From: an uncultured Alphaproteobacteria bacterium
GTDB lineage: Bacteria > Pseudomonadota > Alphaproteobacteria > Micropepsales > Micropepsaceae
Reading direction: 5' to 3'
DNA length: 64,000 nucleotides
Assembly (NCBI GenBank): GCA_963708555.1
Contig: CAVPTF010000014.1
Coordinates: 33,123-97,122, forward strand
Shown here: positions 1 through 64,000 of the stretch, one piece after another
Layout: each line of letters opens with the position of its first letter
How positions within the stretch are numbered: the first letter of the stretch is position 1
Made by a program: the position numbers and the translations under genes
Notes under the pieces: model-generated
Told to the model about the DNA's origin: nothing
Databases searched by the model: none
What the model saw: the letters and a program-made list of their open reading frames with translations, nothing else

Positions 1-486
1 TTACGCGGCGGAGCGAGCGCGCAATATATCGGTCTCGAGACGGACATAGCTCGCCTCCATGCCGTGCTCCATGCCGCTTGCGAGCATGGCCGCGCGCGTC
101 TCGGCGTTGGGCAGCGTCATGCGCATGGTCATCAGCGTGCCTTTGCCGTCGGGCTCGAATGTCGTCTCGACATGATTGTCCGGCGTGGGGTCGGGGAGAT
201 GCATCCGCTCGACATGCACGATGCGGCGGAAGGGGTTGAGCTCGATGAACTCTCCGGTGAGGTAGAAGCCGCCGCCTTTGCCGTCGCTCCACTCGTAGCG
301 GATCTTGCCGCCCGGCCGCGCATCGTTGATGCAGACGGGCATTGTCCAGCCGTCGGGACCTGTCATCCATTTCTGAACCAGCTTCGGCTCGACATGCGCG
401 CGGTAGACCGCTTCAGGGGACGCAGCGAAGCGCCGTTTCACGATGACGTGCGTGTCACCTTCCGTGGTAAGCGTCAGTTTGGTCAT
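1..486 (-). CDS. SRPBCC/AHSA1-like domain protein
   Basis: Intact 162-codon ORF (MTKLTLTTEGDTHVIVKRRF...MEASYVRLETDILRARSAA). The sequence pattern is typical of the Aha1/SRPBCC fold. Its ATG overlaps the TGA of the upstream ArsR gene (ATGA at 483-486), the usual ArsR+SRPBCC pairing. Confidence 0.75.
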   Translation of the reverse strand: MTKLTLTTEGDTHVIVKRRFAASPEAVYRAHVEPKLVQKWMTGPDGWTMPVCINDARPGGKIRYEWSDGKGGGFYLTGEFIELNPFRRIVHVERMHLPDPTPDNHVETTFEPDGKGTLMTMRMTLPNAETRAAMLASGMEHGMEASYVRLETDILRARSAA

Positions 487-825
487 GACTTTTCCTTTCC
501 TTCCTGGGGGGCCATTTCGGCGAGGACGGAGTCCAGCCGGTCGTAATTCGCTTCCAGCGCTTTCCTCAGCATTTCGAGCCATCGTTCCATCGAAGCCAGT
601 CCCTCCTTGGCGAGGCGGCAGGGACGGCGTGTGCCGTCCACGCGGCGCGTGATCAGGCCTGCGTCCTCCGAGCACCTTCAGGTGGCGGGAAACGGCCGGC
701 TGCGTGATCTCGAACGGCTCGGCCAGTTCCATGACGCCCGCTTCGCCCAAGGCAAGCCTCGCGAGGATGGCCCGCCGGGTCGGGTCGGCGAGGGCGGAAA
801 AGGCGGTATCCAGCGTCTGCATCAT
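483..825 (-). pseudogene. ArsR/SmtB-family transcriptional regulator, frame broken by one extra base
   Basis: MQTLDTAFSALADPTRRAILARL...ITQPAVSRHLKVL is a classic ArsR wHTH. After HLKVL the frame is lost (ctcGgaggac, near 665-670). The shifted frame continues EDAGLITRRVDGTRRPCRLAKEGL...APQEGKEKS to TGA 483-485. An AAGGA RBS precedes ATG 825. Confidence 0.75.
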
Positions 826-941
826 CAGCAATCCTTTATATAAGTAATATATTATATAACATAGATGCTGATGTCAACGGGAAAATGCAAAGGGCCGCGC
901 CGTTTTGCTGGACGCGGCCCCATTCTTTTCCAAACAATAGG

Positions 942-1808
942 TTAGGTGAGGTTCGCCTTGAACGCCGCCATCGTGCGGCTCCAGGCGAGCTTCGCCGCGT
1001 CCGCGTTGTAACGCTGGCCGGTGTCGTCGTTGAACGCGTGCTGTGCGCCCGGATAAAACCGCATCTCGTATCGGATGCCCGCCTTCTTGAGCGCTTCCTC
1101 ATACGCGGGCGCAGCCATGCCGAGAGTTCTTGTCGAGCTCGGGATCGGCGAAATTGATCAGCATCGCGGCCTTGATCTTGGGCACGTCCTCGGACGGCGG
1201 CGGTGCGCCGTAGAACGGCACGCCGATATTGAGCATCGGATCGGCGACGGCGAGCCGGTTGACCACGCCTCCGCCCCAGCAGAACCCGACCGCACCGACC
1301 TTGCCGTTCGACTCGGAGAGCGAGCGCAGATAGTTCGCGCCGGCGACCGCGTTGCCTGTCGGTCTCTTCCGGTTTCAGCGAGCGCGTCAGCGCTCGCGAC
1401 TTCGGGATTGCGCGGCACCGGCGTGCCGCCGAGCGGAGACAAGAAGTCGACGCCGAGCGCGATGAACCCATCCACCGCGAGACGGCGGCAGACGTCTTCG
1501 ATGTGCGGGCTGATGCCGCCGACCGCGTGGATCACTTCCACCGCGCCATGCCGGCCGGAGGCTGTGGGCTTCGCGAGATAGGCCTTCACGTCTCCGGTGA
1601 CGCCCTTGAACGTCACGCGCGATGTCGTGACCCGCTGATCGTCGGGGGCGACCATCGCCGCTTTGGCGTCATCGGGCGCGAGCAGGGGCAAGAGGGCCGC
1701 GGCCGCGGATACGCTGCCGACGATCCTTGCCGCCTTCTCCAGGAAGACGCGACGGTCGAAATGCACGTGAGCGTAGTCGTGATAGAGATCGATGAGCCTT
1801 TGATCCAT
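942..1808 (-). pseudogene. dienelactone hydrolase family protein with RRxFLE Tat-type leader, about 3 frame changes
   Basis: The N-terminus reads MDQRLIDLYHDYAHVHFDRRVFLEKAARIVGSVSAAAALLPLLA...VEVIHAVGGISPHIEDVCRRLAVDGFIALGVDF. Later parts (ALTRSLKPEETD; GNAVAGANYLRSLSESNGKVGAVGFCWGGGVVNRLA; LGMAAPAYEEALKKAGIRYEMRFYPGAQHAFNDD...AAFKANLT*) lie in other frames. Frame changes are near 1398, 1350 and 1125. A GGGAGG RBS is present. Confidence 0.7.
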
Positions 1809-1943
1809 GGCGAACCTCCCGGCTTTGCGCTGCCTTTATAGCAAATCGGCCGCGCGCTTGGCGCCTGATCACCGGCTCGTGCGCTTGGCAGGTGAGGGGC
1901 AGGGTGGCAAATTCCACCCAACGACGAATGGGAGGCCGCCCCA

Positions 1944-3889
1944 ATGCCAAAAACGGAATCGAAAACCCCGAAGATGAAGCGCCGCCAGTTCCTGGCGGGT
2001 GTCGCCGCCGCGGGGCCCGCGATCGGGCTCGCCGGTGCAGCCGGCAAGGCCGCCGCGGCCCAGGCGCCCGCGCGTCCGACCGTGCCCGCGACGCCGCACA
2101 ACGAGCACGCATCTCGGCTCCTCGACGCCGCTCACGCAGGGGCGCTCCGGCTCGGACTTCATGGTCGATGCGATCAAGACGCTCGACATCGAGTACGTCG
2201 CCTGCCTTCCCGCGGCGACGTTCCGCGGCTTGCAGGAATCGCTGATCAATTACGGCAAGAACACCAAGCCCGAATTCGTCTTGACGCTGCATGAAGAGGT
2301 CGCGGTGGCGATGGCGCATGGCTACGCCAAGGTCGCGCGCAAACCGATGGCCGCGATGATCGGCGGCATCATCGGCCTGCAGCACGCCTCGATGGCGATC
2401 TACAACGCCTATGCCGACCGCGTGCCGATGCTGATCCTCTCGGGCAACATTCCGAACGCCGCCGCGCGCCGCCCGAACGTCGAGTGGAACCATTCGGCGC
2501 TCGATCAGAACGCGATGGTGCGCGACTTCGTCAAATGGGACGCGCAGCCGACGTCGCTGCAATCCACCGCCGAGGCGCTGGTGCAGGCCTACGACCTCGC
2601 GACCATCGCACCGATGGGGCCGACGCTCGTGACGCTCGATGCGGACCTTCAGGAAGAAGGACTGCCGCAGGAGGAAGAGGCGCATTTGCGCATTCCGAAG
2701 CTCCGTCCGCGCGGACATCCGCAAGCCGACACGGAGGGCTTGCGCGAGGCGGCGCGCATGCTGGCGGGTGCCGAAAATCCGGTGATCTACGTGAACCGCT
2801 ACGGCCGCACGGAGAAGGGACCGGCGCTGCTCGATCGAGCTCGCGGAGCTCTTGAATGCGCCGGTCATCGACGGCCGCTTCCGCATGAACTTCCCGAGCC
2901 GCCACAAATTCAATCACTCCGGCCGCCGCGAACAGGTGCTGTCGCAGGCCGATGTGATCCTCGCGCTCGAGCCGCACGATCTGTGGGGCTTGACCAACGA
3001 GGTGCGCGATCTGATCGGCCGGCCGAATTCGCAGCTCAACCGTCAGGCCAATCTGAAGGTCATCCATATCGGCACCGAGAACCTGATGGCTCGCGGGAAT
3101 TACGCCGAGTCGCAGCGTTATGCGGCGGCCGATATCTCGCTGCCCGGCGACGCCGAAGCCTCGATGCCCGCGCTGCTCGAAGCGCTGAAGCGCGAGCTGA
3201 CGCCGGCCCGCACCACGGCGCTTCAAGCGCGCGGTCAGCGTCTCGCCGAGATGGCGCCGCGTCTGCTCGAACAGGCGCGCGCGGATGCAGTGCATGGCTG
3301 GAACGCAAGCCCGATCTCGGTCCCGAGACTGTGCATGGAGCTCTACGAGAACCTGCGCACCGTGGACTGGACGCTGCCGACGGAGACCGTGTTCCTCACC
3401 GATTGGCCGCACCGTCTGTGGAACATCGACAAGCCGCACAACTGGATCGGCGGCTCGGGCGCGCAAGGTGTGGGCTACAACGCGCCGGCCGCGCTGGGCG
3501 CCGCACTCGCCAACAAGGGCACGGGCCGCATCACGGCCGCGATCGTCGGCGACGGCGAGCTGATGATGACCAACCAGACGCTCTGGACCGCGGCGCGCTA
3601 CCAGATCCCGATCCTCTATCTCGTGCACAACAATCGCGCCTACCACATGGAGATCATGCACACGGGGCGCATGGCGATGCGGCGCAGCCGCGACGTCAAC
3701 CAGATGCGGCTCGGCTGCGACATCAGCGGTCCCAACATCGACTACGCCACGCTGGCGAAATCGATGGGCGTCTATGGCCAGGGGCCGATCGAGAATCCGA
3801 ACGATCTCGGGCCGGCGATCCGCCGCGCGATCGACGTGGTCAAGCGCGGCGAGCCCGCGCTGATCGACGTCGTCTCGCAGCCGCGCTGA
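1944..3889 (+). pseudogene. Tat-exported thiamine-diphosphate enzyme (acetolactate synthase / pyruvate oxidase superfamily), copy 1, two frame changes
   Basis: A GGGAGG RBS precedes MPKTESKTPKMKRRQFLAGVAAAG...AAAAQA, a twin-arginine leader. The N-domain reads GSDFMVDAIKTLDIEYVA...LHEEVAVAMAHGYAK...MLILSGN, followed by a central domain. The C-domain carries IVGDGELMMTNQTLWTAARYQIPILYLVHNN (GDG..NN TPP/Mg motif). Segments run in frames 0, 1, 2, with changes near 2105 and 2830. The track shows it as 1944..2294, part of 1999..4272, and 2852..3889. Confidence 0.8.
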
Positions 3890-3901
3890 GGAGGGGAACG
3901 G

Positions 3902-4249
3902 GTGAACATCTCTCTGCGTATTCTGGCGCTCGCGCTGATCGCGCTTCCCATGGCCGCGTCCGCGCAAGACGGACCGCGCGGCAATGCGGAGAACGGCAAA
4001 CGGCTGTTCGACACGAAAGCCTGCTTCGCCTGCCACGGCTATGTCGGCCAGGGCAGCCGCGAGGGACCGCGCGTCGCGCCGCCGATGCCGTTCCCGGCCT
4101 TCGTCGCCCAGCTGCGCGAGCCGCGCGGGATCATGCCGCCCTACAAGGAGGCGATCCTGACGGACCAGGAGGCCGCCGACATCGTCGCCTATCTGGCGGG
4201 CCTGCCGCGGTCCCCGGACCACAAATCCATCCCGCTGCTGCAGAATTAG
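3902..4249 (+). CDS. monohaem c-type cytochrome (exported)
   Basis: Signal peptide MNISLRILALALIALPMAASA, a single CFACH motif and a distal IMPPYKE Met. GTG start with a GAGGAGGGG RBS, 12 nt after the TPP gene stop. Confidence 0.85.
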   Translation: MNISLRILALALIALPMAASAQDGPRGNAENGKRLFDTKACFACHGYVGQGSREGPRVAPPMPFPAFVAQLREPRGIMPPYKEAILTDQEAADIVAYLAGLPRSPDHKSIPLLQN

Positions 4250-4351
4250 ACGCCGGGGCCAATTCCACGTAACCGCCTTGGAAATCCCCCGGGCGGGTGG
4301 CAAATTGCGGCTCAAGGATCACCACGCACAAAATCCGCCGGAGGGCAGTCC

Positions 4352-6282
4352 ATGGCCAAGAAGATCAAGCGCCGTCAGTTCCTTGCGGGCGTTGCCGCAG
4401 CCCCGGCCGTGGGGCTTGCCGCGGCCGCAGCACCGGCGGTCGCCCAGGCCGCAGCCGCGCCCAGGCCATCGATCCCGGCGGTGGCGGGCGAAGACCGCTC
4501 GCTGAACGATCTTCCGCCGCAGACCATCGGCAAGACCGGGTCGGATTTCATGGTCGACGTGCTGAAGTCGGTCGGCATCGACTACATCGCCTCGTGCCCC
4601 GGCTCGACCTTCCGCGCCATCCATGAATCGATCATCACCTACGGCAACAATTCGAAGCCCGAGTTCCTGACGACGCTGCACGAAGATACGTCGGCCGCGA
4701 TGTGCCACGGCTACGCGAAGATCGCGAAGAAGCCGATGGCCTGCATGGTCCACGGCACGGTCGGCCTGCAGCACGCGTCGATGGCGATCTACAACGCCTT
4801 TGCCGACCGCGTGCCGATGCTGATCCTCTCCGGCAATATCGGCAACGTCACCACGCGCCAGGTCATCGTCGAGTGGAACCACGCGTGCAGGACCAGGCCG
4901 CGATCGTCCGCGACTTCACCAAGTGGGACGACCAGCCGACCTCGCTGCAAGGATTTGCCGAGTCCACCGTGCGCGCGATGGACCTGATGCAGACCGCGCC
5001 GATGGGACCGGTCCTCATCACCGCGGACGCCGATCTTCAGGAAGATCCGATCCCGCCGGAGATCGAAAAGCGCCTCAAGATCCCGGTGCTGAAAGGCATG
5101 CGCACGCAGCCTTCGGGCGACATCTCCGCGGTGCGCGAAGCGGCCAAGATGCTGGTCGCCGCCGAGAACCCGGTGATCTTCACCTATCGCTACGCCCGCA
5201 CCGAGGCCGCGCCTGGGTTGCTCGTGCAACTGGCCGAATTGCTGCACGCGCCCGTGGTCGACGGCCGCGGCCGCATGAACATCCCGAACAGGCATCCGCT
5301 CAATCACACGACGCGCCGCGAAGCCGCACTCGCCGAGGCCGATCTCATCCTTGCGCTCGAACCGGTCGATGTTTTCGGTCTCACCACGAACATTCCCGAT
5401 ATCGTGCACCGGCCGAACATCCCGGCGCGCCGCAACCCGAATCTGAAGATCATCCAGATCGGCGCGGAAATGCTGATGCCGAAGGCGAACTTCCAGAACT
5501 TCCAGCGCTTCGCCTCGATCGATCTGAACATCAACGGCGATGCCGAGGCGACCATGCCGAGCCTGATCGAAGCCGTGAAGGCCGAGATCACGCCCGCGCA
5601 CAAGGCCCGCTTCGAGGCGCGTGGACAGAAGCTGAAGCCACTGGTCGAACGCTCGCTCGCGCAGCGCATGACGGATGCCACGTATCAGTGGGACGCCAAG
5701 CCCATCAGCAGCCCGCGCTTTGTGATGGAGCTCTGGAACCAGATCAAAAACGAGGACTGGGCGCTGCCTTCGGAATCGCAGTTCTTGAGCGAGTGGCCCT
5801 ATTTCATGTGGGACATCAACAAGCCCTACCAGACGATGGGGTACTCGGGCGCGCAGGGCATCGGCTACAACTCACCGGCAGCACTCGGCGCCGCGCTTGC
5901 CAACAAGGAGCACGGCCGCCTGACGGTCGCGATGGTCGGCGACGGCGATCTCAACATGGCGCCGGGCGTGCTGTGGACGGCGGCGCATCACCGCATCCCG
6001 ATCCTCTATCTCGTGCACAACAACCGTTCCTACCATCAGGAAGTGATGATGATCCTGAAGATGGCCGCGCGGCGTTCGCGCGTGAACCATCCGAACATCT
6101 ATGTCGGCACGCTGATCGACGATCCCGCGCCCAACTACGCCAAGATCGCTGAGGGCTACGGCCTCTACGCGCAAGGGCCGGTCGAGGATCCGAAGGACCT
6201 CGCGGCGGCGATCAAGCGCGCCATCGAGGTCGTGAAGCGCGGTGAGCCCGCGCTGATCGACATCATCTCCGACGGACGCTGA
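4352..6282 (+). pseudogene. Tat-exported thiamine-diphosphate enzyme, copy 2 (paralogue of 1944..3889), one frame change
   Basis: A GGAGGG RBS precedes MAKKIKRRQFLAGVAAAPAVGLAAAAAPAVAQA, a twin-arginine leader. The body includes GSDFMVDVLKSVGIDYIA...LHEDTSAAMCHGYAK and MVGDGDLNMAPGVLWTAAHHRIPILYLVHNN. The frame changes near 4884 (EWNH | VQDQAAIVRDFTKWDDQ), joining ORFs 4352..4987 and 4702..6282. Confidence 0.8.
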
Positions 6283-6312
6283 GGTATAGACCGATGAAGA
6301 CCATTCGAGTTC

Positions 6313-6645
6313 GTGGTGATGATGGGCACGGCGGTTGTTCTGGGCTCGGCCGCGAGCGTGGTGGCTCAGCCGGCGGGCGATCCGAAGGCGGGCGAGACGG
6401 CCTATATGAAGCTCGGGTGCTATTCGTGTCATGGCGCGGGGGGCCAGGGGACCTGGCGCGACGGGCCGCGGCTCAATCCGCCGATGCCGTTCGAAGCGAT
6501 GGTGCAGCAGCTGCGCACGCCGCGCTACGAGATGCCGCCTTATGTCGAGAGCCAGGTCTCCGACAAGGGCATCGCCGACATCCACGCGTATCTCAGAAGC
6601 GTGCCGAAGCCGGTCGATCCGAGCGTCATCAAGGCGATGCAGTAG
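6313..6645 (+). CDS. monohaem c-type cytochrome (exported)
   Basis: VVLGSAASVVAQP signal-like N-terminus, a single CYSCH motif and a distal EMPPYVE Met. The start may really be ATG 6294 (MKTIR..., GAGG RBS). That ATG is in another frame and would imply one more indel near 6305. Confidence 0.8.
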   Translation: MVMMGTAVVLGSAASVVAQPAGDPKAGETAYMKLGCYSCHGAGGQGTWRDGPRLNPPMPFEAMVQQLRTPRYEMPPYVESQVSDKGIADIHAYLRSVPKPVDPSVIKAMQ

Positions 6646-7896
6646 TCACTTCGCCTGCGCCTGGATTTGGCCTGCAACTTTGTCGAGCCAGTCGGCGATC
6701 ACGCGCGCGATGTCGTCGCTGTTCTTCTCCATCATCATCATGTGGCCGTTGCCCTTGATGCCGATGTCGGCGAGCTTGATGAACTCGACCGGCACGCCCG
6801 CCTGCCTGAGATAGGCAACGTTGCAGTGGTTGTACCCGGCGTAGAACGAGGCTTCCGCCTCGATCAGGAGAACCGGCCGCTCGCCCACGAGCGGAAGCTT
6901 TCGCGCGGGCTCCTTCTGCATCCAGCAGCGTGAGAGATCGGGCCGCTCGGGCTTTTCCTGCTGCACGAAATCGAGCGGAGAGTCTGCCGTCACGGCGGGC
7001 GTATATTCGAGCGGCGTATTGCCGAGCCCGTAACGTTTCACGCCGGGATTGTCGCGGTAGTAGTCGTCATCGGTCTGCTTGGTGGCGCCGTCCCACGCGA
7101 CGTCGAAGCGCTGGATGCTTTTCACCACGACGTCGTGCACCGGCGGGCCCGAAGGCTCCGCCGCGACGATCGCCTTCACGAGCGCCGGTCGCATCTGCGC
7201 CAGCGGCCACGCATAGGCGCCCGATTGCGAATGCACGAGGATGATCGACGGACCGATCCTGTCGAGCAGCGCGGCAAGCGCATCGATGTTCATCTGCGCC
7301 TGCATGACGCGGTTTTCCATGCCTGGAATGTTCGAGGCCCAATACTGATCGAACGTCGGATCGCCCGGCTCGCCGGTTCCCGGCCATTGCGTGTGCAGCG
7401 CCGCCTGCGGCCAGAGCTTCTCTTTCTCCTGCGCGGTGAACTTCTGCACGACATAGCCGAGCGGCTGCGCGCTCATCTCGCCGTAGACTTCGGGGCTGTA
7501 GGGCGAGCGGCCGCGCGCCACCTGGTCCACGACATAGACGGCGTAACCGCGGCGCAGGAAATACTGCGCCCATCCTGGACGCCCGTCGGACGTCGTCCAC
7601 CAGCCGGCGCCGGTCTGACCGCCGCCGTGGATCAGCACGATGGGATAGGGGTGACGCTGATCCGCCGGGATCTGGTACTCGACATACATCTGCCCGACGT
7701 AATGCTGATCGGGATGATCCTTGTCGTAGCGCCCACCGGCGTAGAACACGCCGCTCTTCGCAAGCACGAGCGCGGCCTGCGTCTGCGCCTCAGCGCCGGT
7801 CGGCGCTTCAACGGTGTTCATCAGCAGCGGGAAGCCGATCAGCGCGGCGCCGAAAAGGCCGCCGGCCGCGAACAGAGTCAAATTCCTCACCATCAT
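6646..7896 (-). CDS. secreted alpha/beta-fold hydrolase
   Basis: Intact ORF with a GAGGAGGA RBS. Signal peptide MMVRNLTLFAAGGLFGAALIGFPLLMNTVEA. LIHGGGQTG oxyanion-type motif and VHSQSGA nucleophile elbow. The upstream 370 aa of track ORF 6646..9003 are an out-of-frame shadow of the NiCoT gene. Confidence 0.7.
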   Translation of the reverse strand: MMVRNLTLFAAGGLFGAALIGFPLLMNTVEAPTGAEAQTQAALVLAKSGVFYAGGRYDKDHPDQHYVGQMYVEYQIPADQRHPYPIVLIHGGGQTGAGWWTTSDGRPGWAQYFLRRGYAVYVVDQVARGRSPYSPEVYGEMSAQPLGYVVQKFTAQEKEKLWPQAALHTQWPGTGEPGDPTFDQYWASNIPGMENRVMQAQMNIDALAALLDRIGPSIILVHSQSGAYAWPLAQMRPALVKAIVAAEPSGPPVHDVVVKSIQRFDVAWDGATKQTDDDYYRDNPGVKRYGLGNTPLEYTPAVTADSPLDFVQQEKPERPDLSRCWMQKEPARKLPLVGERPVLLIEAEASFYAGYNHCNVAYLRQAGVPVEFIKLADIGIKGNGHMMMMEKNSDDIARVIADWLDKVAGQIQAQAK

Positions 7897-7961
7897 GGGA
7901 ATGTCCTCCTCGTTCGCAGCGATGATCGCGCAAACGGGAGGGCAGAAAAGAGTAGGGTCGA

Positions 7962-9038
7962 CTATTCCGCCGGTACTTGCGCGGCTGCCGGGCTCTCGAG
8001 CTGGTCGTAGCCCTTGTAGCGATAGATCGCGACCGACAGGGCCCAACTCGCGATGAAGAGCGCGATGATCAGATAGCCGAGCGCGCCGAATTCCTCGTTC
8101 AGCATCGCGATCCAGTCCCAGACGCCGCCGGAGAGCGCGAGCTTCTCGGCGATGAGCCCGAGCGCCTGCACGCCGCCGATCAGGAGCGCCACCACGACCG
8201 AGACCGATGTGATCGTCAGATTGTAATAGAGCTTGCGGATCGGCTTCACGAACGCCCAGCCATAGGCGCGCACCATCAGCACGGAATCGGTGGTGTCGAC
8301 GAGACTCATTCCGGCGGTGAACAGCAGCGGAAAGATCAGAAGCGACCAGAACGACAGGCCTTGCGCGGCCTGCGACGCGGAGATCCCGAGCACGCCGATC
8401 TCGGTCGCGGTGTCGAAGCCGAGCCCGAACAGGAAGCCCAGGGGATACATCTGCCAGCTCGCGCGGATGAAGCGGAACAGCGGCCGGAACAGGCGGCCCA
8501 AGAGCCCGCGGTTCGCGAGCAGGATGTTGAGATCGTCCTCGACGACCGGCTCGCCGCGCTTGACGCGCTGGAACGCTTTGTACACGGCGGCGAGGATGAA
8601 GATGTTGGCGATGGCGATGGCGAACAGGAACAGCGTGGAGACGGTCGTCCCGATGACGCCGCCGATCTCGCCGAAGCTTTCGAGCCCCGAGAGCGCGGTG
8701 GCGCCCAGCGCAACCACGATCGATGCGAGCACGACGACGGTCGAATGGCCGAGCGAGAAATAGAGCCCTACGGTCGAAGGGTCTTGCCCTTCCTGCATCA
8801 GCTTGCGCGTCACGTTGTCGATGGCGGCGATGTGGTCGGCATCGACCGCGTGCCTGAGACCGAAGCTGTAGGCGAGAAGCGCGGTGCCCAGGAGCACCGG
8901 ATGATCGGCGAACGCGACAAGCGCCCAGATCCAGGCCGCGATGTTGACGCCGATCAGGCCGGTGTAGATCGCAATCAGTTTCGCGGTGATCGGCGCTGAA
9001 CACGCGCGACGTTCATCCGGCCTTCCTGACATGGACAT
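7962..9038 (-). CDS. HoxN/HupN/NixA-family nickel/cobalt transporter (NiCoT)
   Basis: Polytopic membrane protein with the NiCoT signature LRHAVDADHIAAIDN and a second FGLGFDTATE motif. Its start overlaps the nikR stop by about 26 nt, consistent with an operon. Confidence 0.85.
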   Translation of the reverse strand: MSMSGRPDERRACSAPITAKLIAIYTGLIGVNIAAWIWALVAFADHPVLLGTALLAYSFGLRHAVDADHIAAIDNVTRKLMQEGQDPSTVGLYFSLGHSTVVVLASIVVALGATALSGLESFGEIGGVIGTTVSTLFLFAIAIANIFILAAVYKAFQRVKRGEPVVEDDLNILLANRGLLGRLFRPLFRFIRASWQMYPLGFLFGLGFDTATEIGVLGISASQAAQGLSFWSLLIFPLLFTAGMSLVDTTDSVLMVRAYGWAFVKPIRKLYYNLTITSVSVVVALLIGGVQALGLIAEKLALSGGVWDWIAMLNEEFGALGYLIIALFIASWALSVAIYRYKGYDQLESPAAAQVPAE

Positions 9039-9489
9039 GCACGTGCTTGTGGCTGTGCTCGCCCGCGTGCGCGTGCTTTTCCGACTGCACCTCGGCGGGC
9101 ACCATCACAAGGCGGCCGTGCCGCACGCCGCGTTCGGCGATCACATGGTCGGCGAGATGCTTCACCTCGCTCGCCTGGCCTCTGAGCACGGCGACCTCGA
9201 GACACGTGCCGTGATCGAGATGCACATGCATCGCGGAGAGCGACAGATCGTGGTGGTCGTGGAAGGAATGCGTGAGGCGCTTCGCAAGCTCGCGCGAGTC
9301 GTGGTCGTAGACATAGACGAGAGCCGCGACGCAATCGCCGGTGACGCTGCTCTCTTCCGCCGCCTGGCGCATGCCGGCGCGTGCGAGATCGCGGATCGCT
9401 TCCGAGCGGTTCTGGTAGCCGCGTTCGGCAATCACGCGGTCGAGCTCGGCCACGAATTCGTCGTCGAGAGCGATGGTTGCGCGCTGCAT
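9013..9489 (-). CDS. nikR: nickel-responsive regulator NikR
   Basis: Ribbon-helix-helix N-terminus MQRATIALDDEFVAELDRVIAERGYQNRSEAIRDLAR. C-terminal metal-binding region HDHHDLSLSAMHVHLDHGTCLEV plus a His-rich tail. I prefer ATG 9489 over the track start 9522. Confidence 0.85.
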   Translation of the reverse strand: MQRATIALDDEFVAELDRVIAERGYQNRSEAIRDLARAGMRQAAEESSVTGDCVAALVYVYDHDSRELAKRLTHSFHDHHDLSLSAMHVHLDHGTCLEVAVLRGQASEVKHLADHVIAERGVRHGRLVMVPAEVQSEKHAHAGEHSHKHVHVHVRKAG

Positions 9490-9503
9490 ACAGGCCTCCG
9501 ACC

Positions 9504-9531
9504 GTATGATCTTCAGGCCCAAAAATCACAC
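9504..9531. promoter_or_regulatory. candidate NikR operator GTATGA-N16-TCACAC
   Basis: GTATGA (9504-9509), an exact 16-nt spacer, then TCACAC (9526-9531), 15-42 nt upstream of the nikR ATG. The E. coli NikR operator is GTATGA-N16-TCATAC, so 11 of 12 positions match. Confidence 0.55.
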
Positions 9532-9656
9532 TCTTGTCCCCATGGCAAGCGTGCGGATGGCGCTGGTTTCCGCCCCGAAAGGTGCGGAGCAGGACGGCTT
9601 GTCCGGGAGCCGCCTGAGGCTGCAAACTGCTGGCACAGCCACAATCGGAGGTTGCC

Positions 9657-10611
9657 ATGGAGAAGCGGAAACTCGGCCGGTCGGGTCTCGAGGTCGCGCC
9701 CATCGTGTTCGGCGGCAACGTGTTCGGCTGGAGCGTCGATCAGGCGCGCGCGAACACGCTGCTCGATCGATTTGTCGATCTCGGCTTCAACGCCATCGAC
9801 ACGGCGAACTCCTATCCGCGCTGGGTTCCGGACAGTCTCGACGGCGAGTCCGAAATCATCATCGGCAAATGGCTGAAGACGAGCGGCAAACGCGACCGCG
9901 TTCTGATCTTCACCAAAGTGGGCTCCGAGATTTCGGCGGACAGGAAAGGCCTGTCGCGCCGTCATATCGTCGCCGAGTGCGAAGGCTCGCTGAAGCGGCT
10001 CGGGATCGACACGATCGATCTCTATCAGTCGCACCGGGATGACCTGTCCACACCGATGGAGGAGACGCTCACGGCCTATGCCGATCTGATCAAGGCGGGA
10101 AAGGTGCGCGCGATCGGCGCATCCAATTTCACGCGCGCAGCGTCTGAAGGAAGCTCATCGACACGTCGCGCCGTCTGAAGCTGCCGCGCTACGATACGCT
10201 GCAGCCGAAATACAATCTCTACGATCGGTCGGATTATGAAGGGCCGCTCGTCGGATCTCTGCGTCAAGGAAGAGATCGGCGTCATTCCGTATCTACGCGC
10301 TCGCGAATGGATTCCTCACCGGCAAGTATCGCGGGCCCGCGGATTTCGGAAAGAGCGCCGCGCGCGGAAGCCGCATGGGCAGCTATCTCAACGAGCGCGG
10401 CAAGCGCATTCTCGCGGCTCTCGATACCGTCTCGGCGAAGCACAAAGTGAAGCCCGCCGCGGTCGCACTCGCGTGGCTGATGTCGCGCCCGATGGTGATC
10501 CCGATCGCGAGCGCGACCAAACCCGAGCAGCTCGAAGATTTCGCCGATGCCGCAAGAATCCGGCTCGACCGCGACGATCTCGAACAACTGAACCTCGCCA
10601 GCGCGGGCTAG
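9657..10611 (+). pseudogene. aldo/keto reductase, four +1 frame changes
   Basis: A GGAGG RBS precedes MEKRKLGRSGLEVAPIVFGGNVFGW...IDTANSYP...IDLYQSHRDD...IGASNFT. The segments AQRLKEA / LIDTSRRLKLPRYDTLQPKYNLYDRSDYEGPL / DLCVKEEIGVIPY / ALANGFLTGKYRGPADFGKS...IPIASATKPEQLEDF then follow in frames 1, 2, 0, 1. Changes are near 10135, 10153, 10252 and 10295. Confidence 0.75.
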
Positions 10612-10692
10612 TACCTTCCTTGCTCGCGGAGGAAAGCCTAGACTAACGAGAACCAACAGAAATTCGATTGTTCATCGCGGGAGGACGCTTCC

Positions 10693-12180
10693 ATGCACGG
10701 CACGACGATCCCTTATTTCACCGGCAAGATGCTGATCGGCGGCGAGCTGGTCGAAAGCAAGGACGGCGGCTGGCTCGAATCGATCAATCCCGCGGACGAG
10801 ACGCAGCTTGGGCGCGTGCCGATGGGCACGGCCGCCGACATGGCGGCCGCCGTCGAAGCCGCGGAGAAGGCGCAGCCCGCGTGGGCCGCGCTCACCAATG
10901 CGCAGCGCGCCGACTACATCCACAAGCTCGGCGATGCGCTGATGGCGCGCCAGGAAGAGATCGCGCGCATCGAGTCGCTCGACACCGGCAACACGCTCGG
11001 GCCCATGAAGCGCGACGTGCGCACGGCCGTCGAGCGCATGCGGTTCGCCTGCGGCCTCGCCTACGAGATCAAGGGCGAGACCGTTCCTTCGACGCCCGGC
11101 AACATCCACATGACGATCCGCACGCCCTATGGCGTGATCGGCCGCATCATTCCGTTCAATCATCCGATCGGGTTTGCCGCGTCGCGCATCGCGCCCGCGA
11201 TCATCTCGGGCAACACCATCGTGGTGAAGCCGTCGGAGCAGAGCCCGCTGTCGTCGTCGATCTTGGGCGAGATCTGCAAGCAGATCATGCCGCCGGGCGT
11301 CGTCAACATCGTCACCGGCGGCCGCGAGACCGGCGAGACGCTCGTGCGTCATCCGCGCGTCAAGCGCATCGCGTTCATCGGCCAGCCGGCATCGGGCATG
11401 GCGATCCAGAAGGCGGCCGCCGAAACCGCGGTGAAACATGTGACGCTCGAACTGGGCGGCAAGAATCCGCTGATCGCGTTTCAAGATGCCGATATCGAGA
11501 AGGTCGCGCAATGCGCGGTCGGCGGGATGAATTTCGGCTGGCAGGGTCAGTCCTGCGGCTCGATGAGCCGCATCGTGCTGCATGAATCGATCCACGACGC
11601 GGTGCTCGAGAAGATTCTCGAGCGCGTGCGGAAGATCAAGGTCGGCCATCCGCTCGATCCGACGACGAACATGGGCCCGATCAACAACAAGCAGCAATAC
11701 GGCAAGGTGCAGTTCTATATCGATCTCGCCAAGAAGGAGGGCGCGAAGCTCCTGCATGGCGGCGGCGTGCCGCAAGGCGACGAGTTCAAGCGCGGCTATT
11801 GGGTCGAGCCGACCGTGTTCGGCGACGTCAACATGTCGATGCGCATCGCCAAGGAAGAAGTGTTCGGCCCGGTCATGTCGGTGCTGAAATTCTCGACCGA
11901 ATCCGAAGCGGTCACGATGGCCAACGGCATCGAGCTCGGGCTCACGGCGGCCGTCTGGACGAACGACATCAACCGCGCGATCCGCGTCGCGCAGGCGGTG
12001 CAGGCGGGCTACATCTGGATCAACGGCGTCGGCCAGCATTATCGCGGCGTGCCGTATGGCGGCTTCAAGAATTCCGGCGTCGGGCGCGAGGAGGGCATCA
12101 GCGAGCTCTTGAGCTACACCGAAGAGAAGGTGATCAACATCGTGCTCGGCGGCGGCGACTACAACCCGGCGGCGGGCTGA
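10693..12180 (+). CDS. NAD(P)-dependent aldehyde dehydrogenase family protein
   Basis: Intact 495-aa ORF with a GGGAGGA RBS. ALDH motifs are VTLELGGKNP (catalytic Glu) and GQSCGSMSR (catalytic Cys), with EEVFGPV near the C-terminus. No signal peptide. Confidence 0.9.
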   Translation: MHGTTIPYFTGKMLIGGELVESKDGGWLESINPADETQLGRVPMGTAADMAAAVEAAEKAQPAWAALTNAQRADYIHKLGDALMARQEEIARIESLDTGNTLGPMKRDVRTAVERMRFACGLAYEIKGETVPSTPGNIHMTIRTPYGVIGRIIPFNHPIGFAASRIAPAIISGNTIVVKPSEQSPLSSSILGEICKQIMPPGVVNIVTGGRETGETLVRHPRVKRIAFIGQPASGMAIQKAAAETAVKHVTLELGGKNPLIAFQDADIEKVAQCAVGGMNFGWQGQSCGSMSRIVLHESIHDAVLEKILERVRKIKVGHPLDPTTNMGPINNKQQYGKVQFYIDLAKKEGAKLLHGGGVPQGDEFKRGYWVEPTVFGDVNMSMRIAKEEVFGPVMSVLKFSTESEAVTMANGIELGLTAAVWTNDINRAIRVAQAVQAGYIWINGVGQHYRGVPYGGFKNSGVGREEGISELLSYTEEKVINIVLGGGDYNPAAG

Positions 12181-12195
12181 GCGGGAGCAAGCCCA

Positions 12196-13077
12196 ATGCT
12201 CGCCCGTCCGCGCGATCGCATCCTTGCGCTTCCCTTGATGGCGCTCGCCGCTGTCGGACTCGCCGGGTGCGAGCAGCCGACCGCGACGACATCGTCAACG
12301 CCTGCGGCGGCGACGCAATCGGAAGGTGTGCCGCCGCCGGAAGGCGAAGAGTATGGCGAGTTCCTCGCGCGTCCCGCCGAGCTTGCCGCCGTTCCGACCA
12401 ACGACATCATGAAGTCGCTGCGTCTGTCCTCGTCCGCCAAGACGGTCGGCATGGACGTGTACAATCGTGCTTGCGCGTCGTGCCACGGGGCCGATCTGAA
12501 GGGCTTGCGCGAGCAAGGCACGCCCGATCTCACCGATGCCAATTGGCGATTTGCCGGAGATGACGCGACGACGGGAGGCGGCACGATATACCCGTCCGAC
12601 ATCGAATGGACGGTGCGCTACGGCATCCGCTCGGGACACGAAAATGCCCGCGGCCGCGAAGCGAACATGGTCGCGTTCGATCCGCGATATCGCCACGAGG
12701 AGGACAGGGCGATTTACGGCGGCAGGCGGTTCCTCACGAACGGCGAGATCGACGATGTCGTCGAGTATGTGCTCAAGATCAGCGGGCAGCAGGCGGACGA
12801 GGCCAAGGCCGCGCGCGGCGACGAGCTGTTCCACGACGGCACCAGGGGCAACTGCAACGACTGTCACGAGAACGATGGCGTCGGAAACCTGGCGCTGGGC
12901 TCGACGAACCTGACGCGGCCCGAGCTCTATCTCTACGGCTCGGATCGGGCGTCGATCCTCGAATCGATCGTGCGCGGGCGCCGCGGCACGATGCCTGCGT
13001 TCGAAGGCCAGCTGAAGCCGGAGGAGATCAAGGCGGTCGCGATCTACCTCTATTACCGCGCGCTTCCGCCGCCGTAG
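12196..13077 (+). CDS. dihaem c-type cytochrome lipoprotein (CcoP-like soluble domains)
   Basis: Lipobox LAGC after MLARPRDRILALPLMALAAVG. Two haem motifs, CASCH and CNDCH, with MPAF near the end. It starts 16 nt after the ALDH stop. Confidence 0.8.
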   Translation: MLARPRDRILALPLMALAAVGLAGCEQPTATTSSTPAAATQSEGVPPPEGEEYGEFLARPAELAAVPTNDIMKSLRLSSSAKTVGMDVYNRACASCHGADLKGLREQGTPDLTDANWRFAGDDATTGGGTIYPSDIEWTVRYGIRSGHENARGREANMVAFDPRYRHEEDRAIYGGRRFLTNGEIDDVVEYVLKISGQQADEAKAARGDELFHDGTRGNCNDCHENDGVGNLALGSTNLTRPELYLYGSDRASILESIVRGRRGTMPAFEGQLKPEEIKAVAIYLYYRALPPP

Positions 13078-13085
13078 CCCCAGTC

Positions 13086-13574
13086 ATGATCGCCGTTCGC
13101 CTTGCGACGATGGACGATGCGGAAATTATCGCGCGTCAAACATCGACAGTTCAACAGCTGCACACCGATGCCCTGCCGGACATCTTCAGGCCGCCCTCCG
13201 CCGATCTGTTTCCTGCGCAGAAACTGGCGGCGTTGCTTCAGGATCCCGATTCAGTGGTCGCCGTGGCGGAGCTGGATGGCAGGATTGTCGGCCACATCTA
13301 CGGTGCGATCGCGAGACGCGCTGAAAACGCGTTCAACTGGCCCGGCTCGCACATCTACATCCATCAGATCGGTGTCGATGACGCGGCTCACCGCCAGGGC
13401 GTGGGCACTGCACTGGTCGCGTTCGTCCTGGATAGAGCTCGGGCCATGGGCGTGACGGCCGTGCACGTCGATCACTGGGCGTTCAACACGCGCGCGGCGA
13501 GCTTCTTCGAGGCGTGCGGATTCCGGCCCATGAAAATCGTGATGCGCCAGACGCTGAAGGACGCTGCAGCCTAG
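13086..13574 (+). CDS. GNAT-family N-acetyltransferase
   Basis: MIAVRLATMDDAEIIA...IHQIGVDDAAHRQGVGTALVAFVLDRARAMGV matches the acetyl-CoA binding Q/RxxGxG/A motif. ATG 13086 lies within track ORF 12606..13574. Confidence 0.8.
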   Translation: MIAVRLATMDDAEIIARQTSTVQQLHTDALPDIFRPPSADLFPAQKLAALLQDPDSVVAVAELDGRIVGHIYGAIARRAENAFNWPGSHIYIHQIGVDDAAHRQGVGTALVAFVLDRARAMGVTAVHVDHWAFNTRAASFFEACGFRPMKIVMRQTLKDAAA

Positions 13575-15919
13575 AACCGCCGCGACAGCCAAAGGACGCC
13601 GGTCACGGCGTTCTGTCCGCGCACGTGATTGGCATCGATGGCGTAAGCGACGCTGGTGGTGAGATCCCAATCCGCGAGCGCGAAACGGTATGCGGTCTCG
13701 AGGTCGAACTCGCGCCCCGACGGCGTCAGCGAGGATTGGACCGGCATCATGATCACCGCTCCCGTCGCGCGGTCGACCGCACCGCCGGTCATCAGAGACG
13801 ACACGCGCTTCTTCCACTCTCAGCGGTTGCCCGACGGCGATGGCAAGCGCATCGCCGCGCGCGAACAGGTTCTTGCCGGCGACGCCGAACGAGACGCTGG
13901 TCGCATAAACCGGTCCGAGCGACGCGACGAGGCTCGATCCCGGATGCTGCGCGCCCGAAGCGGCGACGGTCAGCGACGTTTTCAGCGACCAGCGGTCATC
14001 GAGCGCGGTTTCCGATGTCGCCGTCGCCCACATCGTTGTGGCCTGCTCGCTCAGCCTCAGTCCGCCTCCCGCGAGCGTGCCGAACACGCCGCCCTCTTCG
14101 ACGAGCGCGCCGAGCTCGAAACCGAACTGCGAGCGTCCGGCGTCGTGGTCGACACGCAGAGCGGCCGAATGCGTCCAATTGTCGGGCGCAAATCCCGCGC
14201 CGTCATACGTGTCGCGCAGCTGATCCTCGGCGATGCCGAGCGTGACGCCGGTGTCATCGTTGAGCGCAACGCGAGCCGTCGCGAATGCGCCGCGGCCCGA
14301 GCCGATCGCCGGGAAGAACGCGCCCGTCAACGACATCGCGGTGAACGGATCGTCGGCTTCGCGCGGCGACAGCGCCTCGCGCAGCGACAGGCCCGTGCCG
14401 GCGCTCCAGTTCGTGCCGTTGCTCGTGCCGGAGAACTGGAACACGGTTTCGTGCGAGTGGATGTCTTCGGCGCCGTTGAGCGACCGGAACGCGTTGATGG
14501 CGTCCGTGCGGTCCTCGCGCAGCATGTAGGAGAACTGTGCGTCGTGACCGACATCGTAGCTCGCGCTGCGCCAGCGGAAGCGCTGCTCCATCACGCCGAA
14601 CAGGTCGGGCATGTTGGGCCGCGAATACACGGCGCGCGACGCATCCGCGGTGAAATCGCGGCCGAAGCCGTCGAGGATCGTCACTTGCGACAAGCGCCGC
14701 GCGGAACGAAGGTGCATCGCCGAAGGCGGGTGAGAGCACGATCCCGGTCGCGTAGAGCGAAGGCGCAGCGCCGCTCGCGACCGCAACGGTGCTCGTGCCC
14801 ATGGGCTGAAGCGCCACTTGCACGTTGAGCAGGCCGTGCCCGTAGATCGCGTCGACGCCGGCGGGTCCCAAGTCGGTGGCCGACTGGAACAGGATGTCCG
14901 CGATTTCACGGCCGGTCAGCGCTCGGCCAACGGTCGAGGATCAGTGCGGCCGCGCCCGAAATCATCGGCGCCGAAAACGAGGTTCCCTGACCGACGCCCA
15001 GGCCGCCCATCCAAAGCACGGTGATCTCTTCGCCGGGCGCGACCATGTAGTGGTCTCTCGCATTGCCCGCGCGATTGGAGAACGACGAGATCTGGTTGTT
15101 CGCATCGACCGATCCCGCGATGATGAACGCGCCGGGTCCGGTCGTCAGCTTGTTGATCGCGCTCAGCTCCGCGATGATGTCCTGGTTGGACAGCGACGGA
15201 TTGGCTCCGCCGGAATTGCCGGCCGAGGCGACGAGCAGCGCGCCGTTGGCGACCGCCTGCGTCGGGGACGCAACCACGTAACCCTCGCTCACCTGCGGCG
15301 GGTTCGGGATGATGTCGCCCGTGTCGTAGCCGAACGAGACGTTGAGGATCTTGGCGCCGCGGCTTGTGATGTACGCCCACGGATCCGACACGTGATAGAG
15401 CACGCCGCCTTGAGAAATCTGCGTCTCGTTGACGTTCGAGAAATAGTCGACCGCGAGCACCCGCGCATCGAAGGCGATGCCGTGGACGAGCGTGTCGTCC
15501 TTCTTCGCGGCGATAAGGCCGGCTATCGCGTGACCGTGCGGCGTCGTGTCGGCCGGTTCGCCGATCTGCGCTTCGTAGAGCGCGATGGCCTGCGCATTCG
15601 GCCCGACGCTGTCCGGGTGATAATTGACGTCGGACGAACCGAGCTGGAAATTGAAATCGACGACGCCGACGATCACGCCCGCGCCGGTGTAGCCCAGCGC
15701 ATAGGCATCCGCGGCGTGCACTTGGTCGAGCGCGCCCATCCGGTTGTACTCGCTCGTGCGGAAGCTGTCGGCGTTCGGCGCCGGCGGCGGCGGTGGTGGA
15801 GGGGGCGGCAGCGGACCTGGCGGCTGCACTTGCGGCATACCGCCACCTCCACCGCCGCCGCCGCAGCCGAGCAGCAGGGCAGAGAGCGCCACAGTTCCAA
15901 GCGCCGATCTCACTCTCAT
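13571..15919 (-). pseudogene. S8 (subtilisin-like) serine protease autotransporter, about 3 frame changes
   Basis: MRVRSALGTVALSALLLGC (lipobox) is followed by G8 and P-rich tracts. The S8 triad contexts are GVVDFNF, HGHAIAG and GTSFSAPMISGAAAL. The C-terminal beta-barrel ends ...AVTGVLWLSRRF*. Segments sit in three frames, with changes near 14920, 14695 and 13810. Confidence 0.75.
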
Positions 15920-16133
15920 GGTATCGCCAGACAAGAATCGGCACGGCCGCAACGCCCGCGCGGGGCGCCGCCGCACCGTTCTGCCTCCCCTCCGTCAGAA
16001 CGCGAGCCCTATACTACCGGACGGAGTTTGCGCCCGTGCAAAGGGGGAGGGGAAAATTTGAGGGGTCGGCCCGGCTTGGCATCTTAGGCCGGATCGCCTA
16101 TAAGCCCGGCCTTCGTCGAAAGAGGCGTCCGCC

Positions 16134-16358
16134 ATGAAAAAGGGCATTCACCCCGACTATCACTTCGTCAACGTCGTGCTGAACGACGGCACGAGCTATC
16201 GGACGCGCACGACCTGGGGTGAGCCCGACGCCAAGCTCACGCTGGACATCGACCCCTCCACGCATCCGGCGTGGACCGGCGGCCAGCAGAACCTCCTCGA
16301 CCGGGGCGGCCGCCTGACGCGATTCAACAAGAAATTCAAGGGCTTCGTTAAGGGCTGA
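16134..16358 (+). CDS. rpmE: 50S ribosomal protein L31
   Basis: [29 protein letters not shown]...[10 protein letters not shown], a recognisable L31 sequence. Confidence 0.95.
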
Positions 16359-16388
16359 TCGGCCATTGGCCGCGCCTGGCGCGCGGCT

Positions 16389-16910
16389 CTATCCGTCCGC
16401 CTGACCGAAGGCGGCTTCAAGCATCGCGAATTGCGTCTTCAAGCCGTCCCGCTGCTCGCCTTGGCGGAACAGCACATCGTCGAGCCTGGCGACGCGCCGG
16501 TAGAGGCTGTCGCTGCGCTCGAGCAGTTCGACGAGCTTCTTCGGCAGTTGCTCGACCCCATCGTCGCGCTTGCCGAGACAGATTTCGCGCGCGCCCAGGC
16601 GATAGCGGTCCGACGCCGCGTCCTCGGCGGTCATGTCGCCCTCATGCACCGCGCGCTGAATGAGCAGCCAGCTTGCGGCCTGCATCAATCGCGTCGTCAC
16701 CCGCATCGACTCGCCCGCATAGACGAGCGCGATCTTCCGCGGCAGCGCGCGGGATTCATCGCGGCCGCGGCCGTCGAGGTAGCGTGCGCATTCCTCGACC
16801 AGTTCCATTCCTTCGTCGAAAGTGCGCTCGAACAGCGCGGATGCTGCGAACGTCTGGAGGGACATACCCTTCAACGCATCGTAGTCAGGCAACTCGGCGC
16901 TCATGGGCAT
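16389..16910 (-). CDS. rcdA: DUF1465 family protein (RcdA-type regulator of CtrA degradation)
   Basis: 173-aa ORF (...FERTFDEGMELVEECARYLDGRG...RVTTRLMQAASWLLIQRAV...) that matches the alphaproteobacterial RcdA/DUF1465 pattern from memory. Confidence 0.65.
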   Translation of the reverse strand: MPMSAELPDYDALKGMSLQTFAASALFERTFDEGMELVEECARYLDGRGRDESRALPRKIALVYAGESMRVTTRLMQAASWLLIQRAVHEGDMTAEDAASDRYRLGAREICLGKRDDGVEQLPKKLVELLERSDSLYRRVARLDDVLFRQGEQRDGLKTQFAMLEAAFGQADG

Positions 16911-17016
16911 CCCCCGGAAGACTTGCAGGCTAGCAAGTCAAAGAGATCGAGCATAGCGGCGCGTACAAAAACTATTGAATAAGGTTACTGACGTTAACTC
17001 TTCTTAACGGCGTGCC

Positions 17017-17214
17017 TCACCGTTTGAAGAATGAATCGGCAGCGTTCTTCGTCGCCGCGCGCGAACGCAGCGCTTCGCGTGAACGGACGATCTCCGCCTC
17101 GAGGGTTGCGATGCGCGCTTCGAGTTCATGAGCCGACATGGCGGAGAGATCCTCGCCCAATATGGTCTGCGGTTTGGGCTTGCGCGGCGCGAGCTCGTCG
17201 AGATCAATGGCCAT
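17017..17214 (-). CDS. DUF1192 domain-containing protein
   Basis: MAIDLDELAPRKPKPQTILGEDLSAMSAHELEARIATLEAEIVRSREALRSRAATKNAADSFFKR. The coiled-coil small protein is typical of DUF1192. The start is internal to track ORF 17017..17367. Confidence 0.7.
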   Translation of the reverse strand: MAIDLDELAPRKPKPQTILGEDLSAMSAHELEARIATLEAEIVRSREALRSRAATKNAADSFFKR

Positions 17215-17282
17215 GGCGCGTTCCTTGACTTTGTTGCATGAATTTTGGCACACGCCGAAACCACCTGAAAGAAAATCGAGCC

Positions 17283-18275
17283 ATGACCCTACCCAAGACA
17301 ATGACCGCCATCGCGATCGAAGGCGGAAAAGGCGGTCCCCTCGTTCCGACCGAAATTGCCGTGCCAACGCCTGGCCCGGGCCAGATCCTGATGAAGGTCA
17401 AGGCGGGCGGTGTGAACCGCGCCGATCTGCTTCAGGTGCTGGGCAATCACCCGCCGCCGCCCGGCGCGCCATCGACGCCGGGCCTGGAGGCTGCGGGAAC
17501 CGTCGCCGCGCTTGGCCCCGGCGTCTCCGGATGGACGGTGGGCGATGAGATCTGCGCGCTCCTTGGCGGCGGCGGCTACGCGGAGTATGCGATCGCGACC
17601 GAGGCCTGCGTCCTGCCCGTGCCGAAGGGCGTGTCGCTGCTCGATGCGGGCGGCGTTCCGGAAGTCTACTTCACGGTGTGGAGCAACGTGTTCGACGTCG
17701 CGCGTCTGCAACCGGGCGAGACGTTTCTCGTCCATGGCGGATCGAGCGGCATCGGCACGGCCGCGATACAACTCATGACGGCGCGCGGTCATCGCGTGTT
17801 CACGACGGCGGGAAGCGATGAGAAATGCGCAGCCTGCGTGAAGCTCGGTGCCGTGCGTGCGATCAACTACCGGACCGAAGATTTCGTCGAAATCGTCAAA
17901 GCCGAAACAAACGGCAAGGGCGTCGACGTGATCCTCGACATGGTCGGCGGCGACTACGTGATGCGCAATGTCAATTCGCTCGCGCGCGCAGGACGCATGG
18001 TCAACATCGCCTACATGAAAGGCGCCAAGGTCGAGGTCGATTTCCGCATCGTGCAGAACCGCCTGTTGAGCATGTCAGCCACCGGGCTTCGCGGACGTCC
18101 GGAGAGCGAGAAGGGCAAGATCCGTGACGCCCTCCGCCGGGAGGTTTGGCCGCTGTTCGACGCGGGCAAGTTGCACGCGGTGACCGACCGGGTCATGCCG
18201 CTTGCGAAGGCTCAGGCTGCCCATGATTTGATGCGGGAAAGCAGCCATATCGGCAAGATTCTGCTCGCGCCTTGA
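17283..18275 (+). CDS. NAD(P)H:quinone oxidoreductase (zinc-independent MDR family)
   Basis: MTLPKTMTAIAIEGG...GVNRADLLQ...PGLEAAGTV...LVHGGSSGIGTAAIQL carries the Rossmann GxxGxxG motif. ATG 17283 lies within track ORF 17238..18275. Confidence 0.8.
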   Translation: MTLPKTMTAIAIEGGKGGPLVPTEIAVPTPGPGQILMKVKAGGVNRADLLQVLGNHPPPPGAPSTPGLEAAGTVAALGPGVSGWTVGDEICALLGGGGYAEYAIATEACVLPVPKGVSLLDAGGVPEVYFTVWSNVFDVARLQPGETFLVHGGSSGIGTAAIQLMTARGHRVFTTAGSDEKCAACVKLGAVRAINYRTEDFVEIVKAETNGKGVDVILDMVGGDYVMRNVNSLARAGRMVNIAYMKGAKVEVDFRIVQNRLLSMSATGLRGRPESEKGKIRDALRREVWPLFDAGKLHAVTDRVMPLAKAQAAHDLMRESSHIGKILLAP

Positions 18276-18392
18276 GCATTAGGCCTTCCCCTTAACGCCG
18301 TTCCCGATTAGAAGAAAAGCCTTCCTCGAAAGGATGATACTTTTGAGAGCGGGGTGAGGTGCTGAACAGCCTTACCCGAAAAGGAAAAGCCT

Positions 18393-19013
18393 ATGTCCGA
18401 CAAGCCCCTGATGCCCAAGGCCACCGCCGTGTGGCTGATCGAGAACACCTCGCTGACCTTCGAGCAGATCGCCGATTTCTGCGGCATCCATCCGCTCGAA
18501 GTGAAGGGCATCGCCGACGAAGACGTCGCCAAGGGGATCAAGGGTATCGACCCGGTTGCGACCGGTCAGCTGACGCACGAGCAGATCGAGCAGGCCGAGA
18601 AGAATCCCGACCTGAAGCTCAGCATGGCGCCTCCGAAGTACCGGATGCCTCACGTGAAGGCCAAGAAGACGCCGCGCTACACGCCGGTCTCGAAGCGCCA
18701 GGACAAGCCCGATGCCATCTACTGGATCCTTCGCAACCATCCCGAGTTGACCGATGCCGACATCATGAAGCTGATCGGCACGACGAAGGCGACGATCGCA
18801 AAGATCCGCGAGCGCGGTCACTGGAACTCGCAGAACATCAAGGCGGTCGATCCCGTCACGCTCGGACTCTGCACGCAGATCGAGCTCGATTTCATCGTGG
18901 CGCGGGCAGCCAACCGCAAGCCGCGCGTCTCACGCAAGCCGGGCGAGACGTTGAAGACCGTCGAGGAAACGACCGCCGGCCTCACGCCGCCCGCGGACGA
19001 GCCGAAGCACTAA
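18393..19013 (+). CDS. trcR: DUF1013 domain protein (TrcR-type cell-cycle transcriptional regulator)
   Basis: MSDKPLMPKATAVWLIENTSLTFEQIADFCGIHPLEVKGIADEDVAKGIKGIDP... is the highly conserved alphaproteobacterial DUF1013 N-terminus. Confidence 0.75.
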   Translation: MSDKPLMPKATAVWLIENTSLTFEQIADFCGIHPLEVKGIADEDVAKGIKGIDPVATGQLTHEQIEQAEKNPDLKLSMAPPKYRMPHVKAKKTPRYTPVSKRQDKPDAIYWILRNHPELTDADIMKLIGTTKATIAKIRERGHWNSQNIKAVDPVTLGLCTQIELDFIVARAANRKPRVSRKPGETLKTVEETTAGLTPPADEPKH

Positions 19014-19016
19014 CCG

Positions 19017-19634
19017 CTAAAGCACGAACGCCGCGAGCACGAAGCCGAAGACGATCGTCGCGAAGGCGATGAAGATCATCAGCTCCAGCCGCTTCTCGAT
19101 GAAATCGCGGATCGGCTCCCCGTAAAAGTAGAGCAGCGTCGCCCACAGCGTGAAACGCGCGCCGCGCGTGATCACCGATAAGAGCACGAACATCGGAAAG
19201 CTGTAGCCGGCGAAGCCCGACATGATGGTCACGAGCTTGTAGGGGATCGGGCTCACCCCCTTGATCAGGATCACCCACGAGCCCCATTCCGCGTAGAAGG
19301 CGCGGAACTCTTCCACCCGCTCGCCATAGCCGTAGAGCGAGATCAGCCACTGGCCGACGGTGTCGTAGAGATACGCGCCGATGACATAGCCGAGCATGCC
19401 GCCCAGAACCGAGGCCAGCGTGCACCACGCCGCGAGCAGGAACGCGCGCTTGCGGTCGGCCAGCACCATCGGGATCAACATCACGTCGGGGGCGATCGGG
19501 AAGAAGGAACTTTCCGCAAACGAGACGCCGAACAGCGCCGCCCAGGCGTAGCGCCCTTGCGCGTTCGCCATCACCCAATCGTAGAGCCCGCGCATGAAGC
19601 CGCGGCGTTTTACGGTTCCGACGTCGTTGGACAT
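19017..19634 (-). CDS. YqaA/DedA-family membrane protein
   Basis: Polytopic protein with the ...SFAESSFFPIAPDVMLIPMVLA... motif characteristic of SNARE-associated/DedA-like proteins. Confidence 0.7.
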   Translation of the reverse strand: MSNDVGTVKRRGFMRGLYDWVMANAQGRYAWAALFGVSFAESSFFPIAPDVMLIPMVLADRKRAFLLAAWCTLASVLGGMLGYVIGAYLYDTVGQWLISLYGYGERVEEFRAFYAEWGSWVILIKGVSPIPYKLVTIMSGFAGYSFPMFVLLSVITRGARFTLWATLLYFYGEPIRDFIEKRLELMIFIAFATIVFGFVLAAFVL

Positions 19635-19759
19635 GACGGCCTTCTAGCAGCAGGGCGCGGGAACTCAAACTCCGGTCCCTGCACGGTTTCAGGATAATCC
19701 AGGCCAATCATGGCAAAATTCTACTGTCGAAATGATAACAGGCGGCCGCATTACCCGTC

Positions 19760-21007
19760 CTAACTGCTGACCTGCTCCGGTCCGCGCGGGTCGAGCGGCA
19801 ATGCCGCGGGCGAGCCTTGCGGCGCGGGCGTGAACGCGTCGCGGCTTTCTGCCGGCGCGGGTTCGCGAACACGCATGCGCGTGAACGTGTAGAACGCCAT
19901 CGCGGCGTGCGAGAGCGCGGTGAAAAGGAACAGCGCGCTTGGGCCCGCAGCGGCCATCACGAACGCGGCCAGGATCGGTCCCGGGATCGAGGTCGCCGCA
20001 TTGATCATCAACAGCCCCGCTGAGACCTCGACGAATTCCGCGCGCGGCAACCGGTCGTTCGCGTGCGCCACGGACAGCGAGTACAGCGGGAGCGCCACGG
20101 CGCCGAAGACGAACACGATGAAATAGAACAAGGCGGGCACGCTCACGAGAAATTGCCCGAACGCGCCGAGCACGAGGCCACAGCCTGCGGCGGCCGCACA
20201 GGTCGTGGCGATGATCCAGCGTCTGTCCATGCCGTCGGAGAGCCGGCCGAGCGGCCACTGCACGATGGCGCCCCCCGCGATGAACACGCTCATGAACAGC
20301 ACGATCTCGCGTGTGGTGAACCCGAGCGACTGGGCATAAAGCGGCGCGAGCATCCAGTATGCGCCGTTGGCGAGCCCCACGGTCAGGCATCCCGCCGCGC
20401 CCACGGGGGCAATCCTGAAGATGCGCTCGAGGTTGAGCCGGGGCACCTGGGGCGGTTGCGGTGCGGGCAGGCGCGTGAGACCGATCGGCACCAAACAAAC
20501 GCAGTACAGGATCGCGGCGATGCTGAAGAGCTCGAAGGATGTCGGCAGGCCCAGGAGCAGCATCCACTGGCCGATCAGAAGCGCGCCGAAATTGGCGCCG
20601 ATATAGATCGCGAGGATGCGGCCGCGGGTTTCGTTGGTGGCCCGGTCGTTCAGCCAGCTTTCGATCGCCATGAACATCACGGCTGTGCACACGCCCGTCA
20701 GTCCGCGCAGCACCGCCCATGAGGTCTGCGTCGCCCAGATCGGCATCAGCATGACGGAGGCGGCAATCAGCGCGGACGCGACCGCAAACGAGCGGATATG
20801 TCCCACCCGCGACAAGAGCTGAGGACCGCCGTAACAGCCGGCGACGAAGCCCGCGAAATACCAGGCGCCCAGCGCGCCGACCGAGATGCTGGAGAATCCT
20901 TCGAGACTGGCGCGCAGCGGAATCAGCGTTCCGACCAGCCCGTTTCCCATCAGGAAAATGACGGTCGAAAATAGAAGGGCCGTGATGCCGCGTAGCTGGG
21001 ATTGCAT
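19760..21007 (-). CDS. MFS transporter
   Basis: 415-aa protein with about 12 hydrophobic segments, including MQSQLRGITALLFSTVIFLMGNGLVGTLIPLRA... and a GRLSDGMDRR loop motif. Confidence 0.8.
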   Translation of the reverse strand: MQSQLRGITALLFSTVIFLMGNGLVGTLIPLRASLEGFSSISVGALGAWYFAGFVAGCYGGPQLLSRVGHIRSFAVASALIAASVMLMPIWATQTSWAVLRGLTGVCTAVMFMAIESWLNDRATNETRGRILAIYIGANFGALLIGQWMLLLGLPTSFELFSIAAILYCVCLVPIGLTRLPAPQPPQVPRLNLERIFRIAPVGAAGCLTVGLANGAYWMLAPLYAQSLGFTTREIVLFMSVFIAGGAIVQWPLGRLSDGMDRRWIIATTCAAAAGCGLVLGAFGQFLVSVPALFYFIVFVFGAVALPLYSLSVAHANDRLPRAEFVEVSAGLLMINAATSIPGPILAAFVMAAAGPSALFLFTALSHAAMAFYTFTRMRVREPAPAESRDAFTPAPQGSPAALPLDPRGPEQVSS

Positions 21008-21425
21008 GACCGGACCTTGAGGGCGGGCGCTCTAGCCTGTTCTCTTCAGCAAGTCAAAACGCCGAATCGGACGCGATCATGACCGCTCCGCCTTCCATCG
21101 GCGATGAACGTGCTCTAGGTTTCGCGCCGCTTTTTCAACTGTGATTTGAGGCATGGCGCGTCAAAAATCCCGTAGCGGAAAGACCAAGGCCACGCGCTTG
21201 ACGCGCCGCAAGGCGCCGAAAACGGCCAAGGCCAAAGCACCTCGCAAGGGCGTGAAGCCGAAACGCAAGCCCGCCGCCGCATCGGGCAAGCAGCCCGCGT
21301 TGAAACCCGCCCAAAGGGCGCTTCGCGCCCCCAAGCCGTTGCCGGCGATCCGGCGCGGGTTGCGCCGCCGGCCGGTGGCGCCGCAGCCGCGCCTGGCGCC
21401 GGGACGCGCGGCATCCGCAAAGCGG

Positions 21426-23058
21426 ATGGTCACGGCCTACGACACTGATCTCGACCGGACGCCCGCCAATTTCCAGCCACTGACGCCGCTGAGCTTCCTT
21501 GCGCGCACCGCGTCTGCGCATCCCGATCTCGTCGCCATCATCCACGGCAAGAGCCGCGTCACCTATGCCGAGTTCTACGCGCGGTCGCGCCGGCTGGCCT
21601 CGGCGCTGGCAAACGAGGGGATCGGTCGCGGCGACACCGTCTCCGTCCTGCTCGCCAACACACCGCCGATGCTCGAAGCCCATCATGGGGTGCCCATGAC
21701 GGGAGGCGTGTTGAACGCGCTCAACACGCGCCTCGATGCGGCATCGATCGCTTTCATGCTCGATCACGCCGAGGCGAAAATCTTCATCGTCGATCTCGAA
21801 TTCGCCAAGACCGCGCAAGCCGCGCTCGCGCTCGCGAAGGTCAAGCCGCTGCTCGTGGTCTATGAGCGATCCCGAGTTTCCGCAGAGCGGCGCGCTCGAA
21901 GGCGCAATCGACTACGAAGACTTCGTGGCCGGTGGCGATCCGCATTTCGCGTGGTCGATGCCGCGCGACGAATGGGACGCGGTCTCGCTCAATTACACGT
22001 CGGGCACCACCGGCAATCCCAAAGGCGTCGTGTGCCACCACCGCGGCGCGGCGTTGATGGGCTACGCCAACATCCTCGCCTGCCGCATGAGCGAACGCCC
22101 CGTCTACCTCTGGACGTTGCCGATGTTCCATTGCAACGGCTGGTGCTTCCCCTGGACGCTCGCACTGCTGGCGGGCACGCATGTGTGCCTGCGCTGGGTT
22201 CGCGCGAAAGAGATGTACGCCGCCATTGCCGAGCACAAGGTGACGCATCTCTGCGGCGCGCCGACCGTGATGGCGGCGCTGCTCAACGCGAAACCGGAGG
22301 AGCGCCGCACCTTCGATCACAAGGTCAATTTCGTCCATGCCGCGGCCCCGCCGCCGGAAGCGATCCTGATGGCGATGCTCAAATCGGGTTTCGATCTGAC
22401 CCATGTCTATGGGCTGACGGAGACCTATGGTCCCGCGACCGTGAATGAATGGCACGAGGAATGGAACGCGCTGTCACAATCGGAGCAGGGTGCGAAGCGC
22501 ATCCGCCAGGGCGTGCCCTATCCTGCGCTCGAAGGTTTGACCGTGCTCGATCCGGCGACCATGGAGCCCGTGCCGGCCGACGGGAAGACGCTGGGCGAGG
22601 TCATGTTCCGCGGCAACATCGTGATGAAGGGCTACCTGAAGAATCCCAAGGCAACGCGCGAGTCGCTCGCAGGCGGCTGGTTTCATTCGGGCGACCTCGG
22701 CGTGCTTCACCCCGACGGCTATATCCAGCTCAAGGACCGCTCCAAGGACATCATCATCTCAGGCGGCGAGAACATCTCCTCCATCGAAGTGGAGGACGTG
22801 CTCTACCGGCATCCGGCCGTCATGTTCGCCGCGGTTGTCGCGAAGCCGGATGAAAAGTGGGGCGAGACGCCGTGCGCCTTCGTCGAAAAGAAGCCGGGCA
22901 ACGAGTTCGTCAGCGAGGCCGATTTGGTCGCGTATTGCCGCGAGAACCTCGCGCATTTCAAATGCCCGAAAATCGTGATCTTCGGCGAATTGCCGAAGAC
23001 GACGACAGGCAAAATCCAGAAGTTCAGGCTGCGCGAGCAGGCGAAGACACTCGCCTGA
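21426..23058 (+). pseudogene. AMP-forming acyl-CoA synthetase, one +1 frame change
   Basis: MVTAYDTDLDRTPANFQPLTPLSFLARTA...; AMP-binding motifs YTSGTTGNPKGV, YGLTETYG, GWFHSGDLG and PKTTTGKIQK. The frame changes near 21862 (LLVV | MSDPEFPQSG). An in-frame basic 91-codon extension reaches ATG 21153 (see findings). Confidence 0.8.
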
Positions 23059-23103
23059 CGCGATCCCTTTCCCAAACCTCGCAACGACGCGGATAGCGGG
23101 AGC

Positions 23104-23322
23104 TTAGTGCTCCTGCATTCGCAATCGTTCGAGTTCGTCCTTCAAGCGGAGCTTTTCTTTTTTGAGCTCGGCGATGCGCACTTCGTCCCAACCGCTATGC
23201 GCCATCTCCGCGTCAATCTGCTCCTGCAACTTCCGATGTTTATCCGCGAGTTCCCTGATGTGACCCTCTACGGCCATCGCTTCAACCTCACTGTTCAAGG
23301 ACGCACAAATTAGATCACTCAT
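23104..23322 (-). CDS. DUF465 (YdcH-like) small coiled-coil protein
   Basis: ...HIRELADKHRKLQEQIDAEMAHSGWDEVRIAELKKEKLRLKDELERLRMQEH. The start is uncertain (ATG 23322 or a downstream Met). Confidence 0.65.
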   Translation of the reverse strand: MSDLICASLNSEVEAMAVEGHIRELADKHRKLQEQIDAEMAHSGWDEVRIAELKKEKLRLKDELERLRMQEH

Positions 23323-23471
23323 CGCGTCCGTTGTCACCCCCTTCCAGTTGGTGATGGAGTCCGGCGCGCGCAAGCCCATCGTTTGGCGAGAGATTTTCAA
23401 GGCGCTTGGCGAAGTGTTACGGGCATCTTAAAAACGTAACGCGGCGGCCGTTGGGGCCACGGGCCGATGCG

Positions 23472-23678
23472 ATGACGGACGAAGAAGAACAGGCATTGCG
23501 CGCCAAGTTGGCGCAGCTCCGGCAAGAGCACGGCGATCTCGATGCCGCGATTTCAGCCATGACGGAATCGCCCAACTGCGATCAGCTGCAATTGACAAGG
23601 CTCAAGAAGCGCAAGCTTCAGCTCAAGGATCAGATTGCGCGGATCGAGGACAGCCTGCTTCCCGATATCACCGCGTAA
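23472..23678 (+). CDS. DUF465 (YdcH-like) small coiled-coil protein
   Basis: MTDEEEQALRAKLAQLRQEHGDLDAAISAM...LQLTRLKKRKLQLKDQIARIEDSLLPDITA. It is divergent from the other DUF465 gene. Confidence 0.7.
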   Translation: MTDEEEQALRAKLAQLRQEHGDLDAAISAMTESPNCDQLQLTRLKKRKLQLKDQIARIEDSLLPDITA

Positions 23679-23702
23679 CGAAGTCTTAGCGTAACAAAGA
23701 CC

Positions 23703-24425
23703 TTAAGTCTGAGAGCGCTTCTGCGCGTACATCGCGCGATCGGCTTGTTGCATTGCACTATCGGGCGTCTCGCCCGCGCGCAGCTCATAGATGCCGTAGG
23801 AGAACGACAGAGGTACGGCCTTGCCGTCGATCATCGCGGGGTGATCGTCGAGCGCCTTCACCAGGCTCTCGCCCTTCTTCGTCGCCTGGTCCGCGGTGAC
23901 ATGGGCGAGGATTACGCCGAACTCATCGCCGCCGATGCGTGCGAAGACATCGGACTCGCGGATCTGGCCGAGGATCACATTGGAGATATGACGCAGGACC
24001 TCATCGCCGGCCGCATGACCGTGCGCATCGTTCACGGCCTTGAAGTTGTTGAGATCGATATAGATCAGGCTGGACGATGTCTTGTAGCGATCGGCGAACG
24101 AGGTGAAGCGCGTGATCTCCCGCACGAAGGCGCGCCGATTGAGGATCGGCAGCAGCATGTCCTCGTCCGCGGCGCGCGCCATGTCCTCGAGCTTCGCGCG
24201 GGCCTGCTCGACCTCCTTCCGCAACCGGTCGACCTCGTGCATCAGGGTCATGATCGCGTCGCGCACGCGGGGCGTGAACTCGGCCTCGGGTATGCCCAAG
24301 ACGGACGCGGATACCGGAGCCGACCCGGGGGCCGCCCCGGCGGGTTCGCTCGCGCCGGTCTTGGCGTAGCCGCTCTTGGCCACGCGCTCGGTCCGGCCCG
24401 GTCGGTTCGTCTTATCGATCTCCAT
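23703..24425 (-). CDS. GGDEF-domain diguanylate cyclase with N-terminal coiled coil
   Basis: ...LNNFKAVNDAHGHAAGDEVLRHIS...FARIGGDEFGVILA... carries an intact GGDEF active-site motif. Confidence 0.85.
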   Translation of the reverse strand: MEIDKTNRPGRTERVAKSGYAKTGASEPAGAAPGSAPVSASVLGIPEAEFTPRVRDAIMTLMHEVDRLRKEVEQARAKLEDMARAADEDMLLPILNRRAFVREITRFTSFADRYKTSSSLIYIDLNNFKAVNDAHGHAAGDEVLRHISNVILGQIRESDVFARIGGDEFGVILAHVTADQATKKGESLVKALDDHPAMIDGKAVPLSFSYGIYELRAGETPDSAMQQADRAMYAQKRSQT

Positions 24426-24609
24426 GGAGGCCCGTTCGAGCGATCCTTGCAGGTTCGCGACTCATTGTCCCCTTCCGGCCAAATTCGCACCAAATCGCGG
24501 CCGCGCAAAGCATTCCGGCTTTCCTCTGGGCCGCGCGTCCCTATAATCCGCCGCTTCCCTTTGTCGCTCCTTCAAAAGGCGCGGATCCCACGCGAAGCTT
24601 GCCACCTTC

Positions 24610-25130
24610 ATGCCAGCCAAGACATCAGCCCCTCTCATCGGAATCATCATGGGAAGCAAGTCCGACTGGCCCACTTTGAAACACGCGGCCGATGTGCTGG
24701 ACGAGCTGGGTGTCCGCTATGAGGCACGCGTGGTGTCCGCTCACCGGACGCCCGAGCGGCTCTATGAGTACGCCAGGACGGCGAAGACGCGCGGGCTCAA
24801 GGCCATCATCGCCGGCGCCGGCGGTGCGGCTCACCTGCCGGGCATGACGGCATCGATGACCGCGCTTCCCGTGTTGGGCGTGCCCGTCGAGAGCCGCGCG
24901 CTCAAAGGGCTCGACAGCCTCTTGTCGATCGCGCAGATGCCGGGCGGCGTGCCGGTGGCCACCTTTGCGATCGGCGAATCGGGCGCCAAGAACGCCGGTC
25001 TGTTCGCGGCGGCTTTGCTCGCTCTCGAAGACGCTGCCGTCGAGCGCCGTCTCAACTCGTGGCGCGCGCGCCAGACGCGATCGGTCGCGCTCAAGCCCGA
25101 CGGCGCCCCGAAGAAGCGACGCGCAAAACC

Positions 25131-25134
<4 letters not shown>
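24610..25134 (+). CDS. purE: 5-(carboxyamino)imidazole ribonucleotide mutase
   Basis: [26 protein letters not shown]...SAHRTPERL...[12 protein letters not shown]... Confidence 0.95.
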
Positions 25135-26257
<1,123 letters not shown>

Positions 26258-26258
26258 G

Positions 26259-26890
26259 CTACGGGCGTCCGCCGCCGCTGCCGAAAATGCCGAGCGGGTC
26301 GGGAAGCTTTGCCATCCACTCGCGCGCCTGGCCCCGCGGAATTTCTCGATCTGCATCACGTCGTCGATGCGGCTTTCGAGAAACGCCCAGGTGTCGGCGT
26401 GGCCTTCGCTCGAATCGGACAGAAAATGGATCAGCGTCGCGCCGTACACGCCGCCCAGAAGCGCGCGCTTGGTGTAGTAGGAGAAATCGCTCGAACGATC
26501 GCCGGCCGCGCGCCACATCAGATCGACGGTGCGAAGACCGAGGCTCGCCGCGAGCGGCGCGTTCTGCGGGAGGGCGAGGAACGCCGCCGCCCGGCGCGCG
26601 ACATCCTTGTAGGGCACAAGCACCTCGAGCCGCGCCTTCACGGCCTGGGCCACGCGCTCGCGCGTGCGCTCGTGGTGAGTCTCGCGCATGCGCTCGGCCA
26701 TGCGTTCATCGGCCCAGTGCGAGAACGCCTCGACCAGCGACGCGCCCCCGTTCGGGAACGCGGCCTTCAATTCGGCTTGATTGATGCCGGCCTTTTCGGC
26801 CGCCGCCTTCAGCGCTGCATCGGAAAAACCGTGCACGGCGACTTCGGCGAGCGCGAGCGGCAAGATCGTGTCGCGCACCCCGGTCGTCAT
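26259..26890 (-). pseudogene. COQ9-like / RpsU-divergently transcribed protein, one frame change near the 3' end
   Basis: MTTGVRDTILPLALAEVAVHGFSDAALKAAAEKAG...GGVYGATLIHFLSDSSEGHADTWAFLESRIDDVMQIEKFRG, then QAREWMAKLPDPLGIFGSGGGRP* in the next frame (change near 26333). It belongs to the family classically found near rpsU, which lies at 28025. Confidence 0.65.
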
Positions 26891-27456
26891 GCGTCCGCGT
26901 CCTCGAGCTCACGCTTCTCCAGCCAGTGCTGGATCTCGCTCTCGAACAGCAGCTTCTTCATGTCCTTCATCCGCTGCGGATAGAGGGTGCCGTCCAGGTG
27001 GTCGCATTCGTGTTGGACCACGCGGGCATGGAAGCCCTTGGCCGCCCGCACGATGCGCCGGCCGTCGGTGTCATAGCCGGTGTAGCGGATGTGGTTCGCC
27101 CGCTCGACCCAGCCCCGCAGGCCCGGAACCGAGAGGCAGCCTTCCCACCCGCCCTCCGTCGTCGGATCGACCACCTCGATCACCGGATTGATCAGCACAG
27201 TCAAAGGCGCTGTGTGGTCGAAGGTCTCGTTCTCGTCGAGCCCGCCTTTGCTCCGCTGACCGGGCGCCTGGAACACCACGACCCGCAAGGGGACATGCAC
27301 TTGGGGCGCGGCGAGACCCGCGCCCTGGGCGTCCTCCATGGTCTCGATCATGTCGGCGACCAGGCGCTTGATCTCGGGCGCGGTCGGGTCTTTCACGGGC
27401 GCCGCGACGCGCGACAGGATGGGATGGCCCATGCGGGCGATTTTCAGGATGGCCAT
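26887..27456 (-). CDS. def: peptide deformylase
   Basis: Motifs GAGLAAPQ, EGCLSVPG and QHECDHLDG. The 4-nt overlap with the downstream gene start suggests an operon. Confidence 0.9.
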   Translation of the reverse strand: MAILKIARMGHPILSRVAAPVKDPTAPEIKRLVADMIETMEDAQGAGLAAPQVHVPLRVVVFQAPGQRSKGGLDENETFDHTAPLTVLINPVIEVVDPTTEGGWEGCLSVPGLRGWVERANHIRYTGYDTDGRRIVRAAKGFHARVVQHECDHLDGTLYPQRMKDMKKLLFESEIQHWLEKRELEDADA

Positions 27457-27471
27457 GGGCGAAATATGGTC

Positions 27472-27873
27472 CTAGAGGCCCAGCGCGGCAATGCCGGCGG
27501 ACGCGACCTGTTCGTCCTCGTGGCTCTGGACCCCCGAGACGCCCACCGCGCCGATCACCTCGCCCTGATGGACGATCTGAAGCCCACCCTGGACCGCTAA
27601 GGCGTCGGGGAAGTTCACCATGCCGGGACGCTGTTTCACGGTGTCCTCCCAGACCTTGCCCGACCGGTGGGTCACCGCCGCGGAGCGGGCTTTGAGGGTC
27701 GCGATCTCGGCGGTCTGCGGCCGGGCGCCATCCATGCGCTCGAGCAGGATCAGGCGCCCCGCGTCGTCGACCACGGCGATCGTCACATTCCACTTCTGCT
27801 TCTCGGCCTCGACCTTGGCTGCTGCGAGCATTTTTTGTGCATCCGCGAGCGTCAGGGCGGATTTGGTGCGCAT
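27472..27873 (-). CDS. GlcG/HbpS-family (DUF336) haem-binding protein
   Basis: ...[39 protein letters not shown]...[19 protein letters not shown]... Confidence 0.75.
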
Positions 27874-28024
27874 GTCATTGCCTCCTCAGAATACTTTTCC
27901 GGCGGTTCCGCGTTCTCTGTTGGCGCTTGCGTCACTTTTCGTCAACCGTTTCCACTCGTATGGTGGACACGATATTACCGTTCTGATAGGAACGCCGCTC
28001 TCGAAACCCGATAAGGAGCCTCGC

Positions 28025-28237
28025 TTGCAGATCATCGTTCGCGACAACAACATCGACCAGGCGCTCAAAGCGCTGAAGAAAAAGATGCAAAGGGAAGGCA
28101 TCTTCCGCGAGATGAAGCTCAGAGGCCACTACGAGAAACCATCCGAGAAGCGTGCACGCGAGCGCGCGGAAGCCATCCGCCGCTATCGCAAACTGCAGCG
28201 CAAGCGCATGCAGCGCGAAGGCTTGCTGCCGAAATAG
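28025..28237 (+). CDS. rpsU: 30S ribosomal protein S21
   Basis: TTG start 6 nt after an AAGGAG RBS. (M)[45 protein letters not shown]... Confidence 0.9.
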
Positions 28238-28271
28238 CTCCACGTCTCGTGGGAGTATCGCACGAAGGCCG

Positions 28272-29243
28272 CTACTCAGCGGCCTTTGTCGTTTGAGGCG
28301 TATGCCACTTGAGGCGGGCGCATTCCTCGCACACGGCCACTTCGATGGTGACGTGCGAAAGCCCCGTGTGACGGGTGCGAAGGACGTTCTTGATCTCGTC
28401 CGCCGTGCACGGTGCGGCGCTGACCAGCGAAACGATCAGGCCGCGATGCCCGGGGCCGAGCCGCCAGAGATGGAGATCGGCCACCTGAAGGCCAAGCTCC
28501 TGCTCCAGGGTCTTGCGGATATCGCCGCGCGAGCTCCGGATGGTCTTCGACGTCGAGCAGCACGAGACCCGTCTGCCGAAGCAGGTCGCACCGCCCAGCG
28601 CGAGATGACGATCGCGCCCAGGATGCCGACCAGCGGATCGAGTGCGCTCCAGCCGAACACGGCGCCGAGACCAAGCGCGGCAAGAGCAAGCAACGAGGTC
28701 GCCGCGTCCGCCAGCACATGCACATAGGCGGCGCGCAGATTGTGGTCGTGATGATGGCCGGCATCGTCTTCGTGCGTCGTGATCGTGGTCGTCGTGCAGC
28801 ATCACGGCGCTGACGATGTTCACGCCGAGACCGAGCGCCGCGACGATCATCGCTTCGAGATACTGGATCGGAACCGGTTGATAGAGGCGCATCACCGATT
28901 CGACGCCGACACCGATCGCGATGACGCCGAGGATGAGCGCGCTCGCGAACCCCGCGAGGTCGCCGAACTTGCCGGAGCCGAAGGTGAAGTAGCGGTTCTT
29001 CGCGTGACGCCGCGCCATCCAATAGGCCCACGCGGCAAGCCCGAGCGCGCCCACATGCGTCGCCATGTGCACGCCGTCGGCCAAAAGCGCCATCGAGCCG
29101 AAGACGAGGCCTGCGATGATCTCGACCACCATGAACGCGGCCGTGAGATAGACCACGAAACGCGTCCGCGATTCGGCGCGGCCATGGTGCTCGCCGAGAT
29201 AGACGTGGTCGTGGGTCCAGGCGTGGTTGTGACTGTCGTTCAT
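28272..29243 (-). pseudogene. dmeF: cation diffusion facilitator, DmeF-type Co/Ni efflux transporter, three frame changes
   Basis: MNDSHNHAWTHDHVYLGEHHGRAESRTRFVVYLTAAFMVVEIIAGLVFGSMALLADGVHMATH.... A His-rich loop HDDHDHD/HEDDAGHHHDHNLRAAYVHVLADAATSLLAL is followed by GLLRQTGLVLLDVEDHPELAR and then DIRKTLEQELG...HVTIEV. Frame changes are near 28772, 28597 and 28525. Confidence 0.75.
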
Positions 29244-29290
29244 GAGTCTCAAGAATATAGGACGCGGCACCGCCGCGCGCCAATCAACCT

Positions 29291-29782
29291 TCAGACGCGC
29301 CGCTCATGGCGCACGACGAAGTGTTCCCCGACCTGGATCGGCGCGGAATCCACGCGGCTGTAGCCCGCGCTCGCATAGAGCGCGAGCAGCTTCGCGCGGG
29401 GTTCGCAGTCGAGCCGGAGGAACGGCCGGCCTTTGCTGCGCGCCTCGCTGACGGCCCAGTCGAGCATGGCATGGGCGTAGCCGCGGCCGGCAAATTCCCG
29501 CGCGACCGCGAGCCGATGAATGTAGAACGCTTCGCCGGGCGACACTTGCGGCCAGAACAGGCGGTCCTCGTCGTGCAGGTACATGCAGGTGGCGAGCTCG
29601 CCCGCCACGCGGCCCACGATCAGCTCGCCCGCCTGCGTCACGCGCATGAGCTCATCGAGCGATGTCTCGTTGGGACCCCACAGCTTCTCGCCCTTCTTGA
29701 TCAGCCAGTCCGCCGTGGCCCGGATCAGCCTGTCGGTCTCGGGCACGTCGTCGAGCGAGCCGCGCGCGATCAGAAGCGTCAT
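29291..29782 (-). CDS. GNAT-family N-acetyltransferase
   Basis: MTLLIARGSLDD...YIHRLAVAREFAGRGYAHAMLDWAV.... Its ATG overlaps the stop of the upstream GNAT gene (ATGA). Confidence 0.75.
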   Translation of the reverse strand: MTLLIARGSLDDVPETDRLIRATADWLIKKGEKLWGPNETSLDELMRVTQAGELIVGRVAGELATCMYLHDEDRLFWPQVSPGEAFYIHRLAVAREFAGRGYAHAMLDWAVSEARSKGRPFLRLDCEPRAKLLALYASAGYSRVDSAPIQVGEHFVVRHERRV

Positions 29783-30276
29783 CTGAGATATTTCCGCAGC
29801 AAGGTCGCATAATCGGCAAAGCCAGCGCCGCGATAGACCGCGTGCGCCCTCGGGTTGCGTACGAGCACGCCGATCATCATCACTTTGAGCCCACGCTCTC
29901 GGCCCCAATCCTCGCACGCCGCGATCAACGCTCGTCCGACGCCTTGGCCGCGCATGTCTTCGGCGACATACAGCTCGGCGATGTAGCCGTATACCCGCTC
30001 ATCGGCGTGAACGTAGACTTCGTTCTCGTCTTCATGGACGGCTGCCCAGCCGACTGGCGTCCCTTGAGCGCTCTCGGCGATGAGGATGCGGCCGTTTCCC
30101 TTGCCGACTCTCTCGGTGATGGCGGGATAGAATTCTTCGGCAATGGCAGGATCGACGCGACGGTTCGGCTCGATCGCTCTCTCGAAATACTGCATGCCCA
30201 TGATGAAGCCGAGCAGCGCCGGTTTGTCCTCGGGCAGCCGCGCCGGGCGAATGCGATAAGACCCTGTCGGCGACAT
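29779..30276 (-). CDS. GNAT-family N-acetyltransferase
   Basis: MSPTGSYRIRPARLPEDKPALLGF...IAELYVAEDMRGQGVGRALIAACEDWGRERG.... It starts 2 nt after the mmsA stop and is part of chimeric track ORF 29779..31800. Confidence 0.75.
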   Translation of the reverse strand: MSPTGSYRIRPARLPEDKPALLGFIMGMQYFERAIEPNRRVDPAIAEEFYPAITERVGKGNGRILIAESAQGTPVGWAAVHEDENEVYVHADERVYGYIAELYVAEDMRGQGVGRALIAACEDWGRERGLKVMMIGVLVRNPRAHAVYRGAGFADYATLLRKYLR

Positions 30277-30278
30277 GC

Positions 30279-31773
30279 CTAACGCATCGTCGGCATGACG
30301 AAGCTCGTATCGCGCAAGCCCTTCGGCCAGCGCGCGGTGATCGTCTTCACCTTCGTATAGAAGCGCACGCCGTCGGGGCCATGCTGGTTCATGTCGCCGA
30401 ATGCAGAGCGTTTCCAGCCGCCGAAGCTGTAATAGGCGAGCGGCACGGGGATCGGCACGTTGATGCCGACCATGCCGACATCGACGCGCGAGGCAAGCTC
30501 GCGCGCGGCATCGCCGTCGCGCGTGAAGATGGCGACACCGTTGCCGTATTGGTGCTTCGAGGGCATGGCGAGCGCTTCCTCGAAATCCTTCGCGCGCGCG
30601 ATCTGCAGCACGGGGCCGAAGATCTCCTCCTGATAGGATTTCATCTCCGGTCGTCACGCGGTCGAACAGCGAGCCGCCGAGATAGAAGCCGTTCTCGTAG
30701 CCCTGCATCTTGAAGCCGCGGCCGTCGACCACGAGCTCGGCGCCTTCCTTGACGCCCATATCGATGTAATCGAGCACGCGGCTCCTGTGCGCGGCCGTGA
30801 CGAGCGGGCCATAGTGGGCATCGGGATCGGTCGGCAGGCCGACCTTCAGCGACTCCACGCGCGGCTTCAGCTTGCTCACCAACGCCTGCGCGGTCTTCTC
30901 GGTCACGGGCACGACGACGGAGATCGCCATGCAGCGCTCGCCGGCGGAGCCGAAGCCCGCGCCCATCACCTCGTTCACCGCCTGATCGAGATCGGCGTCG
31001 GGCATGATGATCGCGTGGTTCTTGGCGCCGCCCATCGCCTGGACGCGTTTTCCGGCGGCCGCGCCCTTCGCATAGACATACTCGGCGACCGACGACGAGC
31101 CGACAAAGCTCACGGCGTGGATGTCCGGGTGATCGAGGATCGCATCGACGGTTTCCTTGTCGCCGTTCACCACTTGCAAGACGCCCTGCGGCGCGCCGGC
31201 CTCTTGCATCAGCTCGGCCAAACGCCGCGGCACGCTCGGCGCCCTCTCGCTCGGCTTCAAGATGAAGCAATTGCCGCACGCGATCGCGACGCCGAACATC
31301 CACATCGGGATCATCGCGGGAAAATTGAACGGCGTGATGCCGGCGACGACGCCCAAGGGCTGGCGCAGCGAATAGACGTCGATGCCGGGGCCCGCGCCCG
31401 GCGTGAACTCGCCCTTGGTCAGATGCGGAATGCCGCAGGCGAATTCGATCACCTCCAGCCCGCGCTGGATGTCGCCCTTGGAATCGGCGATGACCTTGCC
31501 GTGCTCGCTCGACAGCGTCTGCGCGAGCTGTTCCATGTTCTTCTCGATCAGCGATTTGAAATTGAACATGACGCGCGCGCGGCGCTGCGGGTTGAGCCCC
31601 GACCATTCGGGGAATGCGCGCTGCGCCGCCTTGACGGCGACGTCCAGCTCGTCGCGCGATGCGAACGGCACCTTGGCTTGCACTTCGCCGGTCGCGGGAT
31701 TGAACACGTCGCCGAACCGGCCGCTCTCGCCGGGCACATGCCATCCGCCGATGAAGTGGGTGAGCTCTTTCAT
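30279..31773 (-). pseudogene. mmsA: CoA-acylating methylmalonate-semialdehyde dehydrogenase, one frame change
   Basis: MKELTHFIGGWHVPGESGRFGDVFNPATGEV...FPAMIPMWMF...ILKPSERAPS...GGAKNH...GERCMA...; then MKSYQEEIFGPVLQI...INVPIPVPLAYYSFGGWKRSAFGD...FVMPTMR* in the next frame (change near 30650). Confidence 0.85.
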
Positions 31774-31862
31774 GACGATCCCGCCGAAATCTCGAGCCAC
31801 AGCATAGCGCGGGATGAGGCCGCGCTAAACTCGCTCAAATCGCAACGATTTGGAAACCGTCC

Positions 31863-33261
31863 CTACCCCAACGCCTTAACGATTCCTTCCGTCATTTTCT
31901 TGGCGTCGGCGAACAACATCATCGTGTTGTCGCGGAAAAACAGCTCGTTCTCGATGCCGGCATAGCCCGAGCCCATGCCGCGCTTGACGAACAGCACGGT
32001 CTTCGCCTTTTCGACGTCCAGCACCGGCATGCCGTAGATCGGCGATTGCGGATTGGTCTTGGCCGAGGGGTTGGTCACGTCGTTGGCGCCGATCACATAG
32101 GCCACATCGGCCTGCGCGAACTGCGAGTTGATGTCCTCGAGCTCGAACACTTCGTCGTAGGGAACGTTCGCTTCTGCGAGCAGCACGTTCATGTGGCCCG
32201 GCATGCGGCCCGCCACCGGATGGATGGCGTAGGAGACCTTCACGCCCTCGTGCTTCAGCTTGTCGGCCATCTCGCGCAGCGCGTGCTGGGCCTGGGCGAC
32301 CGCCATGCCGTAACCGGGGACGACGATCACCGAGCCCGCGTTCTTCATGATGAACGCCGCGTCTTCGGCCGAGCCCTGCTTCACGGGCCGCGTTTCCGCA
32401 GGACCGCCTGCCGCCGCGGTCTCGCCGCCGAAGCCGCCCGCGATCACCGAGATGAACGAGCGGTTCATGCCGGCGCACATGATGTAGGAGAGGATCGCGC
32501 CCGATGAGCCGACGAGCGCGCCGGTGATGATGAGCGCGGTGTTCTCCAGCGTGAACCCGAGGGCCGCCGCCGCCCAGCCGGAATAGGAGTTCAGCATCGA
32601 AATGACGACCGGCATGTCGGCCCCGCCGATGGGAATGATCAGCGTGATGCCGACGATCAGGGCGAGGATGGTGATCGCCCAGAAGATCCATGGCGCCTGG
32701 GCGACGACGAAATACGCGACCAGACCGATGATCGCGAAACCGATCAGGAGATTGAGCACATGGCGCATCGGCAACAGGATCGGAGCGCCCGACATGTTGC
32801 CGTTCAGCTTCGCGAATGCGATCACCGAGCCCGAGAACGTGACCGCGCCGATCGCGACGCCCAGGCTCATCTCGATCAGGCTCTGCGTTTCGATCGCGCC
32901 CGCTTCGCCGATGCCAAAGGCCTGCGGGCTGTAGAACGCCGCGGCCGCGACGAGCACGGCTGCCATACCGACGAGGCTGTGGAACGCGGCCACCAATTGC
33001 GGCATCGCGGTCATCGCGATGCGCCGCGCGATGCTCGCGCCGATGACGCCGCCGATGGCGAGCCCGGCGATGATCAGTCCCCAGGTCAGCGCGATCGCTC
33101 ACGCCGGTCACGAGCAGCGTCGTGACCACGGCGATGATCATGCCGATGATGCCGTTGCGGTTGCCGTCGCGCGAGCTTTCGGGCGACGACAATCCGCGCA
33201 GCGCGAGAATGAACAACACGCCCGCGACGAGATAGGCGAGGGCGGCGAGATTGGGGTTCAT
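31863..33261 (-). pseudogene. pntB: NAD(P) transhydrogenase subunit beta, one frame change
   Basis: MNPNLAALAYLVAGVLFILALRGLSSPESSRDGN...LLVTGV, then [17 protein letters not shown]...[16 protein letters not shown]...[11 protein letters not shown]...[18 protein letters not shown].... The frame changes near 33100. Confidence 0.9.
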
Positions 33262-33274
33262 CGCGCGGTCCTCG

Positions 33275-33583
33275 TCACTTCTTTTCTTTTTTCTTGTACA
33301 TCGCGAGCATGCGTTGCGTGACCAGGAAGCCGCCGAAGATGTTGACCGAGGCGAGGATCAGCGCGGCAAAGCCCAGGCCTTTCGAGAGCCACGACTCCGA
33401 GGAGATCGCGGGAACCGAAACGGCGATCAGCGCGCCCACGACGATCACCGACGAGATCGCATTGGTTACGCTCATCAGCGGCGTGTGCAATGCGGGCGTC
33501 ACGCTCCACACCACGTAGTAGCCGACAAAACAGGCCAGCACGAAAATCGACAAGCGGAAGATGAACGGGTCGATGGCTTCCAT
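33275..33583 (-). CDS. pntAB: NAD(P) transhydrogenase subunit alpha part 2 (membrane)
   Basis: 102 aa, [45 protein letters not shown]... Confidence 0.9.
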
Positions 33584-33592
33584 GGCCGGTCC

Positions 33593-34726
33593 CTATTTCG
33601 GCTGCAGCGCCGGATGAACGATCTTGCCGTCGCGCGTGACGCCCGAGCCTTTGATGATCTCGTCGTCCCAATTGAGCTTTGCCTCGCCCGTCTTCTTGTC
33701 GACGAACAGGCTCACGAAGTTGAACAGGTTGCGCGAATAGAGATTCGACGCATCGACCGCGAGCGCGCCCGGCAGATTGGTGTGGCCCATGATCGTCACG
33801 CCGTGGACCTTGATCACCTGATTGGCCTTGGTGAGCGGACAATTGCCGCCTTGTTCGGCGGCGAGGTCGACGATCACCGAACCCGGCTTCATGGTCTTGA
33901 CCATCTCTTCGCTCACCAGCACCGGCGCCTTGCGTCCGGGGATCAGCGCGGTGGTGATCACGATGTCCTGCTTCTTGATCGTCTCGGCGATCAGCGCCGC
34001 CTGCTTCGCCTGATACTCCTTCGACATCTCCTTGGCGTAGCCCGCCGCGGTCTGCGCGTTCTTGAACTCGTCGTCGATCACCGCGACGAACGTGCCGCCG
34101 AGCGATTCCACCTGTTCTTTCGTCGCCGGACGCACGTCGGTCGCCGACACGATCGCGCCCAGCCGCTTCGCGGTGGCGATCGCTTGCAGGCCTGCGACGC
34201 CCACGCCCATCACCAGCACGCGTGCGGGCGCGATGGTGCCGGCGGCTGTCATCATCATCGGCATCGCCCGGCCGAACTCGGCCGCCGCGTCGATCACCGC
34301 CTTGTAGCCCGCAAGGTTCGCCTGCGACGACAACACGTCCATGGCCTGCGCGCGCGAGATACGCGGCAGATACTCCATGGCAAACGCCTCGACGCCGGCC
34401 TCGGCGAGCTTCGCGATCGACTCGCGCTCGGTCGCAGGCGAGAGCAGCGAGACCAGGATCGCGCCGCGCTTCAACTGGGCGATCTCGGCGTCATCGGGGC
34501 CGCGCACCTTGAGCACGATGTCGGCGTTCCTGAGCACGCCGTCGGGCGCGACCGTGGCCCCGGCCGCCTCGTAGTCGGCGTCGAAATAATTGGCGCCTAA
34601 ACCCGCGTCCCGTTCGACCACCACATCGAGACCCAAGCCCTTGAGCTTCTTCGTGGTTTCGGGCGTCGCGGCGACCCGCGCTTCATCGGCGCGCCGCTCC
34701 TTGGGGATCGCGATGATCGTGGCCAT
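33593..34726 (-). CDS. pntAA: NAD(P) transhydrogenase subunit alpha part 1
   Basis: MATIIAIPKERRADEARVAATPETTKKLKGLG...VLVMGVGVAGLQAIATAKRLGA... shows an alanine-dehydrogenase-like fold. Confidence 0.9.
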   Translation of the reverse strand: MATIIAIPKERRADEARVAATPETTKKLKGLGLDVVVERDAGLGANYFDADYEAAGATVAPDGVLRNADIVLKVRGPDDAEIAQLKRGAILVSLLSPATERESIAKLAEAGVEAFAMEYLPRISRAQAMDVLSSQANLAGYKAVIDAAAEFGRAMPMMMTAAGTIAPARVLVMGVGVAGLQAIATAKRLGAIVSATDVRPATKEQVESLGGTFVAVIDDEFKNAQTAAGYAKEMSKEYQAKQAALIAETIKKQDIVITTALIPGRKAPVLVSEEMVKTMKPGSVIVDLAAEQGGNCPLTKANQVIKVHGVTIMGHTNLPGALAVDASNLYSRNLFNFVSLFVDKKTGEAKLNWDDEIIKGSGVTRDGKIVHPALQPK

Positions 34727-34766
34727 CAGGGGTTCGTCTTAGGAAGGGTATTGGGGCTTAAAACCG

Positions 34767-34940
34767 TCACACGCCGTCATTCGTCCGGAAGAGCAGCAAA
34801 AGGAGACCCAGAACCGCCAGCGCCACGCAGGACCACTTCGTGGCATTCCAGAACGCGAGCCACATCCTGACATGCTCGCTGATGTCCATGGTGCCGCCGG
34901 ATGCGTGATCGTCGGATGATGGATGGTGCTTGTCAGCCAT
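34767..34940 (-). CDS. 57-aa membrane protein resembling prokaryotic aa3-type cytochrome oxidase subunit IV (COX4_pro_2-like); absent from the ORF track
   Basis: Hand-translated: MADKHHPSSDDHASGGTMDISEHVRMWLAFWNATKWSCVALAVLGLLLLLFRTNDGV*. It has one TM helix. Small proteins of this kind commonly sit upstream of pntAA in alphaproteobacteria (from memory). Confidence 0.5.
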   Translation of the reverse strand: MADKHHPSSDDHASGGTMDISEHVRMWLAFWNATKWSCVALAVLGLLLLLFRTNDGV

Positions 34941-35331
34941 GCCCTGCCCCAGTGAAATACCGCCCTGTTAACCGCGACTATAGCAAAGCACTGCCCTTCG
35001 CAAGGGTCCGTGGGCGCGTTACACGTGGATGGGACGATGGGGCGACCTTTGGTCGCGCTGTAGTAGCAGGGTCTTCACGGAGTACTTTGTTCCCGCGGGA
35101 GCCCGGTCCGCTTTGGATAGCCAGACCGGGATGGGGATTCGTAAGGTAGGGGATGATGATTCGTTAGGGACCACTCGGGCGGCCGTTAATCATCGGATTA
35201 CCCTGTTGGCACAATTTGGGACGCTTTAACGCCGTTTTTCCGAGCCCGACACGAGGATGGGGTTGCGGTCGATCTCCCGACCGCGCGGGCGCTCTTTAAC
35301 GCCCGTGGGGGCTTCAATCTGAGAACGGTGT

Positions 35332-37002
<1,671 letters not shown>

Positions 37003-37220
37003 TCTTGGTGTCGAAGCCGTTGCCCTTGGCTTCGGAATAGACCTCGCGGATGTCGGAGGTCAGCGCGGCCTTCTCTTCTTCCAGGCGCTCGATGCGCTCG
37101 ATCAGGGACCTCAGCTGTCCCGCCGCGAAACCTGACTTCGCCATGCCGCCTGTGCTCCAACCCAAGTGGGACCGCTCGGATAGACGCAGCCGTCCACAAT
37201 GGAAAGATGTGGCGCGAAGC

Positions 37221-37520
37221 TTAGCTGTGAGTCTTATGGCTGGAGGCGAAGGCTGCCTGAGCTTCTGAGCTCGCTTCCTTCTGGTAGCGCTTCTTCCATT
37301 CGGCGGGCGGCATGCCGTAGACGATCTCGCGCGCCTGGTCCTTCTCGAGCGTGATGCCCTTTTCCGCAGCGGCCTCGCGATACCAGTCGCCGAGACAGTT
37401 CCGGCAGAAGCCGGCCAGATTCATCATGTCGATGTTCTGCACATCCGTGCGGGCGCGCAGGTGAGCAACCAGGCGGCGAAAGGCGGCCGCTTCGAGCTCG
37501 GTTCGGGTCTTCTCGTCCAT
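37221..37520 (-). CDS. DUF1244 domain-containing protein
   Basis: A GGAGGA RBS precedes [51 protein letters not shown].... Confidence 0.75.
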
Positions 37521-37521
37521 C

Positions 37522-38334
37522 TCAAATCCTCCGGAAGGAACGGCCAGCGGCCGTGTGAATCGAATTTGCGGCGCACCCATCGCCGCGATCGCATCGCCAA
37601 GCGCCCGTTTCAGAAGCGCGGCCCAGCGTTCGACACCGGCTTGATCCGCGATCAGATCCTGGCGCACCTCGATCAGCACATGAGGCAGGCCGTTCATCGT
37701 GCCGTGCCGGTAAAGCGTGTCGTTCTCCAGCTCGCCTGAATAGGGCTCGTTGTCGCCCACAACAATGTCGGGCTCGGCCCGCAGCCGTTCAAGCAGGGGC
37801 AGCGCCAGACGGCCATCACGATCCCATAGGACGCCCGTGTGCCAGGGCCGCTTCTCGCCCGCGCCACAGCGGCGTGAAGCTGTGGACCGACACGAGGACC
37901 GGCACGATCTCGCTGGCCGCTGCATCGCGGATGAGGGCGGCTATGGCGGCGTGATAGGGCGCATGAAACCGCCGGATGCGGTCCTCGATCCCTTCGCGGC
38001 CAAGGTCACGGTTGCCGGGAATGATGCGCCCATCGGAAAGTTTCATGACGACCGTCGGGTCATCGCCGCCACGGTTGAGGTCGACCACGAGCCGCGACCA
38101 GCGCGCGAGCAGAGCAGGCGCGTCCCACAGATCGGCCAGCCTTCGTGTCAGCTCGGCCGCGCCGATGTCATAGGCGATGTGACGGGCGAAATCGGCTTGC
38201 GAGAGCCCCAGAAGATCGAGTTCCGCGGGAACCGCGTTCGACGCATGATCGCATAGGAACAGGAGCCGCGCGGGCCTCTGCTCGTTGTAGGCTTGGTAAG
38301 CTGATTCGTTCATCCCTGACGCAGTATAGAACAT
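37522..38334 (-). pseudogene. N-formylglutamate amidohydrolase family protein, one or two frame changes
   Basis: ...RPARLLFLCDHASNAVP...LVVDLNRG...SVHSFTPLWRG, then KRPWHTGVLWDRDGRLALPLLERL...GDNEPYSG...PHVLIEVRQDL in the next frame (change near 37860). As written, the ORF runs on in-frame into the DUF1244 gene. A TGA at 37522-37524 in another frame suggests a further indel near 37565. The start is uncertain (38313-38385). Confidence 0.65.
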
Positions 38335-38390
38335 CGGGCCGCTGCGGCACTCTGCTGGTCCAGCGGCACCCCTAAGCGGACTCAAGACCG

Positions 38391-39814
38391 ATGCGCAGAA
38401 GCCGCATGATCAAGATCGTCGCCACGCTGGGGCCGGCGAGCCACACGCACGCTCATTTGCATGCGCTTTTCCTTGCCGGCGTCGACGTGTTCCGCATCAA
38501 CATGAGCCACACGACGCACGCGAACCTGAAGACGCTGGTCGACACGGTGCGCGGCGTGGAGGCGGAGGTCGGGCGGCCGATCTCCATTCTGGTCGATCTG
38601 CAGGGGCCGAAACTGCGCCTCGGCAAGCTCGGGGGCGAGCGTCAGCTCCAGGGCGGCTCCCGCGTGACCTTCGTGCGGAGCGAGACCGCGTCGTCGGACG
38701 AAATCCCGATCCCGCATCCGGAGATCTTCGCCGCGCTCAAAGCCGGCAGTCATCTGCTCATAGACGACGGCAAGGTGCGGCTCACGGCGCTCGAGGTCGG
38801 GCAGGACCGCATGACGGCCGAGGTGATCCAGGGCGGCGTGGTGAAGGACCATAAGGGCGTCAATCTTCCCGATACGCTGCTGCCGATCCCGGCGCTGACG
38901 CCCAAGGACCGCGCCGATCTCGACTATGCGCTCCAGCTGTCGGTCGATTGGCTGGGGCTCTCCTTCGTGCAGCGCGCCGACGATGTCGCGGAGCTGCGCA
39001 AGATGACCGCGGGACGCGCCGGCGTGCTCTCCAAGATCGAGAAGCCCGCGGCGCTCCAATCGCTCGACGAGATTCTCGTGCTCTCCGATGCGGTGATGGT
39101 CGCGCGCGGCGATCTCGGCGTCGAGCTGCCGCTCGAAGCCGTGCCGGGCACGCCAGAAGCAGATCATCCAGGCGGCGCGCCACGCCGGCAAACCGGTCGT
39201 CGTCGCCACCCAGATGCTGGAATCGATGATCACCTCGCCCGTGCCGACACGCGCCGAAGTCTCCGACGTGGCCAACGCCGTCTACGAAGGCGCGGATGCG
39301 GTGATGCTGTCGGCCGAGACCGCCGCCGGCGCGTATCCGGTCGAAGCCGTCGCCGTGATGGACCGCATCGCGCGCGCGGTCGAGTCCGATTCGATGTATC
39401 GCGGCATCATGGAGGCGCAGCGTCAGGAGCCCGAGGCGACGATGCCCGACGCGATCCTCGCCGCCGTGCACGACGTGACGCACACGATCAAGGCATCCGC
39501 CATCGTGTGCTGGACGAAGTCGGGCTCGACGGGCTTGCGCGCCGCGCGCGAGCGGCCCGAGGTGCCGATCCTGGCGCTCACGCCGATCAAGCAGATGGCG
39601 CGCCGGCTTCAGCTCGCCTGGGGTCTGCATTGCGTGGAAACCGAGGACGCGCAGAATCTCGACGATGTCGCTGAGCGCGCGTGCCAGATCGCCTATGCGC
39701 AAGGCTTCGCCAAGTTGGGCGATCGCGTCGTGATCACCGCGGGACTTGCCGCTCGGCACGCCGGGCGCGACCAATCTGCTCCGCGTCGCGCACGTCACGC
39801 GCAAGAGCGCGTAG
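38391..39814 (+). pseudogene. pyk: pyruvate kinase, two +1 frame changes
   Basis: MRRSRMIKIVATLGPAS...FRINMSH...GPKLRLG...[18 protein letters not shown] | [26 protein letters not shown]...[21 protein letters not shown]... | [19 protein letters not shown]. Frame changes are near 39152 and 39745. Confidence 0.9.
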
Positions 39815-39817
39815 CGT

Positions 39818-40268
39818 TCACACGCCGAGATAGCAGTCGGGGAATTCGAATTTCGGAACCCGCCGCTCCACGAACAGGAAGTCGGGGTCGTGCAGGCGGG
39901 CGTGAAACTCGGTCGCGCTCAGCATTTCGATGTCATAGGAGTGGTCGAATTTGCCGGGCATGCCGTTGATCTCGGTCGAATTGATCGTCAGCACGCCGTC
40001 TTCGATCTTCCACGTTCCCGATTGCGTCTGCTGATAGATCAGCTTGCCTTTCTCGCATTTGCGGTACTCGGCATTGAATTTTCCATCGGCGCTGAACGCG
40101 TCGATGTAGAACACCTCCGGATCGCCCGGCTCGCCGATGCCGTACCAGAACCCGACCAGGCTCGGCGCTGTTGAAGACCTTGGCGCGGGCGCAGCCGATC
40201 CTTCGACCGCCGCGAACAGGAACATGAGAGCCGCGATGACGCTCCAACATCGTCTTGATCTTGCCCAT
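39818..40268 (-). pseudogene. secreted Cys-pair protein of unknown function, paralogue A (N-terminal region frame-broken)
   Basis: The body ...SLVGFWYGIGEPGDPEVFYIDAFSADGKFNAEYRKCEKGKLIYQQTQSGTWKIEDGVLTIN...[10 protein letters not shown] aligns with 40274..40690. The likely start MGKIKTML (40268) and part of the signal peptide sit in other frames, with changes near 40215 and 40165. Confidence 0.5.
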
Positions 40269-40273
40269 CACGC

Positions 40274-40690
40274 TCACACTCCACTCGGACAATCGGGAAA
40301 GTCGAACGCCGACACGCGATGTGAAACGAACACGAGACCGTCGGGCTCCATACGCACGCGGCGCTCCGTGTCGGTCAGGAGCATGACCGTGTAGACGCCG
40401 TCGATCTGCGCCGGCTCACCGTTGAGCATGTCCACGTTCAGCCGTTCGATCCCGTCTTTCACCGTCCATGTCCCGGATTCGGTTTGCAATCCGACGACAT
40501 TGCCATCTTCGCACTTACGGAATTCTTCACGGAACGTACCGTCTTCGCGGAATTCGATGAGCGAGAGCACGCCCGGCTCGTCGGGCTGATTGCCGCTATA
40601 CCAAATCCCCACGAACGAAGGCTCGGCAGACGCGGGCGCCGCAAGCAAAGTTGCCATCAGGAGCGGACCGAGGAGCTGGAGCTTGCGCAT
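40274..40690 (-). CDS. secreted Cys-pair protein of unknown function, paralogue B
   Basis: Signal peptide MRKLQLLGPLLMATLLAAPASA, then EPSFVGIWYSGNQPDEPGVLSLIEFREDGTFREEFRKCEDGNVVGLQTESGTWTVKDG...FDFPDCPSGV. It has a GxW start motif and a conserved KCE...PDC pair. Confidence 0.6.
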   Translation of the reverse strand: MRKLQLLGPLLMATLLAAPASAEPSFVGIWYSGNQPDEPGVLSLIEFREDGTFREEFRKCEDGNVVGLQTESGTWTVKDGIERLNVDMLNGEPAQIDGVYTVMLLTDTERRVRMEPDGLVFVSHRVSAFDFPDCPSGV

Positions 40691-40714
40691 GGCGGTAACC
40701 GCGGGCAGCGGACG

Positions 40715-41438
40715 TCAGATCCCCTGGCCCTCGACTTCCTTGCTCAACTGGCGGATGCGGTCTTCGAGTCCGTCGATAAACGGATCGAGCTCTTTGGCCT
40801 TGCGATAGGCTTCGAGCGCGCGCTGCTTGTCGTCGAACTCCTCGAGGATCTGTCCGAGCTCGGCCATCGCGATGAAGTGCTTCGGCTGCAGCGCGAGCAC
40901 GCGGCGGAGCAAATCGATCGCGTCCTGGAAATCGTCCTTCTCGGCGGCAAGCGTCGCGCGCCGGTGCCAGCCTTCGGCGAACTCGGGCGCGATCTCGGTC
41001 AGCTTCTCGGCGATCGTACGCGCCGTGTCCGAATCGTGCGCCTCGATGGCCTGATCGACGCGCTTGAGCAAGAGGTCGGCGCTCGGGCTGTCCGAATGCG
41101 ACCACCGCGCACGCAGCTCGCGCTCGATCGGGCGGGCCGCGCGCTGATCGGGCGCCTTGGCCAGCCGCGTCGAGCAACTGGTCGTCGGTTTCTGGCGCCC
41201 TCGGAGTCGGCCGGCCCGTCTGGCGCTGCTTGCCGTCCGGAGACGGTGCCGCATTGGGCTGCTGCTTGTCCTTGTCCTGATCGTCCGGCTGGTCGGCCGG
41301 ATCGCCGGGTTCTGGCGGCTGCTCTTTGCCGAGCGGCGGCAACCCGGGGATACGACGGTCCGGATTGATCTGTTGAGACCAGGCCCCGGCCGAGGCGGCG
41401 AGGACCATCACAAGGGAGAGGATCGCTAATCGGCGCAT
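40715..41438 (-). pseudogene. exported TPR-repeat protein, one frame change
   Basis: Signal peptide MRRLAILSLVMVLAASAGAWS, then a P/D/Q-rich region. In the next frame come RLAKAPDQRAARPIERELRARW...AEGWHRRATLAAEKDDFQDAIDLLRRVLALQPKHFIAMAELGQILEEFDDKQRALEAYRKAKELDP (TPR). The frame changes near 41165. Confidence 0.65.
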
Positions 41439-41485
41439 CGGAAGATGCTAGCGAAAAATTACCGGCGACGCGATACCGGGTGGCT

Positions 41486-41514
41486 TGAAAAGACCGTTAG
41501 CGGGAAACGCTAAC
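41486..41514 (-). terminator. probable intrinsic terminator of rpmJ
   Basis: On the minus strand, GTTAGCG-UUUCC-CGCTAAC (7-bp stem, overlapping the TAG stop) is followed by GGUCUUUUC. Confidence 0.4.
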
Positions 41515-41635
41515 CTTGACGGGCCTTGAATTTGGGATTCTTCTTGTTGATCACGTAAACGCGACCCTTGCGCCGGACGACGCGGCAGTCCTTGTCCCGC
41601 CTTTTGAGGGAGCGCAGAGAATTGCGCACTTTCAT
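41510..41635 (-). CDS. rpmJ: 50S ribosomal protein L36
   Basis: [41 protein letters not shown] (41 aa), internal to track ORF 41510..41716. Confidence 0.9.
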
Positions 41636-41772
41636 CGTCGTCTCCGGTGTCTTAGATGACGGCGGGGCCGCCAAGAAGGCGCGGAAACTATGCGGGGACC
41701 AAAAGTCTGTCAACAAGGCCGGCTATGAGGGTTGAGGAACGCATTTGAGGCCCTTAGGGGGCGCCTGAGGGC

Positions 41773-42015
41773 TTGGGAGGGGGTATGGAACTCGGTTTGC
41801 CGATGACGTTGACGATCCTCGTGCTGACCGCGGGGATGTTCGCGTTTGCGAACTGGCGGGGGCGCCAGCCCGCCCAGCCACTCAAGGTACGCATGGTCAA
41901 CTACCATGTGGTACAAATCATCTGCGTAGTCGTGGTGTTGCTGATGGTCGCGCATCTGGTGACGCTGCTTTCGGGCCAGCCGTTGGCGCCCCGGGGTGGC
42001 GGAGGACGCTTCTGA
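41773..42015 (+). CDS. small two-TM membrane protein (hypothetical)
   Basis: ...MELGLPMTLTILVLTAGMFAFANWRG...VVQIICVVVVLLMVAHLVTLL.... Its stop overlaps the ATG of the transglycosylase gene (TGATG). The start is uncertain. Confidence 0.45.
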   Translation: MGGGMELGLPMTLTILVLTAGMFAFANWRGRQPAQPLKVRMVNYHVVQIICVVVVLLMVAHLVTLLSGQPLAPRGGGGRF

Positions 42016-43283
42016 TGGCGAGACTGCACGATCGAGCCGTGCAGATCGCGGCTGCGGCCGCGCTGGCGCTCGCGTGCTTAGGTCTTCAACCAGCGGTCGC
42101 GCAGGAAGGCACGCCCGAGACCGTCGTTCAGCAGCCCGATCCCGCGACACGTTTTCGCACGTTCCTTGAGACCTTCCGCGCCGAGGCGGTTGCGGCGGGT
42201 ATCCCGAGCGATCTCTACGACCGCGCGACCGCGACCATCGCGGTCAACCCGCGCGTCGAGCAGCTCAATCTCAGCCAGCCGGAATTCGTGCGGCCCGTCT
42301 GGGCTTATATCGACAGCGCTGTCACCGAGACGCGCGTGAACAGGGGCCGAGACCTCATCGGCGTCAACGCCGATCTGTTCGCCCGGCTTCAGGCGCAATA
42401 CGGCGTGCCGGAAGAGGTCATCACCGCGATCTGGGGCATGGAGACGGGTTACGGCGCCAATCTCGGCTCGTTCAATCTGTTCGAAGCGCTGGCGACGCTG
42501 GCCTATGAAGGGCCTCGCTCCGCCTATGGCCGCCGGCAATTGATCGCCGCGCTGAAGATCGCGCAGACCGAAGGCCGCGATCCCTCGACCATGACCGGAT
42601 CGTGGGCGGGCGCGTTCGGCTTCACGCAGTTCGTCCCGACGACGTTCCTCGAAAAGGCGGTCGACGGTGACGGCGACGGCAAGCGCGACCTCTGGGGTTC
42701 GCCCGCCGATGCGCTCGCGTCGACCGCGAATTATCTGAACCAGTCGGGATGGAAATCGAACGAGACCTGGGGCGAGGAAGTTCGTCTGCCGGAAAACTTC
42801 CCCTATGAGACCGCCGATCCCGAAATCCGCATGCCGATGTCGGATTGGGTGGCGAAGGGCGTGCGCAAGCTGAACGGCGACCCCTTGAGCGAAAGCGCCG
42901 AGTCGGCCGCGATCTTCCTGCCGGCGGGCGCGCGCGGTCCCGCGTTTCTCGTGCACGAGAATTTCTACGCGATCCTCAAATACAATTTCGCCACCTCATA
43001 TGCGCTCGCGGTGAGCGTGTTGTCCGATCGGCTGAAGGGCCAGTCCGGCATCGCTGGAAGCTGGCCGCGCGACGAAGAGATGCTGAGCGTTCGCCAGCGC
43101 GTCACGTTGCAGGAAGGGCTGACCACGCTCGGCTACGACACCGGCGGCGCGGACGGCGTTCTCGGCCGCCGCACGCGTGCGGCCATCCGCGAATTCCAGA
43201 AAGCGCGCGGCCTTCCTGCCGACGGCTACGCGACCGCCTCGCTGCTCACGCGCGTCTTGAACGAGCGGTTCAGCATCCCCTGA
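42015..43283 (+). CDS. lytic murein transglycosylase (MltB family) with C-terminal peptidoglycan-binding domain
   Basis: A signal peptide is followed by ...ITAIWGMETGYG...GSWAGAFGFTQFVPTTF...DGDGDGKRDLW.... The C-terminal PG_binding_1-like region reads VTLQEGLTTLGYDTGGADGVLGRRTRAAIREFQKARGLPADGYA. Confidence 0.85.
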   Translation: MARLHDRAVQIAAAAALALACLGLQPAVAQEGTPETVVQQPDPATRFRTFLETFRAEAVAAGIPSDLYDRATATIAVNPRVEQLNLSQPEFVRPVWAYIDSAVTETRVNRGRDLIGVNADLFARLQAQYGVPEEVITAIWGMETGYGANLGSFNLFEALATLAYEGPRSAYGRRQLIAALKIAQTEGRDPSTMTGSWAGAFGFTQFVPTTFLEKAVDGDGDGKRDLWGSPADALASTANYLNQSGWKSNETWGEEVRLPENFPYETADPEIRMPMSDWVAKGVRKLNGDPLSESAESAAIFLPAGARGPAFLVHENFYAILKYNFATSYALAVSVLSDRLKGQSGIAGSWPRDEEMLSVRQRVTLQEGLTTLGYDTGGADGVLGRRTRAAIREFQKARGLPADGYATASLLTRVLNERFSIP

Positions 43284-46200
43284 GGGCGCGGGTGCCTTCG
43301 AGAATTTCAGCAGCATCGACGTGCCGCCGGTGAGCACGACCCTGTAATTGGTGTTGGCGGTGCCGAGATTCTCGCGCCACCAGAGATCGCGCGCGAGCTG
43401 CGGCCCGCTCAAGCCGAGCTGCTCCCAGTTCACGGCGACCGCCGTCGTGCGCGTGCCGGTGTTGAAGAACGCGACCGCGACAGAACCGTCGGCGAGCGGC
43501 TTTGCCCACACTTGCGTATCGCCCAATTGAACGATCCGCTTGCCCTGGCGCCCGAGCTTATCCTGATTGACGGCGATGACTTCACGGTTGCTCAAGAGCG
43601 CCACCGTCTCGCGCGTCATGATGCGCACGTCGTTGCCGAGCATCAGCGGCGCCGAGAGCACCGCCCAAAGATTCATTTGCATGCGCGATGCATCGGCAGA
43701 CAGTCCGGTATTGCCGATCTGGAGCAATCCGGGATCGTTCCACGCTCCCGGACCCGCCGCGTATTCCTTTCCGTTCTGGCCGAACCCCGCAGTCGCGACG
43801 GACGCCCAGCTTTCTTCCAGCTCGTTTCCGGTGCGCCACAGATTGGCGCCGGTCCTCGGCGCCCACTGCGCGACGTTGAATTGTCCCTTCTGGCTGATGC
43901 CGTAGACAATGTCGCGGCCGCTCGCGCGGAGCGCTTCGCCCATCTTCTGGAACACGGCACGCATCTCCGGTTCAGTCGGATGGAGCGTCTCGGCCCCGCA
44001 CCATTCGTGGACGACATAGTCGACACCCCATTCCGCGAAGGTGCGTGCGTCCTCTTCCTCGTGGCCGTAGCTGCCTTCCATGCCGTTGCAGCTCTTGTAT
44101 GCGGCCGATGCGGTGAGACCGAACTTCAATCCCTGCGAATGGATGAAATCGCCGAGCGCTTTCATATCGGGGAAGCGCTCGTTGGGATGCAGCACGCCTT
44201 GCGCATCGCGCGCGCCCTGCCAGCCGTCGCCGATCTCGACATAGACATAGCCCAAGAGATTGAGCCCCGACTCGACGAGGCCCTCGACGGCTTGCCGGAT
44301 CGTGGCGTCGTCGGTTCTCGACCCGAGCTTCTGCCGGCTCGACCAGCCCATCAGCGGCGTCGGTGCGAGATCGTTGGGCGAGAGGTCGCGCAACGTGGGC
44401 AAGGTCATTCTCACCTGCGGCCTCGGCGGTGCCGCTGCCGATTGCGGGATCGGAAGCGCGGAGGGCGGTGACGGCAGACGCGGCGGGGTCTGCGGTCGTG
44501 CCGCTGGAGCAGGAGCAAGCGATGCCGGTTGAAGGGGCGGTGGGCCGGCGGCCGGGATCGCGCCTTCATTGGCGCGGCGCGCTTGCAGCGTGTACACGCC
44601 GCGGCCCTCATCGAGGCTCGAGAGCTGCATCATGCCCTCAGCCACCAAGCCGCTGTAGCGGACATTCGTGTACGGCGTCCCCGGAACGACGACGGAGAAT
44701 CCGATGTCGTGTCCGACCTGCGTCACATCGAAGAGCGGTAGATCCTCCATGCCGACGCGCATCGTCGCTTTGTCTGCCGTCGAAGGACAGCGACGCCTGG
44801 ATGCTCGATGCCGAACCCGGCTGCGTGAGCTCGGCGACCCAGTTGCCTTGCAGATCCGCGGGAGGACCGGGCGTTGTTGGTGGCGGTGTCGGTGCTGCGG
44901 CCGGCGGTGGTGTTGGGGCCGGTGGCGGCGGGGGAGCTAGCGCGACCTGCGGTGCCGGTGGTGCGGCGGCAGGCGGTGGCGGCGGTGCTGCGGCCGGCGG
45001 CGGTGGTGGCGCTGGTGTTGGGGCCGGTGGCGGCGGGGGAGCGAGCGCGACCTGCGGTGCGGGTGGTGCGGCGGCAGGCGGTGGAGGCGGTGCAGCGGCC
45101 GGCGGCGGTGGTGGCGCTGGTGTTGGGGCCGGTGGCGGCGGGGGAGCGAGCGCGACCTGCGGTGCGGGTGGCGCGGCGGCAGGCGGTGGTGGCGGTGCTG
45201 CGACCGGTGGCGGCGGGGGAGCTAGCGCGACCTGCGGTGCGGGTGGTGCGGCGGCAGGCGGTGGTGGTGCCGCGGGGTGGTGTTGGGGCCGGTGGCGGCG
45301 GGGGAGTTAGCGCGACCTGCGGTGCTGCGGGCTCTGGCGGTGTGGCGGCCGGCTCCGCAGCGCGGGCCGACCGCAGGAGCGCCGCCCTGGCGCATCGCGG
45401 TGAGATTGTACGCGCCCTGTTTCTCGCCGAGTCCTGCAAGCTCCATCCGGTCGGCTTCAACCGTTCCTCGATAGATGACGGTCTCGTATGGGGTGCCGGG
45501 AACCACCAGCGAAAACGTCACTTCCGAGCCCATCTGGCGGACGTCGAACAGCGGGAATTCCTGACCCTCCGACCGCAACGATCCGGCGACGCGATCGCCC
45601 TCCCGCATGAAGTTCAGGGTCGCTGCGCTCGGTCCGATCGAACCGGGCGCGGTCTGCTCCGCATTCCAGCTTCCCTCGAGATTCGATGCCGGCGGTGGGG
45701 CAGACGGCGGCGGTGGTGCTGCGCGCGGCGCGGGAGCGGGTGCGGCGGCCGGTGCCGCTGGCTGAGCGGGCGGCGCGGCGCTGGCGACGACCGGCGGGCT
45801 CGGCGGAGGTGCTGTCTGCGTGGCCGGTCCCGCGCTTGGCGAGGTCTGCCCGAGGAGCCGGGCGACATAGTCGCCTTGGCCCGCGCCCCCTGGCGCACCC
45901 GACGCCGCCGGTGGAGGCGCTGCCGGCGCGCGCGGCGCCTGCGCTGCTTGCGCCGGCGGTGCGGCGGGAGCAGCCGGGGCCGCTGGACGCGCCGCAGCGG
46001 GGGGCGGTGCGGCTTTTGCCGCTTGAGCCTGCTGTGTGTTTTGCAAGCGGCGGGCGGTCAGTGTGTACGAGCCGTTTCCCAAATCCTGGCTCGCGACGCC
46101 AAGCTGAGTGCCTTGGATCGCGCCCGAATAGGTCAGCACGACGCCCGAATTGTCCGGAGCCGGCACGCGGAAGGAAATGATCCCGGAACTCTCGCTGATA

Positions 46201-46433
46201 TTGGACAGCGGCACTTCGGTGCCGTCGACTCGCATCGTCCCCGTCAGCGCGTCGCCGTTCCGCGCTATGACGATCGTGCCCTGTCGCCGCGGAGTTCCGC
46301 CGGGCGGAATCTGTTCCATCGTCCACGCGCCGACCAAGCCCGACGGCGCGGGCGCCGCCTGGCTGTCCGAAGCCGTCCACGCCCCGATCAGAGCGGCAAA
46401 CGCAAAGAGGACTCTCAGAGGTCTCCGGAACAT
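42996..46433 (-). pseudogene. large exported modular protein: three GxW beta-domain repeats, Pro/Ala linkers and a C-terminal GH27 alpha-galactosidase; at least 3 frame changes, 3' end doubtful
   Basis: Signal peptide MFRRPLRVLFAFAALIGAWTASDSQA. Repeated ~95-aa domains start at GLVGAWTME, LEGSWNAEQ and LQGNWVAEL. The GH27 part reads PLMGWSS...YVYVEIGDGWQG...VDYVVHEWCG...WRTGNELEESW...NDPGLLQIGN.... Frame changes are near 45375, 45270 and 44765. The linker/domain-3 frame (about 44770-45265) has no start codon and is missing from the ORF track. GH27 similarity ends near 43300, and the last ~290 nt overlap intact mltB, probably read-through. Confidence 0.7.
44875..45330. repeat. imperfect tandem repeat, 105-bp unit (about 4.5 copies), encoding a Pro/Ala-rich linker
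   Basis: The core ccggtggcggcgggggag(c/t)(t/g)agcgcgacctgcggtgc starts at 44919, 45024, 45129, 45204 and 45289, giving spacings of 105, 105, 75 and 85. On the minus strand the full unit reads APQVALAPPPPPAPTPAPPPPPAAAPPPPPAAAPP. Confidence 0.9.
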
Positions 46434-46578
46434 GCCCGCCTCATCACCGCGTCACATCGTCTGCACCCGCCGGTTCCCCCGGCACGCGAGCGGGCTACAC
46501 TCCCTCCGGGAGCTTAGCTTGGAAACTCAAAATTCGTTAGAGTGGAACTTCACAATCCAAATCTTAGGGATAACGCCC

Positions 46579-47088
46579 ATGACGATGTCCATGTATCGCG
46601 CATCCGTGCCGATCTTCCTCCAGATGTTGCCTGCGCTCTCGTCGGTTCTCGACAAAGCAGCCGCTCACGCGGCGGCGAAGAAGATCGATCCGCAGGTCTT
46701 CATCGAAGCGCGGCTCTATCCGGATATGTTCCCGTTGAACCGGCAAATCATGATCGCGACCGATTTCGCCAAGGGCGCGTGCGCGCGTCTCGCGGGTGTC
46801 GAGCCGCCGAAATACGCGGACACCGAGAAGAATTTCGACGACCTCAAAGCGCGCATCGCCAAGACGGTCGCCTTCATCAAGGAGTTCAAGCCCTCGCAGA
46901 TCGACGGTTCCGAGCAGCGCGATATCTCTCTCACGTTGGGCGGCCAGCCGCAGAAATTCAAAGGCGAGGACTATCTTACCGGCCTCGTGCTGCCGAACTT
47001 CTTCTTCCACGTGACGACGGCCTACGCGATTCTGCGGCACAACGGAGTCGAGCTCGGCAAGCAGGACTTCATGCGCGCCCCCGGTTGA
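46579..47088 (+). CDS. DUF1993 domain-containing protein
   Basis: MTMSMYRASVPIFLQMLPALSSVLDKAAAHAAAKKIDPQVFIEARLYPDMFPL...LPNFFFHVTTAYAILRHNGVELGKQDF. ATG 46579 lies within track ORF 46150..47088. Confidence 0.8.
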   Translation: MTMSMYRASVPIFLQMLPALSSVLDKAAAHAAAKKIDPQVFIEARLYPDMFPLNRQIMIATDFAKGACARLAGVEPPKYADTEKNFDDLKARIAKTVAFIKEFKPSQIDGSEQRDISLTLGGQPQKFKGEDYLTGLVLPNFFFHVTTAYAILRHNGVELGKQDFMRAPG

Positions 47089-47121
47089 GGCGGGTCCGTT
47101 CATTGCCCAAAAGCCGGGTAA

Positions 47122-47147
47122 TTTTGTAACTTTCTGTCCTTACAAAA
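47122..47147. repeat. perfect inverted repeat TTTTGTAA-N10-TTACAAAA in an AT-rich promoter region (possible operator)
   Basis: Arms at 47122-47129 and 47140-47147, about 120 nt upstream of ATG 47266. This is conspicuous in a GC-rich genome. Confidence 0.5.
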
Positions 47148-47265
47148 CTTAATTTTCCCAGCGAAATCAAAGGGAAATGGGTTCATCTCCGGTTCAGCTA
47201 CAGAATGCCACAATCCTCTCGTAGTTAAGCCTGAGCCAGACATTTCTGGGGAAAGAAGAAAAACA

Positions 47266-47784
47266 ATGAAGGCGATTGGCAAACTCGTTCTGGGCGCTCT
47301 GATGCTCGCGGGCACGGCTATTGCCGCTGCGCCTGCGGCGGAGGCTGCTGGGTACGGCGGCTATGGCCACGGCCCCGGCTGGGGACGGCCCGGCGCGCAT
47401 TTCAGCTTCGGTGCCGGACCCGCTTGGCGCGGTGGTCACTGGGTCCATGGCTGGCACGGACCCCGTCAGGGCTGGTGGTGGACGGTCGGGAACTCCTGGT
47501 ACCTCTATCCGCGCCCCGTCTACCCGTACCCGACATATGCGCCGCCCCCTTACGCCTCGGCCGATGAGTACTATCCGAACGCCCGCGGCTATGCGCAGAG
47601 TTTCGATCCCGGTCCCAATCGCAATCCGCAGCGTCCGAACTATTGGTACTTCTGCGAAAACCCGGAGGGTTATTACCCCTACGTGCAGGACTGCGATAAC
47701 TGGCAGCAAGAGCCCGCGCAGGGTGCGGTGCCTCCGGGCGACTATCCCGAATACAGCGACCCGGACTTCCGGGGCGACCAGTAA
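47266..47784 (+). CDS. secreted Gly/Trp/Tyr/Pro-rich protein of unknown function
   Basis: Signal peptide MKAIGKLVLGALMLAGTAIAAAPAAEA. W/G-rich segment HWVHGWHGPRQGWWWTVGNSWYLYPRPVYPYPTY. C-terminal motif NYWYFCENPEGYYPYVQDCDNWQQEP. Confidence 0.65.
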   Translation: MKAIGKLVLGALMLAGTAIAAAPAAEAAGYGGYGHGPGWGRPGAHFSFGAGPAWRGGHWVHGWHGPRQGWWWTVGNSWYLYPRPVYPYPTYAPPPYASADEYYPNARGYAQSFDPGPNRNPQRPNYWYFCENPEGYYPYVQDCDNWQQEPAQGAVPPGDYPEYSDPDFRGDQ

Positions 47785-47795
47785 GGAGTGCAGAG

Positions 47796-48287
47796 ATGCG
47801 TAACGTCACGATTGCCGCTTTGGCCTTGGGATCGCTGATGCTGGCGGGCTGCGCCACGACGCCGCCCGGCCCAACCGTCCGCGTCATGCCCGGCCCGTAC
47901 AAGCCGTTCGAGGTGTTCCAGCGCGATCAGTTCGAGTGCACGCGCTATGCCGAAGACATGGTCGCGGGCAATGCCGAGAACGCGAACAACCGCGCCATCG
48001 GTGCGGCGATCATCGGCGCGGGCCTTGGCCTCGCGCTGGGTGCGGCGACCGGTGACGGCAATGCGGCAACCGCGGGTTTGGTCGCCGGCGGTGCGGTCGG
48101 TGCGACCGTTGGCGCCGCCGGTTCGGACAACGAGAACTATTCGATCCAGCGCCGCTACGACATCGCCTACTCGCAATGCATGTACGCCAAGGGCAATCAG
48201 GTGCCCGGCTTCGCCCGGCCGAGAGCGGTTCCGCCGCCTCCGCCGCCGGGACGCAACGGACCGCCGCCGCCTCCGGGCAGAGGCTAG
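47796..48287 (+). CDS. glycine-zipper lipoprotein
   Basis: Lipobox LAGC after MRNVTIAALALGSLM. Gly-zipper segment AIGAAIIGAGLGLALGAATGDGNAATAGLVAGGAVGATVGAAG. Pro-rich tail. Confidence 0.7.
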   Translation: MRNVTIAALALGSLMLAGCATTPPGPTVRVMPGPYKPFEVFQRDQFECTRYAEDMVAGNAENANNRAIGAAIIGAGLGLALGAATGDGNAATAGLVAGGAVGATVGAAGSDNENYSIQRRYDIAYSQCMYAKGNQVPGFARPRAVPPPPPPGRNGPPPPPGRG

Positions 48288-48300
48288 CTCACAGCTCGAA

Positions 48301-48661
48301 TCAGCCGCCGCCGAATCGCGTCATGCATTCGGCGGCGCGCGCCGTTCGTCCAGGTCCGGACTTCATCTGCCACGCGGCCTTTGACAGCGCAGCCGCTTCA
48401 CGCCCCGCCGCACCGAAGAGCCCCGGCTCCTTGTCCATGAGGGCGAGAACCGTCCACAACGCGTTTTCCTCGCGCGTGCCGGTCGAGGGCTCCACCAGCG
48501 GATCGACGTTTCCCTCGGCCGCGATCGCGCCCGCGCAATCGACCAGCATGTCGTGAATGCTGAGTGGCGCGGTGGTCGTCTTCGCCGGACACGGTTGGCT
48601 CTTGCACCGGCTCTCCGCATGCCGCAACGGCCAGCACAAGCAGAAGAGCCCTTCCGCGCAT
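48301..48661 (-). pseudogene. small putative lipoprotein (hypothetical), one frame change
   Basis: MRGRALLLVLAVAAC (lipobox) lies in one frame (from 48661). ...PAKTTTAPLSIHDMLVDCAGAIAAEGNVDPLVEPSTGTREENALWTVLALMDKEPGLF... runs to stop 48301 in another. The junction is near 48600. Weak call. Confidence 0.35.
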
Positions 48662-48734
48662 CGACGCCACGGAGCGTCGCTTCACGCGCGTCGTAGTATA
48701 GTCGCGCATTGAGGTTCGTCGGGCGAGGGGCAAT

Positions 48735-49941
48735 TTGTCCGAGTTGAATTCCCATATCCGCATCCACGGTCCAATCGCACTCATTTGCGGCAACTCCTTG
48801 ACCTATCTTCACCACCTGCGGGAAGCGACGAACGAGCTGACCTCTGCGCCCGACCGGATCAAGCGCCGGCGCGGGAAATTCGAATTCGCGGAGTATGTCA
48901 CGAGCGCGGGTGGCCGAGCGCCGAAGACCTTCGCCTTCGTCGCCGATGGCCTCGTTCAGCACGCCGCGCCGAAGGGCTCCGACACAGTTGCGGCCTTCCT
49001 GACGAAGACGCCCGAGGGCCACTACTTCTGCAAGCCCAACAACGGACGCAACGGCATCGGTGCGTTTCGCCTCACGATTTCACCCGATGGTCCGTTGATG
49101 GACGAAGAGCCGTCGAGTTTCGCCGCCGTGGCCGAACGTCTGTCGTCGCAGGACTACGTCATTCAGGAATGGATGGCGCCGCTCCAGCATCCCGACATCG
49201 CGCGCTTCCGCAAGGGCGTGATCAACACGATGCGGCTCGTTACGTTCGACACCGACGACGGAGCGATCGCGGTCGCCGCGTCGCTGCGAATGGCGACCTC
49301 GCTCAAGAGCATCGACAGCTGGACGCAGGGCGGCATCGCTGCCGCCATAGACCTCGAGCGAGGCGTCCTCAAGCCGTTCGGGATCGTGAAAAAGGATTTC
49401 AAGTTTGTCGAAGCGCATCCGGGATCCGGTATTGCGTTCCGCGATCAAGCCCGTTCCGCATTTTCATCAGGCGGTGATGATGGCGTGTCGCATGCACAGC
49501 CAGCTCGATGGACCGAAGACGCTTGGTTGGGATATCGGCCTGCTTGAGGACGGCCCGTGTTTTCTCGAATCCAACGCTGCGTGGGACTTCCTCCTGTCGG
49601 CACTCTTCGCCCCCGATCTCGTGCCGAGATTCCTCGCGCTTCATCTGCCACCCTCCTGCGCGTCCGCTGTTCGCGTGCTGCTGACCGGAACCTTCACCGA
49701 TCGGATCACGACGTGCTGGGCGTTGGGCAGGGTCCTGGGCAAGACGATGGCAAGCGGGCGGGTCGAAGGGATGAGCCGAGGGCAGGTGCTCTTCACTCTT
49801 GGCGGAACCGAGCACGCCGTTGAAACCGCGCTCCAGGTCTTCAAGCTCAGGGGATCGGATTTCGGGGCGAGCGGGGTGAAGATCGCGCAAACCCAAGAGA
49901 AGCCTGCGCCCGGTTTCGACGCATCCGCCGCCTTCGCCTGA
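48735..49941 (+). pseudogene. sugar-transfer-associated ATP-grasp family protein with ~100-aa C-terminal extension, one frame change
   Basis: ...GHYFCKPNNGRNGIGAFRL...YVIQEWMAPLQHPDIARFRKGVINTMRLVTF...SLRMATSLKSIDSWTQGGIAAAIDLERG...HPGSGIAFRDQ | VPHFHQAVMMACRMHSQLDGPKTLGWDIGLLEDGPCFLESNA.... The frame changes near 49450. The family assignment (ATPgrasp_ST-like) is by eye. Confidence 0.6.
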
Positions 49942-49947
49942 CGCGAG

Positions 49948-51133
49948 CTACTGAATCCGCCCACCCGGAGTGAGACCGCTCGGCACGCGCGACGGGATCG
50001 TCTTGTCGAACGAGTCGTCGTTGAGCGCTTCGAGGAAGGTGATGATCGCGCCCGCCTCATCGTCGGGATCGTCGAGCTGACGCGCGAGAGGATCGACCTG
50101 GCGGCGCCCGACATTCGGATTCTCCGGCAGGTCGTCATAGAACTCGAGCACGTCGAAAAGATCGCGGAACGCGCCGCTGTGCATGTAGGGCGCGGTGAAG
50201 CGCAGATTGCGCAACGACGCGGTCCGGAACGCATAGGGCGTTTCCAGAAATGACGCGGTCCGGAACGCCTGCGGCATGTCCGCCATTCCCCGATCCGACT
50301 CCGGAAGCTGCCTGTTGTCGGGCACGCCCAGCACGTGGACTTTCCAGTCGGAGAACATCGGCCCGTTGTGGCACTTGGTGCAGCCGACACGCTCGAACCG
50401 CCGCATGCCCTCGATCTGATCCCGCGTCATCGCGCTGCGGTCGCCGCGCATATAGCGATCGAAGGGCGAGTTGTTGGCGACAAGCGATCGCCCGAACGAG
50501 GCGAGCGCCTTGCCGAGATTGGCGGCGCTGACATTCTCGTTCGCCGAAGGCTTTGCCGAACAGCGCGCGATATTCGGGGATCGCGTTCAGCCGCGCGACG
50601 ACCGTCTCGATCGCCTTGTCTTCGGGATACGCATCCCCGCGCATCTCCTCGAACGATTTGATCGGCTCCAAGGCCTGGTTCTCGAGACTCCTCACGCGCA
50701 TGTCCCAGAACATCGGCGCCGAGGCCGGCGTATACCGCCCGGTCTGGTCCACGCCGTTGAAACCGACATTCAGCATGGTCGGGCTGTTGCGCTTCACGAA
50801 CGGGATCGAGTTGGGCGACTGGAACCGGCGGCTCCTGCCGAAGCCTGTGCCGTTCACGCCGATCGAGATGTCGCGGTCTTCGGCATAGCCCGCGCGCGGA
50901 TGATGGCAGCTCGCGCACGCGACATCGCGATGGCCCGAGAGGATCGGATCCCAGAACAAGAGCTTGCCGAGCGCCACCTTGTCGGCCGTAAGCGGATTGT
51001 CCGGCGGCGCATCCACGCGCTCGGGCAGTGCGGAGAAGGGATTCTGCCCCTGGCCCTGGCTTTCGGGGGCCGGGAGGAGGAACAGCACAGCGGCCATCAG
51101 ACCGCCGGCGACAACAGTGTTTCGCTTCCCCAT
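49948..51133 (-). pseudogene. dihaem cytochrome c peroxidase (CCP/MauG family), one frame change
   Basis: A signal peptide is followed by LFWDPILSGHRDVACASCHH (haem 1). After the change near 50543 come SAANLGKALASFGRSL...RFERVGCTKCHNGPMF (haem 2) and FRTASLRNLRFTAPYMHSG. Confidence 0.8.
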
Positions 51134-51221
51134 GGCTCACAGACGCTATCGCTGCCGCCCTGGCGTCTCAAGCGTGAGACGGCCCCTAAACGCACCGATC
51201 ACCGTGATTTGTCGGACGCGC

Positions 51222-51980
51222 CTAACGGCTCGTGACCGCGCTTTCGAGGAGCGGCGCCTCGGCCGGGTCGCGCGTGTGCTCGGTCTTCGGTGCCTGGCGG
51301 CCGCTTTGATCCGCGCAGAAATTCGCGCGCCGCCATTCCTCGCGCCAGATCTCGGCATAGCCGCAGGCTGCGAAATTCTTGAAGTAGGGACCGCCGTTGG
51401 TGAAGTGCAGCAGCGATAGGTCTTCGAGCGCGCGCGGCGGATCGTAATCCACCAAATGATTCCAGCGCGCGGGCAGCGCGCCGATCTGATGATCCTCCAG
51501 CCATTTGAACTGGTGCAGCTCGAGGCCTGACGCCGTGGCCACATACTCGGGCGTCAGCGCGCTGCACGCGCCGCAATTCATCAGCATCACGCTCGACCAG
51601 TTCTTCCGCGCGTACGGGATTTGCGCCTCGCGAAGGAACTTGGCGCCTTCCTTCGGCACATGATGGTGCTGAACGCACATCAGCGCGTACTTCTCGTCGC
51701 GCAATCGCCAGAGATTGGCGACATCGTCGAGCATGACCATGTCGCAATCCATATAGATCGCCCAGCCCGTGAACCCCGCCAAATATGGCGTCAGGAAACG
51801 GCTGAAGGAGAAATCCGTCGACTGCTTGGGATCGCGCGGGCGATCGAAGATCTGTTTGAGATTGGAGAGCGCGATCGGCGCGATCGCGACCGGCTGCGAG
51901 GAGCGGCGCAGAATCGATCCCGCGAGCACATGCAGCGCGACTTCTTCGCGCGGATCGTAGCCGATGAAGATCCGGATCAT
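51222..51980 (-). CDS. GT-A fold glycosyltransferase (GT8-like)
   Basis: MIRIFIGYDPREEVALHVLAGSILRRSS...FSFSRFLTPYLAGFTGWAIYMDCDMVMLDD contains a DxD motif. Its ATG overlaps the stop of the upstream TPR-GT9 gene (ATGA). Confidence 0.7.
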   Translation of the reverse strand: MIRIFIGYDPREEVALHVLAGSILRRSSQPVAIAPIALSNLKQIFDRPRDPKQSTDFSFSRFLTPYLAGFTGWAIYMDCDMVMLDDVANLWRLRDEKYALMCVQHHHVPKEGAKFLREAQIPYARKNWSSVMLMNCGACSALTPEYVATASGLELHQFKWLEDHQIGALPARWNHLVDYDPPRALEDLSLLHFTNGGPYFKNFAACGYAEIWREEWRRANFCADQSGRQAPKTEHTRDPAEAPLLESAVTSR

Positions 51981-53933
51981 GCAGGGTCTCGCCTGTCCTC
52001 GATGCGCTCTGCGAGATCCTCCGAGACACGCGCGATCACGTCGTCCCAGTCGCGGGGAACAGTCTGGCGATGGAGCCTGACGGAGCTGTACCAGGGCATG
52101 GACGCACCGTGCGCGCCGTAGCGCCATTCCGCCGCCGACGGGACCATGACCCAGCATTGCTGCCCGATGGCTCCGCTCAAATGCACGACAGCGGTCTGCA
52201 CGCTGATGACCACATCGAGCGCCGCAACGAGCCCCGCCAACTGATCGAAATCCTCGATGTCCTCCGGCGCGAAGCACGTGATCGGCGCGGCCAGCGAAGC
52301 ATTGGCCTCGGCGATTTCGTCTCGCGGATCGCCGTATTGGAGGCTGACGAAGTGCGCATCGGAGAGCTCGAGGATGGGCTGCCAAAGCTCGAGCGGAATG
52401 GATCGCGCATTCCGCCGGCTCTTGTTGGTGCCTCCCCTCCAGGAGATGCCGACCTTCAGCCCGCTGCCGAGACCTGAGAGCCGTGCTCGCCACGTCTCTG
52501 TGATCGTGTCGTCGGGCACGAGATAGCGGTCGCGCTGCGGGAACGCTTCGGCGGAGTTGCGGTAAAGCCGGCCGAGGCTTCCGATCGGGAGGGCGGCGTC
52601 AAATGTCACCGGGGGCCCGGAGCGGCGGCGTTTGTTTCGGCACGATCTCCGCCTGCGGGAACGATCTCGCGTAGAGCTGCGCAAGCCGCCGGTCGCACTC
52701 CAGGCTCACGCTTCGCGCATCTTGCAGCAGGTCGGGAACGAGGCCCGCGAACATGATCTCGTCGCCCACGCCTTGTTCCGCCACCAGCAGGACGCGTTTG
52801 TCGCGCAGCGTCTCCCTGCTCGCAGCAGCGGTGAAGAAGGCCGTGTCCAGACCGGCGCGGCCTTCGTTCCACAGCGCGGGCGATCTTAGGCGCTGCTCGT
52901 AATCCTCCCAGCCTCGCGCGAAATCTCCGAGCGTCAGGCGGGCGAGCGCGCGGTTGTACGCGGCCTCTGCGTCGGACGGCGCTATGGCGAGCACGCGATC
53001 GAAGGTCGCGATCGCGTCCTCGGCGCGATTGAGGTCCCTCAGCGCCGCGCCGCGATTGTTGAGCGCGTTCAGGTGGAACGGATTGATGGCGAGGGCACGG
53101 TCGAAGCTTAAGAGCGCATCCTCGAAACGGTTCAGCGCCTGAAGCGCCACGCCGCGGCTGTTATGCGCCTCGATGGAATTGGGATCGAGCGACAATGCAC
53201 GCACGGCGCTCGCCAGCGCGTCCTCGATGCGATTGAGCTCCCTCAATGTGTTTCCGCGGTTGTTGAATGCTTCCGCATAGGAGGGATGGAGCGCGATCGC
53301 CCGATCGAAATCCGCCAGCGCATTCTCGAAGCGCTTCATCCGGTGGAAGACAAGGCCGCGATTGTTGAACGCGGCCGGCATGCCGGGAGCCGTCTCGATG
53401 GCCGCATTGAGGCTCGCAAGAGCCTCCTCGAAACGGCCGAGCTCGATCAGGCTATGGCCGCGGTTGGTCAGCAATTCCGGTGAGCCCGGGTAAAGCTCGA
53501 GCGCCTTGTCGTAACTCGCAAGCGCATCCGCGTAGCGGCCGAGCGCGTGCTGAGCGGCGCCTCGATTGGCCCACGCGTGGGCGAGACCGGGTTGGAGAGC
53601 AGCGGCCTTGTCGAAGCATGCGAACGCATCGCCGACCCGGCCCAGCCCCATCAGCGCCAGGCCGCGATGGCTCTGCAATTCGGCGATGTCGGGATTGATG
53701 CTCGAAGCGATCTCGAAGTGCTGCATGGCCTCGGCGAGCTTGTTCTGCTGCAGCTCGATGACGCCGAGCATATGCACCGCATCGAAATGATGCGGGTCGA
53801 TGCGCAGCATGGAGCGGTAGAGCGCTCCGGCCTCGTTCAGGCGGCCCTGCTGATGATGAGCCAGCGCCTGCTTGAGCTGGGACTGCAACGGCGCCTGGTT
53901 GGTGCCGGGAGTGGAATGCGCTGCGTCTCGCAT
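51977..53933 (-). pseudogene. TPR-repeat protein fused to a GT9 (heptosyltransferase-like) glycosyltransferase domain, one frame change
   Basis: About 9 TPR units (e.g. AEAFNNRGNTLRELNRIEDALASAVRALSLDPN). These are followed by VLLVAEQGVGDEIMFAGL and, after a change near 52615, ...LKVGISWRGG...LVAALDVVISVQTAVVHLSGAIGQQCWVMVP.... Confidence 0.75.
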
Positions 53934-54147
53934 AGGGCCCTTGAACGGCGGGGAGATGTCCCGCGTCTCGCCTCGCGCCGGCCTTCGGCCGACGGCAGCA
54001 CTTCATGCGCACAGATTTTTGACAGCTGTGTAACGGAACGGACCTGGCGCAGAATGGCTTGCCGAGCCGTAGCTCGCGGATGGAGTGGTCCGCCTCGCCC
54101 GAAGGGCTTCGGCGCGACATCCTTGCTCGCTGCTGCGCAGCGAAGAA

Positions 54148-54222
<75 letters not shown>

Positions 54223-54285
54223 ACTCAAGACGACGGGACGGCCTCTATACCGTTGCCGTTGGAAACCTGGCAAGCGCTCAGCGCT

Positions 54286-54645
54286 TCAGGCCGCCATCAT
54301 CCGTTCCACCTCCTGCACGATCTCGCGCAGGTGGAACGGCTTGGAGAGAACCTTGGCGTGCCGCGGGGCTTCGGAGGCGGGATGCAGCGCGACCGCGGCA
54401 AACCCGGTGATGAACATGATCTTGAGCGCGGGGTTGAGGTCGGCCGCGCGCTTGGCGAGCTCGATGCCGTCGAGCCCGGGCATCACGATATCGGAGAGGA
54501 GAAGGTCGAAGCGCACGCCGCGCAGGCATTCATAGGCCTGGGCCCCGTCGCCGAACGCGGTGACGTCGTGACCCGCCCGCTCCAGGGCTTGAGCCAGGAA
54601 CCGCCGCATGGATTCATCGTCTTCGGCAAGTAGAATGCTGGCCAA
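54286..54645 (-). CDS. cpdR: single-domain response regulator CpdR
   Basis: MASILLAEDDESMRRFLAQALERAGHDVTAFGDGAQAYECL...DLLLSDIVMPGLDGIELAKRA...KIMFITGF...LSKPFHLREIV. It is adjacent to an N-formylglutamate amidohydrolase gene, as in many alphaproteobacteria. Confidence 0.75.
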   Translation of the reverse strand: MASILLAEDDESMRRFLAQALERAGHDVTAFGDGAQAYECLRGVRFDLLLSDIVMPGLDGIELAKRAADLNPALKIMFITGFAAVALHPASEAPRHAKVLSKPFHLREIVQEVERMMAA

Positions 54646-54885
54646 AATGCTCCCCCTAGAACCTCAACTAGACCATCTATCGTACGAATGGAATCCGCTA
54701 ACTTGACGCCCCGTCACCCAGGCAATCTGAATCTCTCATGAAAGTTTGTATTAGGCATCCGAATTGCGGACTCAGCGTAAACGCGCGGTGCTAGGGTCCC
54801 ATATGTTGGGCGGGAAACCGCAGCTTCACCTTGATCGCGCGGCCCGCGAGTGTTCCATTGGGCGGCGCAAGTCGCGAAGTGGCCG

Positions 54886-55818
54886 ATGACCGGAAACGCC
54901 GCCCTCAGCTCCGCCCGTCCAGCCGATCCCGGCTCGGAGGAGGCGCTTGCCGACGCCAATCTCCGCGCCCTTGCGGCGGAGCCGGTGGTCATCCGGAAGC
55001 CCCGCGGTCAAAGGGTGCCTTTCATCTTTGCCTCGCCGCATAGCGGCCGGTTCTATCCGTTAAGCTTCGCCCAGAGCTCGCGCCTCGATGCCATCAGCCT
55101 CCGCCGCTCCGAGGACGCTTTCGTCGACGAGCTGTTCGACAGCGTCACCGAGCTGGGCGCGCCCATGATCTGCGCGCGGTTCCCTCGCGCCTTCGTCGAT
55201 GCGAACCGCGCGCCCGGCGAGCTCGATCCCGCGATGTTCGATGCGCCCCTGAATGCGGTCGGACCGCGCTCGCCCCGCGTGGCTGCGGGGCTCGGCGTGA
55301 TCCCGCGCGTGGTCCGCGACGGTCTCGAGATCTACGGCACGCGCCTCCCCGCCGGCGAAGCCGTGTTCCGGCTCGAGCACTTCTATCGCCCCTACCATGC
55401 GGCGCTCGCCGGTCTCGTGGAGCAGACGCGCGCCGAATTCGGCGTGGCCGTGGTCATCGATTGCCACTCCATGCCGCCGCCGGCCAAGGCTCATGACATC
55501 GTGCTCGGCGATTGCTATGGCGAGGCGGCCGCTCCCGAGCTGATCGGGCAGATGCAGAAAATCCTTTCCGGACTGGGCTTCTCGGTCGCTCGCAACGCGC
55601 CCTATGCCGGCGGCTACACCACGCATCTCTACGGCCGGCCGCACGAAGGCGTCCACGCGATCCAGGTCGAGGTCAGCCGCGCTCTCTATCTCGATGAGAC
55701 CCTCATGGAGAAAAGCGCAGGCTTCGCGTCCTGCCGTGATCGCCTGCGCGCGTTCGCGGCGAAGCTCCTCGCCGAAGCGGGCGCCGTTCTCAAAACGGCT
55801 CGCCGCGCGCCGCGCTGA
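54886..55818 (+). CDS. N-formylglutamate amidohydrolase family protein
   Basis: ...VPFIFASPHSGRFYP...RFPRAFVDANRAPGELD...VVIDCHSMP...YAGGYTT...HAIQVEVSRALY. The start is taken as ATG 54886 (MTGNAAL). Confidence 0.8.
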   Translation: MTGNAALSSARPADPGSEEALADANLRALAAEPVVIRKPRGQRVPFIFASPHSGRFYPLSFAQSSRLDAISLRRSEDAFVDELFDSVTELGAPMICARFPRAFVDANRAPGELDPAMFDAPLNAVGPRSPRVAAGLGVIPRVVRDGLEIYGTRLPAGEAVFRLEHFYRPYHAALAGLVEQTRAEFGVAVVIDCHSMPPPAKAHDIVLGDCYGEAAAPELIGQMQKILSGLGFSVARNAPYAGGYTTHLYGRPHEGVHAIQVEVSRALYLDETLMEKSAGFASCRDRLRAFAAKLLAEAGAVLKTARRAPR

Positions 55819-55832
55819 CCCCGTCCAAAGCG

Positions 55833-55861
55833 AAAAAAAGGGCCGTCCCGAAGGACGGCCC
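55833..55861 (-). terminator. intrinsic terminator (minus-strand orientation)
   Basis: On the minus strand, GGGCCGUCC-UUCG-GGACGGCCC (9-bp GC stem, UUCG loop) is followed by U7 (A7 at 55833-55839 on the plus strand). In the plus orientation it is followed only by AAGUUUA. Confidence 0.8.
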
Positions 55862-55925
55862 AAGTTTAGGGAGGAAACGCCCCGGACGGGGCCGCGGCAC
55901 GCAGGAGGAGTAAGCAATGCCGCAC
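55833..55925 (-). ncRNA. candidate trans-acting small RNA with two C/U-rich anti-SD motifs (possibly MmgR/alpha-r8- or AbcR-like)
   Basis: The minus strand reads: hairpin GCGGCA/UGCCGC with an 18-nt loop containing CUCCUCC; a GCCCC-GUCC-GGGGC hairpin; single-stranded GUUUCCUCCCUAAAC; then a perfect terminator plus U7. No plausible ORF is present. The 5' end is inferred from promoter-like hexamers only. Confidence 0.5.
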
Positions 55926-55931
55926 CGCAGT

Positions 55932-55960
55932 AATATTCTATATTGCATGTGCGAACGCAA
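55932..55960 (-). promoter_or_regulatory. sigma-70-like promoter candidate for the sRNA
   Basis: On the minus strand, TTGCGT (55960-55955), a 17-nt spacer, then AATATT (55937-55932). An overlapping TAGAAT (55940-55935) is an alternative -10. Confidence 0.35.
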
Positions 55961-55979
55961 GCGCTTTTTCAGATCTCCA

Positions 55980-55997
55980 CAGTCATAGTGGTGTCAC
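55980..55997 (+). promoter_or_regulatory. candidate Pho box (PhoB site)
   Basis: CAGTCAT-AGTG-GTGTCAC compared with the consensus CTGTCAT-N4-CTGTCAT matches 11 of 14 positions. It lies in the AT-rich region about 235 nt upstream of plcP. Confidence 0.35.
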
Positions 55998-56229
55998 AAA
56001 ATACACTACATATTACAAGATGTTATCTGTTAAATCCGGAGTGCTTCTTCCGTGTTCTGCAATGCACAAAAGATATGCAAGAACGGCGTTAAGCATCCAT
56101 CGAACCATCATCGAACTGCCACAGGGGAGTCATCGAATCAGGGCACAGCACTCGGGAAGTCGGCGATTCGGTTGTCCGGCAACGGCGCTGAAATCCTGGC
56201 TTGTGTAACGAGTAACCCAGGAGTGCTCG

Positions 56230-57078
56230 ATGAGATCACCCCAAGAGGCGCTGGCCCCGGATCAGGCGCGCCGTCACCGCACCATCTTCATCTCCGATGT
56301 CCATCTCGGCACGCCCGGCTGCAAGGCCGAGCTGCTCGCGGATTTTCTCACCCACAACGACTGCAGGACGCTCTACCTCGTCGGCGACGTCGTCGATTTC
56401 TGGCGGCTCAAGCGGAGCTGGTTCTGGAGCGCGGCCCATAGCCGCGTGATCGACGCCATCCTCGCCAAGGTGAAGGGCGGCACGCGGGTCATCTACGTTC
56501 CAGGGAACCACGACGAGGCCTTCCGCGACTATTGCGGCGTGATGCTGGCCGGCGTCGAGCTGATGCCCGAAGCGATCCATCGCACCGCGGATGGGCGCGA
56601 GTTCCTGGTGATCCACGGCGATGCCTTCGACGGGATCGTCACCTATGTGCGCTGGCTCGCGCTGCTCGGCGACCGCGCCTACGCCGCAGCGCTTTGGCTC
56701 AACGATGTGGTCAATGTCGCCCGCCGCCGCTTCGGACTGCCGTACTGGTCGCTCTCGGCCTTCCTGAAGCACAAGGTGAAGAACGCGGCCGCCTTCATCA
56801 CCGATTTCGAGGACGCGGTCGCCCGCGCCGCGCATTTGCGCGGCGTCGACGGCGTGGTCTGCGGGCACATCCACCATGCGCAGATCAAGACCATCAACGG
56901 CGTCCTCTACTGCAATGACGGCGACTGGGTCGAAAGCTGCACGGCGCTGACCGAGGATGCGCGCGGACGCCTGGAAATCGTCGAGTGGACGCGCTTCGCC
57001 TACGAACGCAACCGCGCCGCGCAGCACGGAGCGCGCAGCCCCGTGTTTCATGGTCCGCGCCAGCCCGTGGCGGCCTGA
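56230..57078 (+). CDS. plcP: LpxH-family metallophosphoesterase, PlcP-like phospholipase C (often annotated UDP-2,3-diacylglucosamine diphosphatase)
   Basis: Metallophosphoesterase motifs IFISDVHLG, LVGDVVD, VPGNHD, VIHGD and VCGHIHH. It is immediately followed by a GT4 glycosyltransferase, the plcP-agt arrangement. Confidence 0.65.
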   Translation: MRSPQEALAPDQARRHRTIFISDVHLGTPGCKAELLADFLTHNDCRTLYLVGDVVDFWRLKRSWFWSAAHSRVIDAILAKVKGGTRVIYVPGNHDEAFRDYCGVMLAGVELMPEAIHRTADGREFLVIHGDAFDGIVTYVRWLALLGDRAYAAALWLNDVVNVARRRFGLPYWSLSAFLKHKVKNAAAFITDFEDAVARAAHLRGVDGVVCGHIHHAQIKTINGVLYCNDGDWVESCTALTEDARGRLEIVEWTRFAYERNRAAQHGARSPVFHGPRQPVAA

Positions 57079-57097
57079 GCTGTCGCTCGAGCTCCCG

Positions 57098-58198
57098 ATG
57101 GCGACGCTTTCCCGAGTGCTTCCAGCTCCGCGCGTTGCGCGGCGCGCGGCCATTGCGCAGGTCGCTACACGGCGGCCCGCGGAAGGCCTGCGCATCCTGA
57201 TCGTCACCGACGCCTGGAGGCCGCAGGTGAACGGCGTCGTGCGGACTCTGGAATCGCTCGCCCGCGAGCTTGCGCTCATCGGCCACGAGGTGCGCTTCGC
57301 GACGCCCGAGCATCTGATGACCGTGCCGCTTCCCACTTATCCCGAGATCCGGCTCGCCCTGTTTCCGCGGCAAGCCATCCTCGGCGCTCTCAAGGCGTTC
57401 GAGCCCGATGCGATCCACATCGCGACCGAAGGTCCGATGGGACTCTCCGCGCGCTCGATCTGCATCGAGCGCGGCTTGAGCTTCACAACCTCGTTCCACA
57501 CCCGGTTTCCGGATTATGTGCGCGCGCGCTTTCCCTTCATTCCCGAAGCCGCGATCTACCGGGCGCTGAGAGCGTTTCACAGGCCGGTCACCGCCATCAT
57601 GGCCGCGACGCACTCGCTGAAGCGGGAACTGGAGAGCCGGGGCTTCCGCAATGTCCGGCTGTGGTCGCGCGGCGTCGATACCGATCTCTTCAAGCCCACA
57701 CCGCGCGATGCGTTCGAAGAACTCGGGCTCTCGCTCAAGCGGCCCGTGTTTCTCTATGTCGGTCGGGTCGCGGTGGAGAAGAACGTCGAAGCCTTTCTCC
57801 GGCTCGATCTGCCGGGAACGAAGGTCGTCGTTGGCGACGGTCCGCAGCGCGCGAGCCTTCAGGCCCGCTATCCGGACGCGCATTTCCTAGGGAACCGCCG
57901 GGGCGATGAATTGTCGCGGCTCTACGCATCGAGCGACGTCTTCGTCTTTCCCAGCCGCACGGACACATACGGTCTGGTCATTTTGGAGGCACTCGCATGC
58001 GGAACCCCGGTGGCGGCGTATCCCGTGCCCGGACCGCTCGATGTCGTCGGAAACGCGGCCATTGCGGCCCTGAACGAGGATTTGCGCGCGGCCTGTCTGT
58101 CGGCGCTCACCATCTCAGCCCAAGCCTGCCGCGAATTTGCGCTCACGCGCACGTGGCGCACCTGCGCTAAGCAATTCCTGGAGAATCTCGCCTATTAA
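57098..58198 (+). CDS. GT4-family glycosyltransferase (Agt-like glycolipid synthase candidate)
   Basis: LRILIVTDAWRPQVNGVVRTLESL...FLYVGRVAVEKNVEAFL...VFVFPSRTDTYGLVILEALACGTPVAA contains the E-x7-E region. It starts 20 nt after the plcP stop. Confidence 0.7.
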   Translation: MATLSRVLPAPRVARRAAIAQVATRRPAEGLRILIVTDAWRPQVNGVVRTLESLARELALIGHEVRFATPEHLMTVPLPTYPEIRLALFPRQAILGALKAFEPDAIHIATEGPMGLSARSICIERGLSFTTSFHTRFPDYVRARFPFIPEAAIYRALRAFHRPVTAIMAATHSLKRELESRGFRNVRLWSRGVDTDLFKPTPRDAFEELGLSLKRPVFLYVGRVAVEKNVEAFLRLDLPGTKVVVGDGPQRASLQARYPDAHFLGNRRGDELSRLYASSDVFVFPSRTDTYGLVILEALACGTPVAAYPVPGPLDVVGNAAIAALNEDLRAACLSALTISAQACREFALTRTWRTCAKQFLENLAY

Positions 58199-58313
58199 GC
58201 TTGGCTGTTTGCCGCCATTGCCCCGGCGGAGTCGCACCTATATAAGCCCCGGCTTCGCGTCCGCATCAGCCGCGGCTTCGCGTCCGCCGGCCCGGACCAG
58301 AAACGAATCGCTC

Positions 58314-60137
58314 ATGGACATTCGAAATATCGCCATCATCGCCCATGTCGACCATGGGAAGACCACGCTGGTCGACCAATTGCTGAAGCAATCGGGCGCG
58401 ATCCGCGACAATCAGCAGGTGCAGGAACGCGCGCTCGATTCCAACGATCAGGAGCGCGAACGCGGGATCACGATTCTCGCGAAGTGCACCAGCGTCGAAT
58501 TTGGCAAGACGCGCATCAATATCGTGGACACGCCGGGCCACGCCGATTTCGGCGGCGAGGTCGAGCGCATCCTCTCGATGGTCGATGGCGTGGTCCTCTT
58601 GGTGGACGCGGCCGAATCGGTGATGCCGCAGACGAAATTCGTGCTGTCCAAAGCGCTGAAGCTCGGTCTGAAGCCGATCGTCGTGATCAACAAGATCGAC
58701 CGCTCGGACGCGCGCCCCAAAGAGACGCTCGAGGAGATCTTCGATCTCTTCTTGGCGCTCGAAGCCAACGACTATCAGCTCGACTTCCATGTGCTCTATG
58801 CCTCGGGCCGCCAGGGCTGGGCCGTCGCCGATCTCAACCACCCGCACGAAAATCTCGGGCCGCTGTTCGAGCGCATCGTTGCCGATGTCCCTGCGCCCAA
58901 GCCGCTGGAACGGGCAGGCGATGCCTATCCGTTCGCGATGCTGGTGACGACGCTCGAAGCCGATCCCTATCTCGGCCGCGTGCTCACGGGACGCATCGAA
59001 TCGGGCGCGATCACGGTGAACCGCCAGATCAAGGCGCTGTCGCGCGACGGCCGCGTGGTCGAGCGCGCCCGCGCGACCAAGCTGCTCTCGTTCCGCGGTC
59101 TCGCGCGCGTGCCGACCGATCGCGCCGAAGCCGGCGACATCGTCGCCATCGCGGGCCTCGAAGACGCGACCGTCGCCGACACGCTCTGCGACATCGCCGT
59201 GGAAACAGCGCTTCCCGCCAATCCGATCGATCCGCCCACGCTCGCGATCACGGTCTCGGTCAACAATTCACCGCTCGCGGGCCGCGAAGGCGAAAAGGTG
59301 CAGAGCCGCGTCATCCGCGACCGGCTGTTGCGCGAGGCCGAAGGCAATGTCGCGATCCACGTGAGCGAAGTGGACGAAGCGGCCTACGAGATCGCCGGCC
59401 GCGGCGAGCTGCAATTGGGCGTGCTGATCGAGACGATGCGCCGCGAAGGCTTCGAGCTCGCGATCAGCCGTCCGCGCGTGCTCTACAAAAACGACGAGGC
59501 CACCGGCGCGCGTCTCGAACCGATCGAAGAAGTGACGATCGACGTCGACGAGCCGTACGCCGGCATCGTCATCGAGAAGGTCAGCACGCGCAAAGGCGAC
59601 ATGCGCGATATGCGCTCGACGGGCGCGGGCAAGACGCGGATCGTCTTCCACGCGCCGTCGCGCGGCCTGATCGGCTATCACGGCGAGTTCATGACGGACA
59701 CGCGCGGCACGGGCGTGATGAACCGCATGTTCCACGGTTACGCGCCGTATCGGGGCGCGGTCGAGGGCCGCCGCAACGGCGTGCTGGTCTCGACCGGCGA
59801 GGGAACCTCGGTCGCCTATGCGCTCTGGTATATCGAAGAGCGCGGCAAGCTCTTCATCATTCCCGGCACGCGCGTCTATCAGGGCATGATCATCGGCGAG
59901 AATTCGCGCGACAACGATCTCGACGTCAATCCGCTGAAGTCAAAGCAGCTCACCAACATCCGCACGCACTCGAAGGACGAGGCGGTGCGTTTGACGCCGG
60001 TCATTCCGCCGACGCTCGAACAGTCGATCGCCTATATCGAGGACGACGAGCTCGTCGAGGTGACGCCGAAATCGATCCGCCTGCGCAAGCGCGCGCTTCT
60101 GCCCCATCTGCGCAAGAAGAAGGCCGAAGTGGAGTAA
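58314..60137 (+). CDS. typA: translational GTPase TypA/BipA
   Basis: MDIRNIAIIAHVDHGKTTLVDQLL...DTPGHADFGGEVER...VINKIDR.... The intact 607-aa ORF starts at ATG 58314 within track ORF 58137..60137. Confidence 0.95.
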   Translation: MDIRNIAIIAHVDHGKTTLVDQLLKQSGAIRDNQQVQERALDSNDQERERGITILAKCTSVEFGKTRINIVDTPGHADFGGEVERILSMVDGVVLLVDAAESVMPQTKFVLSKALKLGLKPIVVINKIDRSDARPKETLEEIFDLFLALEANDYQLDFHVLYASGRQGWAVADLNHPHENLGPLFERIVADVPAPKPLERAGDAYPFAMLVTTLEADPYLGRVLTGRIESGAITVNRQIKALSRDGRVVERARATKLLSFRGLARVPTDRAEAGDIVAIAGLEDATVADTLCDIAVETALPANPIDPPTLAITVSVNNSPLAGREGEKVQSRVIRDRLLREAEGNVAIHVSEVDEAAYEIAGRGELQLGVLIETMRREGFELAISRPRVLYKNDEATGARLEPIEEVTIDVDEPYAGIVIEKVSTRKGDMRDMRSTGAGKTRIVFHAPSRGLIGYHGEFMTDTRGTGVMNRMFHGYAPYRGAVEGRRNGVLVSTGEGTSVAYALWYIEERGKLFIIPGTRVYQGMIIGENSRDNDLDVNPLKSKQLTNIRTHSKDEAVRLTPVIPPTLEQSIAYIEDDELVEVTPKSIRLRKRALLPHLRKKKAEVE

Positions 60138-60167
60138 CGCCATCGGCGTTCTCGCGCGTATCGTGCT

Positions 60168-60956
60168 ATGACGCGATACATGGACAGCGAACTCGAAGCC
60201 CGTCTCGCCTTCGCCCATCGCCTCGCCGATGCGGCGCGTGCGGTCATCCGTCCTTATTTCCGCCGCCGCATCGACGTGACGGACAAAGGCTCGAAAGGGT
60301 TCTTCGATCCCGTCACCGATGCCGACAAGGGCGCCGAGCGGGTGATGCGCGACATGATCGCGAACACTTATCCCGCACGACGGAATCATCGGCGAGGAGT
60401 ATGGCGAGCGCAGCGGGGACAGCGGCTTCGTCTGGGTTCTCGATCCGGTCGACGGCACGCGCGCCTTCATCGCCGGACAGCCGTTATGGGGCACGCTGAT
60501 CGCGCTCGAGCACGAACGGCGAGCCCGTCATCGGCGTTCTCGATCAGCCGTTTCTCGATGAGCGCTTCACCGGTTTTGGCGGCGTGACCGAATTCCGCAA
60601 CGCGTCGTCGACGGAGCGGCTCAAGACGCGCCCCTGTGCGCGCGCTCGCCGATGCCGTCATCACCACCACGCATCCGATGCTGCATTTCAAGGACGCCGA
60701 GCGCCAACGTTACTTCGACGTCGAGAAGCGCTGCCGGCTCTCGCGCTATGGCGGCGACTGTTACGGTTACGCGCTCGTCGCCATGGGCTTTGTCGATCTC
60801 GTCATCGAGACCGATCTCAAGCGCTGGGACATCGCGCCGCTCATCCCGATCATCGAGGGCGCGGGCGGCATCGTCACGAATTGGGAAGGCCAGTCGATGA
60901 GCGAGGGCGGCGACGTCATCGCCGCGGGCGATGCCGCGTCCATGCCGAAGCGCTGA
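60168..60956 (+). pseudogene. inositol monophosphatase family protein (probable histidinol-phosphatase HisN), three +1 frame changes
   Basis: MTRYMDSELEARLAFAHRLADAARAVIRPYF...DPVTDADKGAERVMRDMI | DGIIGEEYGERSGDSGFVWVLDPVDGTRAFIAGQPLWGTLIALEH | GEPVIGVLDQPFLDERF... | LADAVITTTHP...YGGDCYGYALVAMGFVDLVIETDLKRWDIAPLIPIIEGAGG.... Frame changes are near 60378, 60515 and 60640. Confidence 0.75.
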
Positions 60957-60969
60957 AGATCCTCTCGCG

Positions 60970-61938
60970 CTAACGTCCGAACGCGCGCGCGGGCTCGCCG
61001 AGCCGCGCGTTCACGAACGCATCGAACTCCGACCAGAAGCGCGCGCGGATCGAATCCTTCTCCATCAGGATCTCGTGCTCGGCGTCCTCGATCTCGACAT
61101 GGGTCGCGTTCGGCAAGCGCTTGACGAAATCGCGTGTCGCTGCGTTCGTGACGAGGCGATCGCGGCCCGCGCTGATGATGAGCAACGGCGTGCTGATGGC
61201 TTCCGCAAAGTCTGAGCGCGCCATCCGGTCCATCGATTGGAACGCCGCGCCGAGCCAGCCGAAGGTTGGGCCGTAGATGCGCAGGAACGGCTGCGCTTTC
61301 AGAAAATCGCGGTTGCGCTCGAAGCGCCCGCGGTCCGACGTCACGAGATTCTCCTCGAACGGAACCTTCAGCGGATCGCGATCTTCAACCGTGTAGATCA
61401 GCCGCGACGACGGCTGACGCAGATTGAGCAGGAAGGTGACCCACCTCGTGTACTCGAGGGAATACTTCTCCGTCTGCACGCCGAGCATCGGTGCGGTCAT
61501 CACCGCACCGGCAAACCGGCGCGGATGCTCGTGCAGGAACCTGAGCAGGATATGCGCGCCCATCGAATGGGCGAGCACGATCACCGGCAATTGCGGGAGG
61601 CCCGCTGCGGCTCTCTCCTTCTGCATCGCCTCGACCTGGATGGTGGCCGCCGCCATGTCGGAGTCGTATTCGTCGAAGCTCCGCACATGGCCGGCGCGGT
61701 TTCCGCTGCGGTGGCGCTCCGACGCGCCCTGACTGCGCCAGTCGATGCTCACGACGAGGAAGCCACGCGCGACAAGCTCGTCCGCGGTCTCGTCGTATTT
61801 CTCCAGGTACTCGGTCAGTCCCTGCAGCAAGAGGCAGATGCCGCGCGGCTCGACCCCTTCGGGCAGATCGCGGAAGCCCGCGCGCAATTGGCGCTTGTCC
61901 GGCGCGATCAGCGTCTTGACGCGAAAGCTTGTGGTCAC
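60970..61938 (-). CDS. alpha/beta hydrolase (lysophospholipase-like)
   Basis: ...ICLLLQGLTEYLEKYDETADELVARGFLVVSIDWRSQG...VIVLAHSMGAHILL contains a GxSxG-type motif. Also present: ...ISAGRDRLV...DAEHEIL. Confidence 0.75.
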   Translation of the reverse strand: MTTSFRVKTLIAPDKRQLRAGFRDLPEGVEPRGICLLLQGLTEYLEKYDETADELVARGFLVVSIDWRSQGASERHRSGNRAGHVRSFDEYDSDMAAATIQVEAMQKERAAAGLPQLPVIVLAHSMGAHILLRFLHEHPRRFAGAVMTAPMLGVQTEKYSLEYTRWVTFLLNLRQPSSRLIYTVEDRDPLKVPFEENLVTSDRGRFERNRDFLKAQPFLRIYGPTFGWLGAAFQSMDRMARSDFAEAISTPLLIISAGRDRLVTNAATRDFVKRLPNATHVEIEDAEHEILMEKDSIRARFWSEFDAFVNARLGEPARAFGR

Positions 61939-62138
61939 GGGCTCGATCAGTCCGGGAAGGATGACGAAGGCGAGAGGGGGATAAGACCACCTGGAGCGAT
62001 TGCCGACAACAGACCGCCAAGGCGCTGATCCCGTTTTGCGAAATCGGATCGCGGGCTAAGGCCAAAAAGTTCCCCACGAAACGACACAAAAAAACAGGGC
62101 TTGGAACGTCAGAAAGCCAAGATTGAGCGTTCTCATCC

Positions 62139-62585
62139 ATGCATAGGGGAATGTTAGGTACGATGTCCTCGATTGACTTTGACCATCGCCGTGAATGCCA
62201 GACCGGTCCCCGGATGGACGGCCTCGGTCTTAGCTTTCTCATCACCCATCTGGCGATCGGCGCGTATATCCTCTTGGGTTGGCTCGTTTCGCCTGCGCCC
62301 GCGCTCAGTCTCTATCTGTTGCTCCTGCCGGCCCTCGCCGCGCAATGGTATGTCAACCGCGGCAGCTGCGTGATGAACAATTTCGAATCCTGGCTCCGGA
62401 GCGGCCGCTGGCGCGACCCGAGCAATCCGGAAGAGGGCGGTTGGCTGCAGATGCTGTGCCAGTGGCTCTTCAGGGCGCGTCCCCATCCGGTCGTTCTCGA
62501 CCGGGTCTGCTACGCCGCGGTGCTGGTCCTGTGGCTCCTCGCGGCGTCCCGGTTCTCCTGGTTCGCGATGTCGGCCGGCGCGTAG
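62139..62585 (+). CDS. hypothetical membrane protein
   Basis: Three or four hydrophobic segments, e.g. GLSFLITHLAIGAYILLGWLV, LSLYLLLLPALAAQWYV and VCYAAVLVLWLLAA. The start is uncertain (62139 or 62214). It could be DUF2784-like, but I cannot confirm this. Confidence 0.45.
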   Translation: MHRGMLGTMSSIDFDHRRECQTGPRMDGLGLSFLITHLAIGAYILLGWLVSPAPALSLYLLLLPALAAQWYVNRGSCVMNNFESWLRSGRWRDPSNPEEGGWLQMLCQWLFRARPHPVVLDRVCYAAVLVLWLLAASRFSWFAMSAGA

Positions 62586-62609
62586 AGCGGAAACCGCGTT
62601 TTTCAAGTC

Positions 62610-62637
62610 CTTGAAGGTATGCGATGCGCCCCCAAAT
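62610..62637 (+). promoter_or_regulatory. sigma-32 (RpoH)-type promoter candidate
   Basis: CTTGAA (62610-62615), 13 nt, then CCCCCAAAT (62629-62637), compared with the E. coli sigma-32 consensus CTTGAA-N13-15-CCCCATNT. It lies about 85 nt upstream of the hsp20 ATG. Confidence 0.4.
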
Positions 62638-62640
62638 CCA

Positions 62641-62722
62641 GGGCGTCGGAAGGCCATTGTGGCTTCCGGCAGGCCCGGCAAATGGCGGGCATCCAACACT
62701 TCGCTCCAAGGAGGCTGTGACT
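62641..62722 (+). promoter_or_regulatory. ROSE-like RNA-thermometer candidate in the hsp20 5' UTR
   Basis: Hairpin CGGAAG(G)CC-AUUGU-GGCUUCCG with a bulged G (62647-62668), and hairpin GCCCG...CGGGC (62673-62690). These are followed by UUCGCUCCAAGGAGGC at the SD, which resembles the conserved ROSE UUGCUCCUUGGAGGA segment (U(U/C)GCU anti-SD). Confidence 0.4.
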
Positions 62723-63190
62723 ATGCGTACCTTCGATTTGACCCCCTTATTCCGTTCCACCGTCGGCTTCGACCGCTTTGCCGACATGCTCGATTCCCTC
62801 TCGCAGCTCGATAGCGGCGTGACCTATCCGCCCTACAACATCGAGCGCACCAGCGAGAACCACTACCGGATTTCGCTCGCGGTCGCCGGCTTTGCCGAGA
62901 AGGACCTCGTCGTCGAGGTCAAGGAAGGCGTGCTGTCCGTCGCGGGCAAGCGCGAGGGTGAGAAGGAAAGCGCCCAGCCGCGTTATCTCCACCAGGGGAT
63001 CGCCGGCCGCTCGTTCGAGCGCCGCTTCCAGCTCGCCGAGAACGTAGAGGTCAAGGGCGCCCAGCTCGAGAACGGGCTCCTGCACGTCGACCTCGAACGG
63101 ATCGTGCCCGAGGAGAAGAAGCCCCGCCGCATCACGATCGGCGCCAAGCCCGAAGGCAGGGTGATCGACGCCAAGGTGAAGGCGGCCTGA
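62723..63190 (+). CDS. Hsp20/alpha-crystallin family small heat-shock protein (IbpA-like)
   Basis: An AAGGAGG RBS precedes MRTFDLTPLFRSTVGFDRFADMLDS...YPPYNIERTSENHYRISLAVAGFAEKDLVVEVKEGVLSVAGKRE...ENGLLHVDLER. Confidence 0.9.
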   Translation: MRTFDLTPLFRSTVGFDRFADMLDSLSQLDSGVTYPPYNIERTSENHYRISLAVAGFAEKDLVVEVKEGVLSVAGKREGEKESAQPRYLHQGIAGRSFERRFQLAENVEVKGAQLENGLLHVDLERIVPEEKKPRRITIGAKPEGRVIDAKVKAA

Positions 63191-63210
63191 TCCTCGTTTC
63201 CCTGTTGAAG

Positions 63211-63245
63211 AAGCGCGCTCCGCGAAAGCGGGGCGCGCTTTTTTC
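63211..63245 (+). terminator. intrinsic terminator of hsp20
   Basis: AAGCGCGCUCCGC-GAAA-GCGGGGCGCGCUU followed by UUUUUUC, 20 nt after the stop codon. Confidence 0.8.
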
Positions 63246-63268
63246 TTGGCCGGTGCGGGGACGACTGG

Positions 63269-64000
63269 TCAGCTCGGTTTCGGCCAGACGAGGTCCGCGA
63301 TCGCCTTGCAGAACAGCCCGGCATCGCCCGTGAAGAAGGCGGCATCGAGATCGGCATTCTCGACGATCGCGCGGCAGCGCGACCGCCATTCGCGATCGTC
63401 GATCAGTTTCACCGCCGCCGCGACATAGTCGTCGATCGATTGCGCGACGAGCTCCCGCGGCAATCCAATGCGCGCGAAGAATGCGCCATCGGCATGCGAA
63501 TGCGGCTCGGGTCCGTCGAGGCACACGCCGGGCAAGCCCAACTGGAAGCAATCGAGGATGCTGTTCATGTTGCCGTAGGGAAACGGCGACAGGAACAGAT
63601 CGCATTCGTTGAGCCGCTCCATATACGCTTCATGGGGAAGCTCCGCGCTCACGCGCGCGCCCTTGATCCGCTCGGTGACCACGCGCGCGAGCTCCGCGTG
63701 CGCCAATCCGACTCCGCCCAACGGAAACACGTGCACTTCGGTCGGCGTCCGCGCGCGGGCCACGATGTCGGCCAAGGCATCGAACACTTTGGGATTGAGC
63801 TTCATCGTGGATGCGGGAAGCGCGATCCGGATCGTGCCGTCGGCATCGCGCGCGCGCCCTCGCATCGCGGCGGAGCTGCGCGGCGTCATCGGCATGGCGG
63901 CCTTAGGGAGCGCCAACACGCGTTCGGAGAACACCGCTTCGGACGCGACGAAATCTTCCGGCAGAACGAAATGGTCGATCGCATCGCTCATCGTCGTCGC
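63269..64000 (-). CDS. C-terminal part of a GT41/SPINDLY-like O-GlcNAc-transferase-type glycosyltransferase (partial; runs off the window)
   Basis: ...IDHFVLPEDFVASEAVFSERVLALPKAAMPM...ASTMKLNPKVFDALADIV...FPYGNMNSILDCFQLGLPGVCLDGPEPHSHADGAFFARIGLP.... The frame is still open at 64000 (ATTMSD...). Confidence 0.55.
   Translation of the reverse strand, partial: ATTMSDAIDHFVLPEDFVASEAVFSERVLALPKAAMPMTPRSSAAMRGRARDADGTIRIALPASTMKLNPKVFDALADIVARARTPTEVHVFPLGGVGLAHAELARVVTERIKGARVSAELPHEAYMERLNECDLFLSPFPYGNMNSILDCFQLGLPGVCLDGPEPHSHADGAFFARIGLPRELVAQSIDDYVAAAVKLIDDREWRSRCRAIVENADLDAAFFTGDAGLFCKAIADLVWPKPS

Follow-up and report, generated by a model that had tools for sequence, protein, structure and literature searches.

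The analysed window, a stretch of 64,000 nucleotides from an uncultured alphaproteobacterium (Micropepsaceae), carries two tandem enzyme-cytochrome modules at positions 1944-6645, in each of which a TPP enzyme of ~645 aa is followed by a monohaem cytochrome c of ~110 aa. Sequence comparison suggests, with a probability of about 0.55, that each module is a periplasmic TPP-dependent oxidoreductase with a dedicated electron acceptor. A more specific proposal, made tentatively and at somewhat less than even odds, is that these would be the first Tat-exported thiamine-diphosphate enzymes and would work without flavin, passing single electrons from hydroxyalkyl-TPP directly to haem in the cytochrome c dedicated to each. 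The putatively exported TPP-cytochrome family is widespread and uncharacterised; it occupies hundreds of genome loci in several phyla, and no NCBIfam model, PDB entry or literature describing it was found.

Organization of the modules

The gene features and coordinates given in a preliminary description of this DNA were all recovered in place by open reading frame, motif and Pfam checks (Table 1). The gap between enzyme and cytochrome is 12-30 nt in both modules, where cytA starts 12 nt past the TPP-A stop behind a GGAGG ribosome-binding site and the cytB open reading frame as read starts 30 nt past the TPP-B stop. The true start of cytB is probably the ATG at 6294, followed downstream by an extra nucleotide near 6313, and the cytB orthologue in a relative (L077) has 117 aa. 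Long antisense open reading frames across the module region had no Pfam match. In the lineage of the window, the modules are followed at a distance of 3-4 kb by genes for an aldo-keto reductase and an aldehyde dehydrogenase.

Table 1. Positions of the module genes and of the predicted leaders in the window.
Feature	Position	Strand	Description
TPP enzyme A (TPP-A)	1944..3889	+	open reading frames in three frames; ~648 aa after repair; three TPP domains
Twin-arginine leader of TPP-A	1944..2066	+	MPKTESKTPKMKRRQFLAGVAAAGPAIGLAGAAGKAAAAQA; RRQFL motif, hydrophobic stretch, AxA site
Cytochrome c A (cytA)	3902..4249	+	115 aa; Sec-type signal; CFACH; distal Met in MPPY
TPP enzyme B (TPP-B)	4352..6282	+	open reading frames in two frames; 643 aa after repair; three TPP domains
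Twin-arginine leader of TPP-B	4352..4450	+	MAKKIKRRQFLAGVAAAPAVGLAAAAAPAVAQA
Cytochrome c B (cytB)	6294..6645	+	open reading frame as read 6313-6645, 110 aa; CYSCH; MPPY

Frameshifts and selection

The breaks in the two TPP genes were placed by comparison with the intact relatives L082 and L077. TPP-A has a 1-nt insertion at about 2109 and a second one at about 2834, and TPP-B a 1-nt deletion at 4883; the intact orthologues comprise 643 aa (TPP-A, in L082) and 646 aa (TPP-B, P0001 in L077, 96% identical). Neighbouring unrelated genes are also hit by indels, with four 1-nt insertions within 160 nt of the aldo-keto reductase gene, a broken ArsR-type regulator gene and a dienelactone hydrolase gene in three pieces. 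All four module genes are under purifying selection (dN/dS 0.06-0.24), the values being 0.11 for TPP-A (against L082), 0.06 for TPP-B, 0.09 for cytA and 0.24 for cytB; those of 0.06-0.11 were obtained against relatives at 88-90% nucleotide identity. Because similar single-base indels occur in unrelated neighbours and dN/dS against intact relatives is 0.06-0.11, the three TPP frameshifts are probably sequence errors, and the earlier suspicion of an artefact was probably right. The opposite view, that the frameshifts are real and the modules are pseudogenes in this organism, can point to three breaks in two TPP genes and probably one more at the start of cytB, but it is very unlikely, since every break is a single-base indel outside homopolymers, the repaired genes contain no in-frame stops and have lost no invariant residue, dN/dS against the relatives is low, and the relatives carry the genes intact.

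Domain architecture and cofactors of the TPP enzymes

The alignment of the repaired TPP-A and TPP-B covers 642 positions with 56% identity (E = 0), in keeping with an earlier by-eye estimate of 55-65%. Profile searches with the repaired translations returned all three TPP domains above the Pfam gathering cutoffs, both in TPP-A (TPP_enzyme_N 71.9, TPP_enzyme_M 31.7, and TPP_enzyme_C 107.5 bits) and in TPP-B (72.7, 38.9, and 89.4 bits, respectively). The activating Glu is found in TLHEE in TPP-A and TLHED in TPP-B, the GDG-X24-NN cofactor motif reads IVGDGELMMTNQ...LVHNN in TPP-A and MVGDGDLNMAPG...LVHNN in TPP-B, and E114, G533-D534-G535, and N560-N561 are invariant across 109 family members. 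Both enzymes are assigned by this architecture and these cofactor motifs to the TPP-dependent decarboxylase/POX/ALS superfamily. The present annotation of this putatively exported TPP family, "acetolactate synthase large subunit", is almost certainly incorrect.

The central domain looks like that of benzoylformate decarboxylase (BFDC) rather than a flavin-binding domain. Its first loop (beta-loop-alpha) reads PVIY-x-NRY-x-RTE, with R283, Y284, and R286 invariant and no G-x-G, whereas in FAD-binding AHAS, POX, and GCL a loop of the G-x-G type occupies the corresponding position. The best PDB sequence match is the flavin-free BFDC (E about 1e-34; Foldseek identity about 20%), and the nearest solved relatives, BFDC, benzaldehyde lyase (BAL), and 2-hydroxyacyl-CoA lyase (HACL), are all non-redox enzymes. 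Among NCBIfam models, the window enzymes fall below the cutoffs of PRK08611 pyruvate oxidase (95-103 bits vs. 742), PRK07092 benzoylformate decarboxylase (137-148 bits vs. 493), and the uncharacterised PRK08327 "thiamine pyrophosphate-requiring protein" (243-273 bits vs. 456). The C-terminus ends 3-6 residues past the last beta-strand (residues 637-643 of 646 in the P0001 model), and a PoxB-type C-terminal membrane-binding helix is absent from the window enzymes as checked via this model.

These features bear on an oxidative mechanism of the POX/PoxB type, in which FAD in the central domain would take two electrons from hydroxyalkyl-TPP and deliver them singly to the cytochrome. A TPP_enzyme_M domain is indeed present, Tat export would suit a flavin-loaded protein, and every known oxidative member of the TPP_enzyme_N/M/C superfamily uses FAD; such a mechanism is nevertheless quite improbable given the central loop, the low pyruvate oxidase scores and a best PDB match that is flavin-free. 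If the window enzymes are oxidative, they probably work without FAD used in the POX/PoxB manner.

Leaders, cytochromes, and their pairing

The leaders read KMKRRQFLAGVAAAG...AAAAQA in TPP-A and KIKRRQFLAGVAAAP...AVAQA in TPP-B and share RRQFL, an Ala-rich h-region and an AQA or AVA-QA cleavage site. In the model of P0001, a B-type relative, the first 49 residues are disordered. An RRxFL leader occurs in 113 of the 120 closest homologues, and essentially all full-length orthologues carry the twin-arginine motif. The window enzymes fit Tat export substrates by leader motif, h-region, AxA site, and conservation. The two cytochromes are 45% identical (E = 3e-28), both match Pfam Cytochrom_C and Cytochrome_CBB3, and their hydrophobic N-termini end in ASA-QD and VVAQP. 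All 63 of 63 paired cytochromes retain the Cys-x-x-Cys-His motif and the distal Met (C41, C44, H45, and M78). Signal peptide, single CxxCH, distal Met, and Pfam match class the partners as class I c-type cytochromes, with only remote similarity to known partners (p-cresol methylhydroxylase subunit, E = 0.49; cytochrome cL, E = 0.16).

The co-occurrence of leader and downstream cytochrome, proposed as a check in the preliminary description, was borne out by the genome survey, where the leader is present in 74 of 76 loci and a homologous small cytochrome c lies directly downstream of the enzyme in 72 of 74. The paired loci span Alphaproteobacteria, Gammaproteobacteria, Acidobacteriota, Gemmatimonas, and Dormibacterota, and an adjacent small cytochrome c is also present in P0218 and P0222, the most divergent of the Tat-bearing representatives that were inspected; one subclade (L020 and L033) keeps the leader and lacks an adjacent cytochrome. 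Distance matrices of enzymes and cytochromes correlate with r = 0.90, a value reached in 0 of 2000 Mantel permutations, and A-type cytochromes group with A-type enzymes and B-type with B-type. Because the distances co-vary in this way, the pair duplicates as a unit. Relatives carry 2-3 paralogous modules per locus, and there are often 2-5 per genome. Neighbours other than the cytochrome vary between loci; the reductase/dehydrogenase synteny occurs only in close relatives, Bradyrhizobium-type loci have housekeeping neighbours only, and no conserved third gene (transporter or regulator) hinting at the substrate was found among the neighbours of family loci.

Beyond the Tat-bearing clade in the 50%-identity library, the nearest sister is a leaderless clade at about 36% identity, which is also below the PRK08327 cutoff (239-293 bits). 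An adjacent cytochrome is absent in 4/4 sister-clade members examined; an aldehyde dehydrogenase gene lies directly downstream in one member and LigAB genes lie beside another. Three invariant residues specific to the Tat clade, H565, E567, and M569 (P0001 numbering), form a cluster at the active site, immediately behind the NN motif. The context of the sister clade fits a cytoplasmic decarboxylase-plus-dehydrogenase route that was replaced by a one-step oxidative periplasmic enzyme.

The enzyme could instead act in the periplasm as a TPP-dependent decarboxylase, carboligase or C-C lyase with non-oxidative chemistry. The cytochrome would then serve another process or only a structural or regulatory role, and other enzymes, such as the aldo-keto reductase and aldehyde dehydrogenase encoded nearby, would process any aldehyde product. 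The non-redox nature of the nearest solved relatives, the BFDC-like central domain with its common P-x-RHP loop and no Gly-rich loop, and the position of these two genes downstream would suit such an enzyme. It is unlikely, however, as the cytochrome stays immediately downstream across phyla while other neighbours vary, co-duplicates and co-diverges with the enzyme and is missing beside the leaderless sister clade, and as the reductase/dehydrogenase synteny is limited to close relatives. No characterised orthologue was found in NCBIfam, the PDB or the literature search; one with a cytoplasmic non-redox role had been named earlier as a case that would speak against a periplasmic dehydrogenase. 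The conserved pairing is neutral as to direction, and the cytochrome might also be an electron donor for a reductive or radical periplasmic TPP reaction, but this is highly improbable, since by established thermodynamics electrons run strongly downhill from the enamine to haem but not in the opposite direction; the potential of a His/Met class I cytochrome c is normally high, far above that of TPP-bound intermediates. The earlier proposal of a periplasmic TPP dehydrogenase that reduces cytochrome c holds in its comparative predictions (leader and pairing), whereas its analogy to POX is weakened because the closest neighbours are of the flavin-free BFDC type and the loop is not of the glycine-rich dinucleotide type.

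Proposed mechanism

For the modules we infer export, electron transfer, flavin absence, a substrate class, and a physiological role as follows. The enzyme would bind TPP/Mg2+ and fold in the cytoplasm before Tat export as a folded dimer or tetramer, and the cytochrome would be exported by Sec and receive its haem in the periplasm. The TPP ylide would attack a carbonyl substrate, most likely a 2-oxoacid and possibly an aldehyde or alpha-dicarbonyl, and after decarboxylation the hydroxyalkyl-TPP enamine would be oxidised by ferric cytochrome c in two one-electron steps. Because the central domain looks flavin-free, this transfer probably needs no intermediate carrier and would resemble that from the TPP radical of pyruvate:ferredoxin oxidoreductase. 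Hydrolysis of acyl-TPP would then release a carboxylic acid, and the reduced cytochrome would feed a terminal oxidase. Paralogous modules may use different substrates. We know of no precedent for direct transfer from TPP to haem c.

Relation to known systems and significance

LpPOX and E. coli PoxB share the three-domain TPP superfamily with the window enzymes, and the chemistry of PoxB, conversion of a 2-oxoacid to acid and CO2 with electrons going to the respiratory chain, is that proposed for the window. PoxB, however, is leaderless, works at the cytoplasmic membrane face, uses FAD, has a C-terminal membrane-binding helix and reduces quinone, whereas the window enzymes stop right after the last strand, have no Gly-rich loop and remain well short of the NCBIfam cutoff. 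BFDC resembles them in its His70-equivalent, P-x-RHP loop, and short C-terminus, and BFDC and the PRK08327-like sister clade provide the best PDB sequence match and the best NCBIfam models; both lack a leader and a cytochrome partner, and the window family has the clade-specific residues H565, E567, and M569 behind its NN motif. PFOR/OFOR offers a mechanistic precedent, being flavin-free and giving single electrons from hydroxyalkyl-TPP to a metal centre, but differs in its unrelated domain organisation, [4Fe-4S] instead of haem, cytoplasmic location, CoA dependence, and oxygen sensitivity. PQQ methanol dehydrogenase with cytochrome cL, the p-cresol methylhydroxylase flavocytochrome, and NicA2/CycN combine an exported cofactor enzyme with its own class I cytochrome c, and they share the logic of a cytochrome link to the respiratory chain and multiple paralogous modules per genome; they use PQQ or flavin as cofactor and in no case TPP. 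The literature search did not find TPP as a cofactor of exported proteins, and to our knowledge all characterised TPP enzymes of the ALS/POX superfamily are cytoplasmic.

The TPP-cytochrome family probably oxidises small organic acids on the outer side of the cell membrane, with the electrons entering respiration. If this is true, the family would join the PQQ, flavin, molybdenum, and haem enzymes as a new class of periplasmic respiratory dehydrogenases, and TPP to haem c would be an added electron-transfer route. Soil and freshwater bacteria (Micropepsaceae, Bradyrhizobium, Beijerinckiaceae, Acidobacteriota, and others) would then respire 2-oxoacids or related carbonyls without importing them. 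Because the family is common yet annotated as an acetolactate synthase subunit, genome models of soil and peat may be missing a catabolic, energy-conserving route.

Gene organization of the duplicated module

The module region contains four forward-strand genes, read from the ORF list and three-frame translations, namely the tandem paralogous TPP enzymes TPP-A and TPP-B and the small cytochrome c genes cytA and cytB located 3' of each. After frame repair, TPP-A and TPP-B share 56% identity, and cytA and cytB share 45%. The enzymes score above the Pfam gathering thresholds for TPP_enzyme_N, TPP_enzyme_M, and TPP_enzyme_C, as do the cytochromes for Cytochrom_C and Cytochrome_CBB3, in agreement with the domains proposed in the preliminary description, and the motifs quoted there (LHEE/LHED, GDG-X24-NN, CFACH/CYSCH, and MPPY) are all found in the translations, as are the twin-arginine leaders of TPP-A and TPP-B (KRRQFLAGVAAA, ending in AQA/AVAQA). 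The intergenic gaps are 12 nt between TPP-A and cytA, 102 nt between cytA and TPP-B, and 11–30 nt between TPP-B and cytB, the start of which is probably the ATG at 6294, 5' of a further 1-nt insertion. A GGAGG lies 5' of cytA, and a scan for promoters and terminators found nothing exceeding shuffled expectation. Antisense ORFs at 1669–2913, 2531–4315, 4789–5601, and 5872–6585 are GC-rich shadows with zero Pfam matches and were rejected as genes.

Features of the module region and its surroundings, in window coordinates
Feature	Position	Strand	Remarks
ArsR-type regulator	about 1–831	-	single-base indel-affected
Dienelactone hydrolase	942–1808	-	three pieces, indel-affected
TPP-A	1944–3889	+	frame switches near 2109 and near 2834; repaired 648 aa
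cytA	3902–4249	+	115 aa; CFACH, MPPY
TPP-B	4352–6282	+	frame switch at 4883; repaired 643 aa
cytB	6313–6645	+	110 aa as read; CYSCH, MPPY
NicO-family Ni/Co transporter	7962–9038	-	adjoins B-type module
NikR	9013–9522	-	adjoins B-type module
Aldo-keto reductase	9657–10611		four 1-nt insertions at 10133–10292
Aldehyde dehydrogenase, leaderless	10693–12180	+	5' of dihaem cytochrome c
Dihaem cytochrome c	12196–13077	+	293 aa; Pfam Cytochrome_CBB3, Cytochrom_C; CASCH, CNDCH
tRNA	54151–54222	-
mmgR small RNA	55825–55899	-	Rfam RF00519, listed under ID suhB

Origin of the frameshifts

Intact genes occur in two relatives at 88–90% nucleotide identity (TPP-B of 646 aa in locus L077 and TPP-A of 643 aa in locus L082), and both types are intact on one JGI contig. 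Alignment to the L077 and L082 relatives identifies the TPP-A breaks as single-base insertions and the TPP-B break as a single-base deletion, with a homopolymer run at none of the three. The aldo-keto reductase, an unrelated neighbor, has its four insertions within 160 nt, and similar indels occur in the ArsR-type regulator and dienelactone hydrolase genes. All family-invariant residues are present in TPP-A and TPP-B once repaired, and dN/dS against relatives is 0.06 for TPP-B, 0.11 for TPP-A, 0.09 for cytA, and 0.24 for cytB. Because the indels are of single bases outside homopolymers and also affect unrelated neighbors, while invariant residues are kept and dN/dS is low, sequence error appears the likeliest cause of the frameshifts, as the preliminary description had believed; that the broken frames instead mark real pseudogenes in the window organism is very improbable. 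Single-base indels are numerous within window positions 1–12000, including the cytB start, and gene calls anywhere in the window need frame repair. The window was also considered as possibly the same as L082, which is ruled out by an identity of only 87–89%.

Distribution and pairing of enzyme and cytochrome

A search of 5.8 billion proteins returns more than 7000 hits, and among the best 120 of these almost all are ~640 aa long and 113 carry an RRxFL-type motif near the N-terminus, the remaining ones being truncated or having a mis-called start. With each species represented by one genome, a scan gives 367 stretches; the 76 best loci, which were retained, belong to Micropepsaceae, Bradyrhizobium, Beijerinckiaceae, Rhodospirillales, Rhodopila, Gammaproteobacteria, Acidobacteriota, Gemmatimonas, and Dormibacterota. 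A twin-arginine motif is present in 74 of the 76 loci, a count that includes L020 and L071, matched via upstream or out-of-context residues (L020 does bear RRRQFL, and L071 appears frameshifted), and the other two, which lack a match, are truncated at contig ends. Where enough downstream sequence is available, a cytA/cytB homologue lies 3' of the TPP gene in 72 of 74 loci, its start no more than a few hundred nt away and usually at 0–30 nt, and the co-occurrence of leader and downstream cytochrome for which a genome survey had been proposed is thus borne out. The haem-binding Cys-x-x-Cys-His motif and the distal Met occur without exception in the 63 partner cytochromes aligned. In three Acidobacteriota loci (L040, L051, and L057), the monohaem cytochrome is replaced by a 263–271-aa dihaem protein with two CxxCH motifs. 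The exceptions without an adjacent cytochrome, L020 and L033, form one subclade that retains the leader. This subclade (L020 6001–7917 and L033 6001–7911) is marked by a GTGVEWPH insertion and SGAGGVGY, and in L033 the TPP gene is followed instead by a large M16-peptidase-like ORF, with a dihaem cytochrome encoded well upstream on the opposite strand. No natural enzyme–cytochrome fusions occur among the 120, 93, or 150 proteins in the matches listed, and against the PDB the cytochrome has generic class I similarity only, the best matches being actinobacterial QcrC domains (E about 1e-8).

Pairwise distances of enzymes and cytochromes are correlated with r = 0.90, a value inflated by shared species history and reached by none of 2000 Mantel permutations. 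TPP-A and cytA have identical nearest-relative loci (L012, L017, L016, and L013); similarly, TPP-B and cytB draw their closest relatives from one shared set of loci, with L001–L004 in both lists. This paralogue-level match of enzymes and cytochromes within genomes shows that the enzyme and cytochrome genes were duplicated as a unit. In relatives, a single locus holds two or three modules, and the genome has further ones outside it. Clustering of all ORFs of the 76 loci reveals no conserved third partner; all 76 have nothing in common beyond the enzyme, the cytochrome, and the antisense ORFs that shadow them.

Active site and cofactor

The best PDB sequence matches of the enzymes are benzoylformate decarboxylases (BFDC; E about 1e-34), which share with the family the activating Glu, the His70 equivalent, and the P-x-RHP loop in alignment. 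These matches would suit a non-redox periplasmic TPP enzyme, but the strict co-evolving pairing with a cytochrome counts against that reading, which is considered unlikely. The AF2 model of P0001, a 96% identical B-type relative (pLDDT 84.9), resembles BAL, BFDC, AHAS, HACL, and GCL about equally (TM 0.64–0.71, 16–21% identity), and these structural matches give no substrate clue; residues 1–49 are disordered in the model, as would be expected for a leader and linker. Within the TPP superfamily, the family forms a deeply diverging branch of its own.

In the central domain, the first beta-loop-alpha has the sequence PVIY-x-NRY-x-RTE, with Arg, Tyr, and Arg invariant, whereas the FAD-binding enzymes AHAS, POX, PoxB, and GCL carry a G-x-G type loop at this position, which BFDC lacks. 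Because of this loop, FAD seems unlikely in the family enzymes. Oxidative members such as PoxB and POX are FAD binders, and the same oxidoreductase function could on that precedent proceed via FAD, but with no G-x-G type loop in the central domain this variant is improbable.

Leader aside, only a few residues (M70, N383, E402, H565, E567, and M569) are invariant in the Tat clade and different in the sister clade, the nearest leaderless TPP enzymes; H565, E567, and M569 directly follow the NN motif (NNR-x-Y-H-Q-E-V-M). The catalytic Glu473 of Zymomonas PDC lies at NN+6, and in POX/PoxB the Phe that relays electrons lies at about NN+5. Since the helix after the NN motif lines the active site, these substitutions make it plausible that the chemistry differs from that of the sister clade.

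Neighboring genes

Other ORF clusters reflect lineage synteny, with xerD, accA, aroK/aroB, and secA in Bradyrhizobium-type loci and NicO, NikR, aldo-keto reductase, and aldehyde dehydrogenase in Micropepsaceae-type loci. NicO and NikR also lie beside the B-type module in L077, L078, L080, and L082 and are missing from Bradyrhizobium-type loci; their proximity may represent lineage synteny or a metal link. The dihaem cytochrome c of the window has a lipoprotein-type signal (LAGC lipobox) and begins 16 nt after the aldehyde dehydrogenase, an odd combination of a cytoplasmic enzyme with an exported cytochrome that recurs in L082. A TonB-dependent receptor and a TPR protein lie between two modules in L078 (5108–9883), and an amine oxidase, an SBP_bac_3 binding protein, and a sensor kinase lie upstream of a third module in two relatives (the P0002 contig and L080); these are possible, inconsistent substrate clues. 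The presence of the mmgR small RNA suggests that the DNA is of alphaproteobacterial origin, in line with the Micropepsaceae-like relatives.

Family boundary and proposed function

Among 1.84 billion 50%-identity representatives searched with a profile, roughly twelve full-length clusters with a Tat leader score 660–876 bits, followed by a step down to the ~570–610-aa sister proteins, which align only from profile position about 55–66 and have no signal sequence. Mean identity between the clades is 36%. Neither clade reaches the cutoff of any NCBIfam model, the best for both being the uncharacterised PRK08327 and then benzoylformate decarboxylase. A cytochrome neighbor is absent in all four leaderless sister-clade members looked up, whereas a small cytochrome c lies directly 3' in both of the most divergent Tat-bearing members looked up; leader and cytochrome were therefore gained, or kept, together. 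The sister member L084 (5001–8241) has an aldehyde dehydrogenase directly downstream and TctAB transporter genes upstream, and L090 (2688–5797) adjoins LigA/LigB and a Rieske oxygenase, two contexts hinting that the wider clade acts on 2-oxoacids derived from the catabolism of aromatics or tricarboxylates.

No Tat-exported or periplasmic TPP enzyme is described in the searched full-text literature, which lies mostly outside subscription journals. The proposed chemistry resembles that of PoxB, the possible absence of flavin that of PFOR, and the private cytochrome c that of PQQ or flavin dehydrogenases, but the module belongs to none of these families. The sequence data show directly how the genes are arranged, that motifs and leader are conserved, that enzyme and cytochrome pair strictly and co-evolve, and that the sister clade differs; export, electron transfer, lack of flavin, the class of substrate, and the role in physiology are inferred. 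Electron flow in reverse, from the cytochrome to the TPP enzyme, is a far-fetched reading. On the best-supported reading, with a probability of roughly 0.55, the module would be a periplasmic TPP-dependent oxidoreductase with the adjacent monohaem cytochrome c as its dedicated acceptor, the enzyme of which would achieve in a single step the conversion for which the cytoplasmic sister enzymes appear to use a separate aldehyde dehydrogenase.

Follow-up and report, generated by a model that had tools for sequence, protein, structure and literature searches.

At the locus considered here, which forms part of an analysed stretch of 64 kb (the window), a small regulatory RNA is very probably encoded on the minus strand between protein-coding genes (Table 1). 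Tail-to-tail with it lies the gene for an N-formylglutamate amidohydrolase (FGase), which ends 14 nt short of the sRNA 3′ end and whose true start is probably near 54997. On the other side, a divergent gene for a calcineurin-type, PlcP-like phosphoesterase is followed by one for a GT4 glycosyltransferase. A first-pass annotation of this DNA had named the amidohydrolase and plcP as the neighbours, and both assignments are borne out, the former by its Pfam match.

The RNA would end in a Rho-independent terminator that reads GGGCCGUCC-UUCG-GGACGGCCC followed by U7; the stem-loop occupies 55861–55840 and the U-tract 55839–55833. If strict criteria are applied to the whole window (a perfect stem, at least five G-C pairs and at least six T within the next eight bases), two sites are found: this one, and another on the plus strand at 63213–63238. 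This agrees with the first-pass annotation, which had counted the hairpin as one of only two strong terminators and had added that no minus-strand gene ends there. Indeed, the only minus-strand open reading frames (ORFs) at this place are a 285-residue shadow ORF antisense to FGase and a 56-residue ORF, and a Pfam search gave no match for either of them. The shorter one begins at an ATG at 55948–55946 (52 codons) or at an upstream TTG at 55960 (56 codons), and ends at 55790. The earlier annotation had given the ATG as 55946 and the length as about 58 codons, and the values stated here replace them.

Table 1. Features of the sRNA locus, with positions counted along the 64-kb window.
Feature	Position	Strand	Remarks
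FGase (N-formylglutamate amidohydrolase) gene	54850–55818	plus	PF05013, E = 6e-70; convergent
Predicted primary sRNA transcript	55926–55833	minus	~93–94 nt; 5′ end predicted to within ~2 nt
RF00519 match	55899–55825	minus	model positions 1–77, 63.3 bits
−35-like hexamer TTGCGT	55960–55955	minus	CTTGnn kept in relatives
−10-like hexamer AATATT	55937–55932	minus	mATATT in relatives
SL0, 5′-terminal hairpin	55924–55893	minus	10-bp stem, one bulged U, 11-nt loop; MFE folds
CUCCUCCU in the SL0 apical loop	55910–55903	minus	candidate second anti-Shine-Dalgarno seed
SL1, short GC hairpin GCCCC-GUCC-GGGGC	55892–55879	minus	Rfam consensus structure and fold
Single-stranded GUUUCCUCCCUAAACUU, 17 nt	55878–55862	minus	unpaired in MFE and centroid structures
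Rho-independent terminator	55861–55833	minus	9-bp stem (8 G-C pairs), UUCG loop, U7
Dyad CGCACATGCA between −35 and −10	55953–55944	minus	CGCAnnTGCA in the subclade
PhaR/AniA-type 21-nt motif match	55915–55935	unstranded	core TGCGGTGCG at 55929–55921; overlaps −10, +1 and the SL0 5′ arm
Distal PhaR-like box CTTTTGTGCATTGCAGAACAC	56051–56071	unstranded	core TGCATTGCA at 56066–56058; ~135 nt upstream of the sRNA start

The family to which the RNA belongs is indicated by an Rfam covariance-model scan. Over the 64-kb window this yields two matches, one to a tRNA and one to RF00519 (suhB/MmgR, αr8), which Rfam names 'Makes More Granules Regulator RNA'. The latter covers the full model, all 77 of its positions, and reaches 63.3 bits (E = 1.1e-10), the curated gathering score being 41 bits; an sRNA of this type is present in the window as a single copy. 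The AbcR (αr15) and CcsR families gave no match at the gathering score in the whole window, and none at E values up to 5 in a permissive scan of 55780–56260. Below-threshold matches in this interval are driven by the terminator, and no second family comes near its threshold. The first-pass annotation had proposed a minus-strand sRNA candidate, had suggested the MmgR/alpha-r8 family, and had named a cmscan run against this family and those of AbcR and CcsR as the appropriate check. The candidate has thereby become a full-model match, and the suggested family is the only one above threshold at the locus. Extending an RF00519-type model in the 5′ direction raises the score of the window sequence from 63 to 107 bits, with the match of the extended model, R1, then reaching from 55835 to 55929.

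Two traits define the αR8 family, namely a Rho-independent terminator and, 3′ of a weak hairpin, an internal UUUCCUCCCU that is single-stranded (PMC12559287). Usually there is one copy per species, adjoining a putative FGase gene, and members are found throughout the orders of the Alphaproteobacteria with the exception of the Rickettsiales (PMC12559287). All of the published traits are found at this locus: the terminator, the single-stranded UUUCCUCCCU after a weak hairpin, and the adjoining FGase gene. SL1 corresponds to the weak hairpin upstream of the seed, and the exact 10-mer follows directly on its 3′ side, at 55877–55868; it is invariant in all homologs. The host is likewise alphaproteobacterial, with the nearest FGase relatives in metagenome-assembled genomes (MAGs) of Micropepsaceae/Rhizomicrobium. 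Both the UUUCCUCCCU-type motif and the synteny with FGase had been given in the first-pass annotation as marks of the family, and both are stated in the literature (PMC12559287).

The relatives used for comparison comprise 80 loci retrieved with the FGase protein. A full-length homolog of the sRNA stands tail-to-tail after FGase in 71 of them, in Micropepsaceae/Rhizomicrobium as well as in other alphaproteobacteria; the Rfam threshold was passed by 18 of the 20 relatives tested. The gene order tRNA-Val, FGase, sRNA, PlcP is common to many loci. The closest among the 80 FGase loci are Micropepsaceae/Rhizomicrobium MAGs, with 69–72% amino acid identity, and contigs from soil metagenomes are closer still (84–91% FGase identity). 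A metagenome scan with CCGGGGCGTTTCCTCCC gave 120 matches, about two dozen of which are true members of the subclade; most of the 120 were discarded as chance occurrences in coding DNA or as an unrelated conserved element. The subclade to which the window belongs is one of Micropepsaceae-like soil bacteria.

Upstream of the RNA, the −35-like and −10-like hexamers are separated by a spacer of 17 nt, in a region richer in A and T than its surroundings (GC content 0.39–0.48 vs 0.64–0.70 in the flanks). A generic sigma-70 scan of the sequence did not call TTGCGT-N17-AATATT as a promoter; the assignment is made because both boxes are conserved in relatives. In almost all homologs CTTG precedes the −10 box at a distance of 17–18 nt, and about 60 of them have CATATT or AATATT immediately before the transcribed TGCrGyGCGG. 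The same pair of boxes in an AT-rich stretch had already been pointed out, and is found at 55960–55932; the alternative −10 box offered at the time, TAGAAT, would give a spacer of 14 nt only and is unlikely.

Together, the spacing from the −10 box and homology with Caulobacter place the start of transcription at about 55926–55924. For Caulobacter, the in-vitro templates of three mapped RNAs (SisA, SisC and SisD) begin with GGUGAGGC, and the counterpart of this start in the window is GGUGCGGC at 55926–55919; the homologous GGUGNGGC forms the 5′ start of mapped Caulobacter family members. Transcription would thus begin at this point, because the conserved CTTGnn and mATATT lie just upstream of it and because the starts of SisA, SisC and SisD are homologous. 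A transcript of 90–95 nt, as estimated in the first-pass annotation, fits the conserved promoter and these homologous 5′ ends.

The 94-nt model RNA (55926–55833) has a predicted folding energy of −46.1 kcal/mol (z = −4.3 vs shuffles). The fold reproduces the hairpins described in the first-pass annotation, which had listed folding and a covariation alignment among its checks: a first hairpin that displays CUCCUCC (55910–55904), now seen to lie within the 11-nt apical loop UUACUCCUCCU (55913–55903) of SL0, then a short GC hairpin, and a single-stranded GUUUCCUCCCUAAAC (55878–55864). Covariation was assessed on 67 distinct sequences, which are phylogenetically related and whose covariance-model alignment is fitted to the model structure and so leans towards it; in the whole-RNA model, 16 of 20 pairs have changed on both sides, and 92.9% of cells are paired vs 35–59% when the register is slid. 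All eight modelled pairs of SL0 show compensatory changes in this set, with 90–92% of cells paired vs the same 35–59%. For the terminator stem, the covariance-model alignment gives six of eight pairs covarying among relatives and 99.6% of cells paired.

SL0 requires separate consideration. RF00519 begins at 55899, within the 3′ arm of this hairpin, and models the bases concerned as unpaired; nor is the hairpin among the listed defining traits of the αr8 family. When sequences are folded one by one, a hairpin appears at the SL0 position in each of about 80 distinct homologs, with stems that vary highly in sequence and length. In the alignment of 23 subclade sequences, on which the structure was specified by hand, 99% of cells are paired vs about 45% with a slid register, and four of the eight SL0 pairs have changed on both sides, by way of G-C→G·U→A-U series. 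In 68 of 80 homologs it is the sense strand that forms the more stable SL0 (116 G·U pairs), although the relatedness of the sequences inflates the p-value of this statistic. Because fold stability favours the sense strand, SL0 would be an RNA helix rather than a DNA palindrome, and hence transcribed. An alignment of 60 homologs with MAFFT, analysed with RNAalifold, found almost no structure, because MAFFT misaligned the variable-length hairpins in register; it was superseded by the per-sequence folding, the hand-specified subclade structure and the covariance-model realignment. On this comparative evidence, SL0 is read as a real RNA helix outside the Rfam model.

Collectively, these data indicate that a trans-acting regulatory sRNA of the αr8 family, about 93 nt long, is encoded at 55926–55833 (minus strand); the probability of this reading is put at about 0.92. 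Two readings would dispense with an sRNA altogether. The hairpin at 55840–55861 might merely terminate the plus-strand FGase gene, with the upstream motifs having arisen by chance. It is found 22 nt past the FGase stop codon (55818), there is no other terminator after FGase, and it may well contribute some FGase termination. However, it is in the minus-strand reading that the stem runs into U7; read as plus strand, it runs into AAGUUUAGGG, which has just 3 U. Moreover, a curated covariance model recognises the minus-strand sequence upstream of the stem with E = 1e-10, and these 60 nt are both structured and conserved. As a terminator alone would leave this conserved upstream RNA unexplained, the reading is rejected as very improbable. 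There is even less reason to expect a small protein encoded by the 52–56-codon ORF (55960/55948–55790, minus strand): such an ORF does exist, but it passes through the terminator and continues antisense to FGase, and relatives carry 1- and 2-nt indels within it. A conserved reading frame through the sRNA core was sought in 22 relatives and not found; the ORFs that cross the core there agree neither in frame nor in length (17 to 411 codons), in line with the first-pass view that the ORF looks spurious. Conservation tracks RNA pairing rather than codons.

The third alternative retains the αr8 family and shifts the 5′ end. It envisages a shorter RNA of about 70–77 nt, resembling the MmgR of Sinorhizobium meliloti, which would start within or past SL0, at about 55905–55900, and lack the 5′ hairpin; the 5′ arm TGCGGTGCGG would then serve only as a DNA operator of the PhaR/AniA type, and CUCCUCC would lie outside the RNA. 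The reported length of S. meliloti MmgR is 77 nt, the Rfam model starts at 55899 with the 3′ arm of SL0 as an unpaired tail, and the 5′ arm fits the PhaR motif at 20 of 21 degenerate positions. Some lineages may accordingly have a shorter 5′ end, and the Northern doublet below 100 nt in S. meliloti also means that two RNA species may coexist. This has to be set against the covarying SL0 pairs with their stepwise G-C to A-U series, and against the strand bias in fold stability, which is expected of an RNA helix and not of a DNA operator with its symmetry; pairing is also maintained although sequence and length vary freely in the inner stem and loop. Furthermore, a conserved −10-like box is lacking on the downstream side of the dyad, in contrast to the −35 and −10 boxes upstream, which are kept at proper spacing, and the Caulobacter members begin at the homologous GGUGNGGC. 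The shorter RNA is accordingly regarded as improbable, and the RNA of about 93 nt, with SL0 at its 5′ end, is retained.

The loop of SL0 contains a second C/U-rich motif. Among the 23 subclade sequences, which were gathered with a pattern lying outside the SL0 loop, the 3′ half of this loop, UCCUCCU (55909–55903), shows little or no variation. The column entropy of the motif in the subclade alignment is 0–0.26; comparison values from the same subclade are 0.13 for the canonical seed region, 0.58 for the SL1 loop and 1.08 for the terminator loop. The exception, L142, is the nearest relative by FGase identity (91%) and has CUGCUCC in place of CUCCUCC, so that strict selection on the second motif becomes harder to argue. 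UCCUCCU is missing from most other clades. Some have different C/U-rich SL0 loops, for example ACCUCCCGU, and one sequence, L137, contains a complete second copy of UUUCCUCCC; in the largest clade the SL0 loops are small and have no such motif. Across the 80 homologs, CCUCC occurs within the apical loop in 18. The UCCUCCU motif is thus lineage-specific and appears to be under selection, and it may act as a second, accessory anti-Shine-Dalgarno (anti-SD) seed. Nearly any Shine-Dalgarno (SD) sequence could pair with either the 10-mer or the SL0 loop motif.

In S. meliloti, mmgR is repressed by AniA/PhaR and activated by NtrC, via a dyad between the −35 and −10 boxes. Binding of PhaR to CAATTGTGCACCGCAGCATTA in the mmgR promoter has been observed by EMSA (PMC12542648). 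Allowing at most one mismatch, the S. meliloti PhaR/AniA motif WNWDDNYGCRNYGCRNHHWNW (PMC12542648) matches the 64-kb window solely at 55915–55935; as the number of matches does not exceed chance (1 vs 6.7 expected in shuffles), only the position of this match is telling. The TGC..GC of its core is invariant in 60 homologs. The promoter-internal dyad is kept as TTCGCAnnTGCA in the 23 subclade sequences, and YGCRNYGCR cores occupy its position in other clades; its spacer is 2 nt vs 1 nt in the PhaR core. Further upstream, a YGCRNYGCR core is present at the distance of the distal box in 19 of 19 subclade loci, four of which have an upstream neighbour other than plcP, and the distal box resembles the S. 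meliloti phaP2 boxes (PMC12542648). The three dyads (55953–55944, 55929–55921 and 56066–56058) are best described as candidate PhaR/AniA operators. By analogy with S. meliloti, the dyads at the promoter and upstream of it suggest that the sRNA may be controlled by carbon-storage status.

A more far-reaching reading combines the loop motif with the operator. In this reading, which is tentative and somewhat less likely to be right than wrong, the αr8 RNA of the subclade is a dual-seed variant in which UCCUCCU is kept independently, and the DNA of the SL0 5′ arm doubles as a PhaR/AniA-type operator overlapping +1. If this were true, a second anti-SD motif would widen or sharpen the choice of targets, and one sequence would serve both transcriptional control and RNA structure. 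Target predictions for αr8 based on the 10-mer alone would also be incomplete for these lineages, should UCCUCCU be a seed.

The likely mode of action can be outlined as follows. A sigma-70-type promoter, TTGCGT-N17-AATATT, would drive transcription of the sRNA, and the strong intrinsic terminator would end it. The predicted RNA consists of SL0, SL1, a 17-nt single strand with UUUCCUCCCU, and the terminator hairpin with its U tail. By homology, the 10-mer UUUCCUCCCU would pair with the SD regions of target mRNAs with the help of Hfq; the pairing would block translation initiation, and genes for carbon metabolism, storage (PHB) and transport would be tuned in this way. Specific to this lineage, UCCUCCU in the SL0 loop might serve as an accessory seed, and dyads of the PhaR/AniA type could tie transcription of the sRNA to carbon-storage status. 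Precedents exist for several of these steps. SisA represses targets via the 10-mer in an Hfq-dependent manner, as shown by compensatory mutations (PMC12559287), and SuhB binds, together with Hfq, to the SD of thnR. In S. meliloti, where MmgR is linked to PHB and phasins, PHB rises when the core of this RNA is deleted, and in Sphingopyxis deletion of SuhB leads to over-accumulation of PHB. A discrete small transcript that associates with Hfq and acts on its targets by pairing of seed and SD is documented for S. meliloti, Caulobacter and Sphingopyxis. For the RNA in the window, the transcript, its ends, its dependence on Hfq and its targets are all predictions drawn from these relatives and from the sequence.

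The sRNA described here is an ordinary further member of the well-known αr8 family, and the main value of the analysis is one of annotation: a gene that is invisible to ORF finding is located, along with its ends, its promoter and the regulators that probably act on it, in a little-studied soil lineage close to the Micropepsaceae. The additional points are modest, namely a 5′ hairpin that shows covariation but has no place in the Rfam model, and the anti-SD-like loop conserved in the subclade. RF00519 looks 5′-truncated, as it omits this hairpin, for which covariation is seen across about 80 homologs drawn from several orders of the Alphaproteobacteria. The SL0 loop carries C/U-rich, anti-SD-like motifs in several clades, and in the subclade of the window the motif is conserved like the canonical seed. 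Finally, the conserved PhaR-like boxes suggest that the coupling between carbon storage and this sRNA, as described in S. meliloti, predates the rhizobia and extends beyond them.

Among studied members, MmgR (Sm8/SmelC689) of S. meliloti is the founding member of αr8, and the RNA in the window matches the family model over its full length. The two share the identical UUUCCUCCCU, single-stranded between the weak hairpin and the terminator, a sigma-70-type promoter with TGC/GCA dyads, and an alphaproteobacterial host. MmgR has its core at positions 33–51, whereas the RNA in the window, predicted at about 93 nt, is longer and has its core at about +50 because of its longer 5′ hairpin; the promoter-internal dyad with its 2-nt spacer is a further difference. 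The genes flanking sm8 in S. meliloti are SMc04042 and SMc04043. SisA of Caulobacter crescentus, which is sponged by CrfA, is also encoded downstream of an FGase gene and has the same 10-mer seed and a terminator. The mapped Caulobacter RNAs combine the GGUGAGGC start with a 5′-terminal hairpin, as formed by SisC, and are homologous in this respect to GGUGCGGC of the window. Caulobacter has four copies (SisA–D) with unrelated promoters, in contrast to the single copy in the window; SisA, at 83 nt, has a shorter 5′ hairpin, and its 5′ sequence is devoid of a second CCUCC motif. SuhB of Sphingopyxis granuli TFA belongs to the same family, is homologous to MmgR, and shares the Hfq-assisted binding to an SD, that of thnR; it is activated by a LysR-type regulator via a T-N11-A site, and its targets, the thn genes, are specific to that organism. 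Outside the family, AbcR1/AbcR2 and the CcsR-type sRNAs use C/U-rich anti-SD motifs, sometimes two per RNA, of which one lies in a hairpin loop. They differ from the RNA described here in sequence, structure and genomic context, and the resemblance to the combination of SL0 loop and 10-mer is one of functional analogy only.

The AT-rich stretch upstream of the predicted αr8/MmgR-family small RNA (sRNA; Rfam RF00519) carries a candidate box resembling those of PhaR/AniA, the regulator type known from S. meliloti mmgR. Its YGCRNYGCR core lies at an equal distance from the sRNA in 19/19 loci of the subclade, i.e. the window's own Micropepsaceae-like soil relatives; this spacing is kept also in loci with a gene other than plcP upstream.

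Features around the sRNA gene and elsewhere in the window
Feature	Position	Strand	Remarks
tRNA-Val, anticodon GAC	54148-54222	-	a short way upstream of FGase gene
285-codon ORF	55060-55917	-	antisense to FGase gene, extends into sRNA region
Candidate PhaR/AniA-like box CTTTTGTGCATTGCAGAACAC	56051-56071 (core 56058-56066)		AT-rich stretch separating sRNA gene from plcP
PlcP-like metallophosphoesterase, then GT4 glycosyltransferase	56230-58198	+	
Intrinsic terminator GCGCGCTCCGC-GAAA-GCGGGGCGCGC, then TTTTTTCT	63213-63238	+	

Two variant designs of SL0, the 5'-terminal hairpin of the sRNA, occur among relatives. The SL0 loop of one locus (L137:388-484, minus strand) contains a complete second UUUCCUCCC copy. 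In Fodinicurvata halophila (L064:3876-3978, minus strand), the CCUCCUCC stretch is base-paired to GAGGAGG within the SL0 stem, and the anti-SD-like run is therefore sequestered.

The gene order tRNA, N-formylglutamate amidohydrolase (FGase), sRNA is repeated in many related loci. The ORF antisense to the FGase gene, for which a Pfam search returned no match, looks like a GC-rich shadow ORF. Beside the sRNA's own terminator, the one tabulated is the sole strong intrinsic terminator in the 64-kb window.

The 17-mer pattern search for sRNA relatives also brought up a conserved element that is unrelated to the sRNA and absent from the window. Found in metagenome contigs L108, L128, L132, L136, L149, L160, L163, L165, L189, L195 and L199, it carries a promoter of the TTGACA type ahead of AATAGAATCTGAATCrGGCCGGGGCGTTTCCTCCCGGTAGCTCC...TTTCAGGTTTGCAATCCC...AACCGGGAGAA; an Rfam scan of the L149 copy gave no match at the gathering score.

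On its other side, the sRNA has a PlcP-like gene as divergent neighbour in 65 related loci. In the window, the longest ORF of the GT4 glycosyltransferase overlaps the preceding PlcP-like gene by ~120 nt. We take these two genes to resemble the PlcP-Agt pair, which has a role in phosphate-sparing lipid remodelling.
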